Below are positions 1 to 64,000 of a DNA stretch of 64,000 nt, piece by piece. Numbering within the stretch: the first letter of the stretch is position 1; every line of letters starts with the position of its first letter. The notes beneath the pieces are model-generated. The model was not told the origin of the DNA and searched no databases. It worked only from the letters and a program-made list of their open reading frames with translations. The DNA is from a virus, in the IMG/VR virus record IMGVR_UViG_3300040770_000357. The stretch is one strand, 5' to 3'. Position numbers and translations under genes: made by a program.

Positions 1-2
1 AA

Positions 3-350
3 ACTAAGGTAATGGCATCGGGTCACTGGAACATTAATTATGCTGTTGGTAGTACTGACATTCAAGGTTCGGACAAAGATTTGGAAACGATATATAATCT
101 ATTGGTTCAAGCTGAAACAACTAAATTATCGATAGTTGGTCATACCGATAACACGGGTAACCCACAGTCTAATATTACATTATCTAAGGGTCGTGCTAAT
201 TCAGTGGTTGAAGCTTTAGTTAGTAAAGGTATTTCTAGAGATAGATTCCAATTGATTGATGGTAAAGGTTCAAATGACCCAATTGGTGATAACGCTTCTA
301 CTAGTGGTAAGGCTCAAAATCGTAGAGTTGATATTACTTTATTGAAATAA
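3..350 (+). CDS. OmpA-like C-terminal domain protein (5' truncated; probably fused to an ABC substrate-binding domain)
   Basis: GHTDNTG, LSKGRANSV and AQNRRVDI OmpA/MotB motifs; frame open to window edge. Confidence 0.85.
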   Translation, partial: TKVMASGHWNINYAVGSTDIQGSDKDLETIYNLLVQAETTKLSIVGHTDNTGNPQSNITLSKGRANSVVEALVSKGISRDRFQLIDGKGSNDPIGDNASTSGKAQNRRVDITLLK

Positions 351-368
351 TCCTTTCACAATATATAT

Positions 369-400
369 AAAACCCTAACAAAATTGTTAGGGTTTTTTTT
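369..400 (+). terminator. Intrinsic terminator
   Basis: AAAACCCTAACAA/TTGTTAGGGTTTT hairpin followed by T run. Confidence 0.8.
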
Positions 401-421
401 GGTTAATACATTTAATAAATG

Positions 422-429
422 TATCTTTG
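422..429 (+). promoter_or_regulatory. Bacteroidetes-type -7 promoter element TAnnTTTG (first of >20 copies, e.g. 4874, 8489, 11024, 11930, 13514, 13885, 16056, 27249, 46948)
   Basis: TATCTTTG/TATATTTG recurs in intergenic gaps ahead of operons, with TTG/TTAGG/TTTGG further upstream. Confidence 0.8.
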
Positions 430-452
430 TCAAGTAATATAAACATTAAATT

Positions 453-1223
453 ATGAAAAAAATCTTTAAACCTTTAGAAGAAATGAATAGCTATGCTAAA
501 TCTTCTTTAATGCTTGGTTGGTTACTTAGCTTAATACTTTTTTGGACAATCGCTAGTTTAGGTGATACTAACATATTCCCAACACCATTACAAGTTTTAG
601 TGGGCCTTAAAGACCTTTGGAATGGTGGGTTATTATTTGAACTTGGTAGTTCATTAGCCTTATGTGCCAAAGCAGTAAGTATTTCAGTAATACTATCATT
701 ATTGATTTCATATTCAACTGCAATACCTATTCTTAAACCAGTCGGAGTGTTCATATCAAAGTTGAGATATCTTCCATTGACTGGTATTACATTTTATATT
801 ACGATACTATTGAATGATGCTAGGTCAATACAAGTATGGGTTTTAGTTATGTTTATGACAACATTTCTTACAACTAGTCTAATGCAGATGATTAAAGACA
901 TATCAATTGAGGAATTTGAGCATGCTAGAACACTTGGATGTAGTCGTTTAGAATGTCTTTGGGAAGTGGTTATTAAAGGCCGATTAGATTATGTGATTGA
1001 GTTGGTTAGACAAAACCTTGCGATTGTTTGGATGATGCTTGTTAGTATCGAGTCAATACTTATTGCCGCTGGTGGTTTAGGTGTGTTAATTAAAAATGGT
1101 GATAGATTAGGTAATAACGGTAGAGTAATTGCCGTTCAAATAATAATAGTATTAGTTGGTTTAACCTTAGATTTTTTATTAACTAAGGTTCGTCAGTTAA
1201 TATTCAGATATTCAACATATTAA
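453..1223 (+). CDS. ABC transporter permease (NitT/TauT-like)
   Basis: About 6 hydrophobic segments, EAA-like loop EHARTLG, adjacent to ABC ATPase. Confidence 0.85.
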   Translation: MKKIFKPLEEMNSYAKSSLMLGWLLSLILFWTIASLGDTNIFPTPLQVLVGLKDLWNGGLLFELGSSLALCAKAVSISVILSLLISYSTAIPILKPVGVFISKLRYLPLTGITFYITILLNDARSIQVWVLVMFMTTFLTTSLMQMIKDISIEEFEHARTLGCSRLECLWEVVIKGRLDYVIELVRQNLAIVWMMLVSIESILIAAGGLGVLIKNGDRLGNNGRVIAVQIIIVLVGLTLDFLLTKVRQLIFRYSTY

Positions 1224-1327
1224 TGGAATATTTTTTAGTTGGGTTGATAGGATTTTTAGTAGGTAGAACAGTCGCTAGTATATATTTTCATATTATCGAT
1301 AATAGAAACAATAAAAATAAATAAGTT

Positions 1328-2167
1328 ATGGAGTATAGTGCAGAAAAAATGATACTTTATGTCGATGGTTTAGATGTAGGGTATAAAGATAAAAATGGTA
1401 ATGTTAAATTGGTCCTTAAAGATATTCATTTAGAAGAATTTGATATAGTAAGACCAAATGTAGCGGCAACGGGTCAAACAATAGCTTTCATAGCTAGGTC
1501 TGGTTGTGGTAAATCTACTTTGTTTAAAGCATTAACTGGGTTATTAAAACCAGAGAGAGGTCAGATACTTATGGCTGATTTAAGTACTTCTGATACACTT
1601 AGCGATGCTAGGAATGTAACTGAAGGTGATATTGGGTTCGTAGACCAAAAATACACGCTTTTTAGACACAAAACCGTTAATCAGATATGTGAGTATGCTT
1701 TAAGAAAAAGCCTCTTTACAAAGCAAGAAAAAGTGCTTTTAATTGACCAATATCTAAGCGAATGGGGTTTAACTGAGCATAGAGATAAATACTCTTGTGA
1801 ATTGTCTGGTGGTCAACGTCAACGTACAGCAATCATTGAACAAATGCTTACCTCAAAACATTTTATGATACTAGATGAACCGTTCAGTGGTTTGGACGTT
1901 GGTAATATTGAGAAGGTTAAAACATCATTCACCAAGATATTAAGTGAAAATGAATATAACACAATCATTTTCTCAACACATGATATTCATTTAGCTGTTG
2001 AGTTAGCTGATAGTATTTATATTCTTGGCCACCCCGAAGGTGTTACAGATTATAGTACCGTTATTAAACATTTTGATATGAAAGCACTAGGGTTAGCTTG
2101 GAAACCTTATAGCGATAGTCATAGGGTTGTTGCTGATGAGATAAGAGAAATATTACTTAATTCATAA
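1328..2167 (+). CDS. ABC transporter ATP-binding protein
   Basis: Walker A RSGCGKST, signature LSGGQRQR, Walker B ILDEP, H-loop STHD. Confidence 0.92.
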   Translation: MEYSAEKMILYVDGLDVGYKDKNGNVKLVLKDIHLEEFDIVRPNVAATGQTIAFIARSGCGKSTLFKALTGLLKPERGQILMADLSTSDTLSDARNVTEGDIGFVDQKYTLFRHKTVNQICEYALRKSLFTKQEKVLLIDQYLSEWGLTEHRDKYSCELSGGQRQRTAIIEQMLTSKHFMILDEPFSGLDVGNIEKVKTSFTKILSENEYNTIIFSTHDIHLAVELADSIYILGHPEGVTDYSTVIKHFDMKALGLAWKPYSDSHRVVADEIREILLNS

Positions 2168-2179
2168 ATCAAATTTAAT

Positions 2180-2503
2180 ATGGTAGTAGTTAGTGATAGA
2201 GCCATTCGTTTTTTCGAATGGTTATTAAATAGTGAAGGTATAAGAGGTTTAGCATTCTACCCTTTTATTTTTGTACCAACTGATACAGTAATTGATGATG
2301 TTTTGATTAACCATGAGAAAATACATCTAAAACAACAACTTGAATTGGGTATTTTACCATTTTACATTTGGTACTTGATAGCATTATATCGAGTAGGTTA
2401 TATGAGTATCTCATTTGAAAGGGAAGCCTATTCTAATGAGGATAACCTAAACTATTTAAAGGATAGGAAATCTTTTAGTTTTTTTAAGTATATTTATCGA
2501 TAG
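2180..2503 (+). CDS. Hypothetical protein with HExxH-like (HEKIH) motif
   Basis: ORF in operon; possible zincin-like motif. Confidence 0.6.
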   Translation: MVVVSDRAIRFFEWLLNSEGIRGLAFYPFIFVPTDTVIDDVLINHEKIHLKQQLELGILPFYIWYLIALYRVGYMSISFEREAYSNEDNLNYLKDRKSFSFFKYIYR

Positions 2504-2575
2504 GGAAACCTAATAAGAATATTGATTATAAAATAATTAATCAATGTTGTATTTAAAAAACATTTATGGATACGG

Positions 2576-2809
2576 ATGATTATTATAAACAGAAAGAAAT
2601 TAGCAACAATCAGCCTAGTGATATGCATGTTCTTCAACCCAATGGGGTTCGATATGCTTTTCAAAGCTGTGATGGAATTAACCGATTCTTATTGGATTAC
2701 GGATTTAATATTTTACCTTATATCACTATTGTTTCTGGTATTATATTTCTTATTATCAAATATAAATCCAATTAAAGAATTAAAACTTAAATTAAAAAAA
2801 AATGGATAA
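2576..2809 (+). CDS. Small membrane protein
   Basis: Two hydrophobic stretches; overlaps next start. Confidence 0.55.
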   Translation: MIIINRKKLATISLVICMFFNPMGFDMLFKAVMELTDSYWITDLIFYLISLLFLVLYFLLSNINPIKELKLKLKKNG

Positions 2810-3212
2810 AACATTTGACGAGCTTTATGAGGAATTTTTCAACGAGAACAACGGTAAGTTTGATGTCAAAAAACTTACCGATATGTTATCTAGTGTCAAA
2901 ATATTAGACACTTTAGATGACGATATGATTAATGCTATGGATGCGACACTTGGTGAACCAGACTCAGTAGATTATTATATTGAAGATGACTTATATTATG
3001 AGAAAAGAACTTGGAATACTGATAAGGGTATCTTAGTTAAGATAATCATAAGAGATGAACCACCAGCAGAAATGTTAGATGAAGGTCTAGAACAAAGTTT
3101 CAGTGAACCAATGACTACTCAAGAATTATTAGATATAGCTCTTGAGTCTGAAGATTATGAATCAGCGGCTTATTATAGGGATATAATTAAAAACGAAAAA
3201 AAGAAAAAATAA
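2802..3212 (+). CDS. Acidic protein with C-terminal UVR (UvrB/UvrC) motif
   Basis: LLDIALESEDYESAAYYRDII. Confidence 0.65.
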   Translation: MDKTFDELYEEFFNENNGKFDVKKLTDMLSSVKILDTLDDDMINAMDATLGEPDSVDYYIEDDLYYEKRTWNTDKGILVKIIIRDEPPAEMLDEGLEQSFSEPMTTQELLDIALESEDYESAAYYRDIIKNEKKKK

Positions 3213-3278
3213 TATAAGAAAAACCAGAGTAAAATTTGGTTTTTCTTTTTTTTTGTCGTAATTTTGGTAAAAAATATT

Positions 3279-3923
3279 ATGAAAGTAAAAGCCCGTGTTC
3301 ATATGTTGGAGACTAAGAAAAGTGACAACGTTTCTGATATTGTATTATCGCAAGATGCCACCAAATTAGCATTTATCAATGTTTTAACAACAGGTGATAC
3401 CCAACCTTGTACAAATCAAGAACTGTATGTTACCGCATACGACCTATATACATTAGGTGATTACCTATTAGACTTTAAGAATAACAAAGTTGTCTTATAT
3501 GACACTATTAATTTTAGTAAAGTTAATGTAGACGACTATAAAAAAATAATTGCAACGACTGACGAAACCATTACTACTGATGGTCAATACTACCTACCAG
3601 ATAGTTTTATTGAAACATATGTTAGTAGATACAATGAGGGTAGACAAATGAATAAAATAAATGTTATTTTAGTAATGACTTGTACTAATTGTGGTCAACA
3701 CTACTGTGATAATTATGGTTGTCGTGGGCATAAAGATAAACTTGAGACACATAGGATTTTCCCAATTAAGGCTGAGTCAAATGAGGATGAATTGTTAGCC
3801 TATGCTTCATATAAAGCAAATAAGTATAGTGTTGATAATGAAGATTTGGTTCGATTAACATTTGCAAAATCTGAATTTGTTAAAGACTACTGGTTTAACA
3901 AATTCAAACAATCTAATGTCTAA
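3279..3923 (+). CDS. Hypothetical phage protein
   Basis: Long ORF after terminator; shares KKIIATTD-like segment with 10005-10745. Confidence 0.65.
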   Translation: MKVKARVHMLETKKSDNVSDIVLSQDATKLAFINVLTTGDTQPCTNQELYVTAYDLYTLGDYLLDFKNNKVVLYDTINFSKVNVDDYKKIIATTDETITTDGQYYLPDSFIETYVSRYNEGRQMNKINVILVMTCTNCGQHYCDNYGCRGHKDKLETHRIFPIKAESNEDELLAYASYKANKYSVDNEDLVRLTFAKSEFVKDYWFNKFKQSNV

Positions 3924-4098
3924 ACATCCACCACAACCAACTTGGACAGGTAAAGATAAACCAAAAAAAGATAAAGATACGCCAGATTTACCAATAGATG
4001 GTTATATTAACTATGGTTTATTGGTTGGGGTTATCATCGCTTTTATATTAATTAAAAAAAATAAACATGTATTATGTAATTCAAGAAAATGTTTTTAG
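3916..4098 (+). CDS. Mini-protein with PID-CTERM-like sorting signal
   Basis: LPIDG + hydrophobic helix + KK basic tail. Confidence 0.5.
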   Translation: MSKHPPQPTWTGKDKPKKDKDTPDLPIDGYINYGLLVGVIIAFILIKKNKHVLCNSRKCF

Positions 4099-4843
4099 AG
4101 AACACAATTATAGTAAAATTTTTGATGTTTTAACTAAATTAGATTTACCGTTCGAAGTGGTTTCAATACCACCAAACACCGAGGATTTAACCATTGAAAG
4201 TGATAGAACAGATATATTTCCTTTTGGTAGCGTTAGGTTAGCAAATATATCGGCTAAAAATAATTGGAATCCTGGCTCTTTTTTTGGTAATAACCATGAT
4301 TATTCAGTGTATAGTGAATATTATCGTGATAACCTATTAAATTGGGGTTGTGATGTACAAGATATTACTGATAACATTGATTGGTTACCAAACGAAATGA
4401 AATTCATTAGACCATCTAAAGATTCTAAAGTCTTTAATGGTGCTGTTTATACTAAAATTAAATGGGACGATATAGTTTTATTAGTCAATGGTAGGTATGA
4501 TGGTGTTATTCCAGATATTGCAATTCAAGTTAATTCAGTTAAAAAAATATATAAAGAAGCTAGGGTATGGATAGTTGGTGGTAAGGTAATCACTAGTTCA
4601 TATTATAAATATAATGAAAATGTAGTCTATATAAGTGATGTTGAACCAGATGGGCTGGCATTTGCCCAATCTATGGTCGATATATACCAAGTTGCTGATT
4701 CATTCGTAATGGATATATGTTTGACACCAGATGGTTGGAAAATAGTTGAAATCAATTGTGTGAATTGTTCTGGTTTTTATGAGGGTGATTTACAAAAATT
4801 AGTGATTGCGTTAGAGGATTTCTTTAACCCAGAAAAAAGTTAA
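4067..4843 (+). CDS. ATP-grasp protein (R2K clade / DUF4343-like)
   Basis: FIRPSKDSKVF, EARVWIVGGKVITSS, VMDIC...WKIVEINC..CSGFY. Confidence 0.75.
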   Translation: MYYVIQENVFREHNYSKIFDVLTKLDLPFEVVSIPPNTEDLTIESDRTDIFPFGSVRLANISAKNNWNPGSFFGNNHDYSVYSEYYRDNLLNWGCDVQDITDNIDWLPNEMKFIRPSKDSKVFNGAVYTKIKWDDIVLLVNGRYDGVIPDIAIQVNSVKKIYKEARVWIVGGKVITSSYYKYNENVVYISDVEPDGLAFAQSMVDIYQVADSFVMDICLTPDGWKIVEINCVNCSGFYEGDLQKLVIALEDFFNPEKS

Positions 4844-4917
4844 AAAAAAATAGATTAAATCAAATAAAGGTTGTATCTTTGCAATCTAAACAATTAATAA
4901 CAATAAAAAATAAAATT

Positions 4918-5289
4918 ATGGCAGTAGCAAAAGCAAAAGAAGCGGCAGAAGAAGTTAAAGGTGCATTGTATCAATCTTTAAATAGAAACAATAAAGACAT
5001 TCTAAAGGATAGAGCTGAGACAATTGGTGAGGACCTTGAAATGACGTTTAAAAGGGGTGTTGAAAATATTGAGGTTAAGTTGAAAAGACTAAATCGTGAT
5101 AGAGCTTCGATGTATGATTTAAGTCCAACGAACACTCAAACATTAATTTTAGCTAAAGATTTAGATGCTCAGTTAATCTTAGAAAACGATAATAAAATGT
5201 CAATTGAAATCAGACAGTTAGAGATAAATCTGGAAATCGCCAACGAACGATATTTACATTTATTTGGTAAAACAACAAAAGAACTATAA
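4918..5289 (+). CDS. Hypothetical coiled-coil protein
   Basis: ATG downstream of TATCTTTG promoter; heptad-rich. Confidence 0.65.
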   Translation: MAVAKAKEAAEEVKGALYQSLNRNNKDILKDRAETIGEDLEMTFKRGVENIEVKLKRLNRDRASMYDLSPTNTQTLILAKDLDAQLILENDNKMSIEIRQLEINLEIANERYLHLFGKTTKEL

Positions 5290-5290
5290 T

Positions 5291-6169
5291 ATGGGAAATT
5301 CATCTTATTCAACAAGTGATAGATTTAGTCGTAGCATGTCTTCTGGTTATACAACCAAAAGTGCTAATGACATTTTTACACAAAACAAACTCCGCATGTC
5401 ACATGCGGAAATGAATCCAAGTGGTGTAACTATTAGGGAATCAAGAGACTCTGATGAACATCCTATGTCTATTCCAATTATTGTTGCTTTAGACGTTACG
5501 GGTTCTATGGGTAGAATCCCACATGACTTAGTTAAAGTTGGATTACCTAACATGATGGGTGGTATTATTGAGCATGGTATCCCAGACCCACAGATTTTAT
5601 TTTTAGGTATTGGTGACCACGTATATGATACATCACCTTTACAAATCAGTCAGTTTGAATCTGGTGATGCAGAATTAGATATGTGGTTAACGAGAACGTA
5701 CATCGAAAGTGGCGGTGGTGGAAATGGTGGTGAGTCTTATGGTTTAGCGCATTATTTTGCTGCAAATCATACAGTAACTGACCATTGGGAAAAAAGAGGT
5801 CAAAAAGGATTCTTATTCACCATTGGTGATGAACCTAATTTACCATCTTATCCATCATCAGCAATGAAAACTATTATGGGTAATGGTGATATCGCAACGT
5901 TTACCGATAAAGAGATTCTTGCAAAGGCGCAAGAACAATGGAATGTTTTTCATATCATGCCTGGAGTTGAAACACGTGGTGCTAGGGCATACTGGCGTGA
6001 AACACTTGGTGATAATTTTATTTTTGTTGATTCTATGAATGATGTTGCATCAGCAATTAGAGATACAGTTATTAAATTTGCTCCAAAAACAAACACACCA
6101 AATGTGGTTACTACTACGGATGTTGATACAACAAGTGGTACATCATCACATGTTAACATAGTACTTTAA
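5291..6169 (+). CDS. von Willebrand factor A domain protein
   Basis: MIDAS-like ALDVTGSMG, GGGGNGGESY, FTIGDE. Confidence 0.8.
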   Translation: MGNSSYSTSDRFSRSMSSGYTTKSANDIFTQNKLRMSHAEMNPSGVTIRESRDSDEHPMSIPIIVALDVTGSMGRIPHDLVKVGLPNMMGGIIEHGIPDPQILFLGIGDHVYDTSPLQISQFESGDAELDMWLTRTYIESGGGGNGGESYGLAHYFAANHTVTDHWEKRGQKGFLFTIGDEPNLPSYPSSAMKTIMGNGDIATFTDKEILAKAQEQWNVFHIMPGVETRGARAYWRETLGDNFIFVDSMNDVASAIRDTVIKFAPKTNTPNVVTTTDVDTTSGTSSHVNIVL

Positions 6170-6178
6170 TTAAAAAAT

Positions 6179-6210
6179 GGGTTCATGTGCTATGAAAGGT
6201 CCATGAACCC
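6179..6210. terminator. Intergenic 9-bp hairpin (no U tract; weak terminator or processing/stability element)
   Basis: GGGTTCATG/CATGAACCC. Confidence 0.4.
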
Positions 6211-6250
6211 CAATATTGAGTTATTAAGTTATTAACTTAAAATTAGCGTT

Positions 6251-7387
6251 ATGAATAATAAAAACATTAAAGCCGACATAGTTGTAGGTTTAGGCTACGG
6301 TGATGAAGGTAAAGGTATTACTACCGATTTTTTGTGTTCAAAATCAGAAAACCCAATTGTTATTAGATATTCTGGTGGTCAGCAAGCTGGTCATACAGTT
6401 ATGTATAATGGCGTAAAACATATCCATTCTAATTTTGGGTCTGGTAGTCTTAGAGGTGTTCCAACATATTTTTCAGAACACACAACCATTTACCCAGTAA
6501 CTATCGCTAGAGAGTTAAAGGTCCTAAAAGGTAAGGGTATTGACCCAGAACTAACAATACATCCATTAGCGATGATTACAACACCTTATGATGTGTATGC
6601 TAATAGAGTTGATGTTGATAATTTAAGTCATGGTACATGTGGTCTTGGTGTTGGTAAAACAATGAAAAGAAATGAAGGGCCATTTAAACTATACGCTATT
6701 GATTTGTTAGACCCTAGTACACTTATGGATAAAGTAAGAAGTATTAGAGAGAACTACTATTGTGGTGTAATAGTTGAAACTAATGAATTTTTAATTGAGC
6801 TTGAAGAATTTCTTGAGGCGATACTTGATTCATCAATCAATTGGAACATTAAAGGTTATAATTATTTATTAAATTACAGTAATTTAATTTTTGAGGGTTC
6901 ACAAGGTATACTATTGGATATGGACCATGGTGTTTTTCCACATGTTACGTATTCCAATACAACATCCAAAAATGCTCATCAAATACTAGATAAAATATCA
7001 GTAACTAACAGGAACATGTATTATATAACTAGGTGTTATAGCACAAGACATGGTTCTGGGCCGTTTATAGAGAATACTGTAACATTAATAAATAATACTG
7101 AGGAAATTAATGTTAATAATGAGTATCAAAAAAACTTTAAGTTAGCTAAATTAAGTTATGTTAGCCTTAACCATGCATTAATGATAGACGATATTTATTC
7201 TAATGGTAAAACGGTTACTAAAAATTTAGTAGTTACGTGTTTAGACCAATTACCATTATTTAAATTAAAAGAGGAATATTTAGAGGTTAAGTTTGATTCA
7301 ATCTACGAATCATATTCACCAGAAAGTAAAGATTATAAACTAAAAACAGAAAAAACATGGGACATTTCTCGCACAATTGCAAACTAA
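6251..7387 (+). CDS. Divergent adenylosuccinate synthetase-like protein
   Basis: GLGYGDEGKG, GGQQAGHT, FEGSQGILLD, TRHGSGPF; no TTGRxRR aspartate loop. Confidence 0.8.
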   Translation: MNNKNIKADIVVGLGYGDEGKGITTDFLCSKSENPIVIRYSGGQQAGHTVMYNGVKHIHSNFGSGSLRGVPTYFSEHTTIYPVTIARELKVLKGKGIDPELTIHPLAMITTPYDVYANRVDVDNLSHGTCGLGVGKTMKRNEGPFKLYAIDLLDPSTLMDKVRSIRENYYCGVIVETNEFLIELEEFLEAILDSSINWNIKGYNYLLNYSNLIFEGSQGILLDMDHGVFPHVTYSNTTSKNAHQILDKISVTNRNMYYITRCYSTRHGSGPFIENTVTLINNTEEINVNNEYQKNFKLAKLSYVSLNHALMIDDIYSNGKTVTKNLVVTCLDQLPLFKLKEEYLEVKFDSIYESYSPESKDYKLKTEKTWDISRTIAN

Positions 7388-8460
7388 GTGGCGTACCGAT
7401 AACTAGTGGTCCAGCAGTGTTAATCGTTATGTTACCTACTGGTAAAATGTACGATAATAGCGATGAAACATTAGTAAAATATGGTAAAACATATATGTGT
7501 TCGAATGATGGGCCAAGAATGAAGTATTCACCATGTTGGTTTCCAATTAAAGGTGATTACGACACATATGGTGGTCTAGAGAACATTATTGAAGATGATA
7601 ATACAAAGGCAATCGAAGAACATTATGGTCTTACAATTCATCAGATTTTAGGTGTTATCACTAGTGGTAGAAAAGATGATGGTTTTGATGATAGTTTAGA
7701 TTGTGTAATCGATAAACGTAAAAGTGACAGAAATAGTCCAATATATTTAAAAAAATATCGTGATTTAATTAAAATGTCTGGTATGTGGGTTCATGGTGGT
7801 GTTTACGCTAAACTATCCGCAAGAAAAGAGGTATATAGTAAATATGGTGGTATTGGTCTAGGTAACCCAGCTATTCTAAAATCGTTAGGATTTAAAGAAA
7901 ACGGTACTACTAGTGGTCGTTTTACCCAAAGGTTCTCAAAAGATGGTTTAATTATTCAATCAGATGGTAATTGGCTTGAGGTAGATGGTTGTAATAATAT
8001 TTATTGCTACTCAGACTTACTTGATTTTTGTGCTGTAAAAGGCGTTGTTATCGATGTTAGTGAGCATATCAAAAAAAGCTACAATGAACAGGTGTATGAT
8101 TATCTACTACCAAAAGTAAAGTCACTTAAGTCTGATATCTTTAGTATGTCGGACCCTAGGGGTGATAGAATGGTAATTGCTAAAACATTGTTGAATTATT
8201 CGGATTATGACATCAAAAATAGTATGACCGCTACTTATTTTGCTAACGCAAAAGAGGGTAAATTAAGAGAAAATATTAGAGAGTTTTGGGAATTTGATTC
8301 ATACATGTATGCTTGTGGTAAATATTATGAGATTGTTGGTACTGGCCCTCAAGATGGTGCACATAGTAGTGTTTTAGAGGTTGTCAATGCCGCTAAAGAA
8401 GTGTTGGAAGATTATATTGGTGAAAGAGAAGGTTATGGTGAAGATGAAGATTATGAATAA
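7357..8460 (+). CDS. Hypothetical protein
   Basis: 367-aa ORF in operon. Confidence 0.75.
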   Translation: MGHFSHNCKLSGVPITSGPAVLIVMLPTGKMYDNSDETLVKYGKTYMCSNDGPRMKYSPCWFPIKGDYDTYGGLENIIEDDNTKAIEEHYGLTIHQILGVITSGRKDDGFDDSLDCVIDKRKSDRNSPIYLKKYRDLIKMSGMWVHGGVYAKLSARKEVYSKYGGIGLGNPAILKSLGFKENGTTSGRFTQRFSKDGLIIQSDGNWLEVDGCNNIYCYSDLLDFCAVKGVVIDVSEHIKKSYNEQVYDYLLPKVKSLKSDIFSMSDPRGDRMVIAKTLLNYSDYDIKNSMTATYFANAKEGKLRENIREFWEFDSYMYACGKYYEIVGTGPQDGAHSSVLEVVNAAKEVLEDYIGEREGYGEDEDYE

Positions 8461-8613
8461 AATATTTGTTTTATTAATAAATTAGTTATATATTTGTATA
8501 ACAAACGCAAGCATGTTGTTTCAACGTGTTATCGGTAGTTTTCGGTACTCACGTAATAGAACCGATGGCAAACAGGGGAAGCGACCAGTGACTAATAGGA
8601 AAGACTAATAATT

Positions 8614-8817
8614 GGGGTTTTGGTGGAATTGGTATACACGGTGGGTTAATGGCCTACTGCACCTCATCACTGAAAAGTTAAAAGGTGTACAACTTTTAAT
8701 TGATAGGTGATGATAGCATACGATAAGGATTTAGGTGGGCACAGTAGGCATACTGATGAGAAGCTTAACTGATAAGGATTTGTGAAAAGCGTGGGGGTTC
8801 GAGTCCCTCATTCCCTA
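8614..8817 (+). ncRNA. tRNA-like RNA with large structured internal insert
   Basis: Leu-like D arm TGGTGGAATTGGTATACAC, T arm GGGGG-TTCGAGT-CCCTC, imperfect acceptor GGGGTTT/ATTCCCT, ~130 extra nt. Confidence 0.6.
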
Positions 8818-9055
8818 CAATTCACGTCAGCTGTGGCTTTTAGTATCTAGAGGCTCTTTGATAAACATTGAGGTGTTTACAGGTAAAAAACTAGCGGTTC
8901 GGAATTTTAACTCAAATATTTGTCATTGGCCCGAAGTCTTTCTAAACATTTAGGTGTTGTAGGTACTGGTCAGATTAGGATAAGTCAATGATAATCAAAT
9001 GTATGTTTAAGGAAAGAAATTTTTAAGTTTGTGACTAATAGGAAAGACTATTAAT

Positions 9056-9164
9056 GGAAGTGTAGCTCAGTCGGTAGAGCAGATTGCCAATAATGGTTTG
9101 AAAGACCAACCTACGTAAAGTAGGTGTAACAGTCGGGTCGTTGGTTCGAACCCAACCATTTCCA
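9056..9164 (+). tRNA. Atypical tRNA with 43-nt anticodon loop (identity undetermined)
   Basis: Good acceptor, D and T arms; stem GATTG/CAGTC encloses two extra hairpins. Confidence 0.7.
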
Positions 9165-9201
9165 CTAAACCAGTGATTATTAAAAATCTTAAAAACCTAT
9201 T

Positions 9202-9693
9202 ATGAAAAAAGAGATAGTAGTAAAGTGTTACGATAAATTCAATCAGCTTTTAAAAGAGGATGATTACGTTGATGTTCAAAAAGATGGTGTACAGCAAATT
9301 TACAAAAAAGAAGATGGGCAACTCTACTTCAAACCTTATGGAGAAGAAGATAGAGTAAGTGCTTATTTCTCAAACGATATTTGTAAGTGTGATGAAGTTG
9401 GAAATTGGATAACTGATGACCGTTATGAAGATATAAAACAAGAAACACTTGAAGAATTTGCTGAAAGACTTTGCCCTAATAAGGAAGTTGAATATGATAT
9501 GATTATTGAGGGTGCTAAATGGCAACAAGCGAGAAGCTATAGTGAGAAAGATATGCTAGCAACATTTCATTACGGACATCAACTTGGTATGAACTCAGTA
9601 TTAGCAATACAATCTCAACATTCACCTCAACCAATTGATAAACCTAATTTAGAAGTTTTAAAAAAGGAATGGTTTGGACAATTTAAGAAGTAA
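9202..9693 (+). CDS. Hypothetical protein (ETLEE...GAKWQQ...WFxQFKK family)
   Basis: C-terminal motifs shared with 10005-10745. Confidence 0.7.
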   Translation: MKKEIVVKCYDKFNQLLKEDDYVDVQKDGVQQIYKKEDGQLYFKPYGEEDRVSAYFSNDICKCDEVGNWITDDRYEDIKQETLEEFAERLCPNKEVEYDMIIEGAKWQQARSYSEKDMLATFHYGHQLGMNSVLAIQSQHSPQPIDKPNLEVLKKEWFGQFKK

Positions 9694-9712
9694 CTAAGTT
9701 AATTATATTATT

Positions 9713-10000
9713 ATGGATGGAAGAACTCATAGATTTACAGATAGTAGTAATTTACAATGCATAAATGAAGGGTTTATGTCAGAATTATTAGGACATAAAG
9801 AAATTTGTTCGCCTAATATTTTAACAACAAAAGAAAACATTAGTGATATAATTAATCGTTTATCTTCAAAATCAACTGATTTTACTATTGAAAGTGTCAC
9901 TTATAATAACAAGTCAGTTGAGTTAGATATTACATCAGTATATATGGATTATGGGATGTATAATTTTACTAAATCGATACGTTACTCTAAAATTAAATAG
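9713..10000 (+). CDS. Hypothetical protein
   Basis: ORF in operon. Confidence 0.55.
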   Translation: MDGRTHRFTDSSNLQCINEGFMSELLGHKEICSPNILTTKENISDIINRLSSKSTDFTIESVTYNNKSVELDITSVYMDYGMYNFTKSIRYSKIK

Positions 10001-10004
10001 TGTT

Positions 10005-10745
10005 ATGAAAAACATATACATATTACCAACAGATAAACCAAGTAGAGTTTATAAACATTTAGGTAGAGAACTTAAATATACCGCAAGATATTTTGAACAA
10101 AAAGGATTTTTATGTGTAAACCAAAATATGTACATCACTTCTGATGAAGAAATTAAAGATGGTTGGGTTTGGCACTTAGGGAGAGGGCATTTACTTAAAG
10201 TAGGGCAGTTTACTGAAATCAATGGAAATAAGGGTTTTAGAGATACTGAATTCATATTGAATGGTATTGAAGTTTTAGTTAAAGACTGTAAAAAAGTTGT
10301 TTTAACAACAGACCAATCATTAGATGGTGTACAAGCTATACCAGATAATTTTTTAGAATGGTTTGTTAAGAATCCAAGTTGTGAGGAAGTTAAAGTTGAA
10401 TATGGGTGTTGTGGACAATGTGATGAAAGATTATGTGAGGTGTTTGATTTAGGTTTAAAACAAGGACTATACAAAATAATCATTCCAAAAGAAGAAACAC
10501 TTGAAGAAGCTATATCTAAAGAATTAGCAACTTTTAAACAAAGTATGGAACCTCATTTAATAAAACGTAATATAAATTTTATCCAAGGAGCAAACTTTGG
10601 TGCTAAATGGCAACAAGAAAGCAGTAAACAAGATTTGAAAGACTTATGGGATTATGTTAATGAAAGGTGTTTAAATCATTTAGACGATGAAGCTCCACAG
10701 TTAGGTACTTTCAACGAATGGTTTAACCAATTTAAAAAAAGATAA
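10005..10745 (+). CDS. Hypothetical phage protein (NIYILPTDKPSR family)
   Basis: ORF in operon; motifs shared with 9202-9693. Confidence 0.7.
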   Translation: MKNIYILPTDKPSRVYKHLGRELKYTARYFEQKGFLCVNQNMYITSDEEIKDGWVWHLGRGHLLKVGQFTEINGNKGFRDTEFILNGIEVLVKDCKKVVLTTDQSLDGVQAIPDNFLEWFVKNPSCEEVKVEYGCCGQCDERLCEVFDLGLKQGLYKIIIPKEETLEEAISKELATFKQSMEPHLIKRNINFIQGANFGAKWQQESSKQDLKDLWDYVNERCLNHLDDEAPQLGTFNEWFNQFKKR

Positions 10746-11036
10746 GTTATGGTGTTAAGGAATATACTTGGGGTTATTGTAATCCTAGCTTGTCTTAGTA
10801 GTTTTATAAGATTCGGTTATTCAATTTATCCATTTGTTATAATTAACCTACAGATAGTTATGTTAATCATTCAAAATAAATATGTTAAGCAATAACAGTG
10901 GGATTAAAAACATTATTTAGTGCAATTTGTATCATATTTGTATTAAAAAGAGTAATATAACGCACTTTAAAAAATAAATTAAAAATAATTGCAAAAAGAC
11001 TTGCTTTATTAAAATAAGTGTAGTATATTTGCAGAA

Positions 11037-11872
11037 GAAATAAAGGAAGTGAAAACTTAATTTAAAATAATAGGGTGCTTATACTCTATAGGATAAACTC
11101 AGCAATGAGGATAAAGCAGAAATGCGTTGGCGATTCCCAATCCACGTAAGCAAATTAAACACGGTTCATGTGTTAAACCTAAGAAACATCTGTTGGAAGG
11201 TTTGTGTGTGAATTATCTACCTTAGTTGAATTCTTTGGGTAGGTTGAGTATGAAAGTACAATAGAAACCCTCGCTGGTGAAGTTTAATAGAAATCGGTGA
11301 ATAACTGTAAAAAGGGAATAAGCTGAAATCATTCTGGATTCTTACGGATAAAGTGAAAACCTAAGTAAGAGAAATGAACATACTGTAAAAGGTATATCGA
11401 GGTGTCGTTGGATAATCTACCCAAAAAGTAGTACGCCATACAATCTGTGAACACATCTTGAATTGAGAGTTTAACGCTATCGGCTGCGTAAGCCAATTTT
11501 TTATTGAAAAAAAAAAGACAGCAAAAGTTTCACAGAACTTGATTTGAAAAATGAGTTATACTGTTGTAATATACAGTTGTGTTAGTAGGCCGCAAGCCAA
11601 ATACATAAAATAAAGTGAGTATTTCTAAGCCAACAGCCAGCCAGCTGCTAACCTCGCAAGGGGGTCGAAAGAAAATAGAGTTTATATAGAGTCGAGTAGT
11701 GATTGCAGAATCGTAAAATCTGTCTCATTGTTAACTATCCTTGGAAACATGGATGTGTGTTATAGGTGAAAACCTTAAAAATGTTAACTCTAATGCTGAA
11801 CACTCAAGCATATAGTAAAATAGGGAGTAGTATGTAAGCTACGGTAGAGGTTGAAGTCCTTGTATTCCCACT
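11037..11872 (+). ncRNA. Large ornate structured RNA, GOLLD-like candidate
   Basis: ~830 nt ORF-free tract after a promoter, many GNRA-capped hairpins, next to tRNA array; family assignment unverified. Confidence 0.65.
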
Positions 11873-11900
11873 AGAAAAAATAAATTAAAAATAAATGTAA

Positions 11901-11950
11901 AAAGACTTGCTTTATTAAAAAAGATGTAGTATATTTGCTAAAGAAATAAA
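11901..11950 (+). promoter_or_regulatory. Promoter of tRNA operon; near-duplicate of promoter at 10994-11043
   Basis: AAAGACTTGCTTTATTAAAA..AG.TGTAGTATATTTGC..AAGAAATAAA in both. Confidence 0.75.
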
Positions 11951-12028
11951 AAAATAAATAAAAATCTGTACTTTTAATAAAAAAGGTATATTTATATTAA
12001 ACGGATAGAATCCACAATAAAAGAAATT

Positions 12029-12130
12029 ATGAAAACAACAACCACATATCAAAAGAAACAGTATACGCAAGGCGGGCAACCGCAAGGCAAGCTGGGTATG
12101 TTAAGTTGTCAAGATTTAACCACGATATAA
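12029..12130 (+). CDS. Putative attenuator leader peptide MKTTTTYQKKQYTQGGQPQGKLGMLSCQDLTTI
   Basis: 33-codon ORF with A-rich initiation context between promoter and terminator; contains antiterminator strand. Confidence 0.7.
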   Translation: MKTTTTYQKKQYTQGGQPQGKLGMLSCQDLTTI

Positions 12131-12159
12131 TGTAGCGTAAAAACCTATATAAAAATCAG

Positions 12160-12195
12160 ACCCAGTTCAGAGTAAAATCTAAACTGGGTTTTTTT
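12160..12195 (+). terminator. Attenuator-type intrinsic terminator upstream of tRNA array
   Basis: ACCCAGTT...AACTGGGT + T run; alternative pairing with AGCTGGGT at 12090-12097. Confidence 0.8.
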
Positions 12196-12213
12196 ATGTT
12201 AAAAAATTAAATT

Positions 12214-12294
12214 GGGGTCCGCTAGAGTCGGAGAGCTAGGGCGGTCTGTAACACCGTTGCGAAAGCTGAATAGGTTCGAATCCTATGGTCCCCA
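12214..12294 (+). tRNA. tRNA-Tyr(GTA), atypical
   Basis: Loop CT-GTA-AC, long variable arm, T arm ATAGG/CCTAT; one T-T acceptor mismatch, short 8-9 linker. Confidence 0.75.
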
Positions 12295-12363
12295 CAGAGA
12301 AGAGACTGTTACTAATTCATAGGACACCAAGGTAAAGTACTGGAAGCGTAGAATTAGAAATCA

Positions 12364-12454
12364 CTAGATGTGAAGGCAATTGGAAGCCGACTCCACTTGG
12401 AATGGAGAAGTAGTGTTAAAACGCTCAATGCGAGTTCGAGTCTCGTCTTCTAGA
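12364..12454 (+). tRNA. tRNA-Pro(TGG) with unusually long variable arm
   Basis: C1-G72/A73, CTCCA-CTTGGAA-TGGAG, 22-nt variable region. Confidence 0.75.
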
Positions 12455-12461
12455 CAAAAAT

Positions 12462-12538
12462 GCGTCCCATAGCTTAAATGGTAAAGCGGCATCCATGAGG
12501 GGTGTATGGATTGGAGGTTCGAGCACTTCTGGGAGGCC
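12462..12538 (+). pseudogene. Degenerate tRNA-like sequence (G-1:C73, anticodon unassignable)
   Basis: Good D arm, mismatched T arm and anticodon loop. Confidence 0.5.
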
Positions 12539-12543
12539 AAATT

Positions 12544-12616
12544 CGGGGTATAGCTTATATGGTAAAGCACTGGCTCGCTGTCAGTTTAATGGTAGGTTCG
12601 AACACTCCTACCCCGA
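12544..12616 (+). pseudogene. Degenerate tRNA-like sequence (5-nt anticodon loop)
   Basis: Perfect acceptor CGGGGTA/TACCCCG, D arm, broken T arm. Confidence 0.5.
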
Positions 12617-12629
12617 CAAAAATTAAAAT

Positions 12630-12703
12630 GCTATATACGCATAAACGGTGGTGCACAACATTTGTAACGTTGAATAGACTCGGTTCGATTCCGAGATATA
12701 GCT
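12630..12703 (+). tRNA. tRNA-Thr(TGT)
   Basis: Full cloverleaf, C2-G71, loop TT-TGT-AA. Confidence 0.88.
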
Positions 12704-12725
12704 CTAAAATTAAATAATATAGATT

Positions 12726-12761
12726 ATGAAAAATATAAAGAACATAAAGAATAAACAGTAA
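12726..12761 (+). CDS. Putative micro-ORF MKNIKNIKNKQ
   Basis: A-rich start context, followed by hairpin and two tRNA-Lys genes. Confidence 0.35.
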   Translation: MKNIKNIKNKQ

Positions 12762-12796
12762 CTACCTTCAATGCGTTGAGGGATAGTAATAACTAT

Positions 12797-12868
12797 GGCT
12801 TCAAAACATTGCTGGCGATGTACTCGGCTTTTAACCGAGGAAAATGAGTTCGATTCTCATTGGGGCTA
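12797..12868 (+). tRNA. tRNA-Lys(TTT), copy 1
   Basis: CTCGG-CTTTTAA-CCGAG; T arm ATGAG/CTCAT; G-U rich acceptor. Confidence 0.82.
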
Positions 12869-12885
12869 CTAGATTATATTAAATT

Positions 12886-12960
12886 GCATCTATAGCCAAA
12901 ATGGAATAAGGCACCTAACTTTTAATTAGGGCTGTCTGGGTTCGAGCCCCAGTGGATGCA
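12886..12960 (+). tRNA. tRNA-Lys(TTT), copy 2
   Basis: CCTAA-CTTTTAA-TTAGG; full cloverleaf. Confidence 0.88.
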
Positions 12961-12979
12961 CAAAATATAATATATAAAA

Positions 12980-13055
12980 CTGGGTGTAGACTAATTGGTA
13001 AGTCGCCTACCTTGGACGTAGGACATTATTGCAGGTTCGAAGCCTGTCACCCAGA
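12980..13055 (+). tRNA. tRNA-Pro(TGG), copy 2
   Basis: CTGGGTG/CACCCAG, CCTAC-CTTGGAC-GTAGG. Confidence 0.9.
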
Positions 13056-13189
13056 CGAAATTAGTAACAATACAATGTGTCGAAAGCATTGGTTACATTG
13101 CGATTAGGAGCCACAATGGGAAGTACGAAAGGAGTAATTAACCAGACGTAAGGGTTCGGTATAGTGATTAACCTTCCTTAATTTTATTT

Positions 13190-13261
13190 GCAGAAGTAGC
13201 TCAATGGTAGAGCACTAGATTTCCAATCTGGGGGTTGCGAGTTCGAGCCTCGTCTTCTGCT
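13190..13261 (+). tRNA. tRNA-Gly(TCC)
   Basis: Canonical cloverleaf, U73. Confidence 0.92.
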
Positions 13262-13323
13262 CTGTGTTCAGTTTATTCGAATGTTCATGAAAAATGAACA
13301 ACCGAATATAATGAACAACATAC

Positions 13324-13396
13324 TGGAATATGATGCAACTGGTTAGCATACTACACTTTGACTGTAGCTATTAGGGTTCGAATCCCTATATTCCGA
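13324..13396 (+). tRNA. tRNA-Gln(TTG)
   Basis: CTACA-CTTTGAC-TGTAG; full cloverleaf. Confidence 0.88.
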
Positions 13397-13400
13397 CTGA

Positions 13401-13471
13401 GAGGTCAAAAGTGTTACGGTACACCCTCGGCATTTAGCTGGGTATTATAGGTTCGAATCCTATTTGGTCGC
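13401..13471 (+). pseudogene. Degenerate tRNA-like sequence (G-1:C73, loop CATTTAG)
   Basis: Good D and T arms, lacks U33, acceptor mismatch. Confidence 0.5.
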
Positions 13472-13539
13472 AAAATAAGTTACTTGAAATTTTGATAGTT
13501 TAAATTAATAATATATATTTGTAATCTAATACATATATT

Positions 13540-13842
13540 ATGGAATGTAGAAAAGAAGTTATAGTTGATGGTGTAAGGGTTTATGAAGATAAGATGAAAT
13601 ACGGTACGTTAGAAGAGGCCATTACTGCTTGTAAGGTTTTAAATTCGTATGATGATAGGGTACAAAAATTAGTCTCATATAAGTGTAAGGAATGTTTTAA
13701 GTTTCATATCGGAAGAAATGGTAGTTTGATTAAAGATAAAGATAAAACTAAAATGCAAATAAAACTTGCTGAGAAAAAGGTAAAAAAATCTTTTAGTGGT
13801 TTTAAGGTAGTTGGTTTTGTTGATTTAGATAGGATAAAGTAA
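13540..13842 (+). CDS. Hypothetical basic protein (YKCxxCxxFHIG)
   Basis: ORF after TATATTTG promoter. Confidence 0.7.
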   Translation: MECRKEVIVDGVRVYEDKMKYGTLEEAITACKVLNSYDDRVQKLVSYKCKECFKFHIGRNGSLIKDKDKTKMQIKLAEKKVKKSFSGFKVVGFVDLDRIK

Positions 13843-13917
13843 AAAAAAATTAAGTTTTTATTAGGTTATATATTTTATTATATTTACCTTTGTTAAATAA
13901 TCTTAAATTATAATAAA

Positions 13918-14307
13918 ATGATAGTAAATATTAATGATTTAGAATTCAATAACGAAAATTTAACTAAACATATTGAATCATTAAATTCACCACGTAATTT
14001 GAAAACAATTAAAAAACGTGAAGACATGTTAATGATTGATTGGTTAAATATTGATATGAATAGAATTAATTTTTCAATTATTGACAAAGAAATTCTTTTA
14101 AATTTTTTCCAATCAGAAAATTTAAATAATTTAAAAAATAAAGAATTTTTTAGTTTATTATTTAAAGCTGTCGAGCTAAAAAATGAAGAATTTTTATGGG
14201 TGTATTGTGTTGATATGAATAGAATAATTTCAAATGAATTTTATCTAATGAACACATACGATGAAAATTTAGAGTTATTATTTAAATATTATAGTAATAA
14301 ACAATAA
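13918..14307 (+). CDS. Hypothetical protein
   Basis: ORF after TACCTTTG promoter. Confidence 0.6.
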   Translation: MIVNINDLEFNNENLTKHIESLNSPRNLKTIKKREDMLMIDWLNIDMNRINFSIIDKEILLNFFQSENLNNLKNKEFFSLLFKAVELKNEEFLWVYCVDMNRIISNEFYLMNTYDENLELLFKYYSNKQ

Positions 14308-14314
14308 GAAAAAT

Positions 14315-14387
14315 TGTTGAGTAGATTAATTGGCAAACGTCCTACGCTATAGTAGGAAGATGTGGTGTTCAAATCCCACCTCAACAG
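14315..14387 (+). pseudogene. Gln-like tRNA body with 6-nt anticodon loop
   Basis: TGTTGAG/CTCAACA, G73; CCTAC-GCTATA-GTAGG. Confidence 0.55.
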
Positions 14388-14395
14388 CAAGATAA

Positions 14396-14455
14396 AGAAT
14401 GATTTCAGCAATTAACAAAAACAAACTTTTAATTTGAAACAAACATATCATTCTG
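14396..14455 (+). ncRNA. Small RNA presenting a Lys(UUU) anticodon stem-loop
   Basis: AGAATGAT/ATCATTCT closing stem, inner CAAA-CTTTTAA-TTTG. Confidence 0.45.
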
Positions 14456-14463
14456 TTCTTAAT

Positions 14464-14544
14464 GGGTTCATTGAGCAATTGGTTGGCTCGCTTGGTTGTA
14501 GCCCAAGTCTTAATCGCATGGGGGTTCGAATCCCTCTGGACCCA
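14464..14544 (+). tRNA. tRNA-Tyr(GTA), copy 2
   Basis: CTTGG-TTGTAGC-CCAAG, 12-nt variable region. Confidence 0.82.
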
Positions 14545-14612
14545 CTAGTTATAGTAAATTTTAGATTTTTGTCTAGTAATTGGCATTTTCAATGGGACAA
14601 TAAAAATCAAAC

Positions 14613-14693
14613 GGAGTTGCTTTGGGTGTGTGAACCCAGCCAGCGTTGAAGCTGGTGCCTTGTGCTGATTAGGTTAGAATCCTTTCGGCTCCA
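14613..14693 (+). pseudogene. Atypical tRNA-like sequence (Ser TGA-like 6-nt loop)
   Basis: Acceptor GGAGTTG/CGGCTCC, CCAGC-GTTGAA-GCTGG, T loop TTAGAAT. Confidence 0.5.
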
Positions 14694-14698
14694 CAAAC

Positions 14699-14769
14699 GC
14701 TCACTTAGTATAATGGTATTACTCTGGCTTTGTAACCCAGAAATAGCAGTTCGAATCTGCTAGAGAGCT
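14699..14769 (+). tRNA. tRNA-Thr(TGT), copy 2
   Basis: Cloverleaf, C2-G71, loop TT-TGT-AA. Confidence 0.8.
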
Positions 14770-15037
14770 CACTTGACTTTTTTGTACTTTATCGTATTTT
14801 TATATAAAACGATAAATAATGGAAAGTTATACTAGAATAGAGGTTATACAATTTATGAATAGGCAAGGTATTGTTTGTGGTAATGATGAAGATTATGATA
14901 AATACTATGACCAATGGTTTGAATATATTGACGATGATAAATATGTTTTAATCGATTAAGTTAATAAATAAACAAAACTATGAAAAACACGCTAAAAAAC
15001 TCTCTGTTTTAAGGACTAATTCCTTAACAACAGAAAA

Positions 15038-15811
15038 ATGAGTAAAAACACAAAACACAAGAATTATAAGAGTTATTTAAAACTCTTGACAGAACAGGAG
15101 AAGTTAGAGGTTATCCGAAGAAATTTAGGGTACCGAGAACTAGAACAACCAAGACACCACGGGTATGAAGCGTATTTGGTGCTTAGGGATGATATCGCAA
15201 ATAGAGATGATGCACATATCTATCAACATTTAATTGATAACTATGCTAGTGTTACTTGGGCTAAAGATGGAGTCTTTTATTATAAGAAAAGAGGTTGTCT
15301 CATTGATAACACACCTAAATTTAGACGTGTTGACGAAAATCATTATAATCGATTAGACCCAAGAATCTTAAAGCATTTCGTTCATGATAGGTTTAAAGAT
15401 GAGAGTACATGGTATGGTATTAAGAAATACTTTTATAGTTACGTACCATCATATTATTTCGTTATGAAAATTAGAAAAAGTTATCTAACTCATGAAAAAG
15501 TAATTGATAGTGAATTGGAAAGAGAAATTAGTTTCGTTTATGATAAACTATACCAACTAAGAGAAGTTACACCTGTATATAATAATTATGGGTATTCTAA
15601 GTACAAAGACAGGTTCAATCGAAGTGATAGGCAGTTCAATAAAATGGCGTTAAGGAAAAATATAACAATGGAGTATGCATTTGATGATTCTGACTTACCA
15701 GATTTTAATGATGATGATTGGACTGATTGGGTTCACTCAAGCAGTTGGTCCCATGACCCATACGAATTTAGATATAAGACGAGAAGCCAAGCTAAATGGT
15801 TGTGGTGGTAA
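15038..15811 (+). CDS. Hypothetical protein, paralog of 20675-21352
   Basis: Shared GY...VLRxDIxNRxDAxxYQ motif. Confidence 0.75.
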   Translation: MSKNTKHKNYKSYLKLLTEQEKLEVIRRNLGYRELEQPRHHGYEAYLVLRDDIANRDDAHIYQHLIDNYASVTWAKDGVFYYKKRGCLIDNTPKFRRVDENHYNRLDPRILKHFVHDRFKDESTWYGIKKYFYSYVPSYYFVMKIRKSYLTHEKVIDSELEREISFVYDKLYQLREVTPVYNNYGYSKYKDRFNRSDRQFNKMALRKNITMEYAFDDSDLPDFNDDDWTDWVHSSSWSHDPYEFRYKTRSQAKWLWW

Positions 15812-16014
15812 GATTAAATGTTCGTTATTATGTACAATATCGATTGAAATGCATTAAATAACGGACATTTAAATACTTTTGGTATACTTTGGTATATTTA
15901 TTTAAAAATTGTTGCACATAGCGAAGATAATGAGGCCGATTATCGTTCAGTTATACGATTCTGAACATAACCATTCCTTTATGGTGGAAAAATTTTATTT
16001 TTCCAAATTTGGTA

Positions 16015-16050
16015 TAATAACCCATCATTAATTTGGTGGGTTATTTTTTT
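16015..16050 (+). terminator. Intrinsic terminator
   Basis: AATAACCCA/TGGGTTATT + T run. Confidence 0.75.
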
Positions 16051-16088
16051 ATGTATATATTTGTCATCTAATAATAAAAAAATAAATT

Positions 16089-16535
16089 ATGGGAGCTCAC
16101 GCAAAAACATTTATCGGAATTTATTTGGAGATTAAGAGTGTGAAGTCAATTGTTGAACAAAAATTACATGTTCATCCAGTTACTGGTAAGATGATGAAAA
16201 CAAAATTCTGTCCAATTACAGGTGTTGAAGGTATTGTTAAGGTCCAAAACCTTGAAAGATATGTGAAACCACCGTTTGCTAACACTGATAAATTCAGAGA
16301 TATGTTTTTCACCCCAGCTTACGTTGGTAGTAGTGATACATCTATTACTATTAATATTTTTAATGGTAATAGACGGTTCAATTATACACTTGAGGAATGT
16401 GAGGATTATAGTTTAGATAAGATTAACCCACAAGAGGTTATTAAAAATTTCATTATTGAATATCGTGATGTGTTAGAGAAGTTTGATTCTGATTATTATA
16501 AAGTTTGTTATGGTGTTATTAATTATGCCCATTAA
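16089..16535 (+). CDS. Hypothetical protein
   Basis: ORF after TATATTTG promoter. Confidence 0.7.
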   Translation: MGAHAKTFIGIYLEIKSVKSIVEQKLHVHPVTGKMMKTKFCPITGVEGIVKVQNLERYVKPPFANTDKFRDMFFTPAYVGSSDTSITINIFNGNRRFNYTLEECEDYSLDKINPQEVIKNFIIEYRDVLEKFDSDYYKVCYGVINYAH

Positions 16536-16553
16536 AAATATAAATATAAAATG

Positions 16554-16584
16554 AAAAAAGCGAAGTGTTATACTTCGCTTTTTT
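16554..16584. terminator. Bidirectional terminator between convergent genes
   Basis: AAAAAAGCGAAGT/ACTTCGCTTTTTT. Confidence 0.8.
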
Positions 16585-17125
16585 CGTTTGTTTTCTTACT
16601 TACCCTTTCAAAATACTTTGCGATTATCGTCATTGATATTCTTACCGAAATATGTGAGAAAGTTGTTGTGCCTAATCGAGTATTTCGTTTAAGTGATGCA
16701 AATGTTTGAGTCTTCAATCCAGCCATTTCAGCAAACTCTCTATCCTTTAAGATACTTTGACTAAAATACTTCGTAAAATTAATCGATTTAAGTCTTTCAG
16801 ATGCATATGCGTTCTCAGCTGTGACTGATATTGCATCCGATTCAAAGTCTAAACCTTCCCATTTTTTAGGTATCGGGTCATATACCTGTTTGTCTCTTGC
16901 CACCAAAGTCGCTCTTAGGTCAGTATTTTGCTCTCCAATTGATTTTACTGGGGTTATTTCAATATCAATTATATATTGTCCTTCGCTAATCAGTTCTTCA
17001 TCAGTTACTAGGTTTGCATTTTTAATTATAGAACCTACATCAGTGTAATATGTTTTACCAATATCACTTTTAGCAATCCATCCATTGCTAACTCTTTCTA
17101 CTTCTAGTTTCATTTTATTGCTCAT
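16568..17125 (-). CDS. Hypothetical protein
   Basis: Third gene of minus-strand operon. Confidence 0.65.
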   Translation of the reverse strand: MSNKMKLEVERVSNGWIAKSDIGKTYYTDVGSIIKNANLVTDEELISEGQYIIDIEITPVKSIGEQNTDLRATLVARDKQVYDPIPKKWEGLDFESDAISVTAENAYASERLKSINFTKYFSQSILKDREFAEMAGLKTQTFASLKRNTRLGTTTFSHISVRISMTIIAKYFERVSKKTNEKSEV

Positions 17126-17136
17126 ATTATTAAGTT

Positions 17137-17466
17137 TTAAATTGTCAATTCTTTTAAAGGGATAATACTCACATCAGTTAATGATGCATCACGGACTTTA
17201 GTTTTCCCTTTACCAAATAGTTTACCTTCAGTGTCACGCCATCTGGCTGTGATTGTTTCTGCCCCGATGAAATATGTTTCACCATGCAGTGCTGGTCGGT
17301 TGAAATATTGTACATTAACTATAACTCTGTTGGAATTGATTGTTATAAGTTTTTTGTTCGAGTAATAACCAAACATAACATACCCATCTTCAATCCCAAC
17401 ATACAGTATAGTAACTTTTTTATCGCCTACAATTATTTCTTCGCCAATAAAATCTGTTAATGTCAT
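17137..17466 (-). CDS. Hypothetical protein
   Basis: Second gene of minus-strand operon. Confidence 0.6.
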   Translation of the reverse strand: MTLTDFIGEEIIVGDKKVTILYVGIEDGYVMFGYYSNKKLITINSNRVIVNVQYFNRPALHGETYFIGAETITARWRDTEGKLFGKGKTKVRDASLTDVSIIPLKELTI

Positions 17467-17487
17467 AATAAATTTTTTAAGTTTTAA

Positions 17488-19920
17488 TTATTCTTTAAAG
17501 GCCATCTTTGTTATATGATGATTTTCATACATCAAAAAGTCAGAATAAGGTTTAATCATTGACGAAACAAAATCATCAACCTCAATACCTTTAAGTTTAT
17601 CGTCATTACGTCTCATTTTTTGCAATATACTAAATAAAAATAACGAATGAAGATATATTGATAAGAAATATTTATCTTTATTGAATTTAATATCGGCTTC
17701 ACTATTTATTCTATTTTTAGAGAAAAAGTTTTTAAGAACAAACGAGTCCATATTTACGATAATACCAGATACCATCAATTCACTTTTAGAATCAGTTGAT
17801 GTTATTATCTTCACAATGTCTTGCCCAGTCCAATTAAGCTCTGGGGAGCTCCATAACAAACCATTTGTATCATCAGTATGTTGGTATGCTTTTCTAGGTG
17901 TTGGAAGCGTAGGGAACGTCTCTGTCGGTTTTTTCTCAGTATGTTTTGGTTTGCTAATTTCAGCATCAACCTTAACATCAAAAACACAACTAAGTTTTCT
18001 ACCACCTTCAGATGTAAGCGTTGCTCTAACCTCAACCTCATCACCAACTTTAGCCTTTTCGGTTGGGTTCATGATTAATTTAATCACACCACCTACTGGT
18101 CCTTCAACACTAACTGCCAGTATATCTGATGTGGCTCTAGCGTTTTCGTTTGCTTGTACCAGACTATTCATTGGTTCATCATCAAGTTTTAGTTTTCTAA
18201 GAACCTCAACATCTAATTTACCAGGGTCATTAGGTCTAAAAAAGTAATCATTGTCAACATCTGTATCGATAGTTACGGTACCCGATGTTTTAATAGGTAT
18301 AGTTCTATATACTTTATCGTTATCACCATTTTTCTTAAGATTTAACTTAAAAATTGATGGGAATCGGTTAAGTTTTGTCGCTTCTTTGATACCTTGACCG
18401 TTTTTATTTAAACCACCTTGTTGTTTAAGAAAATTAAGCGCACCATCTTTTTTTAGTAATGATATAACATCTTTATCGACTGGTAATTTAGATAACATTG
18501 TTTCTAATAAATCAGAATCACCTTCAGAATCTTGAAGAAGTGACTGTTTAATCTGATTATTGATTCTTTTTAATTCATCAGATTTCCTTAAAAGATTAAC
18601 TATTTCAGTTCTTAACTCATCAGCACGAGTACTGTTTTTTAAGTGTGTCCTGTTGGCCATGAATAAATCTTGCCGTACTGAAGTTGGTACGTCAGTACAA
18701 TTCACATGGATTAGGGCATGTCTTTTCAATAGTGAAAAACCTAAATCTTGTGATATAAACGATTGACCTTCAAATCCATGGACTTGACCATTCTGTGTAT
18801 AAATAATAGATTTATTTTTAATAAATTCATTATGGTCCACATTTGGTTTGAAGATTATCACACTTACTGGTATGTCACCAAGGCCAGTTTCTTTTGGTAT
18901 CTTAAAAGAGATTATGTGTTCAACGCTATCTCTACTGTCAATCGTTACCCTAGTTTTATTCCCTAAAAGAATTTTTGTTGGGTTTTTAGAAATATAATCT
19001 CTTTTTTCATATAGAGCGATAGGTAATGGCAAATGATACATGAATTGATTTAAATCTCTCCATAAATCTAATGTAATATTAGAGCGAGACCCTTTTGGTA
19101 ACTCATATGAGTATAATTTTATATAACTACCAGTTGTGAATTTTCGATTGTATAAACCCAAATCAATTGCTGTTATCGGGAATGATGGAATATTACCCTC
19201 GATTGCAAGGTACTCATACCAAGTTGATTTACCATATTCACTTTCCTCTTTTTTTGTTAGTTCATGTCTTCTAACTAGAGTGAACCCAAACAGGTTATCT
19301 TTAACAGGAATTTTATCTGCAATACTTAGCAGCGCATTTCTTTTTGATGCAATAAGTTGGAACTTTTTATCACCACAGAAAGTTACTGCACCAGTAGAAC
19401 CCATATTGTACTTACCTTGTACGAAATGTATATTCGTTTTATTGCTTTGGTGTAGTGACAGGAATGAGTCTTTGAAGTGGTCTGGATGTTGACCCTCACC
19501 ATTATCATAAATAACTATAGATGGAACTTTTTTATCACCCAACGCAATTACTTGTATGTTCTCAGCAAGTAATCTTCTAGCATTTGCTGAAAGCTCACCA
19601 ATCTGACCATCTTTTATTTTATAGAATTCTTCAACTGCTTGGTCCATACTTTTAGGTGCATCTTTCGATTTAGGGTCAATACCGTGTAATCTACAATCTT
19701 TAATAAGAATAGCATCTGTTGAATTTGTAATCTTTTCGATTAGTGCTGGAACAGGATGGTTTTGTTGGCTTTCGAATGTTCCAAAATTACCTTTGTTACC
19801 ACCATAAGGTAGCCAGTTTTTTTGGTCTTTAAGTTCTGAATATTTATTGATTACATCAGACACTTCTTGTTGTGAGTTTGCCTTATACAAATCCCAGAAA
19901 ATTTTTTCACTTGTTTTCAT
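17488..19920 (-). CDS. GHKL (MORC/Hsp90-like) ATPase domain protein
   Basis: LIEKITNSTDA (motif I), DNGEG (motif II), GKYNMGS (motif III). Confidence 0.8.
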   Translation of the reverse strand: MKTSEKIFWDLYKANSQQEVSDVINKYSELKDQKNWLPYGGNKGNFGTFESQQNHPVPALIEKITNSTDAILIKDCRLHGIDPKSKDAPKSMDQAVEEFYKIKDGQIGELSANARRLLAENIQVIALGDKKVPSIVIYDNGEGQHPDHFKDSFLSLHQSNKTNIHFVQGKYNMGSTGAVTFCGDKKFQLIASKRNALLSIADKIPVKDNLFGFTLVRRHELTKKEESEYGKSTWYEYLAIEGNIPSFPITAIDLGLYNRKFTTGSYIKLYSYELPKGSRSNITLDLWRDLNQFMYHLPLPIALYEKRDYISKNPTKILLGNKTRVTIDSRDSVEHIISFKIPKETGLGDIPVSVIIFKPNVDHNEFIKNKSIIYTQNGQVHGFEGQSFISQDLGFSLLKRHALIHVNCTDVPTSVRQDLFMANRTHLKNSTRADELRTEIVNLLRKSDELKRINNQIKQSLLQDSEGDSDLLETMLSKLPVDKDVISLLKKDGALNFLKQQGGLNKNGQGIKEATKLNRFPSIFKLNLKKNGDNDKVYRTIPIKTSGTVTIDTDVDNDYFFRPNDPGKLDVEVLRKLKLDDEPMNSLVQANENARATSDILAVSVEGPVGGVIKLIMNPTEKAKVGDEVEVRATLTSEGGRKLSCVFDVKVDAEISKPKHTEKKPTETFPTLPTPRKAYQHTDDTNGLLWSSPELNWTGQDIVKIITSTDSKSELMVSGIIVNMDSFVLKNFFSKNRINSEADIKFNKDKYFLSIYLHSLFLFSILQKMRRNDDKLKGIEVDDFVSSMIKPYSDFLMYENHHITKMAFKE

Positions 19921-20055
19921 AATAAATAATTTTGATTAACGCTATAGAATTACTTTAACTCTTTTAACAATGTAAAGATAGTTAATATTATTGGTGCCAC
20001 CAAACTATTTAATGATTAATTATAACTTAAATAGCTATAAATCAATGTATTCAGT

Positions 20056-20097
20056 AAAAAACCCTACAATTGTTAATAACTTTGTAGGGTTTTTTTT
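20056..20097. terminator. Terminator-like hairpin between divergent units
   Basis: AAAAAACCCTACAA/TTGTAGGGTTTTTT. Confidence 0.65.
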
Positions 20098-20168
20098 AGG
20101 TATTATATTGCAAAAGGTAATAAAAATAAGTAGTTTTGTTGAATACCAAAATAAATAAACTCTTATCT

Positions 20169-20669
20169 ATGGAAAAAATTAGGTTGTTAGCTATTAAATT
20201 AATTGAAAATAACTGGTTTATTGACGATATTAATTATAATCTTATAGATTTAGGTTGGTCATTTAAATTTAATGATAGAAAAACATCATTAGGTGTTTGT
20301 AATGGTAAAGACAAAACCATCTCATTATCAATACCTTATATACTACTTAATATTAATGACCTTGATGTTTGGGATGATACTATAAGACATGAGATAGCAC
20401 ACGCAATTGATTTTGAGATAAGACGATGGTCTGACCATAGTGAGATATGGAAAAATATTGGTAGACAAGTTGGGTGTGAAACAGAGCATTATAAAGATGA
20501 GAACATTATAAGACCAGATGGTAAGTATATGTTATGTTGTAATATGTGTGGTAATAAAAAAACGATACATAAGAAACCTAAAGCTAAAAAATCTTGCTAT
20601 GATTGTTGTCATAAATATAATAATGGTGAATATAGTAATGATTATGTTTTAGAGTTAGTGATTAATTAA
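20169..20669 (+). CDS. SprT-like zinc metalloprotease
   Basis: LGVCN, TIRHEIAHAI, H...WK, C-terminal CxxC pairs. Confidence 0.85.
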   Translation: MEKIRLLAIKLIENNWFIDDINYNLIDLGWSFKFNDRKTSLGVCNGKDKTISLSIPYILLNINDLDVWDDTIRHEIAHAIDFEIRRWSDHSEIWKNIGRQVGCETEHYKDENIIRPDGKYMLCCNMCGNKKTIHKKPKAKKSCYDCCHKYNNGEYSNDYVLELVIN

Positions 20670-20674
20670 TTTGT

Positions 20675-21352
20675 ATGAAAAAAAGAAATAAACATTTTTT
20701 TAAGAAAAAAAGAGTTATAAAACTTAAATCCCTTGAATCTGATAACCGAAAAGCTATTAGGGCCCAAGGTTATATAGAATTAGCTATCCCGATACATGAT
20801 GGTTATGATTCAACATTTGTTCTTAGACCCGATATTCTTAACCGTACTGATGCTAGTGCGTACCAAGAAGCTTTAGATATATGTAATACTAAAATTTGGA
20901 GTAAAAAACTAGATTTTAAATATTATTGTCGTTCACAAAAAAAATGGTTTGAGGTAAAACCAAAATTATCTAATATTAATAAAAAGACCTATGAATCACT
21001 TAGTATTGAAAGTAGGAAATTATTCTATGAGATATATTCATTAGATAAATACTGGAGAATTGGTTTTTATGATAAAACATATAAGTGTATTCTATCATAT
21101 GAATTAAATATAGTTAAGACTAATTCATATATCACACATCGTAGAGAACATAACAGTGACCTTTATAGTAAACGTGATGAGGTAGAGGCTTTATTATATA
21201 AAGAAACAGATGGTTCCCCTTGGGGTAGTTTAAGTTATTATAGTGCTTTTGAGATTAAACAGTTATCTAAACGAGAAAAATTAAAGTCAAAGCGTGATTT
21301 AAATGAAATAATTAAAAATGTAAAAAATAATGGAAATAGTTTGGACATATAA
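20675..21352 (+). CDS. Hypothetical protein, paralog of 15038-15811
   Basis: Shared motif FVLRPDILNRTDASAYQ. Confidence 0.72.
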   Translation: MKKRNKHFFKKKRVIKLKSLESDNRKAIRAQGYIELAIPIHDGYDSTFVLRPDILNRTDASAYQEALDICNTKIWSKKLDFKYYCRSQKKWFEVKPKLSNINKKTYESLSIESRKLFYEIYSLDKYWRIGFYDKTYKCILSYELNIVKTNSYITHRREHNSDLYSKRDEVEALLYKETDGSPWGSLSYYSAFEIKQLSKREKLKSKRDLNEIIKNVKNNGNSLDI

Positions 21353-21441
21353 TTTTTTTGAGTCTATCGGGTTTCTAGCGGTTATTGTTGTAGCTGGTAT
21401 TTATGGAAAAGGGGTTAATTGTTAAAAATTTAAAATAAAAT

Positions 21442-21999
21442 ATGGATATTAAAGGAAAGTTAAGAAAAGCCTTGTTAAATGAGGGAAAACACACTGAAAA
21501 TGATTTTGGTTGTGTAATGGTTTATCTAAAGTATGATAAAAAAGATTGGTCAGCGTTACAAGGTTTAATCGATGAAGATGACTTGTATGACACTAAAGAT
21601 GATGTAGGTTATGGGCGAGAAATGAACCCACATTCAACTATTCTATATGGTCTTAGCGGAGATATTGAGGATAAGTTAGTTGAGGATAAAATTAACGCTG
21701 TGAAGTCACCATCACTTAAATTAGGTAAGGTTTCTTCATTCTCGAACGATAAGTATGATGTGTTGAAATTTGATATGGATGGTGAAACGATGCCGAATAT
21801 CAACAAAGATTTCGCTAAATTACCACATACTGATACCTATGGGTCTTACAAACCGCATTGTACTATTGCGTATGTTAAGAAGGGTCTGGCAAAAAAATAT
21901 ATTGAAATACTTAACGAAGTGGAACCTTTTGAGGTTGAAGCGGAGAAAATTGTTTACTCTAAGGTTAATGGTGATGAATTGGATTACATAATTAAATAA
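21442..21999 (+). CDS. 2H phosphoesterase (Acb1/57B or LigT/ThpR-like)
   Basis: Two HxT motifs: PHSTILYG and YKPHCTIAY. Confidence 0.82.
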   Translation: MDIKGKLRKALLNEGKHTENDFGCVMVYLKYDKKDWSALQGLIDEDDLYDTKDDVGYGREMNPHSTILYGLSGDIEDKLVEDKINAVKSPSLKLGKVSSFSNDKYDVLKFDMDGETMPNINKDFAKLPHTDTYGSYKPHCTIAYVKKGLAKKYIEILNEVEPFEVEAEKIVYSKVNGDELDYIIK

Positions 22000-22005
22000 A
22001 ATACT

Positions 22006-22317
22006 ATGAGGTTAAAAGCATGTGACATAAAAAAGATTTATGATGATGAATCTGAGTTTTACAGGAAACATTTTAATTTAATTAATGATGATATACCTAA
22101 TGATACTAAAATAGCTATGAATGGGTTTGGTGGTAGTATTACACTACCTAATGGTAGTTCTATTGAATTTATACCACATTTTGAGAAGGATAAAAGTTAT
22201 AAATTAATTAAATCAAACACGGCATACCATATAGCTAAATTTTTGGAGACTATGAATATACCAACAACTGATTTATTAGAATCAAATATACAGAAATACT
22301 TAAAAAATAATATATGA
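22006..22317 (+). CDS. Hypothetical protein
   Basis: ORF in operon. Confidence 0.55.
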   Translation: MRLKACDIKKIYDDESEFYRKHFNLINDDIPNDTKIAMNGFGGSITLPNGSSIEFIPHFEKDKSYKLIKSNTAYHIAKFLETMNIPTTDLLESNIQKYLKNNI

Positions 22318-22589
22318 GTAATAAAATTGTTAAAAATATAATGATTATTGATGTTGATACGGAACGTGAGCATAAATATATTTTTGGTAAATCGAGTGAA
22401 TCAGTAATCCCGACAAATGAATCTGAGGTAAAAGAAGCGGTAAACATTGATATCGTTTGTATGATTGAAGCGTTAATAACATTAATTTCACTTAGTGCCT
22501 CTAATGGTTATGGTAATAAAGAAACTTATATCGCAGCAGTTGAGTCTGCAATTAATGATTTTAAAGGCGATATTAATGATACCAAATAA
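22314..22589 (+). CDS. Hypothetical protein
   Basis: Overlapping stop/start with neighbours. Confidence 0.6.
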   Translation: MSNKIVKNIMIIDVDTEREHKYIFGKSSESVIPTNESEVKEAVNIDIVCMIEALITLISLSASNGYGNKETYIAAVESAINDFKGDINDTK

Positions 22590-23421
22590 CTTTCGGAATA
22601 GGGAATATAATGGTTTTAAGAAAAATGTTGAAAATAACATTTTCTATCTATTAATATCAAAACCAGCGTTTTATTTAAAAAAATTATTATGGCGAACAAT
22701 GTTAATTGGGGGTATAGCGTTTTGTTTAAATTTATTTGTTCGTTTATTACATTATGAGTCAACGACAATCCCATCAGCTATGCATAGCCTTATCGGTTTA
22801 GTAATAGGTTTATTGTTAGTGTTTAGGACAAATACGGCATATGACCGTTGGTGGGAAGGTAGAAAGGTTATCGGGTCACTATCCCAAGAGATAAGCCTTA
22901 TATCGATAAGGTTAAACCTTATAAATGATTCAATTAAAACTGATGGGATAAAAGATTGTGTTTCTGAGTTTTTATTAACACTAAGAGATTATCTTAAATT
23001 CAGCGATGATGGTAAAGAATCACCAAGTTTTCATATCTCTCAGAAGAAATCCATATCTAAAGCCATGGGTAGGTTAGACGATGGCTTTGTTGGTAAAGAT
23101 ATGCATGTTAATGCGATATATAATTCGTTAGGTGATATTCTTGAGTATTCATCGGTGTTGGAGAGGATAAAAAATACCCCAATACCACTATCCTATGTAC
23201 TTCATATTAAGATAAGTATTTTAATTTATTTATTTACATTACCATTTGGTATGTTCCATGCACTAGGGTTATGGTCAACACCATTAGTTATGTTAGTATA
23301 TTACATTATAGCTGGTGTGGAGATTATAAGTAATGAGATAGAAAACCCATTTGCTGATGACCCTAACGATTTACCAACAAACACTTTATTTAACATAATG
23401 ATACAAACACTTTGGGACTAA
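22576..23421 (+). CDS. Bestrophin-family (YneE/UPF0187) channel
   Basis: LLLVFRTNTAYDRWWEGRK, ERIKNTPIPLSY, EIENPFADDPNDLP. Confidence 0.9.
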   Translation: MIPNNFRNREYNGFKKNVENNIFYLLISKPAFYLKKLLWRTMLIGGIAFCLNLFVRLLHYESTTIPSAMHSLIGLVIGLLLVFRTNTAYDRWWEGRKVIGSLSQEISLISIRLNLINDSIKTDGIKDCVSEFLLTLRDYLKFSDDGKESPSFHISQKKSISKAMGRLDDGFVGKDMHVNAIYNSLGDILEYSSVLERIKNTPIPLSYVLHIKISILIYLFTLPFGMFHALGLWSTPLVMLVYYIIAGVEIISNEIENPFADDPNDLPTNTLFNIMIQTLWD

Positions 23422-23765
23422 TGAGATTCACTAAAAAAATAATTAACGACGAATTATACCTTTATTATAATGGTAAATTGATATATAAACGCTGGATAAG
23501 TAAAAATCGTTCAGTAATTTTTGATGTTAGTACTTATGATAAAAATACACTAGTGTCGATAACTGATAAGGGTGTAAAATTTATGCTATTAATTATTTTA
23601 TTAGCAATGACAAGCTGTGGGACAGAAACAGTTTTCTACTGGAATATGAGAGATGTGATTGGTCTTTCTATATTCGGTTTTGCTGTTGCTGTTTATTTTG
23701 TTTTAATAATAGTAGAATGGTTTACTAATAAATTAAAACTATGGAAACGTAAAGAAACTAAATAA
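23412..23765 (+). CDS. Hypothetical membrane protein
   Basis: C-terminal hydrophobic segments. Confidence 0.55.
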   Translation: MGLMRFTKKIINDELYLYYNGKLIYKRWISKNRSVIFDVSTYDKNTLVSITDKGVKFMLLIILLAMTSCGTETVFYWNMRDVIGLSIFGFAVAVYFVLIIVEWFTNKLKLWKRKETK

Positions 23766-23794
23766 AACAATATAAACTAAATAAACTAAATATA

Positions 23795-24295
23795 ATGTGT
23801 AAAATTAAGATTATAGTAGCTGTTACTGAAAATATGGTAATAGGTGATAAAAACGACCTTCCATGGTCATTACCAACTGACCTTAAGTATTTTAAAGAGA
23901 CGACAAATGGACATACAGTGATTATGGGTCGTAAATGTTGGGAAAGTATACCAGTTAAACACAGACCATTACCAAATAGAACTAATATTGTTATTAGTAG
24001 GGATAAAGATTATAAGGCTGATGGTGCAAAGGTTCACACTAATTTTAAAGAGTTAATTGTGCAGTTAAAAGAAAACGGTAAAGATGATGACATTTTTATT
24101 ATTGGTGGCGGTGAATTATATAAAGAAGCATTTAAACACGCTTGTACTCTATACCTTACAAGAATCCATTCGGTTATTGAAGGTGATGTTAAATTAAATG
24201 GTTTGGATTTTAATGATTGGGATTTAGATGAATCTAGTGAGTTATTCACTGAAAATGGTTTAGATTTTAATTTTCAAATTTTTTCTAGAAAATAG
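23795..24295 (+). CDS. folA: Dihydrofolate reductase
   Basis: VIGDKNDLPWSLPTDLKYFK, VIMGRKCWES, PLPNRTNIV, IIGGGELY. Confidence 0.95.
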   Translation: MCKIKIIVAVTENMVIGDKNDLPWSLPTDLKYFKETTNGHTVIMGRKCWESIPVKHRPLPNRTNIVISRDKDYKADGAKVHTNFKELIVQLKENGKDDDIFIIGGGELYKEAFKHACTLYLTRIHSVIEGDVKLNGLDFNDWDLDESSELFTENGLDFNFQIFSRK

Positions 24296-24330
24296 TTGAT
24301 TTAATAGTAAATTAAAAGTAGTTTTGCACT

Positions 24331-24675
24331 ATGAGTGAGGAAAGAAAGAGACCAGAAAAAAAAACAGTTTTACCCATAGTATCTAAAAAAAGAGATGGTG
24401 ATAAAGAGATTGTAAAATCTACAATCAATACTGTTAAAAAAATGGTCGTTAAAACAGAAGATATTTCACAGGTTATAGTATCTTCAGATGACCAAGAGGT
24501 TAAATCTAGGACTAAAACCAACCCAGATAAATATCTTAAATTAGCTGAAAATGCATCAATGGAAGATAGAAAATTTATGAACGACAGAGTATTAAAGGGT
24601 GAATTAAGCCCAGCATATTACGCAATAGATGGTGATAAAAGTTATCATTATTTTTTAATTATAAAAAAAATGTAA
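24331..24675 (+). CDS. Hypothetical protein
   Basis: ORF in operon. Confidence 0.6.
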   Translation: MSEERKRPEKKTVLPIVSKKRDGDKEIVKSTINTVKKMVVKTEDISQVIVSSDDQEVKSRTKTNPDKYLKLAENASMEDRKFMNDRVLKGELSPAYYAIDGDKSYHYFLIIKKM

Positions 24676-24676
24676 A

Positions 24677-25105
24677 ATGACGTTAAAAGAACGTATTGTC
24701 GCTGATTTCCTTTCAGCTTACAAACAAAGAGACATGGTTAAGAAAAATTTTTTAAGTGTGTTAAAGGGTAGTATTGAAACAAATGAAGGTAAGGGCGTTG
24801 AGTCTAACGATGAGAACGTATTAAAGCTTATTAAGTCATTAGAAAAAGGTCTTAACGAAACAATTGCTGGGTATAAACGTTTGGGTACTGAAACATCTGA
24901 GCAAGAGAATGAATTAAATTATTTAAATGCTTATTTACCAACACAATTAACTGAATCAGAGATTAGGGTTAGCCTTATAGCGATTATAGCCAATGCTAGT
25001 GAAAGTATGAATGCTGGGGTTTTAATGGGTGCTTTCAATAAAGAGAACAAAGGTAAACATTTTGATAATAAACTTGTGTCAAGTATTGTAAAAGAACTTA
25101 TATGA
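24677..25105 (+). CDS. GatB/YqeY domain protein
   Basis: LKERI..D...AYKQRD, YLPTQLTESEI, MNAGVLMG. Confidence 0.8.
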   Translation: MTLKERIVADFLSAYKQRDMVKKNFLSVLKGSIETNEGKGVESNDENVLKLIKSLEKGLNETIAGYKRLGTETSEQENELNYLNAYLPTQLTESEIRVSLIAIIANASESMNAGVLMGAFNKENKGKHFDNKLVSSIVKELI

Positions 25106-25485
25106 TAGATAGTATTTTTATTTGCCTATATTTTATTATTGTTCATTGGATTGCTGATTTTGTCTTACAGTCAGAAGTAATGGGTAAAAACAAGAGTAAA
25201 AGTAACTATTATTTAACGATGCACGTTACAATATACTCAATAACTACGATTTTAATGTGGTATCTAGCGTTTTTATGTATTGGTATTTATGTTACTGGTG
25301 TTACCTATTTAGTAGTTTTTGGTAGTATTTTTTCTCTACATTGGGTAACAGATTACGTTACCAGTAGAGTTACTGGGTATTATTGGTTGGAAAAAAATAT
25401 TCATAATTTTTTCACTATGATAGGTTTTGACCAAGTACTACATTATTTTCAATTATTTTTAATTTTTAAATACGTGATATTATGA
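25102..25485 (+). CDS. DUF3307-like membrane protein
   Basis: HWIADFVLQ, LHWVTDY, IGFDQVLH. Confidence 0.8.
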   Translation: MIDSIFICLYFIIVHWIADFVLQSEVMGKNKSKSNYYLTMHVTIYSITTILMWYLAFLCIGIYVTGVTYLVVFGSIFSLHWVTDYVTSRVTGYYWLEKNIHNFFTMIGFDQVLHYFQLFLIFKYVIL

Positions 25486-25910
25486 GAATAAGTAATGATA
25501 AACTGTATGGTTTACTAGATAGTATGTTAGATGGAAATTATTCAAGTAAAAATTTTATAAACCATTTGATACATAGCTATTACTCTAAAGATATGGTTAC
25601 GACAGTTAAAAGTGTCGATGGATTCTTTAAATGTGTGTTAACCAATGAAGATTTCAATGATAAGGGTAGGTTTAATAAGAGTATTGCTGTAACTGGTCTT
25701 AATACTACAACATATATGAGTAAACCAGCGTATGATATTTTTAGTGATTGGTTATTTCTGAAAACAACTGAAAGTCACCCACATGTTAATTGGGTGTTAT
25801 CTAATATGAGGGTGACTAGAAAAGTAGATGTATCATCTAAATATTCGTTAGGTGATGTAAATGGTGTGCTTGCTAAATTAAAATTAAAAATAGAATTAAA
25901 TGAACGTTAG
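25482..25910 (+). CDS. Hypothetical protein
   Basis: ORF in operon. Confidence 0.6.
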   Translation: MRISNDKLYGLLDSMLDGNYSSKNFINHLIHSYYSKDMVTTVKSVDGFFKCVLTNEDFNDKGRFNKSIAVTGLNTTTYMSKPAYDIFSDWLFLKTTESHPHVNWVLSNMRVTRKVDVSSKYSLGDVNGVLAKLKLKIELNER

Positions 25911-27198
25911 GGAAAATGACCCATGGGGCGAGAAATCTTTAGGTAAAATATTTGAAGGTATTAAAGAAACAAGAAAAATGCTTAATAAAAAAGAAGTTAT
26001 AAAAATGACAGAAGAAAATAAAGTTTTAGAGTTTGAAGAATCAGTATATACGTCAAATGATGAGGATGTAAGCTTTATTGAGTTTGGTATAATAAATAAG
26101 TTTTTGATGAATGTTTACCACGGAAAAGTGGATAATATGTCTGTATCTGCTTATGGAACAACTGATAGTATCGGTAGAGTAAATATAGGTGGGGTGTTTG
26201 ATATTACACATTCATTTTGGTTTAGTTTTAAGTTTGCTGAAGATGATAATGATTATATTATCCAAACTAAAATATATCTAAACAATCATGGTGAGACTAT
26301 TAGTCAAATACATATTACAGCAAAAATTGGTATTGTAGAATCAAAATTTGAGGAAATTTTTATGTTAATTAAAACAGAAGCCTTTAATACATCAGAATTT
26401 AAAGGAAAATGTATTATGGTTAAAGTTAAAGAAGGTCAATTTAGGGGTATTAAGATAATAGACATTGAAGAAGCTGGTAATGAGTTAATACTTAATGCAA
26501 CGCAAAGAAAATTCATCGACCATTTTATTAACCGTGTTGGTAGAGGTGGTAATGCTAGGTATTTGTTAAACGGAGAACCAGGATGTGGTAAAACTGAAAG
26601 CATACGTGAGATTGCTAGACGTTTAATACCAAATGTTACGTTTATCATTCCAGATTTCACAACATCAGATGATTTAACCTCAATAATGGAAGCATGTGAG
26701 ATTTTTGAAAATGGCGTTATTATTATGGATGATATCGATTTATACTTGGGTTCAAGAGATAATGGAAGTTATACCAGATTATTGGGTCAGTTCTTATCGT
26801 TTTTTGATGGTATTAAGAAAAGAAAAATTAGTCTATTAGCATCCACTAATGATAAAGGTTTAGTTGATAAAGCAGCTGAAAGACCTGGACGTTTTAACTT
26901 AACGTTAGACTATAGCTATTTAGATGATGAGCAAATAATAAAAGTTTGTGAAATACATTTACCAAAAGATTGTCAAGTCCAAGATGTTTATGATGTTTTG
27001 ACTGGTAGGGTTAACGGTAAAAAAGTTAAGGTTACTGGTGCTTTTATAGCTAATTTAGCTGATAATATTAGAGAAATGTCAGAAGATTCTGATGATTGGA
27101 CCATTGACGATACAGTAAGTCTTATTACTGAATCATATAAAGGGTTCTACTCTACGCAATCAGAAAAAGAGAAATCAACTATGGGTTTCAGTAATTAA
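25900..27198 (+). CDS. AAA+ ATPase
   Basis: GEPGCGKT, IIMDDID, ASTN..LVDKAAERPGRF. Confidence 0.88.
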   Translation: MNVRENDPWGEKSLGKIFEGIKETRKMLNKKEVIKMTEENKVLEFEESVYTSNDEDVSFIEFGIINKFLMNVYHGKVDNMSVSAYGTTDSIGRVNIGGVFDITHSFWFSFKFAEDDNDYIIQTKIYLNNHGETISQIHITAKIGIVESKFEEIFMLIKTEAFNTSEFKGKCIMVKVKEGQFRGIKIIDIEEAGNELILNATQRKFIDHFINRVGRGGNARYLLNGEPGCGKTESIREIARRLIPNVTFIIPDFTTSDDLTSIMEACEIFENGVIIMDDIDLYLGSRDNGSYTRLLGQFLSFFDGIKKRKISLLASTNDKGLVDKAAERPGRFNLTLDYSYLDDEQIIKVCEIHLPKDCQVQDVYDVLTGRVNGKKVKVTGAFIANLADNIREMSEDSDDWTIDDTVSLITESYKGFYSTQSEKEKSTMGFSN

Positions 27199-27270
27199 AA
27201 AAAAAATAATAATCTTACAAATAATTTGGTTTATTTGTAAGATTATTATATATTTGTAAAAAAATAAACT

Positions 27271-28266
27271 ATGGTAATCAAGACAGATTTTAACCCAAAA
27301 GATTTTGATGTGGCAGTGCTTATTGCACGACTACAAGTTGACCAATTACATACTGGTCATAAAGAGTTAATTGACCACATTCAGTCATTACATAAAAAAG
27401 TTATCCTATTCTTAGGTGTACCTAGGGTAGAGGGAACTAGAAGGAACCCATTAGATTTTGCTATGCGAAAAATGATGGTTCAAAGTGAATATCCAAATAT
27501 TGTTATTTTACCAATTGTTGACCAAAGGTCTAATGAGATATGGAGTAATAATTTAGATTCTATGATACCAACAGTGTATGGTAGCAAAAAAACTATACTG
27601 TATGGTAGTAGAGATTCCTTTATACCATATTATAGTGGTAAATATAAAACAATTGAGTTACAACCAAGTGTTGACTATAATGGTACTAATATCAGAGAAG
27701 AATTATCAAAAGAAATAATAGACTCACCACTATTTAGAATTGGTGTGATACATCAAGCGTATTCTCAAAGACCATGTACTTTCCCAACAGTTGACATCTG
27801 TGTGTTTAATGATAAAGGTGAAATACTTATGGCTAAAAAGCCAAATGAGGCTTTGTGGCGATTCGTAGGTGGGTTTGTAGATACTGATGACACTAGTTAT
27901 GAGATAGCCGCTGAGAGAGAGTTTAGAGAAGAAACTGGCGGTAATTGTTCTGTTGGTGAAATGACTTATATTACAAGCCAAAAAATTGATGATTGGAGAT
28001 ACAGAAAAGAGACCTCTGGTATCATGACAACATTATTTCTTGCTGAATATGGTTTTGGTATGGTGAGTGCTAGTGATGACATTGTTGATTTAAAATGGAT
28101 TGATTTTAATAATTTCAGTAATTACGATGGTATCAGAACGAATGTTATGCCAGAGCATAGAGAACTTATGAGTACTTTAGTTGATAAGGTTTATAAGTAT
28201 AATCTTTTACCAAACATAGGTAAAAGATTAGTTGAAAGAACAAATGTAACATATATAAACGAATAA
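27271..28266 (+). CDS. Bifunctional NMN adenylyltransferase / Nudix ADP-ribose pyrophosphatase (NadM-Nudix)
   Basis: LHTGH motif, RNPL, Nudix box GGFVD...AAEREFREETG. Confidence 0.9.
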   Translation: MVIKTDFNPKDFDVAVLIARLQVDQLHTGHKELIDHIQSLHKKVILFLGVPRVEGTRRNPLDFAMRKMMVQSEYPNIVILPIVDQRSNEIWSNNLDSMIPTVYGSKKTILYGSRDSFIPYYSGKYKTIELQPSVDYNGTNIREELSKEIIDSPLFRIGVIHQAYSQRPCTFPTVDICVFNDKGEILMAKKPNEALWRFVGGFVDTDDTSYEIAAEREFREETGGNCSVGEMTYITSQKIDDWRYRKETSGIMTTLFLAEYGFGMVSASDDIVDLKWIDFNNFSNYDGIRTNVMPEHRELMSTLVDKVYKYNLLPNIGKRLVERTNVTYINE

Positions 28267-28267
28267 T

Positions 28268-28762
28268 ATGAAAATAGATGAGGTTAAGTTAGGCGAAAGA
28301 CTTATTAAAATAGCTAAAGATTTAAATATTGAGGTAACTGACGAAGTTGCCAAATTACTTTCTGAATTTACTAAAGAATTACTTATGGGTGATTTTGTTA
28401 AAGAGAAAACAAAAAAAGTTAAGGTCATTAAACATAATTATCTTGGTAGGATAGATTTAGATGAACAAGAGTTTTTGGAATTTGAAGAAGATAATGAATA
28501 CTGGTTATCCGAGTGTGATATGCCAAGTTTCAGTTATGATAAGGGAAGCGTAGCGGAAGCAGAAGAAGATGATGAATTTTTTATTAGGTTAAATGATAAG
28601 TTATATTCTTTTACTATACATGAAGGTGAATGTATTGAGGCTAGTTGGTCTGGGTCTATTTACGGAACTGATGTTAGAAATGTAAAGTTAATCCCAAAAG
28701 AAGAGGAAGGTAATTACAATTTAACTAAACTAGGTCAGTATGGTTATGATTTTAGTGAATAA
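28268..28762 (+). CDS. Hypothetical acidic protein
   Basis: ORF in operon. Confidence 0.65.
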   Translation: MKIDEVKLGERLIKIAKDLNIEVTDEVAKLLSEFTKELLMGDFVKEKTKKVKVIKHNYLGRIDLDEQEFLEFEEDNEYWLSECDMPSFSYDKGSVAEAEEDDEFFIRLNDKLYSFTIHEGECIEASWSGSIYGTDVRNVKLIPKEEEGNYNLTKLGQYGYDFSE

Positions 28763-28794
28763 AAAAATGAATATAAATATATAAACGAATAATT

Positions 28795-29424
28795 ATGACT
28801 GAGGAAGTATTAAATATTTTAAATGAAGACTATAATCAAGGTTCAACATATAGTCTTGTTGGTTTAAGTAACGTGGGTAAAACAGCGTTACTTTTAAATA
28901 TAGCTGTTAAGTTAAGTCTTAGAGGTAAGAAAATTTTATTTTTGACTGATGAATCAATACCACTAACCTATAAAAAGTTACATAATTTAATGGGTAGCTT
29001 TGCAAACGGAGAAATTATTGTTTCAGATAGTTTAAGTAATATAAATGAGCTTGACAATATGTTTAAAGCTTTAAAATTTGATTTACTTATTGTTGATGAC
29101 ACTATGATGTCTGAGTATTCATATGGAGTGTTTAGTACTATGTCTAAAGAACATAATTGCTCAGTTATTTTTACATATAATGCACGAAAAAATATTATTA
29201 CCAGTACTAATATTTTTGGTAGAAGCATTAAATACTTACAACAGAGTGATGTTGTTATGCAATTAGAGAAATTATCTTTAACCGAAACGTTATTAACTAA
29301 AATTTATTACGTACTTTTGTTTTGGAATAAAAAACCAAACCTTAGCCTCAGTATTATTAAAAATAGATTTGGTAAAGAATCAACCACAAACTTTTTTTTA
29401 GATTTAAACTTAAATAAAAAATAA
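28795..29424 (+). CDS. RecA/DnaB-like P-loop NTPase (short)
   Basis: GLSNVGKT, LLIVDD, IIKNRFG. Confidence 0.65.
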   Translation: MTEEVLNILNEDYNQGSTYSLVGLSNVGKTALLLNIAVKLSLRGKKILFLTDESIPLTYKKLHNLMGSFANGEIIVSDSLSNINELDNMFKALKFDLLIVDDTMMSEYSYGVFSTMSKEHNCSVIFTYNARKNIITSTNIFGRSIKYLQQSDVVMQLEKLSLTETLLTKIYYVLLFWNKKPNLSLSIIKNRFGKESTTNFFLDLNLNKK

Positions 29425-30986
29425 TGAGTATACATAGACAATTAAGAAGAAAATTAACCAATGCGATAACCAGTCAAAATTGGGGTGATTTTAAAGAAAT
29501 TGAAAAGCAGTTATTTAAAGTACTTGAAAAACCAGAAAACCTTATTTTATTAAGTGATGGATATAAGTATTCACACCCAAAATTTTATGGTAGTGAAATG
29601 ACAAAAATGATTTCGTATATGGAATCAAGAGGTGGTAAATTTTCAGAAACAGTTTTTTACGGGCTTCAAATTTTTCTTAAAACATATCTTGATGGAATTG
29701 CGATAATTAAAGAAGATGTTGATGAAGCGGAAGCATATCTTGGGGGTAAATTAGGTATTTTTGGTAGAAGTGATGTATTTGATAGAAGTAAATTTGATTA
29801 TATCATTGATAAGTATGATGGTAGATTACCAGTTAGGATTTGTGCTGTACCAGAAGGTACCGTTGTTAATGTTAAAAATGTTCTATTAACTATTGAAAGC
29901 CTTGACCCAGAATGTGCTTGGTTAACCAATTTCTTGGAATCACTTATTCTTCAGATTTGGTACCCAATTACTGTTGCAACGCTTTCTAGAGAAGTTAAAA
30001 AAGTTGTATTAAAGGCATTTAAAAATAGCACATCATATGATGATGCAACAATCGATATTTTGGTTGGGTATGTTTTAAATGATTTTGGTTTTAGAGGTGT
30101 TTCATCTGTACAATCAGCAAAACATGGTGGTTCGGCTCACTTAATTAATTTTGATGGTTCTGATACGGTTGTTGCATCAAAATTAATTAGAGAATTATAC
30201 AATACTGATACTATTTTCGGTAAATCTATTCCAGCAACTGAACACTCAATAATGACACTTAAAGGTGAAGAAGGTGAGTTGGAGTTAATGAAAAGAGTTT
30301 TAACATTATTCCCAACAGGTTTAGTTGCCTGTGTGTCTGATAGTTATAACATATTCAGAGCATGTAGTGAATATTGGGGTGGTGAGTTGAGAGATTTGAT
30401 TTTATCTAGACCATCAGAACCAGGTAATCAATTGGTTATTAGACCAGATTCTGGTCATGTTACTAGAACATTAATTGAGATTTTTAATATTCTTTTTGAG
30501 ACATTTGGTTATACAACTAATGAAAAAGGGTATAAAGTTTTACCACCACAAGTTAGGGTAATTCAAGGTGATGGTGTTAATTTTGAGTCAATCAGTGAGA
30601 TTTATGAGTTATTGGATAAGCATAAAATTTCACCAGAAAACTTAGCATTAGGTATGGGTGGTAAGTTATTACAAGCTGATATAAATAGAGATACACAAAA
30701 TTTCGCAACAAAAGCATGTTTTGCAATTGTTGATGGTGAAGAAAGAAATATTATCAAGTCACCAACTGAAATGGATGCGGATGGTAATATAGTTAAATCA
30801 TTTAAAAAATCTAAACAAGGTAAACTTAAATTGGTTAGTAATGGTGATGGTACATTCAGAACTGTAACATCATTGGATAGCGATTATAATACTGTTAAAG
30901 ATGAATTAATACCAGTATTTGATAGTGGTGTAATTCTAAAAGAATATACTTTTGAAGAAGTGAGAGATAATGCAAAAATAAACTAA
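29424..30986 (+). CDS. nadV: Nicotinamide phosphoribosyltransferase
   Basis: SDGYKYSH, NDFGFRG, IPATEHS, VSDSY, VIRPDSG, IQGDG, GMGGKLLQ. Confidence 0.92.
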   Translation: MSIHRQLRRKLTNAITSQNWGDFKEIEKQLFKVLEKPENLILLSDGYKYSHPKFYGSEMTKMISYMESRGGKFSETVFYGLQIFLKTYLDGIAIIKEDVDEAEAYLGGKLGIFGRSDVFDRSKFDYIIDKYDGRLPVRICAVPEGTVVNVKNVLLTIESLDPECAWLTNFLESLILQIWYPITVATLSREVKKVVLKAFKNSTSYDDATIDILVGYVLNDFGFRGVSSVQSAKHGGSAHLINFDGSDTVVASKLIRELYNTDTIFGKSIPATEHSIMTLKGEEGELELMKRVLTLFPTGLVACVSDSYNIFRACSEYWGGELRDLILSRPSEPGNQLVIRPDSGHVTRTLIEIFNILFETFGYTTNEKGYKVLPPQVRVIQGDGVNFESISEIYELLDKHKISPENLALGMGGKLLQADINRDTQNFATKACFAIVDGEERNIIKSPTEMDADGNIVKSFKKSKQGKLKLVSNGDGTFRTVTSLDSDYNTVKDELIPVFDSGVILKEYTFEEVRDNAKIN

Positions 30987-30992
30987 ATTAAA

Positions 30993-31475
30993 ATGGCAAA
31001 AGAAGATTTTATATTATTTTGGGGTGGAACATATAGCCAATGGATTCCATCTGAGTTTGAAATAGATGGTGAGTGGTATAACACTGCTGAACAATACATG
31101 ATGGCTAAGAAAGCATTATTGTTCAAAGATTTTGATGCGCATAGTGAGATAATGTTGGAAAAACAACCAGCCTTACAAAAAGCTATAGGTAAAACCGTTA
31201 AGGGGTTTGATAAAGTAACTTGGGAAACATATTGTCGAAAATATGTTTATGATGCAAACTATGCAAAATTTACTCAAAACCCTAAAATGTACGATGAACT
31301 AATGCGTAGTGGTACAAAAGAGATTGTTGAAGCTAGTCCAGAAGATAAAATTTGGGGTATTGGTTTACATTCAACAAATCCTTTAGCTTGGGATAAAGCA
31401 ACTTGGCAAGGCACCAACTGGCTTGGTGAGGCAATCATGCAAGTTAGAGAAACCTTACGTAAAGAACTAGAGTAA
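30993..31475 (+). CDS. NADAR family protein
   Basis: SQW, TAEQYMMAKKA, AKFTQN, VEASPEDKIWGIG, GTNWLG..IMQVR. Confidence 0.92.
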   Translation: MAKEDFILFWGGTYSQWIPSEFEIDGEWYNTAEQYMMAKKALLFKDFDAHSEIMLEKQPALQKAIGKTVKGFDKVTWETYCRKYVYDANYAKFTQNPKMYDELMRSGTKEIVEASPEDKIWGIGLHSTNPLAWDKATWQGTNWLGEAIMQVRETLRKELE

Positions 31476-31477
31476 TT

Positions 31478-31720
31478 ATGGGAAAAGAACCTAATTTTTT
31501 AGACATGCATAAAGAACATTTAGAGTCAATTGGTTTTTATGAAGAAATAAATACTAGTTATCTGTGTCAAGTTTTAGAGGGAACTTATATAACTAGTATA
31601 ATTAAAGACTATTATATAAGTAAAATAGTTCCAGATAAGGATGTTTACTTAGTTAAGTGGAAGAAAAGGTTTCGACAGTTAACTGATAGTGAAATAAAAG
31701 ATAAGTACGGTAGAGAATAA
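31478..31720 (+). CDS. Hypothetical protein
   Basis: ORF in operon. Confidence 0.5.
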   Translation: MGKEPNFLDMHKEHLESIGFYEEINTSYLCQVLEGTYITSIIKDYYISKIVPDKDVYLVKWKKRFRQLTDSEIKDKYGRE

Positions 31721-31735
31721 ATAAAAAATAATACT

Positions 31736-32197
31736 ATGATAAAATATATTGATGGTGACTTACTTAAGTTTTCAGATGAGGGAATATTTGATGTAATTGC
31801 ACATTGTTGTAATTGTTTCTGTAATTTTGGTGCTGGTATTGCGCCACAAATAAAAAATAAATACCCAGAAGCGTATGTTGCTGACTGTAAGACAGCTTCT
31901 GGTGATAAGAGTAAGTTAGGTACTATATCCTATACTGAAACAATCACACCAACCGTTGTAAACATATATGGCCAATTTGGTTATGGAAATAGACGACATG
32001 GCGGTATAGATTTAGACTATGATGCTTTGCGTTCTGGTATGTTGGCTATGAAGAATAAGTTTACTGGGTTAAGGTTCGGTATGCCTATGATTGGTGCTGG
32101 CCTTGCTGGTGGTGATTGGGATGTCATTGAGGAAATGATTAATGATATATTTGTTGACGAGGATATTACCATTGTTAGATATGTTCCAAGCAAGTAA
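31736..32197 (+). CDS. Macrodomain protein (ADP-ribose binding/hydrolase)
   Basis: GDLL, IAHCCNC, GAGIA, MPMIGAGLAGGDW. Confidence 0.92.
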   Translation: MIKYIDGDLLKFSDEGIFDVIAHCCNCFCNFGAGIAPQIKNKYPEAYVADCKTASGDKSKLGTISYTETITPTVVNIYGQFGYGNRRHGGIDLDYDALRSGMLAMKNKFTGLRFGMPMIGAGLAGGDWDVIEEMINDIFVDEDITIVRYVPSK

Positions 32198-32258
32198 ATA
32201 ATTATTAATTAAAGTTGCGTGTTGGTTAAATAATATGTAGTTTTGTAAAAAAATAGTT

Positions 32259-32879
32259 ATGAGTGTTACAAAAGCAATAAATAATTTTTTTGATATGCAG
32301 AAAATAAGAAATTGGGATAAAGGTTATTTCTTTTTCGATATCCATTCAACAATACTAAAGTCTAATTATAAATTGGGTAAAATTTCTGATGAGTTTTACC
32401 CACATGCTAAGGAAGCCTTACAGTTAATGACTAAAATGCCAGATATCGTGATGGTAATCTATACTTGTAGTCATCCAAATGAGATTCTTGAATACATTGA
32501 GTTCTTCAAGAAACATGGGATTACATTTAAGTATGTTAATGATAACCCAGAGGTAACTACAGAAGGTTATGGTTGTTATGATTATAAACCATATATGAAT
32601 GTATTGTTTGAAGATAAAGCTGGTTTTGATGGTGATACAGATTGGTTAGGTGTTTTAGAACTAATGACTGCTAAAGCTAGGCCATCAATATTTAGCGATG
32701 TGTGTAAATCATCAGACGATTTACATGTATTGACTGAGAAAGCATATGCTAATTATGAGTATTGGCACAATCATCATCCGACAATACATTCAAATAGATT
32801 CGATACCTTAACATTTAAAGGGTTTAGTTTACAGAATATTGATTTCATAAAATCTTGGTTAACACAAAAAAAATATTAA
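32259..32879 (+). CDS. HAD-like protein
   Basis: FFFDIHSTI, YTCS, FEDKAGF. Confidence 0.6.
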   Translation: MSVTKAINNFFDMQKIRNWDKGYFFFDIHSTILKSNYKLGKISDEFYPHAKEALQLMTKMPDIVMVIYTCSHPNEILEYIEFFKKHGITFKYVNDNPEVTTEGYGCYDYKPYMNVLFEDKAGFDGDTDWLGVLELMTAKARPSIFSDVCKSSDDLHVLTEKAYANYEYWHNHHPTIHSNRFDTLTFKGFSLQNIDFIKSWLTQKKY

Positions 32880-32880
32880 A

Positions 32881-33606
32881 ATGAAGATAGTAATATTCAC
32901 TGGTGCTGGTATTAGTAAAGAGTCGGGTATAGAAACATTTAGGGATTCAGTAGATGGACTATGGAATAATCATCGCATTGATGATGTGGCAACAAAAAGT
33001 GCTTGGGGTAAAGATAGAGCAAAGGTTTTAGATTTCTACAACGAGCGTAGACAACAATTACCTAGTGTTGAACCAAATGATGCTCATAGAGCATTGGTTG
33101 AATTGGAAAAACATTTCGAGGTTACTATTGTAACACAAAATGTTGATGATTTACATGAAAGAGCTGGGTCAAGTAACATTCTTCATTTACATGGTGAGTT
33201 AACTAAAGCTAGAGGTTCCTTTCCAATGTCAACACCAAATAACCCAAATCAAACAGTGATAGATATTGGTTATGATGATATAAATATAGGTGATAGATGT
33301 TTGGTTAGTGATTCACAATTAAGGCCACATATAGTATGGTTTGAGGAATATCCTTTTTACATTGATGAGGCTTATACTGCAATGTTTCATGCTGATATTC
33401 TTTTAGTCATAGGTACAAGTCTTCAAATAGGTTATACTTTAACTATGATTAATGAAGGTATGAAAGAAAGTGGTAGGGTTATCTATATCGACCCAGACCC
33501 AAGGAAATATTTGGACAACTATGGTCTTGATGTAGAATATATTAAAGAAACAGCGGTAAATGGTGTTGTTAGAGTAGTAAATGAATTAATAAATAACAAT
33601 AAATAA
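32881..33606 (+). CDS. cobB: Sirtuin NAD-dependent deacylase
   Basis: TGAGISKESGIETFR, TQNVDDLHERAGS, HLHG, RPHIVWF, IGTSL. Confidence 0.92.
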   Translation: MKIVIFTGAGISKESGIETFRDSVDGLWNNHRIDDVATKSAWGKDRAKVLDFYNERRQQLPSVEPNDAHRALVELEKHFEVTIVTQNVDDLHERAGSSNILHLHGELTKARGSFPMSTPNNPNQTVIDIGYDDINIGDRCLVSDSQLRPHIVWFEEYPFYIDEAYTAMFHADILLVIGTSLQIGYTLTMINEGMKESGRVIYIDPDPRKYLDNYGLDVEYIKETAVNGVVRVVNELINNNK

Positions 33607-33617
33607 AAAAGAAGAGT

Positions 33618-33977
33618 ATGCATTATTTTTTTGAGGGTTCGATTTCCACAATAGGTGAAACACAGACATTTGGGGAGAAGTTTAAAAAACGTGAGTTTGT
33701 AGTAACTACCGAGGGTAAATACCCAAACAGTGTTAAATTTGATTTCATCAACGAAAACGTTGATATATTAGATAACCACATAGAGGGTGAAATGGTAACC
33801 GTTGGTTTCATTATTAAAGGTAACGAGTATAATGGTAAACATTATGTTAACCTACAAGCGATTGCTATCGGTGAGATAGAGGATGGTAAAGTTGAAGAAG
33901 ACTTTGCTAATAAAAGTGGAAAAGTAGTTGTTGATGCGACATTCGATGATGATGAGATAGATGATTTACCTTTCTAA
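33618..33977 (+). CDS. DUF3127 OB-fold protein (SSB-like)
   Basis: FKKREFVVT, YPN.VKF, acidic tail DDLPF. Confidence 0.85.
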   Translation: MHYFFEGSISTIGETQTFGEKFKKREFVVTTEGKYPNSVKFDFINENVDILDNHIEGEMVTVGFIIKGNEYNGKHYVNLQAIAIGEIEDGKVEEDFANKSGKVVVDATFDDDEIDDLPF

Positions 33978-34060
33978 ATAAAGACTAAAAAAAGTAAAAA
34001 TAAACATCAATTAACTTTGGTGTTTATTTTTTTATATATATATTTGTAAAAAAAAACAAC

Positions 34061-34417
34061 ATGAGTGTACTAATATTAACGCTGACCGAGGACCATTTAA
34101 AATTGCTTAAAAACCTTAGATGGGGAATTAACGCAAAGAATTTTATCAGTGGTACTGAGGACGAAACAGAAGACCCAGCACCTTTCCGTGAGAATACTTT
34201 ATATGAGGGAATTGATTTAATTCTTAATGGTAAAGGAGACCAAGACCCATTTACAACAGATAGTTTTACTCAGTATACTACTGAACAAAAAGCTGAATGG
34301 GATAAATTATATGCTGAATTACCAATTGCATTAGATATCATACTATATAATGGTAATTTTAATTTGGGTACGTATAAAACAAGATTCCATTTAAGGGATT
34401 GGGTTAAAACTAATTAA
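34061..34417 (+). CDS. Hypothetical protein
   Basis: ORF after promoter. Confidence 0.7.
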   Translation: MSVLILTLTEDHLKLLKNLRWGINAKNFISGTEDETEDPAPFRENTLYEGIDLILNGKGDQDPFTTDSFTQYTTEQKAEWDKLYAELPIALDIILYNGNFNLGTYKTRFHLRDWVKTN

Positions 34418-34418
34418 T

Positions 34419-34733
34419 ATGAGTACAAATAAAACAGTTTATTTGGTATTTGGTTGTCGATTTAATTCTGATTGGGTTAATGATTTTTATTTAAGGGATA
34501 ACCATGAAAATATTGAAGATTTATTAAGTGATGAATGTTTCATTATTGATGGTATGAATGGTAATTATGCCTTTTTAGGTAAAATTAAAGAACTGGACCA
34601 AGATAGTGAATCCGTTGAGATAGATTTTGAGGGTAGTAAAGAAAAAAAAGAAGTTGAGGATTTATTTATTGAGCATTTTTCAGATATTGACATGCCAGAA
34701 ATTAAAATGTATTATGTTAATCATTTAACCTAG
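34419..34733 (+). CDS. Hypothetical protein
   Basis: ORF in operon. Confidence 0.65.
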   Translation: MSTNKTVYLVFGCRFNSDWVNDFYLRDNHENIEDLLSDECFIIDGMNGNYAFLGKIKELDQDSESVEIDFEGSKEKKEVEDLFIEHFSDIDMPEIKMYYVNHLT

Positions 34734-34897
34734 AATTATGAAAGAAAAAATAATCTATGCCTTTATAGGCATATTAATCATTTTATTTATCCTTGGTGGG
34801 ATAGTATTTGGTTTATATCTATCAGTTATACTAATTAAATTTATAGTAATCGCTGGATTTATTACTCTTACAGTATTAATTTTTAAAAATAGAAAGG

Positions 34898-35872
34898 ATG
34901 AGTAGTTCAATACTATTTACAATCGGTAAAAGTCAGTTAACAGTACCTATTATAAGGGAATGTAATAATTTTAGTTTAGATATAATTATAGGTGAATTAA
35001 GGGAACAACAATTTTCTGATGGTGAGTTTTGTGTTGATTTTATTAGTTCTGTTAGAGGTAAAAAAATATATATTCTATCCACTTTAAACAACTCTAATGA
35101 GATAATTAAACTATGTTTGGCGATTGATGCCGCTAAACGTGCTGGTGCAATGGAGATTATACCTATTTTACCTTATTTCATATATGCAAGAGGTGATAAG
35201 AAAGACCAGTCACGTGGACCTATTGCTGGTAAAATGATGGCTGAAATGATTGAACAGCGTGGTGCAACATCTGTTATAACATTTGACTTACATGCCGACC
35301 AAATACAAGGGTTCTTTACAATACCAGTAATTCACATCCAAGGTAAGAATGTTTTTGATACATACATAAAAGATGTTTATGATGCGCATACTATTCTATG
35401 TTCGCCAGATGCTGGTGGTGGGAAACGTGTAAAGCGCATGAAAGACCAATTAGAAAAAAGATATTATTTACAGTTAAACTACGTTATGTTAGATAAGACA
35501 AGGAGTGAAGCTAATGTAGTTGACGAAATGGTTATAATTGGTGATGTTAGAGGTAAAAATGTTATAATAATTGATGATATGGTTGATACTGCTGGTACTC
35601 TATGTAAGGCTGCTGAGGTTATCATGGCAAATGGTGCTAAAAGCGTTAGGGCTGTTATAACACATGGTATTTGCTCTGGTGCTGCGTTAGCACGAATTGA
35701 GAACTCTGTTTTAACTGAGTTAGTTATTAGTGATTCACTACCAAAACCATGGGATACTAATGGAATATATGGAAATGGTAAGATAACAGTTGTTAGTGTT
35801 GGTAAACAAATAGGTATGGCCATAGCCTCAATGTCAAATCATTTGAGTTACGAAGAATTGAAAAACAAATAA
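34898..35872 (+). CDS. prs: Ribose-phosphate pyrophosphokinase family protein
   Basis: FSDGE, PYFIYARGDKK, DLHADQIQGFF, SPDAGG, IIDDMVDTAGT. Confidence 0.9.
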   Translation: MSSSILFTIGKSQLTVPIIRECNNFSLDIIIGELREQQFSDGEFCVDFISSVRGKKIYILSTLNNSNEIIKLCLAIDAAKRAGAMEIIPILPYFIYARGDKKDQSRGPIAGKMMAEMIEQRGATSVITFDLHADQIQGFFTIPVIHIQGKNVFDTYIKDVYDAHTILCSPDAGGGKRVKRMKDQLEKRYYLQLNYVMLDKTRSEANVVDEMVIIGDVRGKNVIIIDDMVDTAGTLCKAAEVIMANGAKSVRAVITHGICSGAALARIENSVLTELVISDSLPKPWDTNGIYGNGKITVVSVGKQIGMAIASMSNHLSYEELKNK

Positions 35873-35880
35873 TAAATAAA

Positions 35881-37248
35881 ATGGATATAAAAATGTTTCA
35901 TGAAAAATTTTGGACTAACACATTAAACCATTTAGATGTTAGGATGTACTATACTAATAAAGCTCAAGAAAAAAGATATTATGAAAAAGTTAGTGATTTT
36001 GACCCACATTATTCTGTTGGAAATGGTGAGAGTGCGTTAACGGCTAAAGTGATTGACCAACTTTATAATAAATTTAACTATCTTCATACATTACATGGTA
36101 AGAAAATAGTTTTAGGTGATTATAGTTTTTACGGTTTTAGTGGTGTGGAAAAACCAGACGATTTTTATAAAGGAATGGTTAAAACTAGTTTTACAGTTAT
36201 TATGGAATATCATGGATATAGGTGTAGAGTTTTTTATTTAGAAAAATATGTTAACGGTGCAATGTCAATACATAAAGGATATGGTAAACATATCAAAGGT
36301 AGTTACGAAATAATGGACTTGTTTAACTATTTTGATGGAGATTTAATTGATATTGATGTTAAGGTGGATATTTTAGGTCCAAAATACGCAAATAATAAAT
36401 TTATAATAAACCCACTGGCTTATCCAAGTAAAAAAGGGTCAACAGATTGGTCAGATACCCCAATTGGTGAAATTGATATGGACTATTTTATATTGATGGA
36501 AACTGATAAAGGTATTTATAAACCATCTTATATTATATACCCCAAAATAATCGGGTATGAACATGAAAACGTTAAAAAGATTCGTAGTAAAAAATTAACT
36601 GATTTAGGTATTCATACAGTACAATTTAGAAATAATTCTTATTTTGATATCAGTAGATATTATGATTTAGAGGGTATTGATATCAAAGCATCTAAAACCG
36701 TTTTTAAGGCATTACCTCATCTACAAGAATATTGTAATAATGAAACGATTAAAACAAAAATAGTTGAAGAAGATAATGCTGACAAGTTAAAACTTGAGAA
36801 AATGATTTATGATGATACATTTACATTGTCTCATCATGGTAAAATAATCTTAGAAAATGTTAGGTCGTATGATATAAGTAATTATTTTGAGAATAGGGCG
36901 TTAAAAGATTTTGAATTAGATATGATAGCTGCTGGTAAAAAAGTTTTTGCGGCTGCACCAGAAATGACAAGAATATTTTTTATGTCATTTGGAATTTATT
37001 CTCATTCAGAAATGGCTGGGGAGTCATTCGTTAGATATGAGGACTATGAGGCAATAAATAGTTTAAAAGGTATTAAGTTACCAAAAAGAATTGTAGTATT
37101 ATTAGAGTCATCCGCTATTGAACCACCAATGTTTGAAATGGAAGATAATTTATTTGACTTTGACAAAGGGGCTAAGTATCTTGGTGTTGAAATAGATAAA
37201 AATGGGGTAATCACTATGATTCAAGAAAGTGGTGACCAAGGAATATAA
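35881..37248 (+). CDS. Hypothetical protein
   Basis: 455-aa ORF in operon. Confidence 0.75.
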   Translation: MDIKMFHEKFWTNTLNHLDVRMYYTNKAQEKRYYEKVSDFDPHYSVGNGESALTAKVIDQLYNKFNYLHTLHGKKIVLGDYSFYGFSGVEKPDDFYKGMVKTSFTVIMEYHGYRCRVFYLEKYVNGAMSIHKGYGKHIKGSYEIMDLFNYFDGDLIDIDVKVDILGPKYANNKFIINPLAYPSKKGSTDWSDTPIGEIDMDYFILMETDKGIYKPSYIIYPKIIGYEHENVKKIRSKKLTDLGIHTVQFRNNSYFDISRYYDLEGIDIKASKTVFKALPHLQEYCNNETIKTKIVEEDNADKLKLEKMIYDDTFTLSHHGKIILENVRSYDISNYFENRALKDFELDMIAAGKKVFAAAPEMTRIFFMSFGIYSHSEMAGESFVRYEDYEAINSLKGIKLPKRIVVLLESSAIEPPMFEMEDNLFDFDKGAKYLGVEIDKNGVITMIQESGDQGI

Positions 37249-37266
37249 TAAATAAATAAAGGAAAA

Positions 37267-38019
37267 ATGAATTTAAGTACACGAATTAAAGAATTTTATG
37301 AGGATAGAACAAAAGTATTGTTACCTCGAAAGATGATTACATGTATCCGTTTGGATGGTAAAGGTTTCAGTAAGTTAACAAAACTATTGGATAAACCTTT
37401 TGATGATGGTTTTAGCGATGATATGGATACAACGGCAATATACCTATGTGAAAATATTCAAGGGGCTAAATTCGCCTATACTCAATCCGATGAGATTACA
37501 ATTGTAATGACCGATTTTGACACATATGAAACCTCAGCTTGGTTTGATTATAGTGTTCAAAAAATGGTGAGTATTTCAGCTAGTTTAGCGACTGCAAAGT
37601 TCAACCAGTTACGAATATTTAGAGATATCAAATATTTAGAAAAACTAGCCATGTTTGATGCTAGAGTTTTCCAAGTACCTAATGTTGATGAAATGGTTAA
37701 TACTATAATTTGGCGACAACAAGATGCTAGTAGGAATAGTATAAGTATGGCATCAAGTGCATTTTACTCACACAATGCATTGGAAGGTAAATCTGGTAGT
37801 GATAAACAAGATATGTTGATGCTTAAGGGTATTAATTGGAACGATTATAAGACTAAATATAAGAGAGGTAGTGTTATTAAGAAAATATCAGTAGATGCTA
37901 TATCACCTATTGATGGTAGCCTTTCCACTAGAAATAAGTGGGTTGCTGATGTTGAGACACCTATTTTCACACAAGATAGAGATTATTTAATGGATTTAGT
38001 TGCAACTACATCAAAATAG
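37267..38019 (+). CDS. tRNA(His) guanylyltransferase Thg1-like
   Basis: RLDGKGFSK, YTQSDEIT, FDARVF, WRQQDASRNS, YKRG. Confidence 0.92.
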   Translation: MNLSTRIKEFYEDRTKVLLPRKMITCIRLDGKGFSKLTKLLDKPFDDGFSDDMDTTAIYLCENIQGAKFAYTQSDEITIVMTDFDTYETSAWFDYSVQKMVSISASLATAKFNQLRIFRDIKYLEKLAMFDARVFQVPNVDEMVNTIIWRQQDASRNSISMASSAFYSHNALEGKSGSDKQDMLMLKGINWNDYKTKYKRGSVIKKISVDAISPIDGSLSTRNKWVADVETPIFTQDRDYLMDLVATTSK

Positions 38020-38064
38020 AAGTAGGTTTGTCAAAAATAACATTAGAATAATTTAAAAGATTAC

Positions 38065-39663
38065 ATGAGTAAAATAACGTTTAAAAAATTAACTGAAGAA
38101 GATAAGATTAGATTAACAAGTTCTTATATCAATAGAGCTGAATTAGGTTTGACAGTTGAGAAGTTAGCAATTAAAATTGGTTCTGAATTAAATGTGTCAG
38201 AGCGTACAATTAGAAAATGGTTTAATAAACTAAATCTTAAAGAAAAAGAAGAAACTGAGTCAGCCCAATACTTAAAAGCGAAAGCTAAAAAATTTGATGG
38301 TGGTAAGAAAAGGTTTATAATTACATGGGCACAAAATAATACCCCAGTACATAAAAAGTTTTTAAAGAACATAAAAACATATTCTAAATTCATTGATGCA
38401 GATATACATGTAATTGCTGGAAGGTATAGGAACCCAACATCAATTTGGTCAAATAACCAAAAAGACGAAGAATTTTGGGCTGATGAATTACAACCTTATT
38501 TAGATGCGAATAGACATGATATACATAAGTATGTATCTATTCTTTCAGATATTAAGATTCAACCAACAGCTATCAATCCAATGACTGGTATGCAATCTTT
38601 AAGTGGCGTTAATTCATGTATTTTTGGTTCACCTAGAGTACAGTTAGAAATGATACCAGTATTAGAGGCTAACAAACCTAAAATGATGTTAACCACTGGT
38701 GCGATAACTAAAAGCAATTATACTGACTCAAAGTCTGGTAAAGTTGGTGATTTCCATCATACTTTTGGGTTCGTAATTGTTGAGATTAAAGATGATGAAA
38801 CGTTTTTTGTTAGACAAGTTACTGCCGATGATAAATCTGGTGATTTTAGTGACTTATATAACAGAGTTTCTGATGGTAATGTAACTAGGTTAGACTCTAT
38901 AGCTGCTGTTATCTTAGGTGATATACATTATGGTCATCATGACCAACGTGTTTTAGATACTACAATGGGTTTGTTAGACATTTTAAAACCTAAGCATGTT
39001 ATTTTACATGACGTATTTGATGGTAATTCTATTAGTCATCATGAAATGAAAGACCCATTTGTTCAATATGGTAAAGAGTGTACTGGTACAAATGATTTAG
39101 GTAAGGAAGTTGATGTGATGCTTGATGGTTTGAAAGCGTTTGAGAAGTTTAAAAATGTTGTGATTGTTAGAAGTAATCACGATGATTTCTTAGATAGATG
39201 GCTTAAAAATGAGGATTGGAAGAAACAACCTACCTATAAAAACTCTAAGCTTTACATGCGTTATTCGTATATGTTACTAGGACAATACGCTGACGACCCT
39301 TATAATGTTAAAGGTGTTATACCTACGTTAATTAACGAGAGATACCCTAAATTCATCACACTTGGTCGAAGTGCATCTTATTTGGTTAAGAATTGGGAGT
39401 TAGGCCAACATGGTGATATTGGTTCTAATGGTAGTAGAGGTTCATTGTTACAGTTTCGTAAACTTAATACAAAGATTATAGTTGGACATTACCATTCTCC
39501 TGGACGTAAAGATGGTGCTTTATCGGTTGGAACATCAACACATTTAAGGGTTGGGTATAATAAAGGTGCGTCTTCTTGGTTACAATCACATATTATAATT
39601 CACCAAGATGCTCGCTCACAACACATTAACATGATTGATGGGGAATATACTACATTTATATAA
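38065..39663 (+). CDS. N-terminal HTH + calcineurin-like metallophosphoesterase (resembles T5 A1-type proteins)
   Basis: GDIHYG, HDVFDG, RSNHDD, GQHG, GHYHS; SERTIRKW HTH. Confidence 0.75.
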   Translation: MSKITFKKLTEEDKIRLTSSYINRAELGLTVEKLAIKIGSELNVSERTIRKWFNKLNLKEKEETESAQYLKAKAKKFDGGKKRFIITWAQNNTPVHKKFLKNIKTYSKFIDADIHVIAGRYRNPTSIWSNNQKDEEFWADELQPYLDANRHDIHKYVSILSDIKIQPTAINPMTGMQSLSGVNSCIFGSPRVQLEMIPVLEANKPKMMLTTGAITKSNYTDSKSGKVGDFHHTFGFVIVEIKDDETFFVRQVTADDKSGDFSDLYNRVSDGNVTRLDSIAAVILGDIHYGHHDQRVLDTTMGLLDILKPKHVILHDVFDGNSISHHEMKDPFVQYGKECTGTNDLGKEVDVMLDGLKAFEKFKNVVIVRSNHDDFLDRWLKNEDWKKQPTYKNSKLYMRYSYMLLGQYADDPYNVKGVIPTLINERYPKFITLGRSASYLVKNWELGQHGDIGSNGSRGSLLQFRKLNTKIIVGHYHSPGRKDGALSVGTSTHLRVGYNKGASSWLQSHIIIHQDARSQHINMIDGEYTTFI

Positions 39664-39742
39664 AAAAAAGTTTGCATATGTAAATATAAGATGTATATTT
39701 GTCAAACATATTAAGAGATTATTTAAATTAAAAACAAACCAT

Positions 39743-40522
39743 ATGGATATCAATATTGAGGTAATTAGGTTAAAAAAAGAAATTGCATTATTGAATAGTG
39801 AATTACTTATGTTTAAATCTTTTGGTGTGTTTACAATTGGTAATGTCCAATCAATGAGGCGATTTCCAGACAATTATTTTGGCATGAGCGTTGGTGAAAA
39901 AGCGCAATCTGATTTAGAGTTTATTAATAGCGATAAATCAGATGGCCTTGCCAATAAACATCTTTTCCATTATGCTGAAATAATAGACATTAATAGTAGC
40001 CTTGTTAAAACAGATGCTTTCATTGAAAAATCAACTCAAGTACATGGTAATAAATATGATTACTCTTTAGTTAATTACGTAATTGATAAAACAAATGTTA
40101 AGATAATTTGCCGAGAGCATGGTGTTTTCGAGCAAAGACCATCAAACCATACAAATGGTCAAGGTTGTAGAAGTTGTTGGAATGATAATAGACAACCTAG
40201 GGATAACCAGAGTGATAAGATAAAAAAGTATGGTGAAAAATTTTTAGCTGATTCAGCAAGAATACATGGTGATAAATACGATTACTCTTTATTTGAGTAT
40301 ATTAATTCTAATGACAAAGTTAAGATAATTTGCCGAGAGCATGGTGTTTTTGAGCAAAGAATGAGAAACCATACATATGGTCAAGGATGTCGTAAATGTA
40401 ATAAAAAGACTAAAGAAACAACACAACCTATATTTAATTTTGAAGAGGTTGTTGAGGCTAATACAGATAATGAGGGTTTTAGTGTAGAATTTAATGAATT
40501 TTTAAAAAAAATAAGTAAATAA
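39743..40522 (+). CDS. Protein with two DUF723/CapR-like zinc-ribbon repeats
   Basis: Two copies of HGxKYDYSL...KIICREHGVFEQR..NH..GQGC..C. Confidence 0.75.
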   Translation: MDINIEVIRLKKEIALLNSELLMFKSFGVFTIGNVQSMRRFPDNYFGMSVGEKAQSDLEFINSDKSDGLANKHLFHYAEIIDINSSLVKTDAFIEKSTQVHGNKYDYSLVNYVIDKTNVKIICREHGVFEQRPSNHTNGQGCRSCWNDNRQPRDNQSDKIKKYGEKFLADSARIHGDKYDYSLFEYINSNDKVKIICREHGVFEQRMRNHTYGQGCRKCNKKTKETTQPIFNFEEVVEANTDNEGFSVEFNEFLKKISK

Positions 40523-40541
40523 ATAAATAAATAAATAAATT

Positions 40542-41495
40542 ATGACAACAGAAATTTTTGAACAATTGGTAGAAAACGAGCAGAGCGTTAGCCTAAAAGA
40601 ATTAACTAGATTACTAGATTTGAACTTAGTAACTGATTCAGTAGTGGGTTCCGAAACAATTAATGGTGTAAGGACAGAATCTAGAACGGTAAATATTTCG
40701 CCAGTATTGGCAAATACGTTATTAAATAGGAATAACCATAACCGACCATTAACTCGTACTAATATTACTAAGATAAGTAATGCGATGACTAATGGTGAAT
40801 GGGTATTTGATGGTACACCGATAAGTTTTGATAAATATGGTAATTTATTAAATGGACAACATAGGTTGTCATCCGTTATCAAATCTGGAAAGAGTAATAT
40901 TTTTAAGGTTGCTACTGGTTTTAAACCAGATGTTTTCTCAACAATGGATATTGGCCAAACTAGAACTGGTGCTGATGTATTAGCTATTGATGGTGTTGAA
41001 AACTATAAACTAGTCGCTAAAACGGCTAACTTTATTTATAAATTCATCCAAGGTTCAATTGGTGAGTCAGCAGTTAGCGATTCGGCAAAACATCGAAATG
41101 CTGGAACCCAATTATCACATCCAGAATTGATTAAATTTGTTTCGGTGAAACCATTACTACATGAAAGTGTTTTATTTCAGATGAAAACAAAAAAATTACA
41201 ACCTACCAGTATTATACCAAATTATATGGTGTCTGGACTTTATTTTTTATTCGCTGAAAAAGACAAAGATGCTGCCGATGTTTTCTTACGAAGATTGGTT
41301 ACTGGTGAATCACTAAGTTTAACATCACCTATTTTTCATTTGAGAAATAGATTGCTTAACTCTAAAACAGACAGAAATAAACGACTTTTACATAATGAAG
41401 TTGTAAAACTAACAGTTTTTGCTTGGAATAAATTCAGAAAAGGTGATAACGTAAAACAGTTACAAATCCCAGAAACATTACCTGTAATTATCTAA
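40542..41495 (+). CDS. ParB/Srx-like (GQHRL) domain protein
   Basis: NNHNRPL, GEW, LLNGQHRLSSV, MDIGQTRT. Confidence 0.7.
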   Translation: MTTEIFEQLVENEQSVSLKELTRLLDLNLVTDSVVGSETINGVRTESRTVNISPVLANTLLNRNNHNRPLTRTNITKISNAMTNGEWVFDGTPISFDKYGNLLNGQHRLSSVIKSGKSNIFKVATGFKPDVFSTMDIGQTRTGADVLAIDGVENYKLVAKTANFIYKFIQGSIGESAVSDSAKHRNAGTQLSHPELIKFVSVKPLLHESVLFQMKTKKLQPTSIIPNYMVSGLYFLFAEKDKDAADVFLRRLVTGESLSLTSPIFHLRNRLLNSKTDRNKRLLHNEVVKLTVFAWNKFRKGDNVKQLQIPETLPVII

Positions 41496-41504
41496 AATTT
41501 ATAA

Positions 41505-41930
41505 ATGATTAAAACATACCGTGAATCTTTAGTAATTGGGTTGGATTTTGATGGCACGTGTACAACACATGCCTATCCAAATATTGGTGGTGATATTGGC
41601 GCATTGCCAGTATTGAGAAAGATTGTCGATAATGGCCATAAATTAATGTTATGGACTATGAGAGGAACCGTTTTAACGTCTGCGAAGCGAAATACTTTAG
41701 AAGAAGCGTTAAAATGGTTTAGTGATAATGAAATCCCTTTATGGGGTATTAATGAGAACCCATTACAAAAAGAAACTGGTTGGTCTAATAGCAATAAGCA
41801 ACATGCTGATTTGTTTATTGATGATGCTGCATTGGGTTGTCCATTGAAATATGATGCAACCTTAAGTGGTAGACCATTTGTTAATTGGGTCGTTGTAGAG
41901 CAAATGTTGACTTTAAATAAAATAATATAA
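41505..41930 (+). CDS. HAD-superfamily hydrolase (BT0820-like)
   Basis: LDFDGT, LWTMR, DLFIDD. Confidence 0.8.
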   Translation: MIKTYRESLVIGLDFDGTCTTHAYPNIGGDIGALPVLRKIVDNGHKLMLWTMRGTVLTSAKRNTLEEALKWFSDNEIPLWGINENPLQKETGWSNSNKQHADLFIDDAALGCPLKYDATLSGRPFVNWVVVEQMLTLNKII

Positions 41931-41936
41931 TTAAAG

Positions 41937-42302
41937 ATGAACACAAAAGATAAAATTAGTTTCGATGATTTTTTAGGTATTGAAGCTAAATTAGATATTA
42001 GAATTGGTGAAGTAGTTGCTGCTGAAAGAATACCTAAAAAAGATAAATTAATTAAGTTAACCGTTAGTTTTAGTAAAAAAGAGGGTGATGAGATAACAGT
42101 CGTTACTAATTTAGGTGAATTTTATGAACCAGATGATTTCGCAACTTTTTTCTTCCCATTTATTGTTAACCTAGAACCTGTTAAATTAGGTGGTGTGATG
42201 AGTGAAGCGATGATTATTGTTGGTAAGAGTCAAACAGATGGCTTTGAAGGTAATATTGAACTTACATATGCTGATTATACAATGGGTAGTAAATTATTAT
42301 AA
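41937..42302 (+). CDS. tRNA-binding OB-fold protein (Trbp111/CsaA/MetRS C-terminal-like)
   Basis: LDIRIGEVV.AE, DKLIKL.V, VNLEP.KLGG.MSEAMI. Confidence 0.85.
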   Translation: MNTKDKISFDDFLGIEAKLDIRIGEVVAAERIPKKDKLIKLTVSFSKKEGDEITVVTNLGEFYEPDDFATFFFPFIVNLEPVKLGGVMSEAMIIVGKSQTDGFEGNIELTYADYTMGSKLL

Positions 42303-42317
42303 TATAAAAAAATAGAA

Positions 42318-42572
42318 ATGAAAAAAATATTAATGATTGCCTTATTTTGTTTAGTGTTCGTATCATGTGCTGACTCAAAAAAACTTAATATAGATGGTAA
42401 AGATGTTATCGTAGAACCATATGGTTGGTTTGATAGCAGTGCTAAGAATGATAGCGTTAACTATAAAGTTAATGTTGGTAATATAGTATTAAGTGTTATA
42501 TTCTCTGAAACGATAGTGGTTCCAATTATATTAACTGGAACTGAATTATATGAACCAAAAAGTAAGTTATAA
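42318..42572 (+). CDS. Putative lipoprotein
   Basis: Signal peptide ending LVFVSC. Confidence 0.65.
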   Translation: MKKILMIALFCLVFVSCADSKKLNIDGKDVIVEPYGWFDSSAKNDSVNYKVNVGNIVLSVIFSETIVVPIILTGTELYEPKSKL

Positions 42573-42755
42573 ATGTATAAAGTACCTTTAAACGAGTTAG
42601 AAGAAATAAAAAAACGATTAGTTGAATCTAATAGTTTATTAACAGACATTTTACGTAGTAGAGGTTTTAGTGTGGCCCAGTTAATTGATGCGATTGATGA
42701 TAATCAACGATTAATTGATTCAATCACAATAAAATATCATATAAGCAAGGATTAA
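42573..42755 (+). CDS. Hypothetical protein
   Basis: Short ORF abutting neighbours. Confidence 0.5.
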   Translation: MYKVPLNELEEIKKRLVESNSLLTDILRSRGFSVAQLIDAIDDNQRLIDSITIKYHISKD

Positions 42756-42757
42756 TT

Positions 42758-43213
42758 ATGGGAATAGTAAAAGCGGCTGGGATTTTCATTATACGTAAGA
42801 ATGGTGAATTATTAATCTGTCACCCAACAAATCACGCAAAAGATTTTTGGTCAATACCAAAAGGTAAGGTTGATAAAGATGAAACAATGTTAGATGCGGC
42901 ACTTCGTGAAACTTATGAGGAAACCAATATTGACTTAGTTAACATGAAAGGTTTTGTTACCCATTATTTGGGTTCTAAAACATATTTACATAAGAAAAAA
43001 AGAATCTATTGCTTTGCTTTCATTGAATCACAAGATTCAGTAATTAATTGGAGTGATATTGATATTAAATGTATGTCAAATGTTCCGATAGAACGTGGTG
43101 GTTTTCCAGAAATGGATGATTATATATGGACCACACTTAATGATGCGAAATCATTGTTACACGAAACCCAAGTATTTTTCCTAGATTCAATAAAAGAATG
43201 TTATGGTAACTGA
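42758..43213 (+). CDS. Nudix hydrolase
   Basis: WSIPKGKVD...AALRETYEET, FPEMD. Confidence 0.88.
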   Translation: MGIVKAAGIFIIRKNGELLICHPTNHAKDFWSIPKGKVDKDETMLDAALRETYEETNIDLVNMKGFVTHYLGSKTYLHKKKRIYCFAFIESQDSVINWSDIDIKCMSNVPIERGGFPEMDDYIWTTLNDAKSLLHETQVFFLDSIKECYGN

Positions 43214-43326
43214 AAAACAATATAAAAAAGCTTTACTAGTCATTGAAACATATAAAAAAGAAGAGTTTATTAGGTTAAACTATGAAAGGTTTCGTGAGGA
43301 AGATAGGGTAAGACTTAATAAGTTTA

Positions 43327-43605
43327 TTGATAATTTATTTAAAAAATAGAGTGTGGTATGTTTATATCGTTGAATGTAGTGATACCACATTATATACTGG
43401 TGTTACCACTGATATTGAACGTAGGGTAATGGAGCATAATTCAAGTAAGAAAGGTGCTAAATACACAAGAAATAAAAGACCAGTGGTATTAATGACCTAC
43501 TTTGAGTTTAATGATAGAAGTAGTGCCTGTAAGGAAGAATACCGAATAAAACAACTAACTAGGTTGGATAAGATAAAATTAATAAAAAATAATGGTAGAA
43601 TATAA
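43327..43605 (+). CDS. GIY-YIG nuclease (UPF0213-like)
   Basis: YVYIVECSD.TLYTGVTTD..RR..EHN...GAKYT. Confidence 0.88.
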   Translation: MIIYLKNRVWYVYIVECSDTTLYTGVTTDIERRVMEHNSSKKGAKYTRNKRPVVLMTYFEFNDRSSACKEEYRIKQLTRLDKIKLIKNNGRI

Positions 43606-44065
43606 ATCACCACAAAAAACTGAAAAAATTGAGGGAAATCTAACGGTTTTCTTAGGTGGCTCGATAGAAATGGGTGTTGCCGATGATTGGCAAACGAAAT
43701 TAGTTAAAGAGCTAAAAAATGAATCGATTACATTTTATAACCCAAGACGTGAAAATTGGGACTCAAGCTTGGTTCAATCAATTGATGATTTGAAATTTAA
43801 AGAACAAGTAGTTTGGGAGTTAGACAATTTAGAATCTGCTGACACTATAGTAATTGCTTTCGACCCAGCAACAAAATCACCAATATCACTATTAGAATTG
43901 GGCTTGTTCGCTAAAAGTGGTAGGCTAATTGTTCTATGTCCAGAGGGATTTTATCGTAAAGGTAATGTTGATATTATTTGTGAGCGTTATTTGATTGTTC
44001 AAGTATCAACATTTGCTGATTTAGCTGATAAACTTAAAGAAATTAGTAGACTCCATGGTAAATAA
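43592..44065 (+). CDS. Nucleoside 2-deoxyribosyltransferase-like protein
   Basis: VFLGGSI, YNPRR, QVVWEL, SPISLLELG. Confidence 0.85.
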   Translation: MVEYKSPQKTEKIEGNLTVFLGGSIEMGVADDWQTKLVKELKNESITFYNPRRENWDSSLVQSIDDLKFKEQVVWELDNLESADTIVIAFDPATKSPISLLELGLFAKSGRLIVLCPEGFYRKGNVDIICERYLIVQVSTFADLADKLKEISRLHGK

Positions 44066-44396
44066 AACAAGAGCAGAAAAGTTAAGTGATAGTATTTCAC
44101 AAGAATTAAAAAGTGGTAACCCAAAGCTTCATATGATATTGGCTTTTATAAATACATATGAAGCTAATAACCTAAAAACTATAGATAAATTGAATAGGGT
44201 TAAGGTCGTTACGCTTAAAAAAATAAGTGGTGCACTTAAAGGGTGTATCAATAGTCATGGGCCAATCACGAAAGTATTAATAGGTTCGGCAACCAAAAGA
44301 GTATATGGTAGCCTTTTAAGTGAATCGACTAATAAATCCTACAACTTTATTAGTTCAATTAGAAATAAAATATTATCTTTGTGGGGTAGAAAATAA
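44055..44396 (+). CDS. Hypothetical protein
   Basis: ORF in operon. Confidence 0.6.
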   Translation: MVNKTRAEKLSDSISQELKSGNPKLHMILAFINTYEANNLKTIDKLNRVKVVTLKKISGALKGCINSHGPITKVLIGSATKRVYGSLLSESTNKSYNFISSIRNKILSLWGRK

Positions 44397-44401
44397 ATAT
44401 T

Positions 44402-44929
44402 ATGAAAAAAATAACAAAACTTAGTGTATTCGATTTCGATGGGACACTAGTTAAATCTCCAACACCAGAAAATGGTAAAGAGATTTACAAAACAAAAACT
44501 GGTAATGATTGGCCATATATTGGTTGGTTCAGTAAACATGAATCATTGGATTTAAATATCTTTGATATCGAAACAATTGACGATGTTATAGTTGACTACG
44601 AAAGAGAGGCTGCAAGTAAGTCATCTGTTGTTGTTATGTTAACTGGTAGAATACTTAAGCTATCTGAACATGTTAAAATTGTTTTGGGTGCTAAAGGACT
44701 TGTGTTTGATGAATACGAATTTAATAGAGGTGGTTCAACAGAAATCTCTAAAATGAGAACAATGGATAAATTATTGTTTAAATATAAAGATGTTATTGAA
44801 GTTGAGCTTTGGGATGACCGTTTACCCCATATACCAATTTTTGAGCAATGGGGTAAGGCTCACGTACTTAGTGGTCGATTAAAAGACTTTAAAGTTAATG
44901 TTGTCCTTGGATGGGATGGTGATGAATAA
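44402..44929 (+). CDS. HAD domain protein, Swiss-Army-Knife RNA-repair-like
   Basis: VFDFDGTLVKSP, MLTGR, ELWDDRLPH. Confidence 0.75.
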   Translation: MKKITKLSVFDFDGTLVKSPTPENGKEIYKTKTGNDWPYIGWFSKHESLDLNIFDIETIDDVIVDYEREAASKSSVVVMLTGRILKLSEHVKIVLGAKGLVFDEYEFNRGGSTEISKMRTMDKLLFKYKDVIEVELWDDRLPHIPIFEQWGKAHVLSGRLKDFKVNVVLGWDGDE

Positions 44930-44991
44930 TAAACCACTAATTAAAGTGGTTTATTATTGATATTATTAAATTTTAGGAGTATGTTTGTAAT

Positions 44992-46920
44992 ATGAAAGAA
45001 GAAAAAATAAAAATTGGTGATATTGTAGAAGGTAAACTACAATTTAACCAAAGTGGTTCAGCCTACTTGGTAAGCACAGATTTACCAAAAGACATATATT
45101 TGAATAAGCATAACACAAATAAAGCGTTACATTTAGATATAGTAAAAATAAAAGTGATTAGCGGTAATGGTCGTTCAATCGAAGGTGAGGTTACTGAGAT
45201 AGTAACAAGGTTTAAAGATGAATTTGTTGGGTCATTACAAATAACCCCAAAACATGCATTTTTTGTTGCAGATAGTAATAAGATTTCAGTTGATTTTTTC
45301 ATACCATTAGACAAACTGATGGGTGCTACTGATGGTCAGAAAGTTATTGTTAAACTAACTACATGGAAAGACACGGCAAAGAATCCTAACGGTGAAGTCG
45401 TAAAAATACTTGGTGATGCTGGTGAGTATGAAACAGAAATACATGCAATCTTAGAGGAATATGGTTTACCATACGATTTTGAAGAAGAAGTTCTTTTAGA
45501 GTCAGAAGCAATTTCGTCAGAGATTACACAATCTGAGATAGATAAACGTAGAGATATGAGAGGTATCTTGACCTTTACGATTGACCCAGTTGATGCAAAA
45601 GATTTTGATGATGCGCTAAGTGTTGAATGGATTAATGGTGAGTTATTTGTTGGGGTACATATTGCCGATGTATCACATTATCTAGAACAAGACACTGAAT
45701 TAGATAAAGAAGCATATACCAGAGGAACTTCGGTTTACTTAGTTGATAGATGTATCCCTATGCTTCCAGAGAGGCTATCTAATGGATTATGTAGCCTTAG
45801 ACCAATGGAAGACAAGCTATGTTTTTCAGCAGTCTTTAAACTGGATAGAAAAGGTAAAGTATTAGAAGAATGGTTTGGTAAAACTGTCATTAATTCTGAC
45901 CATAGGTTTTCATATGAAGAAGCTCAAAAAATAATTGAGGGTGATTCTAGTTTTATGACAACAAACATTAGGGAACTAAGTTCTGCAATTAGGGAATTAG
46001 ATAAAATTGCGAAACAAATGCGTAAAGAACGTTTGATTGAAGGTTCTATCTCATTTGATAAACAAGAGGTTAAGTTTCAGTTAGATGAAGGTAATAAACC
46101 AGTTGGGGTTATTTTAAAGACATCTAAGGATGCCAATAAATTAATCGAGGAATATATGTTATTAGCTAATAAACATGTTGCTCAATTTGTTAATAGAAAA
46201 GGATTGCCAATGGTAAATCGTTCACACGATAAACCTAATGAAGTTAAACTAGATTCCCTTAAGGAATTTATTAAACAATTTGGATATGTTATCAAGACAG
46301 ATAATCCAATGGAAATCACACGCACACTTAATAAGTTATTGACAGATGTTAAGGGTTCACCAGAATCTAGTATGATTGAAACGTTAGTAATAAGAACTAT
46401 GCAGAAAGCGAATTACTCTACAAAAAATATAGGACATTATGGTTTAGGGTTTAAAGATTACGCTCATTTCACAAGTCCAATTAGGAGATATCCAGATGTA
46501 ATCGTTCATAGGTTATTAGCTACATATTTAAATGAAAAATCTTCACCTAATCTTGGGAAATTAGAAAACAAATGCTTACATTTGTCGGAACGTGAGAAAA
46601 AAGCGCAAAAAGCAGAGAGAGAGTCTATCAAATACATGCAATGTATTTATATGTCTGACCATATTGGTATGGTTTATAAAGGAATTGTAACATCTATTGC
46701 TGATTTTGGAATTTTTGTTGAAATAAAAGAAACTAACTGTGAGGGATTTGTTAGGTTAGCTGAAATAGATGGTGATACGTTCACTTCTGACCCAGCTAAT
46801 TATTGTGTTAAAGGGTTTAATACTGGTATTACTATAAGTCTTGGTGATGAAGTTGTTATTGTGGTTAAATCAGTTGATATTGAAAAGAAAAATATTAATT
46901 TAACATTATTAAAATTATAA
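44992..46920 (+). CDS. rnr: Ribonuclease R
   Basis: TIDPVDAKDFDDA, GTSVYL, AHFTSPIRRYPD, C-terminal S1 domain. Confidence 0.95.
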   Translation: MKEEKIKIGDIVEGKLQFNQSGSAYLVSTDLPKDIYLNKHNTNKALHLDIVKIKVISGNGRSIEGEVTEIVTRFKDEFVGSLQITPKHAFFVADSNKISVDFFIPLDKLMGATDGQKVIVKLTTWKDTAKNPNGEVVKILGDAGEYETEIHAILEEYGLPYDFEEEVLLESEAISSEITQSEIDKRRDMRGILTFTIDPVDAKDFDDALSVEWINGELFVGVHIADVSHYLEQDTELDKEAYTRGTSVYLVDRCIPMLPERLSNGLCSLRPMEDKLCFSAVFKLDRKGKVLEEWFGKTVINSDHRFSYEEAQKIIEGDSSFMTTNIRELSSAIRELDKIAKQMRKERLIEGSISFDKQEVKFQLDEGNKPVGVILKTSKDANKLIEEYMLLANKHVAQFVNRKGLPMVNRSHDKPNEVKLDSLKEFIKQFGYVIKTDNPMEITRTLNKLLTDVKGSPESSMIETLVIRTMQKANYSTKNIGHYGLGFKDYAHFTSPIRRYPDVIVHRLLATYLNEKSSPNLGKLENKCLHLSEREKKAQKAERESIKYMQCIYMSDHIGMVYKGIVTSIADFGIFVEIKETNCEGFVRLAEIDGDTFTSDPANYCVKGFNTGITISLGDEVVIVVKSVDIEKKNINLTLLKL

Positions 46921-46959
46921 ATAGTTGCATCTACCAATATAGTTAAGTATATTTGTAGA

Positions 46960-47450
46960 AGAAATAAAGGCTAAACATTGAACCTTTGTGAATATATTGC
47001 CTTAATGTAGTTCTGAATTGGCTGAACTATTATTCACATAAAGATATCACCCACGAATTGACGTGGGGTTATTAAGAACGGCTGGAAGGTGATACGGATG
47101 CTGAAGTGTACGAACGTGAGTACTTAGTCCGAGCACTGTAATAATAGAGTAATCTTGAGCGTGCCCTCTCCCTTTGAGAAAGGAGAAAGTATCTGAACAA
47201 CCCTAATAAGGTTGGGTAACACAGTGTACAGGTAACGAATGAGCGACTATCCGTGAGGACGTTGGGCTATTAGTTAAACATACATAAGAAAAGGTGTCAA
47301 AGCACAGCTCTATGCTAAGATGTATGTAAATGGAAGTAAGCTTTAGGCTTCTAATAGTTTTCTCAGCAAGTAGTTAATTAACTGCGTGACCCTACTCTTG
47401 TCATGAACGTCAGATTGCAAATGTGACAGTAGTGACAAGAAAGAGGGTGC
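46960..47450 (+). ncRNA. Large structured RNA of unknown family
   Basis: ORF-free ~490 nt after promoter; >10 helices visible by eye. Confidence 0.7.
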
Positions 47451-47475
47451 TAATAAATTATTTAAAAATATTGTT

Positions 47476-47793
47476 ATGACAAAAAGTAACGCAAGGGTAA
47501 TAGCGAATTTAATAACCAATGAACAATTGGTTGGGACATTTAAAGCAGCTAAGGTTTCAATAACTAATTGGGATGTACCTAGTGTTTGTAATAAAGGTTT
47601 ATCAAAAGGTATTGCTTGGAACATCTTAGCGAGTGATTTCGATGTATCTAAAGAATATAATTCACTCGCTAAGACAAATATGGTTAGAGAGTTTAGTGAT
47701 TTCATACCAGACTATTTAAAACCGAAAAAAAAAGAACCTAAACCAGATTTGTATCTTTCGCATCAAATCCCAAATTTTAAGAACTATGAGTAA
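47476..47793 (+). CDS. Hypothetical protein
   Basis: ORF overlapping smpB start. Confidence 0.65.
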   Translation: MTKSNARVIANLITNEQLVGTFKAAKVSITNWDVPSVCNKGLSKGIAWNILASDFDVSKEYNSLAKTNMVREFSDFIPDYLKPKKKEPKPDLYLSHQIPNFKNYE

Positions 47794-48229
47794 GTTAATT
47801 GTTAAAAACAAACGTGGTTATTTTGAATATGAAATACTAAAAAAAGAGGTTGCTGGTATACAATTAGTTGGTTCAGAGGTTAAATCAATTAAAAGTGGTA
47901 ATGTATCCATATCGGAAGCGTATTGTTACATAAATAATGATGAGATATTCATAAAAGGGATGCATGTCGCTGAACATAAAGAGGCTGGAACTAAATTGAA
48001 TCATGAACCAATTAGGAATAGGAAGTTATTGTTAAAGAAGAAAGAAATTATTGGTCTTCGTGAAAATGTTTCAGTGAAAGGCTTTACAATTATACCTTTG
48101 AGTATTATATTATCTGACACTGGATATATAAAGCTTGAGATTGGCCTTGGAAAAGGTAAGAATCTATACGATAAATCAAAAGCTATCAAGTTACGTGATT
48201 TAGACCGAGATTTAAAAAGAAATGTATAA
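47786..48229 (+). CDS. smpB: SsrA-binding protein
   Basis: AGIQLVGSEVKSI, RKLLLKKKEI, GKGKNLYDK. Confidence 0.93.
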   Translation: MSKLIVKNKRGYFEYEILKKEVAGIQLVGSEVKSIKSGNVSISEAYCYINNDEIFIKGMHVAEHKEAGTKLNHEPIRNRKLLLKKKEIIGLRENVSVKGFTIIPLSIILSDTGYIKLEIGLGKGKNLYDKSKAIKLRDLDRDLKRNV

Positions 48230-48271
48230 CATTAAAAACCCCAAGTTTTAAACTAAACCACAATTACCCAA

Positions 48272-49168
48272 ATGAGAAAAATTTCAATAATGGCTGGTTC
48301 ATACACCAGAAGAGAAAGTGAGTCGTTTACCCAATATTTAAAAGATGTCGCTGAGATAAAATTACTTACAGTTGACGAAGAAGTTGAATTAACTAGAAAA
48401 ATTAGTCTTGGTGATTCAAAAGCTATTGATGAGTTAGTTAAAAGGAATTTAAGGTTTGTTATTAGTGTAGCTAAACAATATGCATCTTCTAAAGTTTCTC
48501 TTGAGGATTTAGTAAATGAAGGTAATATTGGTCTTATTATGGCAGCTGGAAAATTTGATAGTACAACGGGTAATAAATTCATTACGTTTGCTATTTGGTG
48601 GATTCAGAAATTAATCCTTGAATATATAAGCAAATTTGGTTCCACTGTTAGACTACCATCTAACAAGATAAATGGTGTCAGCCGTTTGGATAAACGAGTT
48701 AGAGAACTAGAACAAAAGTTTGGTAGAGCAGTCGATATTGAGGAAATTATTTCTGAGTTTGGTAGTGGTGATACGGATGGTGATAACTATAGTCAATTAG
48801 AATTATTGAGGTCATTCAGTATTCACTCATTAGATAGGCCAACAAATGTTAGTGATGATAGTAGTAATAGTGGAACTTTGGTTGAATTATTGGTTTATGA
48901 TGATGACTTAATGTCAGACCATTTAGTTACTGGTGGTGATGTTAAGGAAAAAATAACTTTATTATTGGAAAAACTTAAGCCTAGAGATAAAGATATTATG
49001 ATTGCGCTATTTGGTTTAGATGGTTTTCCACCTAGAAACCTTGAAGAAGTAGCTAATTCTGTAACACCAAAGTTAACACGTGAAATGATTAGACAGATAA
49101 GAATTAAATCACTTAAAAAATTAAAACTTGTTTTAGATAAGGCTATGATTACTGAAGATGTATTGTAA
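48272..49168 (+). CDS. Sigma-70 factor, Bacteroidetes primary-sigma-like (no region 1.1)
   Basis: NLRFVISVAKQY, DLVNEGNIGL, WWI, SLD, region 4 TREMIRQI. Confidence 0.9.
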   Translation: MRKISIMAGSYTRRESESFTQYLKDVAEIKLLTVDEEVELTRKISLGDSKAIDELVKRNLRFVISVAKQYASSKVSLEDLVNEGNIGLIMAAGKFDSTTGNKFITFAIWWIQKLILEYISKFGSTVRLPSNKINGVSRLDKRVRELEQKFGRAVDIEEIISEFGSGDTDGDNYSQLELLRSFSIHSLDRPTNVSDDSSNSGTLVELLVYDDDLMSDHLVTGGDVKEKITLLLEKLKPRDKDIMIALFGLDGFPPRNLEEVANSVTPKLTREMIRQIRIKSLKKLKLVLDKAMITEDVL

Positions 49169-49260
49169 AACAAATTTATAGTGACTACCATGTACACTTA
49201 TGTGTACATAAGGTATGTCTTTTTTACATATCTTGGATATTTATAATAAACAAATATATT

Positions 49261-49587
49261 ATGGAAAGGAATAGGATTAAAAGTATACTTAGAGAGTCAT
49301 TGGGTTTCGTATCTGAAGATGAAGAGGGTAATGACTCTCAAAAACGCAGAAACACGAAAAGAGATTATACTGATATTCAGAATGCATTGAATAAAGACCA
49401 TAACCCTACCGCACCATCACACGTGGGTGTAATGAAAGATGCATTAGCTTGGGATGATGACGAATCTGGTACCAATAGGTCACTGTTTGGTAAAATGGTC
49501 CACCAAGACACCAACGATGAGGGTTCCTATTACCAATTCGATGAAAAACAACTAGCCAGAGTTAGAGCTTCATTACATTTAAACTAA
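49261..49587 (+). CDS. Hypothetical protein with IKxxLRExL..E N-terminus
   Basis: Preceded by ATATTTATA motif; followed by terminator. Confidence 0.7.
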   Translation: MERNRIKSILRESLGFVSEDEEGNDSQKRRNTKRDYTDIQNALNKDHNPTAPSHVGVMKDALAWDDDESGTNRSLFGKMVHQDTNDEGSYYQFDEKQLARVRASLHLN

Positions 49588-49792
49588 TAACAATCCTCGT
49601 TTTTCGGGGATTTTTTGTTTTCAGTAAAGACCAACGTAAAAAACCCCATACTTACTTGAGTATGGGGTTGCTTGGCTTTTTGGTGATGCAAACATACAAT
49701 TAATTTCTTATAAAAAAAAACTTTATTTTTATTGTTTACTAAATAAAAAGGTTATATATTTGTGGTCAACTAACCCACTAACATATATAATT

Positions 49793-50149
49793 ATGAATAG
49801 TCACAATATTGCCGATAAATTAGAATCATTTTTATCTGATTATAATGAACTTAACAAAATATATGATATTGAACTACAGAAACTTAGTGATATAGATAAA
49901 AAATTATCTATATTCTATCATAAAGTTGAGGGTGTTAAAATTAATCATATTAGTGAATCACATAATATGATTAAAGAATTAAAAGAAATACTAGCTATAA
50001 GGCGAGAAAGTAAACTTAATACAAGGTTGTTGTTATCGTTTAACCAAACACTTGAACCAAAAATGAAACAGTTTAAGGACAGTAAAAACAAAATGCAGAC
50101 TATACATTTAAAACTACTTAAAGATTTAGAAATTAACGCTAATAAATAA
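49793..50149 (+). CDS. Hypothetical coiled-coil protein
   Basis: ORF after promoter. Confidence 0.65.
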   Translation: MNSHNIADKLESFLSDYNELNKIYDIELQKLSDIDKKLSIFYHKVEGVKINHISESHNMIKELKEILAIRRESKLNTRLLLSFNQTLEPKMKQFKDSKNKMQTIHLKLLKDLEINANK

Positions 50150-50153
50150 TTAT

Positions 50154-50771
50154 ATGAAACTAGACATCGAAAAAAAAGCAGATTTGATTTTTAATAATGT
50201 AATTACTTTAAAAATTATCGAATCAGATGTTGATTTAACCAGCATATTCAATGATGAAGTTAAACTACCTTTCGGTATACTTCAAAAATTGGCGTTAGAG
50301 GATAAGTTAAATGATACAACTAAAGATATGTTGTTGGCTATTTTTGATGGTCTTATAATCACTAACCAAACATTTATTGATTTATACCTTAGCTATGAAA
50401 ATGGTAGTCAAAATATTGACACTATTATCACCTCTACACCTATAATAGAGGTTGAGGTGGAAAAACCTATCGCTATCGTTAAAGTGGTTAAAACTAAGGT
50501 TGAGTCGGATAAGGTAGAGTTACCAAGAAGATATGGTAAGGAGAAAATTGTTCAAGATATTAAAGACCAAGGTGGTGTCGCTACTTCGGTGCAAAGAGCA
50601 ATGTTAAAGGTTAATGACCTTAAAAATATATATGTGAACCTATCGAATAGAGGTATTAAAGCTATGATAGGTGGGGATGAAACTATATTGTCTGATACAG
50701 ATTGTAGAACAATTACATCGGCAATTACAATACTTGAACGAAAACTTGATGAAATACTTAAAACAAAATAG
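50154..50771 (+). CDS. Hypothetical protein
   Basis: ORF in operon. Confidence 0.7.
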   Translation: MKLDIEKKADLIFNNVITLKIIESDVDLTSIFNDEVKLPFGILQKLALEDKLNDTTKDMLLAIFDGLIITNQTFIDLYLSYENGSQNIDTIITSTPIIEVEVEKPIAIVKVVKTKVESDKVELPRRYGKEKIVQDIKDQGGVATSVQRAMLKVNDLKNIYVNLSNRGIKAMIGGDETILSDTDCRTITSAITILERKLDEILKTK

Positions 50772-50782
50772 ATAAATTTTTT

Positions 50783-51094
50783 ATGATTGCATACAAATTA
50801 ATTAGAAAATTAAAAGATGGTTCATTATCACCACTTTTTATTAATAGAAAAAGCCGAACACCATTAAATATATGGTTAGAAGCTGAATCACACCCAACAA
50901 ATGGTTTTGCCTTTCGTAAAGGTTGGCATTGTACACTTGAACCAATTGCCCCACACTTATCAAAAACAAATAGAGTTTGGGTAGAAGTTGAAGTTGAGGA
51001 TTATGTTAGTCATAAAAGACCATTATCACAAGGTGGCATCTGGATTTTAGCTCAAAGAATGAAAATTATTCGTGAATTAGATAATATAATATAA
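50783..51094 (+). CDS. Hypothetical phage protein
   Basis: ORF in operon. Confidence 0.7.
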   Translation: MIAYKLIRKLKDGSLSPLFINRKSRTPLNIWLEAESHPTNGFAFRKGWHCTLEPIAPHLSKTNRVWVEVEVEDYVSHKRPLSQGGIWILAQRMKIIRELDNII

Positions 51095-51098
51095 TATT

Positions 51099-51470
51099 AT
51101 GGAACGATATGAAAAAGTTATTACACCAGAAATAGAGGAACGATTAATTTCTTGGTGTGAAATAGAAAAGTATTCACAAGGTGATAGTTACTTTGCTTAT
51201 GTCTCTCAAGATAATAAGTTTTGTGTTGGGTATACTAATGATTATCCTTTACAACACGGTAAGGGAAAATGTTTTACTCTAAGCGATACCGAGTTTGAAT
51301 ACGCTATGAATAGACCCTTAACAGAGTTAGAGTTGATGCAGAAATTTTGGTGGCCTAAAACCATGTTAGAACGACAAGACTTATGTGATAAATATTTTGA
51401 GGGTGAAGTCGCTAGATGTCTGAATGAAAATAAACGAATACACATATATAAACAAGAAACTTTAAACTAA
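51099..51470 (+). CDS. Hypothetical protein
   Basis: ORF in operon. Confidence 0.65.
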   Translation: MERYEKVITPEIEERLISWCEIEKYSQGDSYFAYVSQDNKFCVGYTNDYPLQHGKGKCFTLSDTEFEYAMNRPLTELELMQKFWWPKTMLERQDLCDKYFEGEVARCLNENKRIHIYKQETLN

Positions 51471-51475
51471 ATAAA

Positions 51476-51715
51476 ATGATATTATTACTATTACTTCCAA
51501 CATATTTATTAAGCGTATATTTAATGTATAAATATATGAGGATTGCGCATAGCGAAAAAGGTATATGGTGTTCTTTAGATATTAAAACTCCAGAGTTACT
51601 CATTGTTTTCATACCTATTATAAATACATTATTTGTAATAATTGCTTGGGTATTTATGTATCCAATTGTAAAAAGAGAACGTAATTATAATAATTTCTTT
51701 AACGTTAAAAGGTAG
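51476..51715 (+). CDS. Small membrane protein
   Basis: Two hydrophobic stretches. Confidence 0.55.
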   Translation: MILLLLLPTYLLSVYLMYKYMRIAHSEKGIWCSLDIKTPELLIVFIPIINTLFVIIAWVFMYPIVKRERNYNNFFNVKR

Positions 51716-51805
51716 TTATATTTAATAAAATGTTAAAATTTATTAAATATTTGGTGGATTGGTTTGAATGTTATATATTTGTACTCAACATTAAAACCAA
51801 TAGCC

Positions 51806-52006
51806 ATGAAAAAAGTCGCAAAATTAGTTACAGTAAGTTTTACAACACGTATGATAGTTGATGAGTCAGCTTCAGAAAATGAAATAATCGAATTATCAAA
51901 AGCTAGATTCATTAACAAAGTTAATTCTGAAATTAGTGAGCATATTGAAAGCATTGAGGATGATGAAGAATGTCCATATGATGCAAATTTTGATACTATT
52001 AACTAA
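51806..52006 (+). CDS. Hypothetical protein
   Basis: ATG after TATATTTG promoter. Confidence 0.6.
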   Translation: MKKVAKLVTVSFTTRMIVDESASENEIIELSKARFINKVNSEISEHIESIEDDEECPYDANFDTIN

Positions 52007-52017
52007 AAATCATTGTT

Positions 52018-52581
52018 ATGGAAATTAAAAACACTAATACTGAGTTAATACCTAAAAGTATCTTTAAAGGTACTAATGCTGATGGAAGTAAATTCACTGT
52101 TAATGAATGGTCACCAAATAGTATTGGTAATACACCCGATATGATTGGTTGCTCTGGCGTTATTGCGGCATGTTTCTTAACGGCAATTATAGCACCACTT
52201 ACATTTATATTTTCAATTTTTAGTAATGCCCATAGAAGTTTAAACATCATTGGTGCGATATTGGGTACATATTTCCTTATCGATTGTTATAATAATTGGG
52301 TAATATTTATGGGTATTCAAATATTTGTTTCAAACGAAACGATATTGATGTTACTACAATTAACAGTCGTTGGTGTTATCGGAAACATAGTGGTTATACT
52401 ATCTGATTTTGTGTTTCATAAAATAATAACAATAATTTTAAGTTTAGTTATAGCTGGGTTTGCCTTAGTATACTATAATAACAATATAGAGGATAGTCGA
52501 AAACTATTTGATTATCAAAAACAAAGAGATGTAAATTTATACCAACAAGAAGTTGATAGGGCTGAGGAACTTTTAAAATAA
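52018..52581 (+). CDS. Membrane protein
   Basis: Four hydrophobic stretches. Confidence 0.65.
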   Translation: MEIKNTNTELIPKSIFKGTNADGSKFTVNEWSPNSIGNTPDMIGCSGVIAACFLTAIIAPLTFIFSIFSNAHRSLNIIGAILGTYFLIDCYNNWVIFMGIQIFVSNETILMLLQLTVVGVIGNIVVILSDFVFHKIITIILSLVIAGFALVYYNNNIEDSRKLFDYQKQRDVNLYQQEVDRAEELLK

Positions 52582-52587
52582 ATAATC

Positions 52588-52875
52588 ATGGAAGTTTATA
52601 AAGCAATAACAGAAGAAGAATTTTATGAATTAGAGTTAGTTCATAACCATTTTGTTGATGCAAGTTGGAATGGTAATCTATTTGAGACATATGGTGAAGA
52701 ACTTGACTATGTTATTAAACATATTGATACTAACCAAGTCTTGACGATAATAGAATATTCTGACGATGATGAATCGGTGTTCTATGTAACAACTGGCTTT
52801 CATAGGGTTAATAGATATGGGTATCTAATCTTAGCTAAACCATACGAATACGAATTTGAAGTTAAAATTGATTAA
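52588..52875 (+). CDS. Hypothetical protein
   Basis: ORF in operon. Confidence 0.65.
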   Translation: MEVYKAITEEEFYELELVHNHFVDASWNGNLFETYGEELDYVIKHIDTNQVLTIIEYSDDDESVFYVTTGFHRVNRYGYLILAKPYEYEFEVKID

Positions 52876-52932
52876 TAATTAGGTTATATGGTAGTAATAC
52901 CATATCTTTGCTAAACAAATAAACCATATATC

Positions 52933-53136
52933 ATGAAAAATCAAGAATTAAGAAAAACAGCTAAAAATTTGGCAGTTGATGCCTCAAATGTTGCCTCAAT
53001 AACTAAAGGTACTATTGGTGGTTGTTCAATTGAAATTGAAACAATTGACCCTAAATCATTTGATTCTTACTTATACTTAATAGAGACTGTTAGGGATGAA
53101 GATTTTGAAGAAGTAAGAAATCTTTTAAAAGCATAG
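52933..53136 (+). CDS. Hypothetical protein
   Basis: ORF after promoter. Confidence 0.55.
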   Translation: MKNQELRKTAKNLAVDASNVASITKGTIGGCSIEIETIDPKSFDSYLYLIETVRDEDFEEVRNLLKA

Positions 53137-53323
53137 TACTATGAGTTATTACACAAGAACTAAACGTTCCAAGGTACTTAAAGCCTTGGAACTTATTTTA
53201 ATATTTGGTGGTATGGGTATCATATTGTACAACACCAGTATATGGGTTGGACTAGGCTTTGTGATGCTTATCGCATCTAATTTTATCACATCATATCGTA
53301 TTTTTAGAAATAATTAAGACACA

Positions 53324-53533
53324 ATGGATAAAGAAATAAAATATTACCAAAGAAACGAAATACTTAAAGATTATAACGCTTTAAGTTATGAAAAAAAATG
53401 TATTGTTCTATATGAAGCACTTGGCTGGATGGAACAATATAACGGTAGAAGTAAAACTAGATGTATTGCAATGGCTATGGGTTATGATAATACAGAAGGT
53501 GATTATGATACCTATTTTAAACGTAAAAATTAG
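53324..53533 (+). CDS. Hypothetical protein
   Basis: ORF in operon. Confidence 0.55.
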   Translation: MDKEIKYYQRNEILKDYNALSYEKKCIVLYEALGWMEQYNGRSKTRCIAMAMGYDNTEGDYDTYFKRKN

Positions 53534-53585
53534 GTTATAACGTTTATAAGTTATATATTTGTACTCAACTTTAAAACTAAACATC

Positions 53586-53855
53586 ATGGAAACTAAAAAA
53601 ACTGCTCCGACTAAAACATCTGACAAAAACAGACCAAACAAAACATTCATCCAACAAATGGTAGAATTTCGTGGTCATATGACACCAAACGAAAAAACTC
53701 AACTGAATACCCTTGAAGTTAAAAATGTGCTTCAACGTGTAAACAATAGAGCAATGAGTGAGGACAAAGCTTTTGATGATAAAAGCAATGAAAAGCTACA
53801 AAAATTGATGGCAAAATTCGTTAGCGATATGAATAAGATAATTAACACTAAATAA
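53586..53855 (+). CDS. Hypothetical protein
   Basis: ATG after promoter. Confidence 0.6.
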   Translation: METKKTAPTKTSDKNRPNKTFIQQMVEFRGHMTPNEKTQLNTLEVKNVLQRVNNRAMSEDKAFDDKSNEKLQKLMAKFVSDMNKIINTK

Positions 53856-53988
53856 TATGATTATATTATTTTTAATTGGATTATTATTATTCCCAATCTT
53901 TGCAATAGGTTGTCTATTAGTACATTTAAATTATGTATTTATCGGAATCTGCATTATAATTTATTCATTATTTAAATAACAAACATAA

Positions 53989-54450
53989 ATGCCTAGACTT
54001 AAAAACATAGTTAAATCCGTTGTATTCAATAGTAAGTGGTTACTGATACCATTCCTATTAAAATTAATCTATACGCTAATAGTATTAGCTTACGATTTTA
54101 TCATCGATGGTCATATCACAAATGAAAACATGATGGAGATACTTGAAGCAGTAGATGTTGTCATGGTTGCTTCATTAATCAAAATGATTATAAGCGGTAC
54201 ATATCATTCACTTATCGATAAGTATCATGGATTTGAAGACGAGGGGGTTTCTTCTTGGTTACTTAAAATAAAGCTGGCATCATCAATTATAGGTGTCGCA
54301 TCAATTCATTTATTACAATCATTCGTTATAGCAAATAAATTAACAGATGAAGTAGTTCAAAGACAATGTTTAATCTTTGGAATGTTTCTATTTGGTGCAT
54401 TGGTTTTATCAATAATAGATTTTCTTCATTTTAAATCTGAATCACATTAA
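53989..54450 (+). CDS. UPF0114/YqhA-like membrane protein
   Basis: SKWLLIPF, VDVVMVASLIKMII, LKIKLASSIIGVASIHLLQSF. Confidence 0.78.
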   Translation: MPRLKNIVKSVVFNSKWLLIPFLLKLIYTLIVLAYDFIIDGHITNENMMEILEAVDVVMVASLIKMIISGTYHSLIDKYHGFEDEGVSSWLLKIKLASSIIGVASIHLLQSFVIANKLTDEVVQRQCLIFGMFLFGALVLSIIDFLHFKSESH

Positions 54451-54460
54451 AAAAAAACTT

Positions 54461-54844
54461 ATGAGAAATTTAATTAAAGGGGATAAGGTAATCGCATTAT
54501 CTACAAATAACGACAATTTAGAACAGACAAGGGTAAAAGGCGCAACCTACATAGTACATGATGTTATGTATTGTAATAAATGCGGTAATCAACTAATAAA
54601 CGTTGGTTGTAAGACCTCTAAACAAACTGTTGCTCATTGTGATACATTTATGTTAGCCGATGGTCTTGCGTGGACGAATCGTGACGTTTTCTTACTGCTT
54701 GATGATGTAGAAGCGGTAACTAATCTTAAAATCGAAGCAGTACGTGAGCAAGATTATGAAACTGCAATTTTAATTAGGGATGCATTGATGGAAGCTGAAT
54801 ATGCAATCGAAAAATTAAAAAGAGATTCATTAAAAAATAGTTAA
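54461..54844 (+). CDS. Hypothetical protein with C-terminal UVR-like motif
   Basis: EAVREQDYETAILIRDAL; CxxC. Confidence 0.65.
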   Translation: MRNLIKGDKVIALSTNNDNLEQTRVKGATYIVHDVMYCNKCGNQLINVGCKTSKQTVAHCDTFMLADGLAWTNRDVFLLLDDVEAVTNLKIEAVREQDYETAILIRDALMEAEYAIEKLKRDSLKNS

Positions 54845-54910
54845 CTATTTTGTAGGATTATTTAAATATAATCGTATCTTTGCTGAACTAATAACAAAAC
54901 CCATAATATT

Positions 54911-55498
54911 ATGAAATTATCCACTTTAAATAAACGTATTGAAAAAAATAATGAAATTTTCAATAGAATGTCTAATGCTAAAAAAAGAGTTGTAATAGCT
55001 AAAGATGTTTTAGATAGGATTGCGATTGGTCAACTAAAATCATATTGCGGTGCTATTGTTCAAGATGTTAAACTGTATAAAGGTAGGGATATTAAAGATG
55101 CGCTAAATAATGATAGTGATTTTACTTGTAGTGTCTGTGCTAAAGGTGCTATGTTAATGGGTTATGTTGGGCGTGTTAATCAAATGAAATTTGATAATAT
55201 AGTAAATAGTAATTATGGTGATTCAAAGGTACATCAAAAACTAGCTGAGATATTCACACTTGAACAATTGGCATTAATAGAATTAGCTTTCGAGGGTGTT
55301 CAATATTTAAATTCAAATGTTGAAAATTTTATTACGGCTGATGATGAGGATATCATAATTAACGCAGAAGATACAAAAGCTGGTTTAGCTTTTTATAATA
55401 AATATAAAACTAGTGATTATAAACTATATGAACTAAATAATAGACTAATCGCTATCTGTAAAAATATAATCGAAAACAAAGGAACCTTTAAACCATAA
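54911..55498 (+). CDS. Hypothetical protein (tandem paralog A)
   Basis: Similar to 55503-56063. Confidence 0.8.
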   Translation: MKLSTLNKRIEKNNEIFNRMSNAKKRVVIAKDVLDRIAIGQLKSYCGAIVQDVKLYKGRDIKDALNNDSDFTCSVCAKGAMLMGYVGRVNQMKFDNIVNSNYGDSKVHQKLAEIFTLEQLALIELAFEGVQYLNSNVENFITADDEDIIINAEDTKAGLAFYNKYKTSDYKLYELNNRLIAICKNIIENKGTFKP

Positions 55499-55502
55499 TA
55501 TA

Positions 55503-56063
55503 ATGACATTATCTGAACTAAATAAAAGTATTGAAGAAAGTAATGTAGCTTTTGCCAAAATGTCTAAAGCTAAGAAAAGAGTTGAAATAGCTAAAGATAC
55601 AATCCAAAGGGTTCTTCTTGGTCAATTAAAACCTAATATTGGTAATATAATAGCCATAAATCTATTGGTTAGACGTAATGAAAACTATAGCATTAGAGAC
55701 GTTATCAACAATGATGATGAATTTAATTGTAGTGTATGTGCTAAAGGTGCTTTGTTAATGGGTTATGTTGGACGTGTAAATGAAATGCAATTTGGTCAAG
55801 CTAAAAACAGTAACGATGGTAGTTCAGCAATACATACAAAACTAGCTGAGATATTCACACTTGAACAATTGGCATTAATAGAAGTGGCATTTGAGGGTAA
55901 TCAATATCTAACATTTTGTTCTAATAATATTGATAGAAAAATAATTGTCAGTGAAGAAGATTATGACAAAGCAGATAAATTTTATGCTATCCAAAAAAAG
56001 GAAGATAGACTAATCGCTATCTGTAAAAATATAATCGAAAATAAAGGAACCTTTAAACCATAA
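55503..56063 (+). CDS. Hypothetical protein (tandem paralog B)
   Basis: Identical C-terminus RLIAICKNIIENKGTFKP and CSVCAKGA motif. Confidence 0.8.
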   Translation: MTLSELNKSIEESNVAFAKMSKAKKRVEIAKDTIQRVLLGQLKPNIGNIIAINLLVRRNENYSIRDVINNDDEFNCSVCAKGALLMGYVGRVNEMQFGQAKNSNDGSSAIHTKLAEIFTLEQLALIEVAFEGNQYLTFCSNNIDRKIIVSEEDYDKADKFYAIQKKEDRLIAICKNIIENKGTFKP

Positions 56064-56065
56064 TT

Positions 56066-56332
56066 ATGGAGAAAGTAAACGAACAATTAAGAGAGTTACA
56101 GAAAAAAACTATTGGTTTATTTAAACGAGGGTTTGATAAAGATGTTTGGCTAGTGGTAGAAAATTATAATGGTACATTAACTTGCGTGTCAATCACACCA
56201 TTATCAGCAATGCACACGTTAACAATTAATATAAAAGAAGGTGAATATTTATCATTCGGTGGTCAATCATTATATGAAATTAAAGACGATGTATATGCAT
56301 TCAATGAATTATACACCAATTTCATCAAATAG
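56066..56332 (+). CDS. Hypothetical protein
   Basis: ORF in operon. Confidence 0.55.
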   Translation: MEKVNEQLRELQKKTIGLFKRGFDKDVWLVVENYNGTLTCVSITPLSAMHTLTINIKEGEYLSFGGQSLYEIKDDVYAFNELYTNFIK

Positions 56333-56478
56333 TATGCAAATATCCCTTAAACTTAAAAAAAACTGCATCTTCTCACGTAGAAATGGATTCAGAGGACTAT
56401 CAATAGGTAAATATAACCTAAGCATACGTATATTCGGTATAGAAATATTTACTAAATCACCAAAAAAACACAAACAAA

Positions 56479-56775
56479 ATGGGGTCAGTTAAAGTAATTA
56501 TTAACCTTTCAGAGTATAATGAATTGGTTGAGTTTAAAGATAAAACCTTAAGAGGTAATGTCGTATACAAGTTAAAAAATCAGTCAATTGGCTATGGGTA
56601 TATGGATGTTACTTACCTAACAAATGATGAAGCAGTAGGTGAAATAACTAAAGAAGCTATCCATTTAAGACAACAAGTCGATATACTTCAAAATTCCAGA
56701 CGTAATGGTAAGGATACAATCGATGAAACATGGTCAATATTTAAGTTTATAAAATTTAAATTAGGTAAAAGATAA
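56479..56775 (+). CDS. Hypothetical protein
   Basis: ORF in operon. Confidence 0.6.
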   Translation: MGSVKVIINLSEYNELVEFKDKTLRGNVVYKLKNQSIGYGYMDVTYLTNDEAVGEITKEAIHLRQQVDILQNSRRNGKDTIDETWSIFKFIKFKLGKR

Positions 56776-56850
56776 AAATATGTCTAAAAAAATTAGATAT
56801 ATCAATATGTTTACCATATCTTTGCTGAGAACAATTTAAAAACACATATT

Positions 56851-57141
56851 ATGACAAATGCTGAATTAATGCAGTTATCAACTGAAGAATTATTAGACTT
56901 GAACAAAAGAGTAGTAATGATTGTTAAATTGAAAAAACAAAACGATGCAGTTTTGAATAAACACACTCTAAAAGTAGGTATGGATGTTAAATACACCAGC
57001 AACGCCAAAAATATGTCACACGACAAATTTACTATCATAAAAATTAATAGAACCAAAGCACATTGTAAATGCCATGTTACAGGTACATTGTGGGGAATCA
57101 GCCTAGCTAACCTAGAACCATTAGTTGCTAAAAAAGTATAA
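56851..57141 (+). CDS. Hypothetical protein
   Basis: ORF after TATCTTTG promoter. Confidence 0.65.
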   Translation: MTNAELMQLSTEELLDLNKRVVMIVKLKKQNDAVLNKHTLKVGMDVKYTSNAKNMSHDKFTIIKINRTKAHCKCHVTGTLWGISLANLEPLVAKKV

Positions 57142-57145
57142 CCAA

Positions 57146-57442
57146 ATGGGGGAAGAATTTATACAAGAAGAATTTATACTATGTGCCGCATTAAATTTTA
57201 ACGGTAACATCATTTGCGGTTTCAGACATTCAGATTGTTATGCTACCTTAAGAGAAGTAGGGAAAGTGGAAAATGAAGCACTACCGCAAAGAGAAAACCA
57301 AGGCTTCCTTACATCACATAACAGATATGTTGATAGGAAAGAAGGTTGGAAAATAGCTAGGAAGAAGAACCAAATTGTATTTGGTTTGGAAGTATGTGAT
57401 TTTGGTGACGATTCAATACTAATAAGTGAAAATATATATTAA
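57146..57442 (+). CDS. Hypothetical phage protein (ICGFRH...QGFLTSHNRYVDR)
   Basis: ORF in operon. Confidence 0.7.
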   Translation: MGEEFIQEEFILCAALNFNGNIICGFRHSDCYATLREVGKVENEALPQRENQGFLTSHNRYVDRKEGWKIARKKNQIVFGLEVCDFGDDSILISENIY

Positions 57443-57444
57443 TC

Positions 57445-57801
57445 ATGGAAATGAACAAAGAACAACAAACATACCTAGATGCCGTTAGGATAAAAGCAAC
57501 AGAAATATATAGTCTGATGTATGACCAAACACCAATTAGAACCAATCCACAAGATATAGAAAAAGATAAACAAACAGCTATTGATTGTGCTATTATATGT
57601 ACTGAACAAATGCTATTGGCAAACCCAAAAGACCATACCTTTTACCTATTCTTAAAACACTATCTTCAAACATCAATAACAACTTCTGTATTGGGTAAAG
57701 TATCAATAGAAGAAGTTAAAGAAGTTGTTGAAGAAGTTAAATCAGAGGATAATTGGTTTCATAAAATTATAGCCAGTGCTTATAATAAGAAGAATAGATA
57801 A
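57445..57801 (+). CDS. Hypothetical protein
   Basis: ORF in operon. Confidence 0.65.
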   Translation: MEMNKEQQTYLDAVRIKATEIYSLMYDQTPIRTNPQDIEKDKQTAIDCAIICTEQMLLANPKDHTFYLFLKHYLQTSITTSVLGKVSIEEVKEVVEEVKSEDNWFHKIIASAYNKKNR

Positions 57802-58001
57802 TTTATTTTTAAAAATCTATATTAATCATGGGAAGAAGTCGAGGACATAAGTATAACGCAAAATGCCCTAAGTGTAATTATACATCTAGGATACCATATT
57901 ATGGTTTTACATTAACAAACAAAAATTCTAACCATAGCCAAACTTGTCCAAAACATAGACTTAAACTAGAGCAATTTTTTGTCCCACTTAAATAAAACAT
58001 T

Positions 58002-58229
58002 ATGAAAACACAAGAAGAAATACAGGGGAAAATTGAGGAATTATTAACTAAGACACAAACAAAAAATCTCAAAGCAGTAATTGATGTGTTGGAAAATGAT
58101 TTGTCCGATGAAGATATTGAAGATAAATACTTTGATGAAAATGACCCGTGGTTAGAACAAGATGCATATAGAGCAAGAGAATGGATGGATGGTAAATGTT
58201 CTGATGAAGAGTTTAACGAATACAATTAA
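58002..58229 (+). CDS. Hypothetical acidic protein
   Basis: ORF in operon. Confidence 0.6.
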   Translation: MKTQEEIQGKIEELLTKTQTKNLKAVIDVLENDLSDEDIEDKYFDENDPWLEQDAYRAREWMDGKCSDEEFNEYN

Positions 58230-58232
58230 ACA

Positions 58233-58481
58233 ATGTATAGAATAATCGTAGAAGTACAAAAAAATGGTGAGGAAAATTTCTATGTGCAGAAACAAATCCT
58301 TTTATACTTCTGGAAGTATTTTAAAACAGAAGTGCAATCTAATGTTACCGATTTATACTATAACCGCAGAACGTTGTATCGAAGCCTAAAATATGCCAAA
58401 GATGAAATACAAAAAGACGTGGAGAAAGAATATAAAAAAGAACAGGAGAAAATTATTCGCAAATATATCCTAAAGGATTAG
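58233..58481 (+). CDS. Hypothetical protein
   Basis: ORF in operon. Confidence 0.6.
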   Translation: MYRIIVEVQKNGEENFYVQKQILLYFWKYFKTEVQSNVTDLYYNRRTLYRSLKYAKDEIQKDVEKEYKKEQEKIIRKYILKD

Positions 58482-58638
58482 CGCAAATTGAGCAGAATTT
58501 ATAATAGCGAAATACGTCCCGAACACCCGTTTTATATAGAACCTACACCATAGCCGTTTAAGTAACATATATGAAGTAAGTTAATGATAACAACAGAAAA
58601 AACACCATTCAACTAACATAATTAATATACAGAACAAT

Positions 58639-58926
58639 ATGATAAATAAAATATATAAAACAACTCAAGAGAATGATAAGATAGAAACTATTACTCTAGA
58701 TTTTATATATGAAGATACTGTATATCACTCAACAGAATATATGGCTGAAACATACATAGCTAAAAGAATTGCCGATAGAAGTAATATGCCAAAAGGTTTT
58801 AAAGTATATACATGCACCGACTGTAAAGAAATAAACGTAAAGAAAAATAATGACAAAATTAGAGTAGGGTTCTGTGATAACTGTGAACACCCTTTATGGA
58901 ACGATGAAACATATACAGATATATAA
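58639..58926 (+). CDS. Hypothetical zinc-ribbon protein
   Basis: CTDC...CDNC. Confidence 0.6.
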   Translation: MINKIYKTTQENDKIETITLDFIYEDTVYHSTEYMAETYIAKRIADRSNMPKGFKVYTCTDCKEINVKKNNDKIRVGFCDNCEHPLWNDETYTDI

Positions 58927-58938
58927 AAATAAAATACC

Positions 58939-59118
58939 ATGGCAGAAATTAAATATATAAATACCAAAGAACCAAATAGTACCAGCATTAGTATATTGCC
59001 ATTTATAATATATGAAAAAGTTATTACAGATTATATCACGTTCTATAACATAACTATAGGATTCTGGCAATGGGGAATAGAACTTACTTGGAAAAGAAAA
59101 ACAAAGGATGAAGCTTAA
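58939..59118 (+). CDS. Hypothetical 59-aa protein (below ORF-track cutoff)
   Basis: MAEIKYINTKEP...GFWQWGIELTW with A-rich start. Confidence 0.5.
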   Translation: MAEIKYINTKEPNSTSISILPFIIYEKVITDYITFYNITIGFWQWGIELTWKRKTKDEA

Positions 59119-59430
59119 CTTAAAAATAGCCATATATGTAATGACTAAAATAGGAATGCTATACTGTATGATAAATTCAGAATGGTTAGCACTATACGGA
59201 TTTATAATAGCAACAATATATACATATATAGATATGGTGACATATGATACATAGAAGCTATATAAAGACTCCTAAGACATGATAACCTATTATATGGGCC
59301 GTAGGCCCATAAGGTACTATATGGTACCTTAATTAGCACGTTACGTCTATTTTGGGATTTTGTGGGAAAAGTGGTAATAAGTGGTAGAAGGTGGGATTTT
59401 TGCTCGATTTCAGTACCTATAATTGGAAAG

Positions 59431-59483
59431 TACTTAAAAATACCTAAAAATAATACTTAAAAATACTTAAAAATACTTAAAAA
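59431..59483. repeat. Tandem 10-nt repeats (AAATACTTAA-like) x4-5
   Basis: tacttaaaaa tacctaaaaa taatacttaaaaa tacttaaaaa tacttaaaaa. Confidence 0.75.
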
Positions 59484-60208
59484 GTTTTATACTATGTTCT
59501 TTCACACGACGATTTTTCCAGCCAGAATTTTCAGAACTAGGTTATCTGGTATAATATACACATTTGTGTACACGGTTTATATAAAACCATAAAAGGGTTA
59601 ATTAGGGTGTCTTATATGATTATATGTATATAGGGTAATCTAGATATTCTCTATATAGGATAATATAGATTGGCGTTCTTTAACATATTGAATAGACTGG
59701 TTATATGTATGGCCGATATGTACTATAGTCTCTGGTGACCTCTGGTAATTATACACTATGGTCTTATTATACGGCCCAGATTGTACCACCCTAGTTATTA
59801 GGTGGTTATAGTTTATGGTTCTATATAGGATAAGTTGTTTACTGTAGTCTCTGGTAATTTATTATATGACACTGTTATACTATGCTATATATACACATTT
59901 GTGTATACAGCTTTGGGGTTCCATGGTTTCATGGGTTATATGGTCCTATCTAGTTTTGTTTGAGTCATGGCATAGATATGTTGTTCTGTATATGGCATTA
60001 TCTATATAGGATAATATCATATCAGTTTTGGCATATTGTTATAGCATGATTTTATGGTACTTATGCTGACTTCACAATATTGCGTGATTAGTCACCTTAT
60101 ATACTATATGGTATTATACTAGAGTGGCCGATATTTTTTTTAATTTTTTTTAGCGCATAATTAGCTTGTTTTATTTAGATAGGCATTTGAGTTATGTGTA
60201 CGACTTTT

Positions 60209-60238
60209 TGCCCTATCTGAGTGAACGGATAGGGCAAT
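60209..60238. terminator. Strong hairpin/terminator
   Basis: TTGCCCTATC/GATAGGGCAA. Confidence 0.65.
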
Positions 60239-60394
60239 AGATTTCCTTCCCACGTATTAGGTGGGATAAAGCGTACTTTCTCACACCACCATTATGTATG
60301 GCGTGTGTCATTGGCAAAGATAGGTTAAAATAACGGTTCTACCAAATAATTTCGTTATTTATATTTGGTCTAGATAGCGTTGAATATAAGGTAG

Positions 60395-60500
60395 GTTGGA
60401 GTCTACACTCTAGCCCGATTGCTACCTGTATCCGTTTCCTTCCTACTATACAAAGATAGGGAATTAGTATTTAGTACGCAAGAAAAAAGTGATTTATTTT
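60395..60500 (-). ncRNA. Antisense promoter + small RNA cassette, copy 1
   Basis: Near-identical to 63668-63772 except a central 18-nt segment and the promoter spacer. Confidence 0.55.
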
Positions 60501-60609
60501 ATGGTATATAAGGAGTAATAAAATCCTGGAAAATAATTCATATAGTATAGTGTAAAATCCAATTAAAGGTTATATCTTTGCTGAGGTAAAACCAACTAAA
60601 ACTATTATT

Positions 60610-61002
60610 ATGAGAATGACTAGAAAATTATTTATTGTAGAAGTTATTGACGAAATCAATAACATAAAGAAACGTGCAACAAGTGAAGAGATATCTAAAT
60701 TAGATTTAGAGACTTTTGACCATGCTAATCGCTATGCGTGTATCTATGGACAAATGACGGGTAGTTGTACAAGTGTTAGGGCAAAAGACTTGATGGCTAA
60801 AACTTATTCTGATGTATGTCAATCTCTTACATTTACAGATTTCGTAAAATTCAGTGAACAAAAATTTAAAAATGATGGTGAAACTTATTATACTCCATTA
60901 GAAAAATATCTATATATGGTAGTAGTTAAAAACCGTGCTAATATTTTTTATTCTATCATAACTTATTTGAAAGGTGAGAGTGATGAATTGATTAAGTTAT
61001 AG
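60610..61002 (+). CDS. Hypothetical early protein
   Basis: ORF after TATCTTTG promoter. Confidence 0.7.
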   Translation: MRMTRKLFIVEVIDEINNIKKRATSEEISKLDLETFDHANRYACIYGQMTGSCTSVRAKDLMAKTYSDVCQSLTFTDFVKFSEQKFKNDGETYYTPLEKYLYMVVVKNRANIFYSIITYLKGESDELIKL

Positions 61003-61099
61003 TGAATAAAAAAATTTAAATAAAACTATATAATATATTAGATTATATCATATAGTTTTATTATCTTTGCTAAAGTAAAAACCAATAAAATATAAAGTC

Positions 61100-61621
61100 A
61101 TGAGTTTAACAGTAAATCAAAAAGAAATTGTCGCTAAATTAAAAGAAGAGTTCGAGGTATTGAATGCTATCGAAGCTACTAAATCTGTTGTAGGGTTTTT
61201 TGATTTTAGTGCTATTGATGCATTAAAAAAGGCTGAACAAAAAAAAGCGGGTGAAATCAAGTTACAGAATGAATTAATATTCAATAAGTTTTTTACTGAT
61301 TTTAAAGATAATGTAACAAAATTAAAGGCTGAACTTGTGGAGCGAGGTTTTGTAGTTGAAATAAAGTTAGATATTACAACTAAAGATACTTGGAACCAAA
61401 GATGTATTGTATCATATGATGGTCGTGAAAAGTTCACAATTTTAATGGCTGAGGGAAGTGATTTTATTAATTTAGCTATTGGTTCTGTAATTAAAAGAAT
61501 TAGTATGTCATATAGGGTAAAAAGTCCTTATACTGAAAAGGAGTATGTTACTTTTTTAGAAGCGTGTGGTAAAGATGGTCTTATAAAAGCGATTGTTATG
61601 GACACGTTATTAAAGGATTAA
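61100..61621 (+). CDS. Hypothetical early protein (paralog of 61711-62235)
   Basis: Shared MSLTxNQKEIVAKLKEEF start. Confidence 0.75.
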   Translation: MSLTVNQKEIVAKLKEEFEVLNAIEATKSVVGFFDFSAIDALKKAEQKKAGEIKLQNELIFNKFFTDFKDNVTKLKAELVERGFVVEIKLDITTKDTWNQRCIVSYDGREKFTILMAEGSDFINLAIGSVIKRISMSYRVKSPYTEKEYVTFLEACGKDGLIKAIVMDTLLKD

Positions 61622-61632
61622 ATTATTTAAAT

Positions 61633-61680
61633 AAAACAATACAATATATTAGGTTATATTGTATTGTTTTATTATCTTTG
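61633..61680 (+). promoter_or_regulatory. Promoter embedded in 15-bp perfect inverted repeat
   Basis: AAAACAATACAATAT-ATTAGGTT-ATATTGTATTGTTTT then TATCTTTG. Confidence 0.7.
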
Positions 61681-61710
61681 CTAAAGTAAAAACCAATAAA
61701 ATATAAAGCC

Positions 61711-62235
61711 ATGAGTTTAACAATAAATCAAAAAGAAATTGTCGCTAAATTAAAAGAAGAGTTTATAAAACTGAATAAGGAATTGATTGTATCTAATAAT
61801 GATATTTTTGATTTTGGTTTTATTGATGAGCTTAAAATTAAAGAGACCAAAGTTGTAAATGATGTTAATTTGAGTAATAGTTATCTTAGTAAAACTATTT
61901 TAACTGAATGGGATAATAACGTAAAACGTATTAAACCTATTTTTGAAGCGAGAGGTTTTGTGGTAACTGAGAAAAATTGTAGTGATACTAAGAATAATTT
62001 TGAGACACGTAGATTACATTTTGATTTTAATAAAGAAAATGTTTTTGTTATATCTATTGATGCTGATTTTTTAACTATAAAACAAACTGTTGTTTATGTT
62101 TACCAATTAAAAGGGCATAGTTATAAAGTAGTTGGTAATGGTCGTTATCGTGATGCGGTTAATTCAGATACTTTTGATGGACTGTTTAAAACTAATTTTG
62201 TTATCGAGAGAATTAAAAGATGTCTTTTAAAATAA
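61711..62235 (+). CDS. Hypothetical early protein (paralog of 61100-61621)
   Basis: Shared promoter and N-terminus. Confidence 0.75.
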   Translation: MSLTINQKEIVAKLKEEFIKLNKELIVSNNDIFDFGFIDELKIKETKVVNDVNLSNSYLSKTILTEWDNNVKRIKPIFEARGFVVTEKNCSDTKNNFETRRLHFDFNKENVFVISIDADFLTIKQTVVYVYQLKGHSYKVVGNGRYRDAVNSDTFDGLFKTNFVIERIKRCLLK

Positions 62236-62319
62236 AATAAAAATTTGTGCAAATATATTAGGTTATATTATATAAAAGCTATATATTTGCACAAGTAATA
62301 ATCAACTAAACCAAATCAT

Positions 62320-63090
62320 ATGTCTAAAATTGTCGAAGTAGTAAAAAGAAAACCATTATTAAGTTCAAATAATTCAAAAACCGTTAAGGGTGAAAAGTTA
62401 GGCTATATGACTTATATAGTTTATATGTCGCCATTTACCGACAATAGCAAAGGTATTAACGTTTGCAGTCATGCATCGAAAGGTTGTGCTGATAGTTGTT
62501 TAGTTGGTAGTGGTTTTGGTGGTATGTTTGAAAATGTAATGATAGGTCGTAGAAACAAAACTGAATACTTTTTAAGTAACAGGGTTGAGTTTATGAACCA
62601 ATTAGTAAGTGAGATTACTAAGGTGTTAAAAAAGCACGCTGATAAAGCTATTGTAACTATTCGTTTGAATGGTACAAGTGATTTACCTTTTGAAAAGTAT
62701 AAGATTAAAGATAATAAAAATATCTTTGAATTGTTTCCAGATGTACAATTTTATGATTACACTAAAAACTATTTACGTTTTGATAAAGTGTTACCTAAAA
62801 ATTATCACTTAACATTTTCACGTTCTGAAACGAACCATACTAAAAGTATTGAAATGTTAAACAGAGGTTTTAACGTTGCAATGGTATTCGACAAATTACC
62901 AAGTCATTACGAGGGTTTTGAGGTTATTAATGGAGATTTAGATGATTTACGTTTCTTAGATAAAAAGAATGTCGTAGTAGGTCTAAAATACAAAAAAATG
63001 ACTGGGAAGGGTGCTAATAACAAATTAGCTTATGATAGTGGTTTCGCTATCAAAACTGAAAATGATGTAGCTTTATTAAATGTAGCTTAA
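62320..63090 (+). CDS. GP88-family protein (radical-SAM-like Cys motif)
   Basis: CSHASKGCADSC, RLNGTSD, FYDYTK, YHLTFS, GDLDDLRFLD. Confidence 0.8.
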   Translation: MSKIVEVVKRKPLLSSNNSKTVKGEKLGYMTYIVYMSPFTDNSKGINVCSHASKGCADSCLVGSGFGGMFENVMIGRRNKTEYFLSNRVEFMNQLVSEITKVLKKHADKAIVTIRLNGTSDLPFEKYKIKDNKNIFELFPDVQFYDYTKNYLRFDKVLPKNYHLTFSRSETNHTKSIEMLNRGFNVAMVFDKLPSHYEGFEVINGDLDDLRFLDKKNVVVGLKYKKMTGKGANNKLAYDSGFAIKTENDVALLNVA

Positions 63091-63174
63091 ATAAATTAAA
63101 ATACCCTATCTAAAATTAGGTAGGGTTATTTAAATTATCTATATTTGTCATCTAATCAACAAAAACTATTTACC

Positions 63175-63603
63175 ATGCAAAAATTTCTAGCGTTACCAAT
63201 AATACAAACAAATGAGATGTACGGATACTCAACTATTGTAGTTCCATTAACTGATGAGAATATCACAAAAGTTAATGACTTAAAAAGTAATTTTGAAAGC
63301 ATCAAAAAACTATATCCAAGTATATCAAGTGTAACATATTATAACATTATGTTTGACTATGATGTTATGAATGATACCTTAGATATTGACTTAGATGAGG
63401 ATAACGCAAATATAATTCAATTAAGCGAAGAGGATTACGAAAAGTATTCTGATACGTCAGACTGTAATTGTCGTATTGATGATTCCTATATTGTTGTTGA
63501 TGATAGAGGTATAAGAATTGTCTATAACGCAAAGTGGACTGCTGATGAAGTATATACTTCATTATATTTTATCCTATTAGATAAAATTGAAGTAACTGAA
63601 TAA
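63175..63603 (+). CDS. Hypothetical acidic protein
   Basis: ATG after promoter; followed by terminator. Confidence 0.65.
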   Translation: MQKFLALPIIQTNEMYGYSTIVVPLTDENITKVNDLKSNFESIKKLYPSISSVTYYNIMFDYDVMNDTLDIDLDEDNANIIQLSEEDYEKYSDTSDCNCRIDDSYIVVDDRGIRIVYNAKWTADEVYTSLYFILLDKIEVTE

Positions 63604-63609
63604 AAAATT

Positions 63610-63637
63610 AAAACCCTATCAACTTGGTAGGGTTTTT
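63610..63637. terminator. Bidirectional terminator
   Basis: AAAACCCTA/TAGGGTTTT. Confidence 0.7.
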
Positions 63638-63667
63638 GCGCTGAACTAAAAAAAAAAGTATAGACGT

Positions 63668-63772
63668 GTTGGAGTCTACTCTTTCACTCATCGTGACCCG
63701 TATCCGTTTCCTTTCTACTATGTAAAGATAAGCTATTTAGAATTACCACGCAAGAAAAAAGTGATTTATTTT
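63668..63772 (-). ncRNA. Antisense promoter + small RNA cassette, copy 2
   Basis: Near-identical to 60395-60500; T run follows on minus strand. Confidence 0.55.
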
Positions 63773-63854
63773 TATTTAAATTATTTTGTTTAAAAATTAG
63801 GTTATATTGTATAAAAGCTATATCTTTGTCCTCTAACCAACTAAAACCTTTATT

Positions 63855-64000
63855 ATGGGAGTTAAGAAATGTATTAAGAAAATTGAGCGTAAAATAGAGT
63901 TTAATAGATTGTTATCTATAGGACAATTTAATGATGGTCAAGATAAGGCATCACGTAAAACTAATGAAGTTAATGCAGTTTTATTAGATGTATTAAAGGT
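63855..64000 (+). CDS. Hypothetical protein (3' truncated)
   Basis: ATG after TATCTTTG promoter, open to window end. Confidence 0.55.
   Translation, partial: MGVKKCIKKIERKIEFNRLLSIGQFNDGQDKASRKTNEVNAVLLDVLK

What the first reader, a model, noticed from the sequence alone, without database searches (positions are those of the whole stretch)
46960..47450. Second large structured RNA (~490 nt) between rnr and smpB, matching no family I recognise
Seen: starts with the same GTATATTTG.AGAAGAAATAAAGG as the 11-kb RNA. Helices include GTGAATA/TATTCAC, TATCAC/GTGATA, CGGA/TCCG, GCACTGT/ACAGTGT, GGCTATTAG/CTAATAGTT, ACATACAT/ATGTATGT and CTTGTCA/TGACAAG, plus a 12-nt palindrome AGTTAATTAACT (possible dimer site). 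It has fragments reminiscent of group I intron cores (AATCTTGAGC; GCGACTA able to pair with TAGTCC with a bulged C, but with strands in reversed order) and of HEARO/omega RNA (GGATGC...AGTCC..GCACTGT), with no IscB and no host exon. Inference: new ornate RNA or rearranged ribozyme, possibly linked to SmpB/RNase R.
Basis: partly seen in the sequence, partly recalled or inferred. Interest (0 to 1): 0.75.

Follow-up and report, generated by a model that had tools for sequence, protein, structure and literature searches.

The report
New ornate phage RNA family member
The gap between the phage's RNase R and SmpB genes holds a real, roughly 490-base folded non-coding RNA; it belongs to a large, unnamed RNA family seen only in viruses of Bacteroidota bacteria, and its job is still unknown.

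Summary
Window 46966-47453 (+) is ORF-free, richer in G+C than the window as a whole (0.40 against 0.31) and sits behind a Bacteroidota-type promoter (TTG-N20-TATATTTG). That promoter explains the 24-mer shared with the RNA at 11 kb.

It is not an orphan. It is an expanded member of an RNA family with at least 143 distinct copies on IMG/VR viral contigs (4-373 kb). I found none in bacterial chromosomes and no Rfam match. The core has eight helices plus one pseudoknot, with strong covariation: 94% of cells pair against 35-48% in slid controls, and 26 pairs show compensatory changes (0/500 shuffles).

The one cultured carrier is the crAss-like Cellulophaga phage phi14:2. There the locus matches a published abundant, early and persistent "long non-coding RNA" of unknown function.

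It is not a tmRNA, group I intron or HEARO RNA. The palindrome is an ordinary hairpin stem.

About a third of full-length copies abut tRNA, tRNA-like or tmRNA genes. SmpB/RNase R adjacency occurs only here.

Best reading: a stable, trans-acting RNA of the phage's tRNA/tmRNA module. Its target is not known.

First readers of this scan had already noted look-alike stretches in six other windows.

The parts
44992..46920 (+). rnr (RNase R, 642 aa), the upstream neighbour. It is not a conserved partner of the RNA.
   Evidence: Pfam RNB 3.5e-110, plus CSD2, OB_RNB and S1. No other family copy has rnr within 4 kb.
46925..46955 (+). Bacteroidota-type promoter: TTG (46925-46927), a 20-nt spacer, then the -7 box TATATTTG (46948-46955). 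The inferred start lies near 46960-46963.
   Evidence: The same TTG-N~20-TATATTTG arrangement stands before many + strand genes of the window. The 24-mer shared with 11023 covers this box plus the first ~15 transcribed bases. The start site is inferred, not measured.
46966..46987 (+). Hairpin A: stem AAAGG/CCTTT, an inner U-G and A-U pair, and the nearly invariant loop region TAAACATTGAA.
   Evidence: nhmmer match of the family profile, 46965-47050, E 2.8e-7. The inner A-U pair covaries to G-C in 5 of 90 copies.
46988..47037 (+). Hairpin B: stem GTGAATA (46988-94) / TATTCAC (47031-37), with a variable interior.
   Evidence: Family helix hpB: all 5 pairs have compensatory changes among 90 copies. 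Coordinates.
47036..47046 (+). Conserved junction ACATAAAGATA.
   Evidence: Nearly invariant in the family. It occurs once in the 64-kb window, with 0.13 expected.
47045..47094 (+). Hairpin C: stem TATCAC / GTGATA. Here it carries a ~38-nt insert (47051-47088). In the family consensus it is a 6-bp stem with a GUAA tetraloop.
   Evidence: hpC has 6 of 6 pairs with compensatory changes. The insert is found only in this copy.
47095..47131 (+). Copy-specific insert closed by CGGA/TCCG.
   Evidence: Present in the constrained fold. There is no counterpart in the family consensus.
47133..47227 (+). Helix D (GCACTGT 47133-39 / ACAGTGT 47221-27). It encloses hairpin E (47167-47186, loop CTTTGAGAAA) and a variable hairpin.
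   Evidence: Helix D has 7 of 7 pairs with compensatory changes and hairpin E has 4 of 4. These pairs top an unbiased mutual-information scan. TTGAGAAAGG occurs once in the window.
47238..47243 (+). Probable counterpart of the conserved AATGAG junction. Here it is displaced 10 nt from helix D.
   Evidence: Assigned by the order of motifs. This is the least certain assignment.
47244..47359 (+). Copy-specific ~116-nt insert. It contains GGCTATTAG/CTAATAGTT (47265-73 / 47351-59) and ACATACAT/ATGTATGT (47278-85 / 47320-27).
   Evidence: Constrained fold. No other family member shares it.
47360..47370 (+). TTCTCA (47360-65), the 3' strand of a pseudoknot with the hairpin E loop TGAGAA (47175-80), followed by the conserved GCAAG.
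   Evidence: 98% of cells pair among 90 copies, with one compensatory event, TGAAAA/TTTTCA in L125. TTCTCAGCAAGTAGTTA occurs once in the window, with 0.02 expected.
47370..47385 (+). Hairpin G: GTAGTT-AATT-AACTGC.
   Evidence: Family helix hpG: 6 of 7 pairs have compensatory changes. The loop is variable, up to ~90 nt in relatives.
47386..47453 (+). Hairpin H. The lower stem is nearly invariant (GTGACCCTACT / AGAGGGTGC, with bulges). The upper stem is CTTGTCA / TGACAAG. The conserved tail is TAA.
   Evidence: nhmmer match 47360-47457, E 3.6e-13. The upper stem is compensated relative to CTTATAT/ATATAAG in L062. The lower stem is conserved in sequence.
47476..47793 (+). ORF105, an orphan protein gene 22 nt after the RNA. 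It overlaps the smpB start by 8 nt.
   Evidence: No Pfam or PHROGs family. It is unrelated to the ORFs upstream of smpB in relatives and to phi14:2 gp010.
47786..48229 (+). smpB. It is followed by a sigma-70 gene (48272-49168), and no + strand terminator is predicted between the RNA and these genes.
   Evidence: Pfam SmpB 6.2e-47 and Sigma70 r2, r1_2 and r4. Terminator scan.

Best explanation
Window 46966-47453 is the gene of a large structured non-coding RNA. It is an unusually long copy (about 490 nt; family median about 340) of an unnamed RNA family carried by phages of Bacteroidota.

Shown:
- A common core in a fixed order: hairpins A, B and C; helix D enclosing hairpin E; a pseudoknot between the E loop and a downstream strand; then hairpins G and H.
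- Nearly invariant junctions and covarying stems.
- At least 143 distinct copies on viral contigs, and none found in bacterial chromosomes.
- The family locus in phage phi14:2 matches the long intergenic region that a published study found transcribed rightward, abundant from the earliest time point, and not declining later.
- In other phages the gene often abuts the 3' end of a tRNA-like gene or the 5' end of a tmRNA gene.

Inferred:
- In this phage, host RNA polymerase transcribes it from its own TTG-N20-TATATTTG promoter.
- Where it sits inside tRNA/tmRNA arrays, the tRNA-processing enzymes (RNase P, RNase Z) cut it out as a stable RNA.
- It then acts in trans. Its invariant junctions and lower hairpin H would bind a very conserved partner in translation or tRNA/tmRNA metabolism, possibly the ribosome or a processing enzyme. 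This would belong to the same accessory module as the phage tRNAs, tmRNA, SmpB and RNase R.

The identity as a family member is close to certain. The proposed target is a guess from gene context.
For: Non-coding and G+C-enriched:
- This copy.
- Family lengths show no multiple-of-3 bias (33/29/28), and 80 of 90 copies are richer in G+C than their locus.

Family membership:
- 143 unique elements and 90 unique full-length copies.
- The family profile hits the window at both ends.
- Each core motif is unique in the window and in family order.

Structure:
- 13 of RNAalifold's 22 predicted pairs show compensatory changes.
- The count of structure pairs: 94% paired against 35-48% in slid controls, and 26 compensated pairs against 10.3 +/- 2.3 in shuffles, 0/500.
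- The highest mutual-information pairs are the proposed base pairs.

Phage-only distribution:
- The 19-mer AAATGAGTTCTCAGCAAGT occurs on 3 MAG contigs among 185,579 species genomes.
- No BLAST match in 401 genomes of the class Bacteroidia.

Expression:
- phi14:2 carries a copy at 2910-3362.
- That interval matches the g004-g005 junction reported as an abundant, early, persistent rightward lncRNA (bioRxiv 10.1101/2020.03.07.982082).

Gene context:
- 29 of 90 full-length copies abut a tRNA T-arm, a tRNA-Leu-like gene or a tmRNA 5' end.
- 14 of 131 copies have a tmRNA within 300 nt downstream on the same strand, with at least 5 distinct tag types. Rfam confirms eight of these at 74-94 bits.
- In this window the neighbours are rnr and smpB.
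Against: - No partner, target or activity has been observed.
- The link to trans-translation is partial. In the jumbo phages G003, G410 and G411 the RNA and the tmRNA lie about 100 kb apart.
- Of the six RNA-bearing records at least 90% complete in which I searched for tmRNA, three showed none at E <= 1e-12.
- The complete relatives G001 and G002 have a tmRNA but no copy of this RNA at BLAST level.
- No other copy lies near rnr or smpB.
- Clustering with tRNA and tmRNA genes could reflect only shared promoters and processing.
- The patchy distribution would equally fit an anti-defence or selfish element.
- Expression of this particular copy is untested.
Confidence: 0.55

Rival explanations
1. 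Anti-defence RNA. The abundant folded RNA would bind and neutralise a host immunity protein, for example a nuclease aimed at tRNA or tmRNA. It would act beside the phage's own tRNA/tmRNA genes.
For: - Patchy, accessory distribution among close relatives: present here and in G003, G410 and G411, absent in G001 and G002.
- The genomic site varies and there is no fixed protein neighbour.
- Expression in phi14:2 is early and persistent.
- It lies next to tRNA and tmRNA genes.
Against: - No resemblance to tRNA or tmRNA that a decoy would need.
- Stretches of 14-19 nt stay nearly invariant across very different phages. That fits a slowly evolving partner better than a fast-evolving defence protein.
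Confidence: 0.15
2. A self-assembling ornate RNA in the manner of ROOL or GOLLD. The RNA would form a homo-oligomeric particle, and the particle would be the functional unit.
For: - It shares their setting, from my own knowledge of those families: large, phage-borne, often beside tRNA genes, with a conserved core and variable peripheral hairpins.
Against: - No Rfam match to GOLLD or ROOL.
- No conserved palindromic loop that could make a kissing contact. The palindrome here is an ordinary hairpin stem that is not palindromic in most relatives.
- The RNA is smaller, down to 261 nt.
Confidence: 0.12
3. A ribozyme, self-processing or acting on tRNA-like precursors. It could also be a selfish RNA gene that spreads between phage genomes.
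For: - A pseudoknotted core with invariant junctions and bulges.
- It abuts tRNA and tmRNA ends exactly: 0-3 nt after a tRNA-like 3' end and 2-7 nt before tmRNA in L360, L329 and L336.
- It occurs in unrelated phage lineages, crAss-like and jumbo, and as tandem copies in L141 and L170.
Against: - No match to any known ribozyme class in Rfam.
- The exact ends are explained more simply by RNase P and RNase Z.
- I did not look for terminal repeats or target-site duplications.
Confidence: 0.1
4. A cis-acting 5' leader that controls ORF105-smpB-sigma in this phage.
For: - There is no predicted terminator and no second promoter between the RNA and ORF105/smpB. Read-through is therefore likely.
Against: - Across the family the downstream element varies: unrelated ORFs, tRNA-like genes, tmRNA or a terminator hairpin.
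- Relatives have smpB without the RNA.
Confidence: 0.05
5. A divergent tmRNA, or a decayed group I intron or HEARO/omega RNA.
For: - It lies next to smpB and rnr.
Against: - ARAGORN and all Rfam tmRNA, group I and HEARO models give nothing at E <= 10.
- There is no acceptor stem or T-arm.
- Relatives, including G003 which has this RNA, carry a separate genuine tmRNA.
- There is no similarity to those tmRNAs.
- The group I and HEARO-like strings lie in copy-specific inserts.
- There is no IscB gene and no split host gene nearby.
Confidence: 0.02

Closest known systems
The abundant 'long non-coding RNA' from the g004-g005 intergenic region of Cellulophaga phage phi14:2 (Drobysheva et al., bioRxiv 10.1101/2020.03.07.982082)
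   Same: It is a homologous gene with the same ordered conserved blocks and helices. It has the same orientation relative to its neighbours and the same host phylum.
   Different: - The published work reports only the transcript level and leaves the function open. It describes no family, structure or distribution.
- phi14:2 is a ~100-kb crAss-like phage, whereas this window comes from a jumbo-phage relative.
- The two copies have different inserts.
- I equated the paper's region with 2905-3589 from gene order, not from the paper's coordinates.
GOLLD and ROOL RNAs (Rfam RF01998, RF03087)
   Same: From my own knowledge of those families: they are large, ornate RNAs of unknown biochemical function carried by phages and prophages, often beside tRNA genes. 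This family has the same setting.
   Different: - No sequence or structure match.
- Smaller: 261-526 nt for most copies.
- Different host phylum.
- No sign of conserved kissing loops.
tmRNA (RF00023)
   Same: Both are phage-encoded stable RNAs with pseudoknots. The two are often adjacent and co-oriented. In this window the RNA lies beside smpB and rnr.
   Different: No tRNA-like domain, no tag reading frame and no model match. The two RNAs coexist in the same genomes.
Stable RNAs of unknown function in the tRNA gene cluster of phage T4 (species 1 and 2; recalled from my own knowledge, not tested here)
   Same: They are non-tRNA stable RNAs embedded in a phage tRNA array and presumably released by tRNA-processing enzymes.
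   Different: They are much smaller and unrelated in sequence, and their host is unrelated. This is a functional analogy only.

Membership tests
Unnamed Bacteroidota-phage RNA family (phi14:2 g004-g005 lncRNA type) | The conserved blocks occur in a fixed order: TAAACATTGAA loop, ACATAAAGATA, CTTGAGAAAGG loop, AATGAG, TTCTCAGCAAGTAG, GTGACCCTACTCTT, AGAGGGTGCTAA. | tested here: met
   nhmmer hits both ends of the window copy (E 2.8e-7 and 3.6e-13). The central motifs are each unique in the window and in the right order. AATGAG is displaced by 10 nt.
Unnamed Bacteroidota-phage RNA family (phi14:2 g004-g005 lncRNA type) | Helices A, B, C, D, E, G and H, plus the pseudoknot between the E loop and the downstream strand. 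| tested here: met
   All are present at the expected places in the window. Helices B, C, D and upper H differ from the consensus by compensated changes. Family covariation.
Unnamed Bacteroidota-phage RNA family (phi14:2 g004-g005 lncRNA type) | Transcribed as a stable RNA. | not testable with these tools
   Shown only for phi14:2, by a published RNA-seq study. No RNA run holding this window was listed. A 336-nt contig of a relative occurs in one freshwater metatranscriptome, which is weak evidence.
tmRNA (RF00023 and the permuted forms) | A tRNA-like domain (acceptor stem with 3' end, T-arm) and a tag reading frame. | tested here: not met
   ARAGORN finds no tmRNA in the window. Rfam gives nothing at E <= 10. 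No similarity to eight phage tmRNAs.
Group I intron (RF00028) | A P3-P9 core with a guanosine-binding P7, inserted in a host gene with exons. | tested here: not met
   No Rfam match for this copy or a compact one. The flanking genes are intact. The look-alike strings lie in copy-specific inserts absent from the consensus.
HEARO / IscB omega RNA (RF02033) | A match to the covariance model and an adjacent IscB or HNH-type nuclease gene. | tested here: not met
   No Rfam match. The neighbours are rnr, ORF105 and smpB. The family has no conserved protein neighbour.
GOLLD / ROOL | A match to the covariance model. | tested here: not met
   No match at the gathering score or at E <= 10. Only the genomic setting is alike.
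Bacterial RNase P RNA (RF00010, RF00011) | Conserved regions CR-I to CR-V and the P4 helix. | tested here: not met
   No Rfam match. By eye the universal CR-I and CR-V sequences are absent. I considered this family only because the neighbours are RNase P substrates.

The most novel reading that the evidence does not exclude
This is a new class of functional phage RNA. It would be either a ribozyme or a ribosome-, tRNA- or tmRNA-binding RNA, spread among crAss-like and jumbo phages of Bacteroidota. It would work with the phage's tRNA/tmRNA/SmpB module to take over or protect translation during infection.
Probability: 0.3. Interest if true: 0.9.

Novelty: categorically new. Interest (0 to 1): 0.74.

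Why it matters
Large, highly conserved, pseudoknotted RNAs without a known function are rare, and past examples such as RNase P, tmRNA, OLE, GOLLD and ROOL have repaid study.

- The family is abundant in viral metagenomes.
- It crosses unrelated phage lineages while keeping 14-19-nt stretches almost invariant.
- It has a cultured, tractable carrier, phi14:2 on Cellulophaga baltica. There the RNA is already known to be among the most abundant phage transcripts, so its function can be tested directly.
- The second unexplained phi14:2 'lncRNA' appears to be a tmRNA. Together with the genomic linkage found here, this points to an RNA-based translation module in crAss-like and jumbo phages.

Tried and rejected
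- **Rfam.** Gathering and E <= 10 searches on the window, on a compact member and on phi14:2 gave only noise.
- **BLAST of the window copy against 50,697 phage records.** No match. Only consensus-like members found phi14:2.
- **Synteny through SmpB and RNase R relatives.** 53 loci were fetched. No copy of the RNA lay in them. The 416-451-nt gaps upstream of smpB in L015 and L016 are a minus-strand gene. The single L048 hit was in coding sequence.
- **Stop-codon recoding.** Rejected.
- **Mimicry of a host RNA.** The Flavobacterium hits to GTGACCCTACTCTT lie in a conserved protein-coding frame (..GDPTLS..NESQERMGLV.., probably purL by my recollection), so they are coincidence.
- **Cognate pairing between the RNA and its adjacent tmRNA.** Duplex energies of cognate pairs did not differ from non-cognate pairs, and the method is uninformative at this length.
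- **ORF105.** It shows no similarity to phi14:2 gp010 or to the ORFs upstream of smpB in relatives, and has no Pfam or PHROGs family.
- **Sequencing runs.** No RNA holder was listed for the window; the source appears to be an ice metagenome. One freshwater metatranscriptome holds a 336-nt contig of a relative.
- **Own genome.** None is held for this window.
- **Search by DNA alignment in the genome search.** Not accepted by the tool.
- **The Minerva preprint.** It could not be opened.
- **Covariance model.** I did not build one, because the core exceeds the size the tool calibrates in time. A profile HMM plus explicit pair counts were used instead.

Full report
**What is at the site.** The 555 bases between rnr (44992-46920; Pfam RNB 3.5e-110) and ORF105/smpB (47476-47793, 47786-48229; Pfam SmpB 6.2e-47) have no open frame. 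All six frames carry TAA, TAG and TGA, so no stop-codon recoding helps. G+C is 0.40 over 46960-47450, against 0.31 for the window. The window is an AT-rich phage fragment. Its RNase R and SmpB have 42-75% identical relatives on IMG/VR contigs of up to 368 kb. The DNA appears to come from an ice metagenome.

**The shared 5' 24-mer.** GTATATTTGNAGAAGAAATAAAGG occurs at 11023 and 46947 only, with 0 expected by chance. It begins with TATATTTG, preceded 20 nt upstream by TTG. This is the -33/-7 arrangement of Bacteroidota promoters, as I know it from the literature. The same arrangement stands before many + strand genes of the window. The shared string is therefore the promoter plus an A-rich initial transcribed stretch, and its last bases already belong to hairpin A. 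It is not an RNA motif common to two RNAs. The family profile finds only one copy in the window.

**Known families excluded.** Rfam 15 gives nothing for the region at the gathering score or at E <= 10, and nothing for a compact relative. ARAGORN finds no tmRNA. Four related jumbo phages have a genuine tmRNA elsewhere (44-72 bits, three above the cut-off). Among them is G003, which also has this RNA. The RNA is therefore not the phage's tmRNA.

**Finding relatives.**
- Loci fetched through SmpB and RNase R did not contain the RNA.
- A BLAST of whole related genomes gave three collinear hits in G003. Reading that locus showed the same 5' hairpin, the same TTCTCAGCAAGTAGTTAA and CGTGACCCTACTCTT blocks, and a 3' hairpin with compensated changes, CTTGTCA/TGACAAG against CTTATAT/ATATAAG.
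- A profile HMM recovered 164 elements in 156 loci. These are 143 unique elements, of which 90 are unique full-length copies of 261-863 nt with a median near 340.
- Host contigs range from 4 to 373 kb.
- Lengths show no multiple-of-3 bias, and 80 of 90 copies are richer in G+C than their locus.

**Structure.** The family has, in order:
- hairpin A, with a nearly invariant loop region;
- hairpin B;
- the junction ATAAAGATA;
- hairpin C, with a GUAA tetraloop;
- helix D enclosing hairpin E and a variable arm;
- AAATGAG;
- TTCTCA, which pairs with the E loop TGAGAA to form a pseudoknot;
- GCAAG;
- hairpin G;
- hairpin H, whose lower stem is nearly invariant and carries bulges;
- the tail UAA.

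RNAalifold on 20 compact members found 13 of its 22 predicted pairs with compensatory changes. With the full hand-drawn structure (55 pairs, 9 helices), 94.0% of cells pair against 35-48% when partners are slid. Twenty-six pairs have changes on both sides, against 10.3 +/- 2.3 in shuffles, with 0 of 500 shuffles reaching any observed measure. On 90 sequences every pair of helices B, C, D and E shows compensation. The highest APC-corrected mutual-information pairs are the proposed base pairs. The pseudoknot is conserved (98% paired) but rests on a single compensatory event, in L125.

**The window copy.** It keeps every core element (coordinates in 'parts'). It has also gained inserts inside hairpin C, between C and D, around E, and about 116 nt between AATGAG and TTCTCA. 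No other member shares these inserts. The 12-nt palindrome is hairpin G. In relatives the same stem closes loops of up to ~90 nt and is usually not palindromic, so a dimerisation role is not indicated.

**Distribution.**
- The 19-mer AAATGAGTTCTCAGCAAGT occurs on only three MAG contigs among one genome for each of 185,579 species.
- BLAST of 401 genomes of the class Bacteroidia found nothing.
- Among 50,697 deposited phage genomes, only Cellulophaga phage phi14:2 (Crassvirales) has it, at 2910-3362. That stretch is annotated only with tiny antisense ORFs.
- Among close jumbo relatives it is patchy: present in G003, G410 and G411, with a partial hit in G004, and absent at BLAST level from the complete G001 and G002.

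[quoted passage not shown] By gene order the first region is the family copy. The second holds a tmRNA: ARAGORN places it at 4031-4500 with tag GSSVQKLAMVA, and Rfam scores it 46.0 bits against a cut-off of 47, E 1.4e-16. A freshwater metatranscriptome holds a 336-nt contig of another relative, which is weak evidence.

**Context.**
- No protein family is a regular neighbour. The largest flank cluster covers 26 of 143 copies, and annotated representatives of the ten largest clusters are generic phage proteins.
- RNA genes are regular neighbours. Nine full-length copies start 10-16 nt after a T-arm motif, that is 0-3 nt after a tRNA-like 3' end.
- Thirteen have a tRNA-Leu-like gene within 200 nt downstream, and 11 have a tmRNA 5' end within 200 nt downstream. 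In all, 29 of 90 have at least one such neighbour.
- ARAGORN finds a tmRNA within 300 nt downstream on the same strand for 11 of 131 copies; tmRNA 5' motifs raise this to 14, with at least five distinct tag types. Rfam confirms eight at 74-94 bits, plus a permuted tmRNA in L338.
- With one tmRNA per 100-370 kb genome, chance adjacency would be well under one case.
- In jumbo phages, however, the two RNAs lie ~100 kb apart, and some complete carriers show no strong tmRNA.
- Adjacency to rnr and smpB is unique to this window.
- No + strand terminator separates the RNA from ORF105-smpB-sigma.

**Interpretation.** This is a member of a new, widespread, phage-restricted RNA family. Its architecture is proven by covariation, and one member is an abundant infection-long transcript. 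Three things suggest a stable trans-acting RNA released by RNase P and RNase Z that works on a very conserved partner in translation or tRNA/tmRNA metabolism:
- the near-invariance of junctions and of lower hairpin H across phages whose proteins are 60-75% identical;
- the exact abutment to tRNA and tmRNA ends;
- membership in the accessory 'translation RNA' island.

That last step is inference from context. Anti-defence, self-assembly and catalysis remain open.

**Earlier notes of this scan.** First readers had flagged look-alike stretches in six other windows. They noted the same TGTGTTG/CAACACA helix, the TTGAGAA/TTCTCAG pseudoknot and one 'upstream of the tmRNA' case. These agree with my results but are not independent tests.

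Noticed in passing
L310 (Cellulophaga phage phi14:2, KC821624) 4031-4502: The second abundant, unexplained 'lncRNA' region of phi14:2 (g005-g006 junction) appears to be a phage tmRNA. ARAGORN gives tag GSSVQKLAMVA. Rfam tmRNA scores 46.0 bits, one bit under the cut-off, with E 1.4e-16. It overlaps tiny annotated ORFs.
   Followed up: partly
L062:1650-1830 (G003, just downstream of its copy of the RNA): Another conserved non-coding block of ~180 nt. It is shared at 94% with L151 and L098, and in parts with L176, L143, L139, L147, L111 and L126. It may be a further RNA family of the same islands.
   Followed up: no
L314, L165, L379, L166, L311, L152, L122, L128 (flanks of the RNA): tRNA-Leu-like genes (5' GTCAGGTGGCGGAATTGGTAGACGC..., 3' ...GGTTCGAATCCTGTCCTGAC) with long internal inserts flank the RNA on either side. 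ARAGORN misses most of them. They resemble the insert-bearing tRNA-like genes noted at 8.6-9.2 kb of this window.
   Followed up: partly
L141:3858-4674 and L170:8279-9095: Two tandem, head-to-tail copies of the RNA family.
   Followed up: no
L048:4934-5927: In one relative, rnr is followed by a 241-aa minus-strand ORF and then by a second copy of the rnr 3' end (S1-domain tail). This looks like an insertion that duplicated the gene's end, as homing-endonuclease-type insertions do.
   Followed up: no
L338:3502-3726: A circularly permuted tmRNA (Rfam RF04321, 60.3 bits) lies on a viral contig. ARAGORN places the tmRNA start about 25 nt downstream of a copy of the RNA.
   Followed up: no
L174, L146, L118, L121 (about 60 nt upstream of the RNA): A recurrent conserved block, AATAGCTAAGCTGTGTAAAGC...CTGATAAACTGTGTGAAGC, sits directly before the RNA in several contigs. 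It may be another small structured RNA or a processing signal.
   Followed up: no
G001, G002, G003, G004 (relatives of this phage): These jumbo phages encode a full-length tmRNA (44-72 bits) far from their smpB and rnr genes; in G001 the tmRNA is near 59 kb and smpB/rnr lie around 300-310 kb. The window's own tmRNA, if any, lies outside the 64 kb.
   Followed up: partly

What the first reader, a model, noticed from the sequence alone, without database searches (positions are those of the whole stretch)
60395..63772. Duplicated antisense small-RNA cassette with constant-variable-constant architecture
Seen at 60395-60500 and 63668-63772, each back-to-back with a + strand early promoter. Minus-strand promoter (TTTTTTCTTGCG..TATCTTT) leads to TAGTAG(G/A)AAGGAAACGGATAC(A/G)GGT, then a variable AGCAATCGGGCTAGAGTG (18 nt) or CACGATGAGTGAAAGAG (17 nt), then TAGACTCCAAC. 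No conserved ORF. Inference: guide-like or decoy RNAs (scaffold + exchangeable spacer, reminiscent of solitary CRISPR-repeat units or antitoxin RNAs), or GGA-rich protein sponges.
Basis: partly seen in the sequence, partly recalled or inferred. Interest (0 to 1): 0.7.

Follow-up and report, generated by a model that had tools for sequence, protein, structure and literature searches.

The report
Multicopy structured small RNA of phages
The two look-alike stretches are genes for a short folded RNA that occurs up to 13 times per genome in many marine, lake and ice phages of Flavobacteria-like hosts; its "variable" middle is an ordinary drifting hairpin, not a guide, and its function is unknown.

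Summary
Both elements exist at the stated places (77-nt repeat, 83% identical), and each has a Bacteroidota-type promoter on the minus strand.

The guide or spacer reading is not supported. About 156 distinct homologues from about 20 IMG/VR contigs, at least 120 metagenome stretches, 3 phage-like MAG contigs, and the cultured Tenacibaculum phage Larrie and Cellulophaga phage phiST give one consensus for a 55-75 nt RNA:
- a 5' hairpin (P1) that starts at +1;
- GGG;
- a RAGA linker;
- an invariant GUAGACUCC that forms the 5' arm and loop of a terminator-like hairpin;
- usually a U-tract.

P1 and P3 show strong compensatory variation: 85-92% of cells are paired, against 24-45% in slid controls. 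G.U pairs fix the transcribed strand.

Copies cluster among small early-type genes, with 13 in 26 kb in one contig, and usually run antiparallel to those genes. This phage has at least four copies, two of them in the window.

There was no Rfam match, no paper, no counterpart in sampled host genomes and no CRISPR-like array. No expression data could be obtained.

My best guess is an early, trans-acting RNA that binds some factor through its invariant 3' module. The family seems undescribed in the literature, but this scan had already noted what appears to be the same family in another genome (e1-5374889).

The parts
60389..60446 (-). Small RNA gene copy A. +1 is G at 60446. P1 hairpin 60446-60428, AGG 60427-60425, P3 hairpin 60424-60411, linker GAGU, invariant GUAGACUCC 60406-60398, CUAC arm 60394-60391. 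No U-tract follows.
   Evidence: CM R1 hit of 49.1 bits, E 1.8e-12; sequence; family consensus.
60451..60489 (-). Promoter of copy A: -7 box TATCTTTG (60458-60451) and -33 TTG (60481-60479) with a 20-nt spacer, plus T-rich upstream sequence.
   Evidence: Read. Position relative to +1 is conserved in homologues.
63648..63718 (-). Small RNA gene copy B. +1 is G at 63718. P1 63718-63700, GGG, P3 hairpin 63696-63684 (UCAC-GAUGA-GUGA), linker AAGA, invariant GUAGACUCC 63679-63671, 3' arm GUCUAU 63665-63660, U10 tract 63657-63648.
   Evidence: CM R1 hit at 63662-63718 of 56.2 bits, E 1.3e-14; sequence; constrained fold.
63723..63761 (-). Promoter of copy B: -7 box TATCTTTA (63730-63723) and -33 TTG (63753-63751) with a 20-nt spacer.
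   Evidence: Read. It lies within the 77-nt repeat.
60573..60580 (+). -7 box (TATCTTTG) of the divergent + strand promoter for the 130-aa gene at 60610-61002.
   Evidence: (repeat family D4).
63821..63828 (+). -7 box (TATCTTTG) of the divergent + strand promoter for the gene starting at 63855.
   Evidence: (D3, D5).
63604..63640 (.). Hairpin with an A-run on one side and a T-run on the other (AAAACCCTA...TAGGGTTTTT). It is the terminator of the upstream + strand gene (63145-63603) and lies just beyond the 3' end of RNA B.
   Evidence: Sequence. The same layout of gene terminator followed by an antiparallel RNA gene is seen in L001 C and D and in L003.

Best explanation
The two elements are paralogous genes of a widespread and apparently undescribed family of small structured phage RNAs, 55-75 nt long.

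Shown by comparison:
- Each gene has its own host-type promoter at a fixed distance from a conserved G+1.
- The RNA folds into a 5' hairpin P1 (G1-C, U2-A and a covarying third pair, often with an inner stem capped by GNRA), then GGG, then a hairpin P3 with a conserved U-A/C-G base and a freely varying apex.
- A RAGA linker follows, then an invariant GUAGACUCC that supplies the 5' arm and the loop of a last hairpin, usually followed by a U-tract.
- Genes occur 3-13 times per phage genome. They cluster among small early-type genes and mostly run antiparallel to them.

Inferred:
- Host RNA polymerase makes the RNA early in infection as a free-standing molecule.
- The helices are scaffold, and the invariant junction and loop (NAC-GGG ... 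RAGA-GUAGACUCC-RAC) is the working part.
- It most likely acts in trans by binding a conserved protein or complex of the host or phage, as a decoy, sponge or cofactor, rather than by guide-like base pairing.
- Multiple copies would serve dosage.

The confidence given covers the whole statement. The 'shown' part alone I would put at about 0.9.
For: - Repeat and promoters in the window.
- Covariation on the seed alignment: 92.1% of cells paired against 31-45% when partners are slid, 7 pairs with double changes, 0 of 500 shuffles as high.
- Covariation on 59 distinct CM-aligned copies: 85.2% against 24-44%, 11 pairs and 136 cells with double changes. The third pair of P1 is AU:21, UA:21, CG:7.
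- Many G.U pairs (for example GU:23 and UG:16) are valid only on the promoter strand.
- A subgroup keeps the RNA at the same distance from a different, sigma70-like promoter. This fixes the direction of transcription and argues that the RNA itself, not the promoter DNA, is what selection keeps.
- Promoter enrichment.
- Copy numbers and clustering: 13, 8, 6 and 3 copies per record.
- Antiparallel orientation.
- The apical loops of P1 and P3 are often GNRA or UNCG caps, and invariance is confined to the junction and 3' module. This is the pattern of a binding or tertiary core.
- The 12-nt core and its complement occur in sampled Bacteroidota genomes only at the control rate (28 of 301). The CM gave one other weak match among the 150 other genomes searched, which looks spurious. 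Long antisense pairing to a conserved host target, or mimicry of a host RNA, is therefore unlikely.
Against: - There is no transcript evidence at all. No RNA run holds the window. Metatranscriptome contigs laid on a relative covered only protein-coding parts, which is uninformative.
- No binding partner has been identified.
- About 40% of copies lack a U-tract of 4 or more within 30 nt, so some may run on into antisense transcripts.
- Copy A has no terminator and is followed directly by another promoter.
- For copies A and B alone, the single-sequence minimum-energy folds differ from the family consensus: -17.3 against -8.8 kcal/mol for A, and -14.3 against -11.2 for B.
- Their fold z-scores are unremarkable.
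- The invariance of part of the core is inflated because search patterns fixed it. Only CM-found copies show its real variation, for example CUAGACUCC and a variable RAC.
Confidence: 0.45

Rival explanations
1. Base-pairing regulatory sRNA family, like the multicopy FopS sRNAs of Bacteroides. The always single-stranded loop of the last hairpin (UCC-RAC) or the GGG/RAGA junction would be a short seed that pairs with phage or host mRNAs. Paralogues would add dosage or slightly different specificities.
For: - Size, own canonical promoter, terminator-like 3' end and multicopy paralogy match FopS (65-70 nt, 14 copies, sigma-ABfr promoters; PMC11697453).
- The conserved loop is presented by a hairpin in both 3' variants.
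- The three loop residues after CUCC vary between copies (AAC, GAC, AGC, AUG, GUC).
Against: - The 5' end is base-paired from +1, unlike the single-stranded 5' seed of FopS.
- GTTGGAG, the 7-nt complement of the loop, occurs in the window at chance level: 6 found against 4.0 expected.
- The 12-nt core or its complement has no conserved counterpart in 301 sampled Bacteroidota genomes.
- The same core is kept in phages with sigma70-type promoters, which presumably infect other hosts, so a shared mRNA target is less likely.
Confidence: 0.2
2. Cis-acting regulatory or recombination cassette, like PeSL. In this reading the unit matters as DNA and as a transcription signal. It would separate early transcription units through a convergent short transcript plus terminator, with divergent promoter coupling, and would provide dispersed homology for module shuffling. 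The RNA would be a by-product.
For: - Every copy sits between the terminator of one small-gene unit and the promoter of the next, roughly one per 2 kb in G002.
- It is antiparallel to the genes in most loci.
- It flanks the same genes (DUF932, GP88) in many contigs.
- PeSLs of T4-type phages are similar promoter plus stem-loop cassettes in hyperplastic regions (PMC2839356).
Against: - A mere terminator, insulator or recombination site needs no conserved primary sequence across phages with different promoter types.
- It also needs no compensatory base changes in two helices with strand-specific G.U pairs.
- Flanking DNA is not conserved between distant members, only the RNA is.
- In phiST the RNA runs in the same direction as the genes.
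Confidence: 0.15
3. Small-molecule aptamer or small ribozyme. The invariant purine-rich junction between variable, tetraloop-capped helices would be a ligand pocket or catalytic core. It could gate read-through of the 3' hairpin into antisense transcription of the upstream genes.
For: - The architecture is typical of such RNAs: variable helices, GNRA or UNCG caps and about 25 invariant junction residues.
- It is multicopy in phage and metagenome DNA, as are small self-cleaving ribozymes (knowledge, not tested here).
- In GUAG-type copies such as A, the 5' GUAGG competes with the internal GUAG for the same CUAC, so two states are conceivable.
- Many copies lack a strong terminator.
Against: - No match to any Rfam riboswitch or ribozyme, even at E up to 1-10.
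- The RNA starts at +1 of its own promoter and mostly ends in a U-tract with no gene downstream on its strand.
- There is no covariation between the 5' end and the 3' loop residues, so a long-range alternative helix is not supported.
Confidence: 0.1
4. One reading: a guide-like or CRISPR-repeat-mimicking RNA (solitary repeat unit or Racr-like, crRNA- or tracrRNA-like) with an exchangeable spacer, or a GGA-motif sponge.
For: - There is a superficial constant, variable, constant layout.
- Some copies begin with GUUG and the core ends in CAAC, as many Bacteroidota repeats do (recalled from memory, a lead only).
- Racrs are promoter-driven solitary repeats in phages (PMC10651486).
Against: - The variable part is a hairpin apex of 3-12 loop nt with compensatory stem changes.
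- Total length varies from 45 to 80 nt, unlike repeats of fixed length.
- No array with the motif at CRISPR spacing exists in IMG/VR. The single hit is a coding tandem repeat of a giant virus.
- Only phage-like contigs matched among 185,579 species genomes.
- The 150 other Bacteroidota genomes gave only one weak CM match, which looks spurious, and the 12-mer scan of 301 genomes was at the control rate.
- The variable strings have no other match in the window.
- GGA motifs occur only in copies A and B.
Confidence: 0.04

Closest known systems
FopS/GibS multicopy paralogous sRNAs of Bacteroides thetaiotaomicron (PMC11697453)
   Same: Both are intergenic, about 65-70 nt, driven by canonical Bacteroidota TTTG/TAnnTTTG promoters, end in a terminator hairpin, and are present as many paralogues (14 for FopS). 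A FopS-like sequence was also seen in a phage.
   Different: FopS has a single-stranded conserved 5' seed and is a host family deposited in Rfam. Here the 5' end is a hairpin from +1, the invariant part is a 3' junction and loop, the family is confined to phage DNA, and Rfam gives no hit.
PeSL (promoter-early stem-loop) cassettes of T4-type phages (PMC2839356)
   Same: Both are short repeated regulatory cassettes between small non-essential early genes in plastic genome regions, combining a strong host-type promoter with a stem-loop terminator.
   Different: PeSLs point the same way as the genes and are defined as promoter plus terminator. Here the promoter drives a separate, mostly antiparallel, conserved three-hairpin RNA with covariation, and it is conserved across unrelated phage groups and promoter types.
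Racr / solitary CRISPR repeat units of phages (PMC10651486)
   Same: Both are promoter-driven, non-coding, short RNAs encoded singly in phage genomes, possibly in anti-defence neighbourhoods.
   Different: No CRISPR repeat resembling this RNA was found. Its length is variable and its architecture (three hairpins plus an invariant junction) is unlike a repeat.
Multicopy early small-RNA cassettes noted by this scan in RaK2/121Q-like jumbo coliphages (e1-352962, e1-309534, e1-314554), and the same-looking Flavobacteria-phage family (e1-5374889)
   Same: Many independently promoted copies of a roughly 50-70 nt conserved structured RNA lie in the early or terminal region of large phages, with function unknown. 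The description of e1-5374889 (up to 13 copies, two cultivable phages) matches what I found independently.
   Different: The coliphage families share no detectable sequence with this one: BLAST of four family members against 50,697 phage records hit only Tenacibaculum and Cellulophaga phages, apart from weak short matches to other records that were not followed up. These are unchecked AI notes, not literature.

Membership tests
crRNA-like guide (scaffold plus spacer) | Variable segment is an unstructured stretch of about 20-35 nt whose sequence matches targets | tested here: not met
   The variable part is a hairpin apex. The stem is kept by compensatory changes and loops are 3-12 nt. It has no other match in the window at up to 3 mismatches.
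Racr / solitary CRISPR repeat unit | Sequence and structure mimic the CRISPR repeat of a host CRISPR-Cas system | tested here: not met
   The motif scan of 185,579 species genomes returned only phage-like contigs. No array-like spacing was found in IMG/VR. The CM on 150 other Bacteroidota genomes gave one weak, apparently spurious match. The 12-mer on 301 Bacteroidota genomes was at the control rate. No curated repeat database could be searched.
Racr / solitary CRISPR repeat unit | Binds Cas proteins and blocks interference | not testable with these tools
   Needs biochemistry or genetics.
FopS/GibS-type Bacteroidota sRNA | [quoted passage not shown] | tested here: not met
   The 5' end is paired from +1 (P1 98% paired). 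No Rfam hit.
FopS/GibS-type Bacteroidota sRNA | Canonical sigma-ABfr promoter, about 65-70 nt, multicopy paralogues | tested here: met
   This is a likeness of kind, not homology.
PeSL cassette | Strong early promoter plus stem-loop terminator between genes of a hyperplastic region, co-oriented with the genes | tested here: inconclusive
   The location between small-gene units is met. The orientation is mostly opposite to the genes, and a conserved structured RNA is added.
CsrA/RsmA-type GGA sponge | Several GGA motifs in loops, conserved across the family | tested here: not met
   The GGAAGGAAACGGA stretch is present only in window copies A and B. Other members have different P1 sequences.
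Type III antitoxin RNA (ToxI-like) | Tandem repeats directly upstream of the toxin gene | tested here: not met
   Copies are dispersed with their own promoters. No tandem array was seen apart from two adjacent independent genes in L011.
Any Rfam 15 family (tRNA, ribozymes, riboswitches, known sRNAs) | Covariance-model match | tested here: not met
   Only tRNAs at 9-15 kb reached gathering scores in the window. E-value scans of the region and of canonical relatives gave only chance miRNA hits. ARAGORN found nothing there.

The most novel reading that the evidence does not exclude
The family is a new functional class of phage RNA: an early, multicopy RNA whose invariant junction binds and neutralises a conserved bacterial factor. 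That factor could be a defence nuclease or sensor, a signalling nucleotide, RNA polymerase or the ribosome. Alternatively it could be a new small ribozyme or aptamer. Either would make it an RNA-based takeover or anti-defence tool shared by phages of Flavobacteria-like hosts and of hosts with sigma70-type promoters.
Probability: 0.15. Interest if true: 0.85.

Novelty: new variant of a known kind. Interest (0 to 1): 0.6.

Why it matters
Non-coding RNAs of phages are poorly charted, and those of the abundant marine and freshwater Flavobacteria phages not at all.

- **Testability.** It occurs in cultivable phage-host pairs: Cellulophaga baltica with phiST, and Tenacibaculum with Larrie. This makes it an experimentally tractable candidate for a new RNA-based step in early infection.
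- **Annotation.** It explains the 'empty' gaps between early genes in these genomes, and the model can be used to annotate them.
- **For the scan.** The finding shows that a 'constant-variable-constant' pattern seen in only two copies can be an ordinary hairpin with a free apex.

Tried and rejected
- **Own genome:** none is held for this window.
- **BLAST of the 4-kb region against phages, near and distant:** no match.
- **First exact 22-mer in IMG/VR:** no match.
- **5'-3' closing helix** (GUAGG with CCUAC, GUUGG with CCAAC), my first structural idea. I rejected it because GUC-type copies have no partner, and because there is no association between position 3 and the residue after CUCC. The local P1 hairpin explains the covariation instead.
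- **GGG pairing with CUC/UCC in the last loop (pseudoknot):** both sides are nearly invariant, and the variants (AGG, GUG, UGG) are not compensated. It cannot be judged.
- **RNAalifold on the raw MAFFT alignment:** it found only that GGGUC/GACUC helix, with no covariation, because the hairpin columns were out of register.
- **CRISPR-array search:** the only hit was a coding tandem repeat in a giant-virus contig.
- **RNA evidence:** no RNA holder is listed for the window. Two metatranscriptomes held small shares of a relative (L018), and the contigs laid covered only parts of protein genes, so the RNA genes were without cover. This says nothing either way.
- **Weak CM hit in one sampled host genome (G054):** it lies in what looks like coding sequence and lacks the core, so I treated it as spurious.
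- **DUF932 neighbour as possible partner:** no PDB sequence hit. The AF2 model was poor (pLDDT 59), so I made no fold search. The papers listed in the search (titles and abstract openings only) point to no known function.
- **Literature search for the core sequence:** it returned only unrelated constructs and primers.
- **BLAST for cultured relatives of the sigma70-promoter subgroup:** only Larrie again, plus weak chance-level hits.
- **Scan notes:** look-ups by sequence for this window and for a canonical relative found nothing.


Full report
**1. Observation**

The window is phage DNA of about 30% G+C. Nearly all genes are on the + strand, it carries 11 tRNA genes, and promoters are of the Bacteroidota type. 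Its proteins are closest to uncultured huge phages, and the DNA is held by an ice metagenome run.

The two claimed elements are real.
- There is a 77-nt direct repeat at 60424-60500 and 63696-63772, 83% identical.
- It is extended by an identical GTTGGAGTCTAC at 60395 and 63668.
- On the minus strand each copy has TTG, a 20-nt spacer, TATCTTTG or TATCTTTA, then 4 nt, then G.
- A near-identical JGI contig (L001) continues 9 kb past the window end and holds two more copies.

**2. What it is**

Pattern scans with the two constant parts recovered many more copies:
- 27 loci from about 20 IMG/VR contigs;
- three small phage-like contigs binned into MAGs.

BLAST found the core in intergenic DNA of the cultured Tenacibaculum phage Larrie and of Cellulophaga phages phiST, phi19:2 and phi13:1, all of genus Cbastvirus.

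Promoter evidence fixes the transcribed strand.
- In nearly all copies a TAnnTTTG box ends 4 nt before a conserved G.
- 148 of 152 copies have a box-like motif.
- 57% have box plus a correctly spaced TTG, against 8.7% of random 60-mers from the same loci.
- A subgroup (L002, L009, L043, L084, L095, L099) has a sigma70-like TTGTAA-N17-TATAyT promoter at the same place instead.

The transcribed strand is therefore the window's minus strand, and the RNA rather than the promoter DNA is the conserved object.

**3. Structure**

From a 15-sequence alignment (A2) I derived the following fold.
- **P1:** a hairpin starting at +1, with pairs G1-C and U2-A. The third pair covaries (GUU..AAC, GUA..UAC, GUC..GAC). 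It usually has an inner 3-bp stem and often a GNRA loop.
- **GGG.**
- **P3:** a hairpin with a U-A, C-G base and an apex of any sequence and length.
- **Linker:** RAGA.
- **3' module:** an invariant GUAGACUCC followed by either CUAC (type 1, copy A) or ACGUCUAU (type 2, copies B, C, D). Either way GUAG(AC) pairs downstream and leaves an 8-nt loop containing UCC. A U-tract follows in about 57% of copies.

Pair counts support this fold.

| Alignment | Cells paired | Paired when partners are slid | Pairs with double changes | Shuffles reaching the observed paired-cell and covariation scores |
|---|---|---|---|---|
| A2 seed, 15 sequences | 92.1% | 31-45% | 7 | 0 of 500 |
| 59 distinct CM-aligned copies | 85.2% | 24-44% | 11 (136 cells) | 0 of 500 |

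On the larger alignment P1 is 98% paired and P3 87% paired. This alignment leans towards the model, but the seed alignment did not.

Frequent G.U pairs would be A.C on the other strand, so the fold belongs to the promoter strand.

The last hairpin shows only one-sided, wobble-compatible changes (CUAC to CUGC or CUAU), because its 5' arm is invariant.

A long-range 5'-3' helix, which is the minimum-energy fold of copy A alone, is not supported by covariation.

**4.

The strings at 60406-60423 and 63679-63695 are RNA positions 24-41 and 24-40. That is the P3 loop, its 3' arm and the linker.
- Copy B has UCAC-GAUGA-GUGA.
- Copies C and D keep the same stem with loops UAAGCA and GGUA.
- Copy A has UAGC-AAUCGG-GCUA.

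Across the family the loops are 3-12 nt and are often GNRA or UNCG caps. The strings have no other match in the window.

This is drift in a structurally constrained but sequence-free hairpin, not a spacer. The GGA-rich stretch is the P1 of copies A and B only.

**5. Genomic setting**

| Record | Copies | Span |
|---|---|---|
| G002, 128-kb contig | 13 | 26 kb |
| G003 | 8 | 22 kb |
| G001 | 6 | 5 kb |
| Phage Larrie | 3 | 2.5 kb |
| Phage phiST | 2 good, 2 weak | near the record ends |
| Window | 2 | A and B |

Each copy lies between the terminator of one unit of small ORFs and the promoter of the next. It is almost always antiparallel to those ORFs, but phiST is an exception.

A DUF932 gene is bracketed by two RNA genes in ten independent contigs, including this phage. 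GP88 is the next commonest neighbour. This may be plain synteny or may be a functional link. I could not resolve it, because the AF2 model was poor and there is no PDB relative.

**6. What it is not**

- No Rfam family matches, either in the window or in canonical relatives.
- It is not a tRNA.
- No conserved host counterpart was found. The CM on 150 other sampled Bacteroidota genomes gave one spurious weak hit.
- The 12-nt core or its complement occurs in 28 of 301 genomes, which is about the rate of the reversed control.
- No CRISPR-like array carries the motif.
- I found no paper on it.

**7. Mechanism**

Shown: gene structure, fold, multiplicity, distribution and strand.

Not shown: transcription and any partner.

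The pattern is variable capped helices with about 25 invariant junction and loop residues. It is kept across phage groups as different as 78-kb Cbastviruses and contigs of over 200 kb, and across two promoter types. This points to recognition by a conserved macromolecule or ligand.

I therefore favour an early, dosage-amplified, trans-acting factor-binding RNA, at about 0.45 including the inferred steps. The rivals are:
- a short-seed base-pairing sRNA, 0.2;
- a cis-acting PeSL-like cassette or insulator, 0.15;
- an aptamer or ribozyme, 0.1;
- the guide or Racr reading, below 0.05.

**8. Comparison and novelty**

In kind it is closest to the multicopy FopS sRNAs of Bacteroides and, by position, to the PeSL cassettes of T4-type phages. 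It is a member of neither.

A note of this scan (e1-5374889) appears to describe the same family in another giant phage. That agrees with my independent result but is not independent evidence.

I rate it a new variant of a known kind, namely phage or Bacteroidota multicopy small RNAs, with interest 0.6.

Noticed in passing
window 59250-60390: About 1.1 kb has no ORF over 50 aa and is dense in short direct repeats: TCTATATAGGATAA three times at 59650, 59820 and 60001; ATATACACATTTGTGTA twice; TACTTAAAAATAC three or four times at 59427-59483. It could be an origin, a packaging site or a terminus-like region. A similar ORF-free 1.1-kb gap adjoins the RNA genes of phage Larrie (L034 6416-7553).
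   Followed up: no
window 60200-60350, minus strand: A second Bacteroidota-type promoter (-33 TTTGG near 60345, -7 TATCTTTG at 60322-60315) lies directly downstream of RNA copy A. About 110-150 nt of strong hairpins follow, including GCCCTATC..GATAGGGC at 60210-60237. Neither model R1 nor Rfam recognises it. In L011 the equivalent second promoter drives a second copy of the same RNA family.
   Followed up: partly
L001 11807-12784 (window-equivalent 64126-65103), and L003, L007, L016, L018, L020, L031, L051, L054, L070: A DUF932 (PF06067) gene is flanked on both sides by antiparallel copies of the RNA gene in ten independent contigs. The function of DUF932 is unknown, and the AF2 model was poor (pLDDT 59).
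   Followed up: partly
window 62320-63090: A GP88 (PF17338) protein, 44-47% identical to proteins encoded near the start of several Pelagibacter podophage records. It recurs next to the RNA genes in 5 loci, and its function is unknown.
   Followed up: partly
window 61006-61152 and 61617-61763: A 147-nt direct repeat, 93% identical, covers the promoter and 5' ends of two adjacent paralogous genes (173 and 174 aa). This looks like a recent tandem gene duplication in the early region.
   Followed up: no
L002, L004, L009, L043, L084, L095, L099: A subgroup of the RNA family sits behind a repeated sigma70-like promoter (TTGTAAC..N17..GTTATAC) instead of TAnnTTTG, in contigs of higher G+C. These phages may infect non-Bacteroidota hosts, or use another sigma factor.
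   Followed up: partly
G275 contig C5 (3670, 20708, 23128): One sampled Bacteroidota genome carries three copies of the 12-nt core on a single contig. It may be a prophage or a phage contig bearing the family.
   Followed up: no
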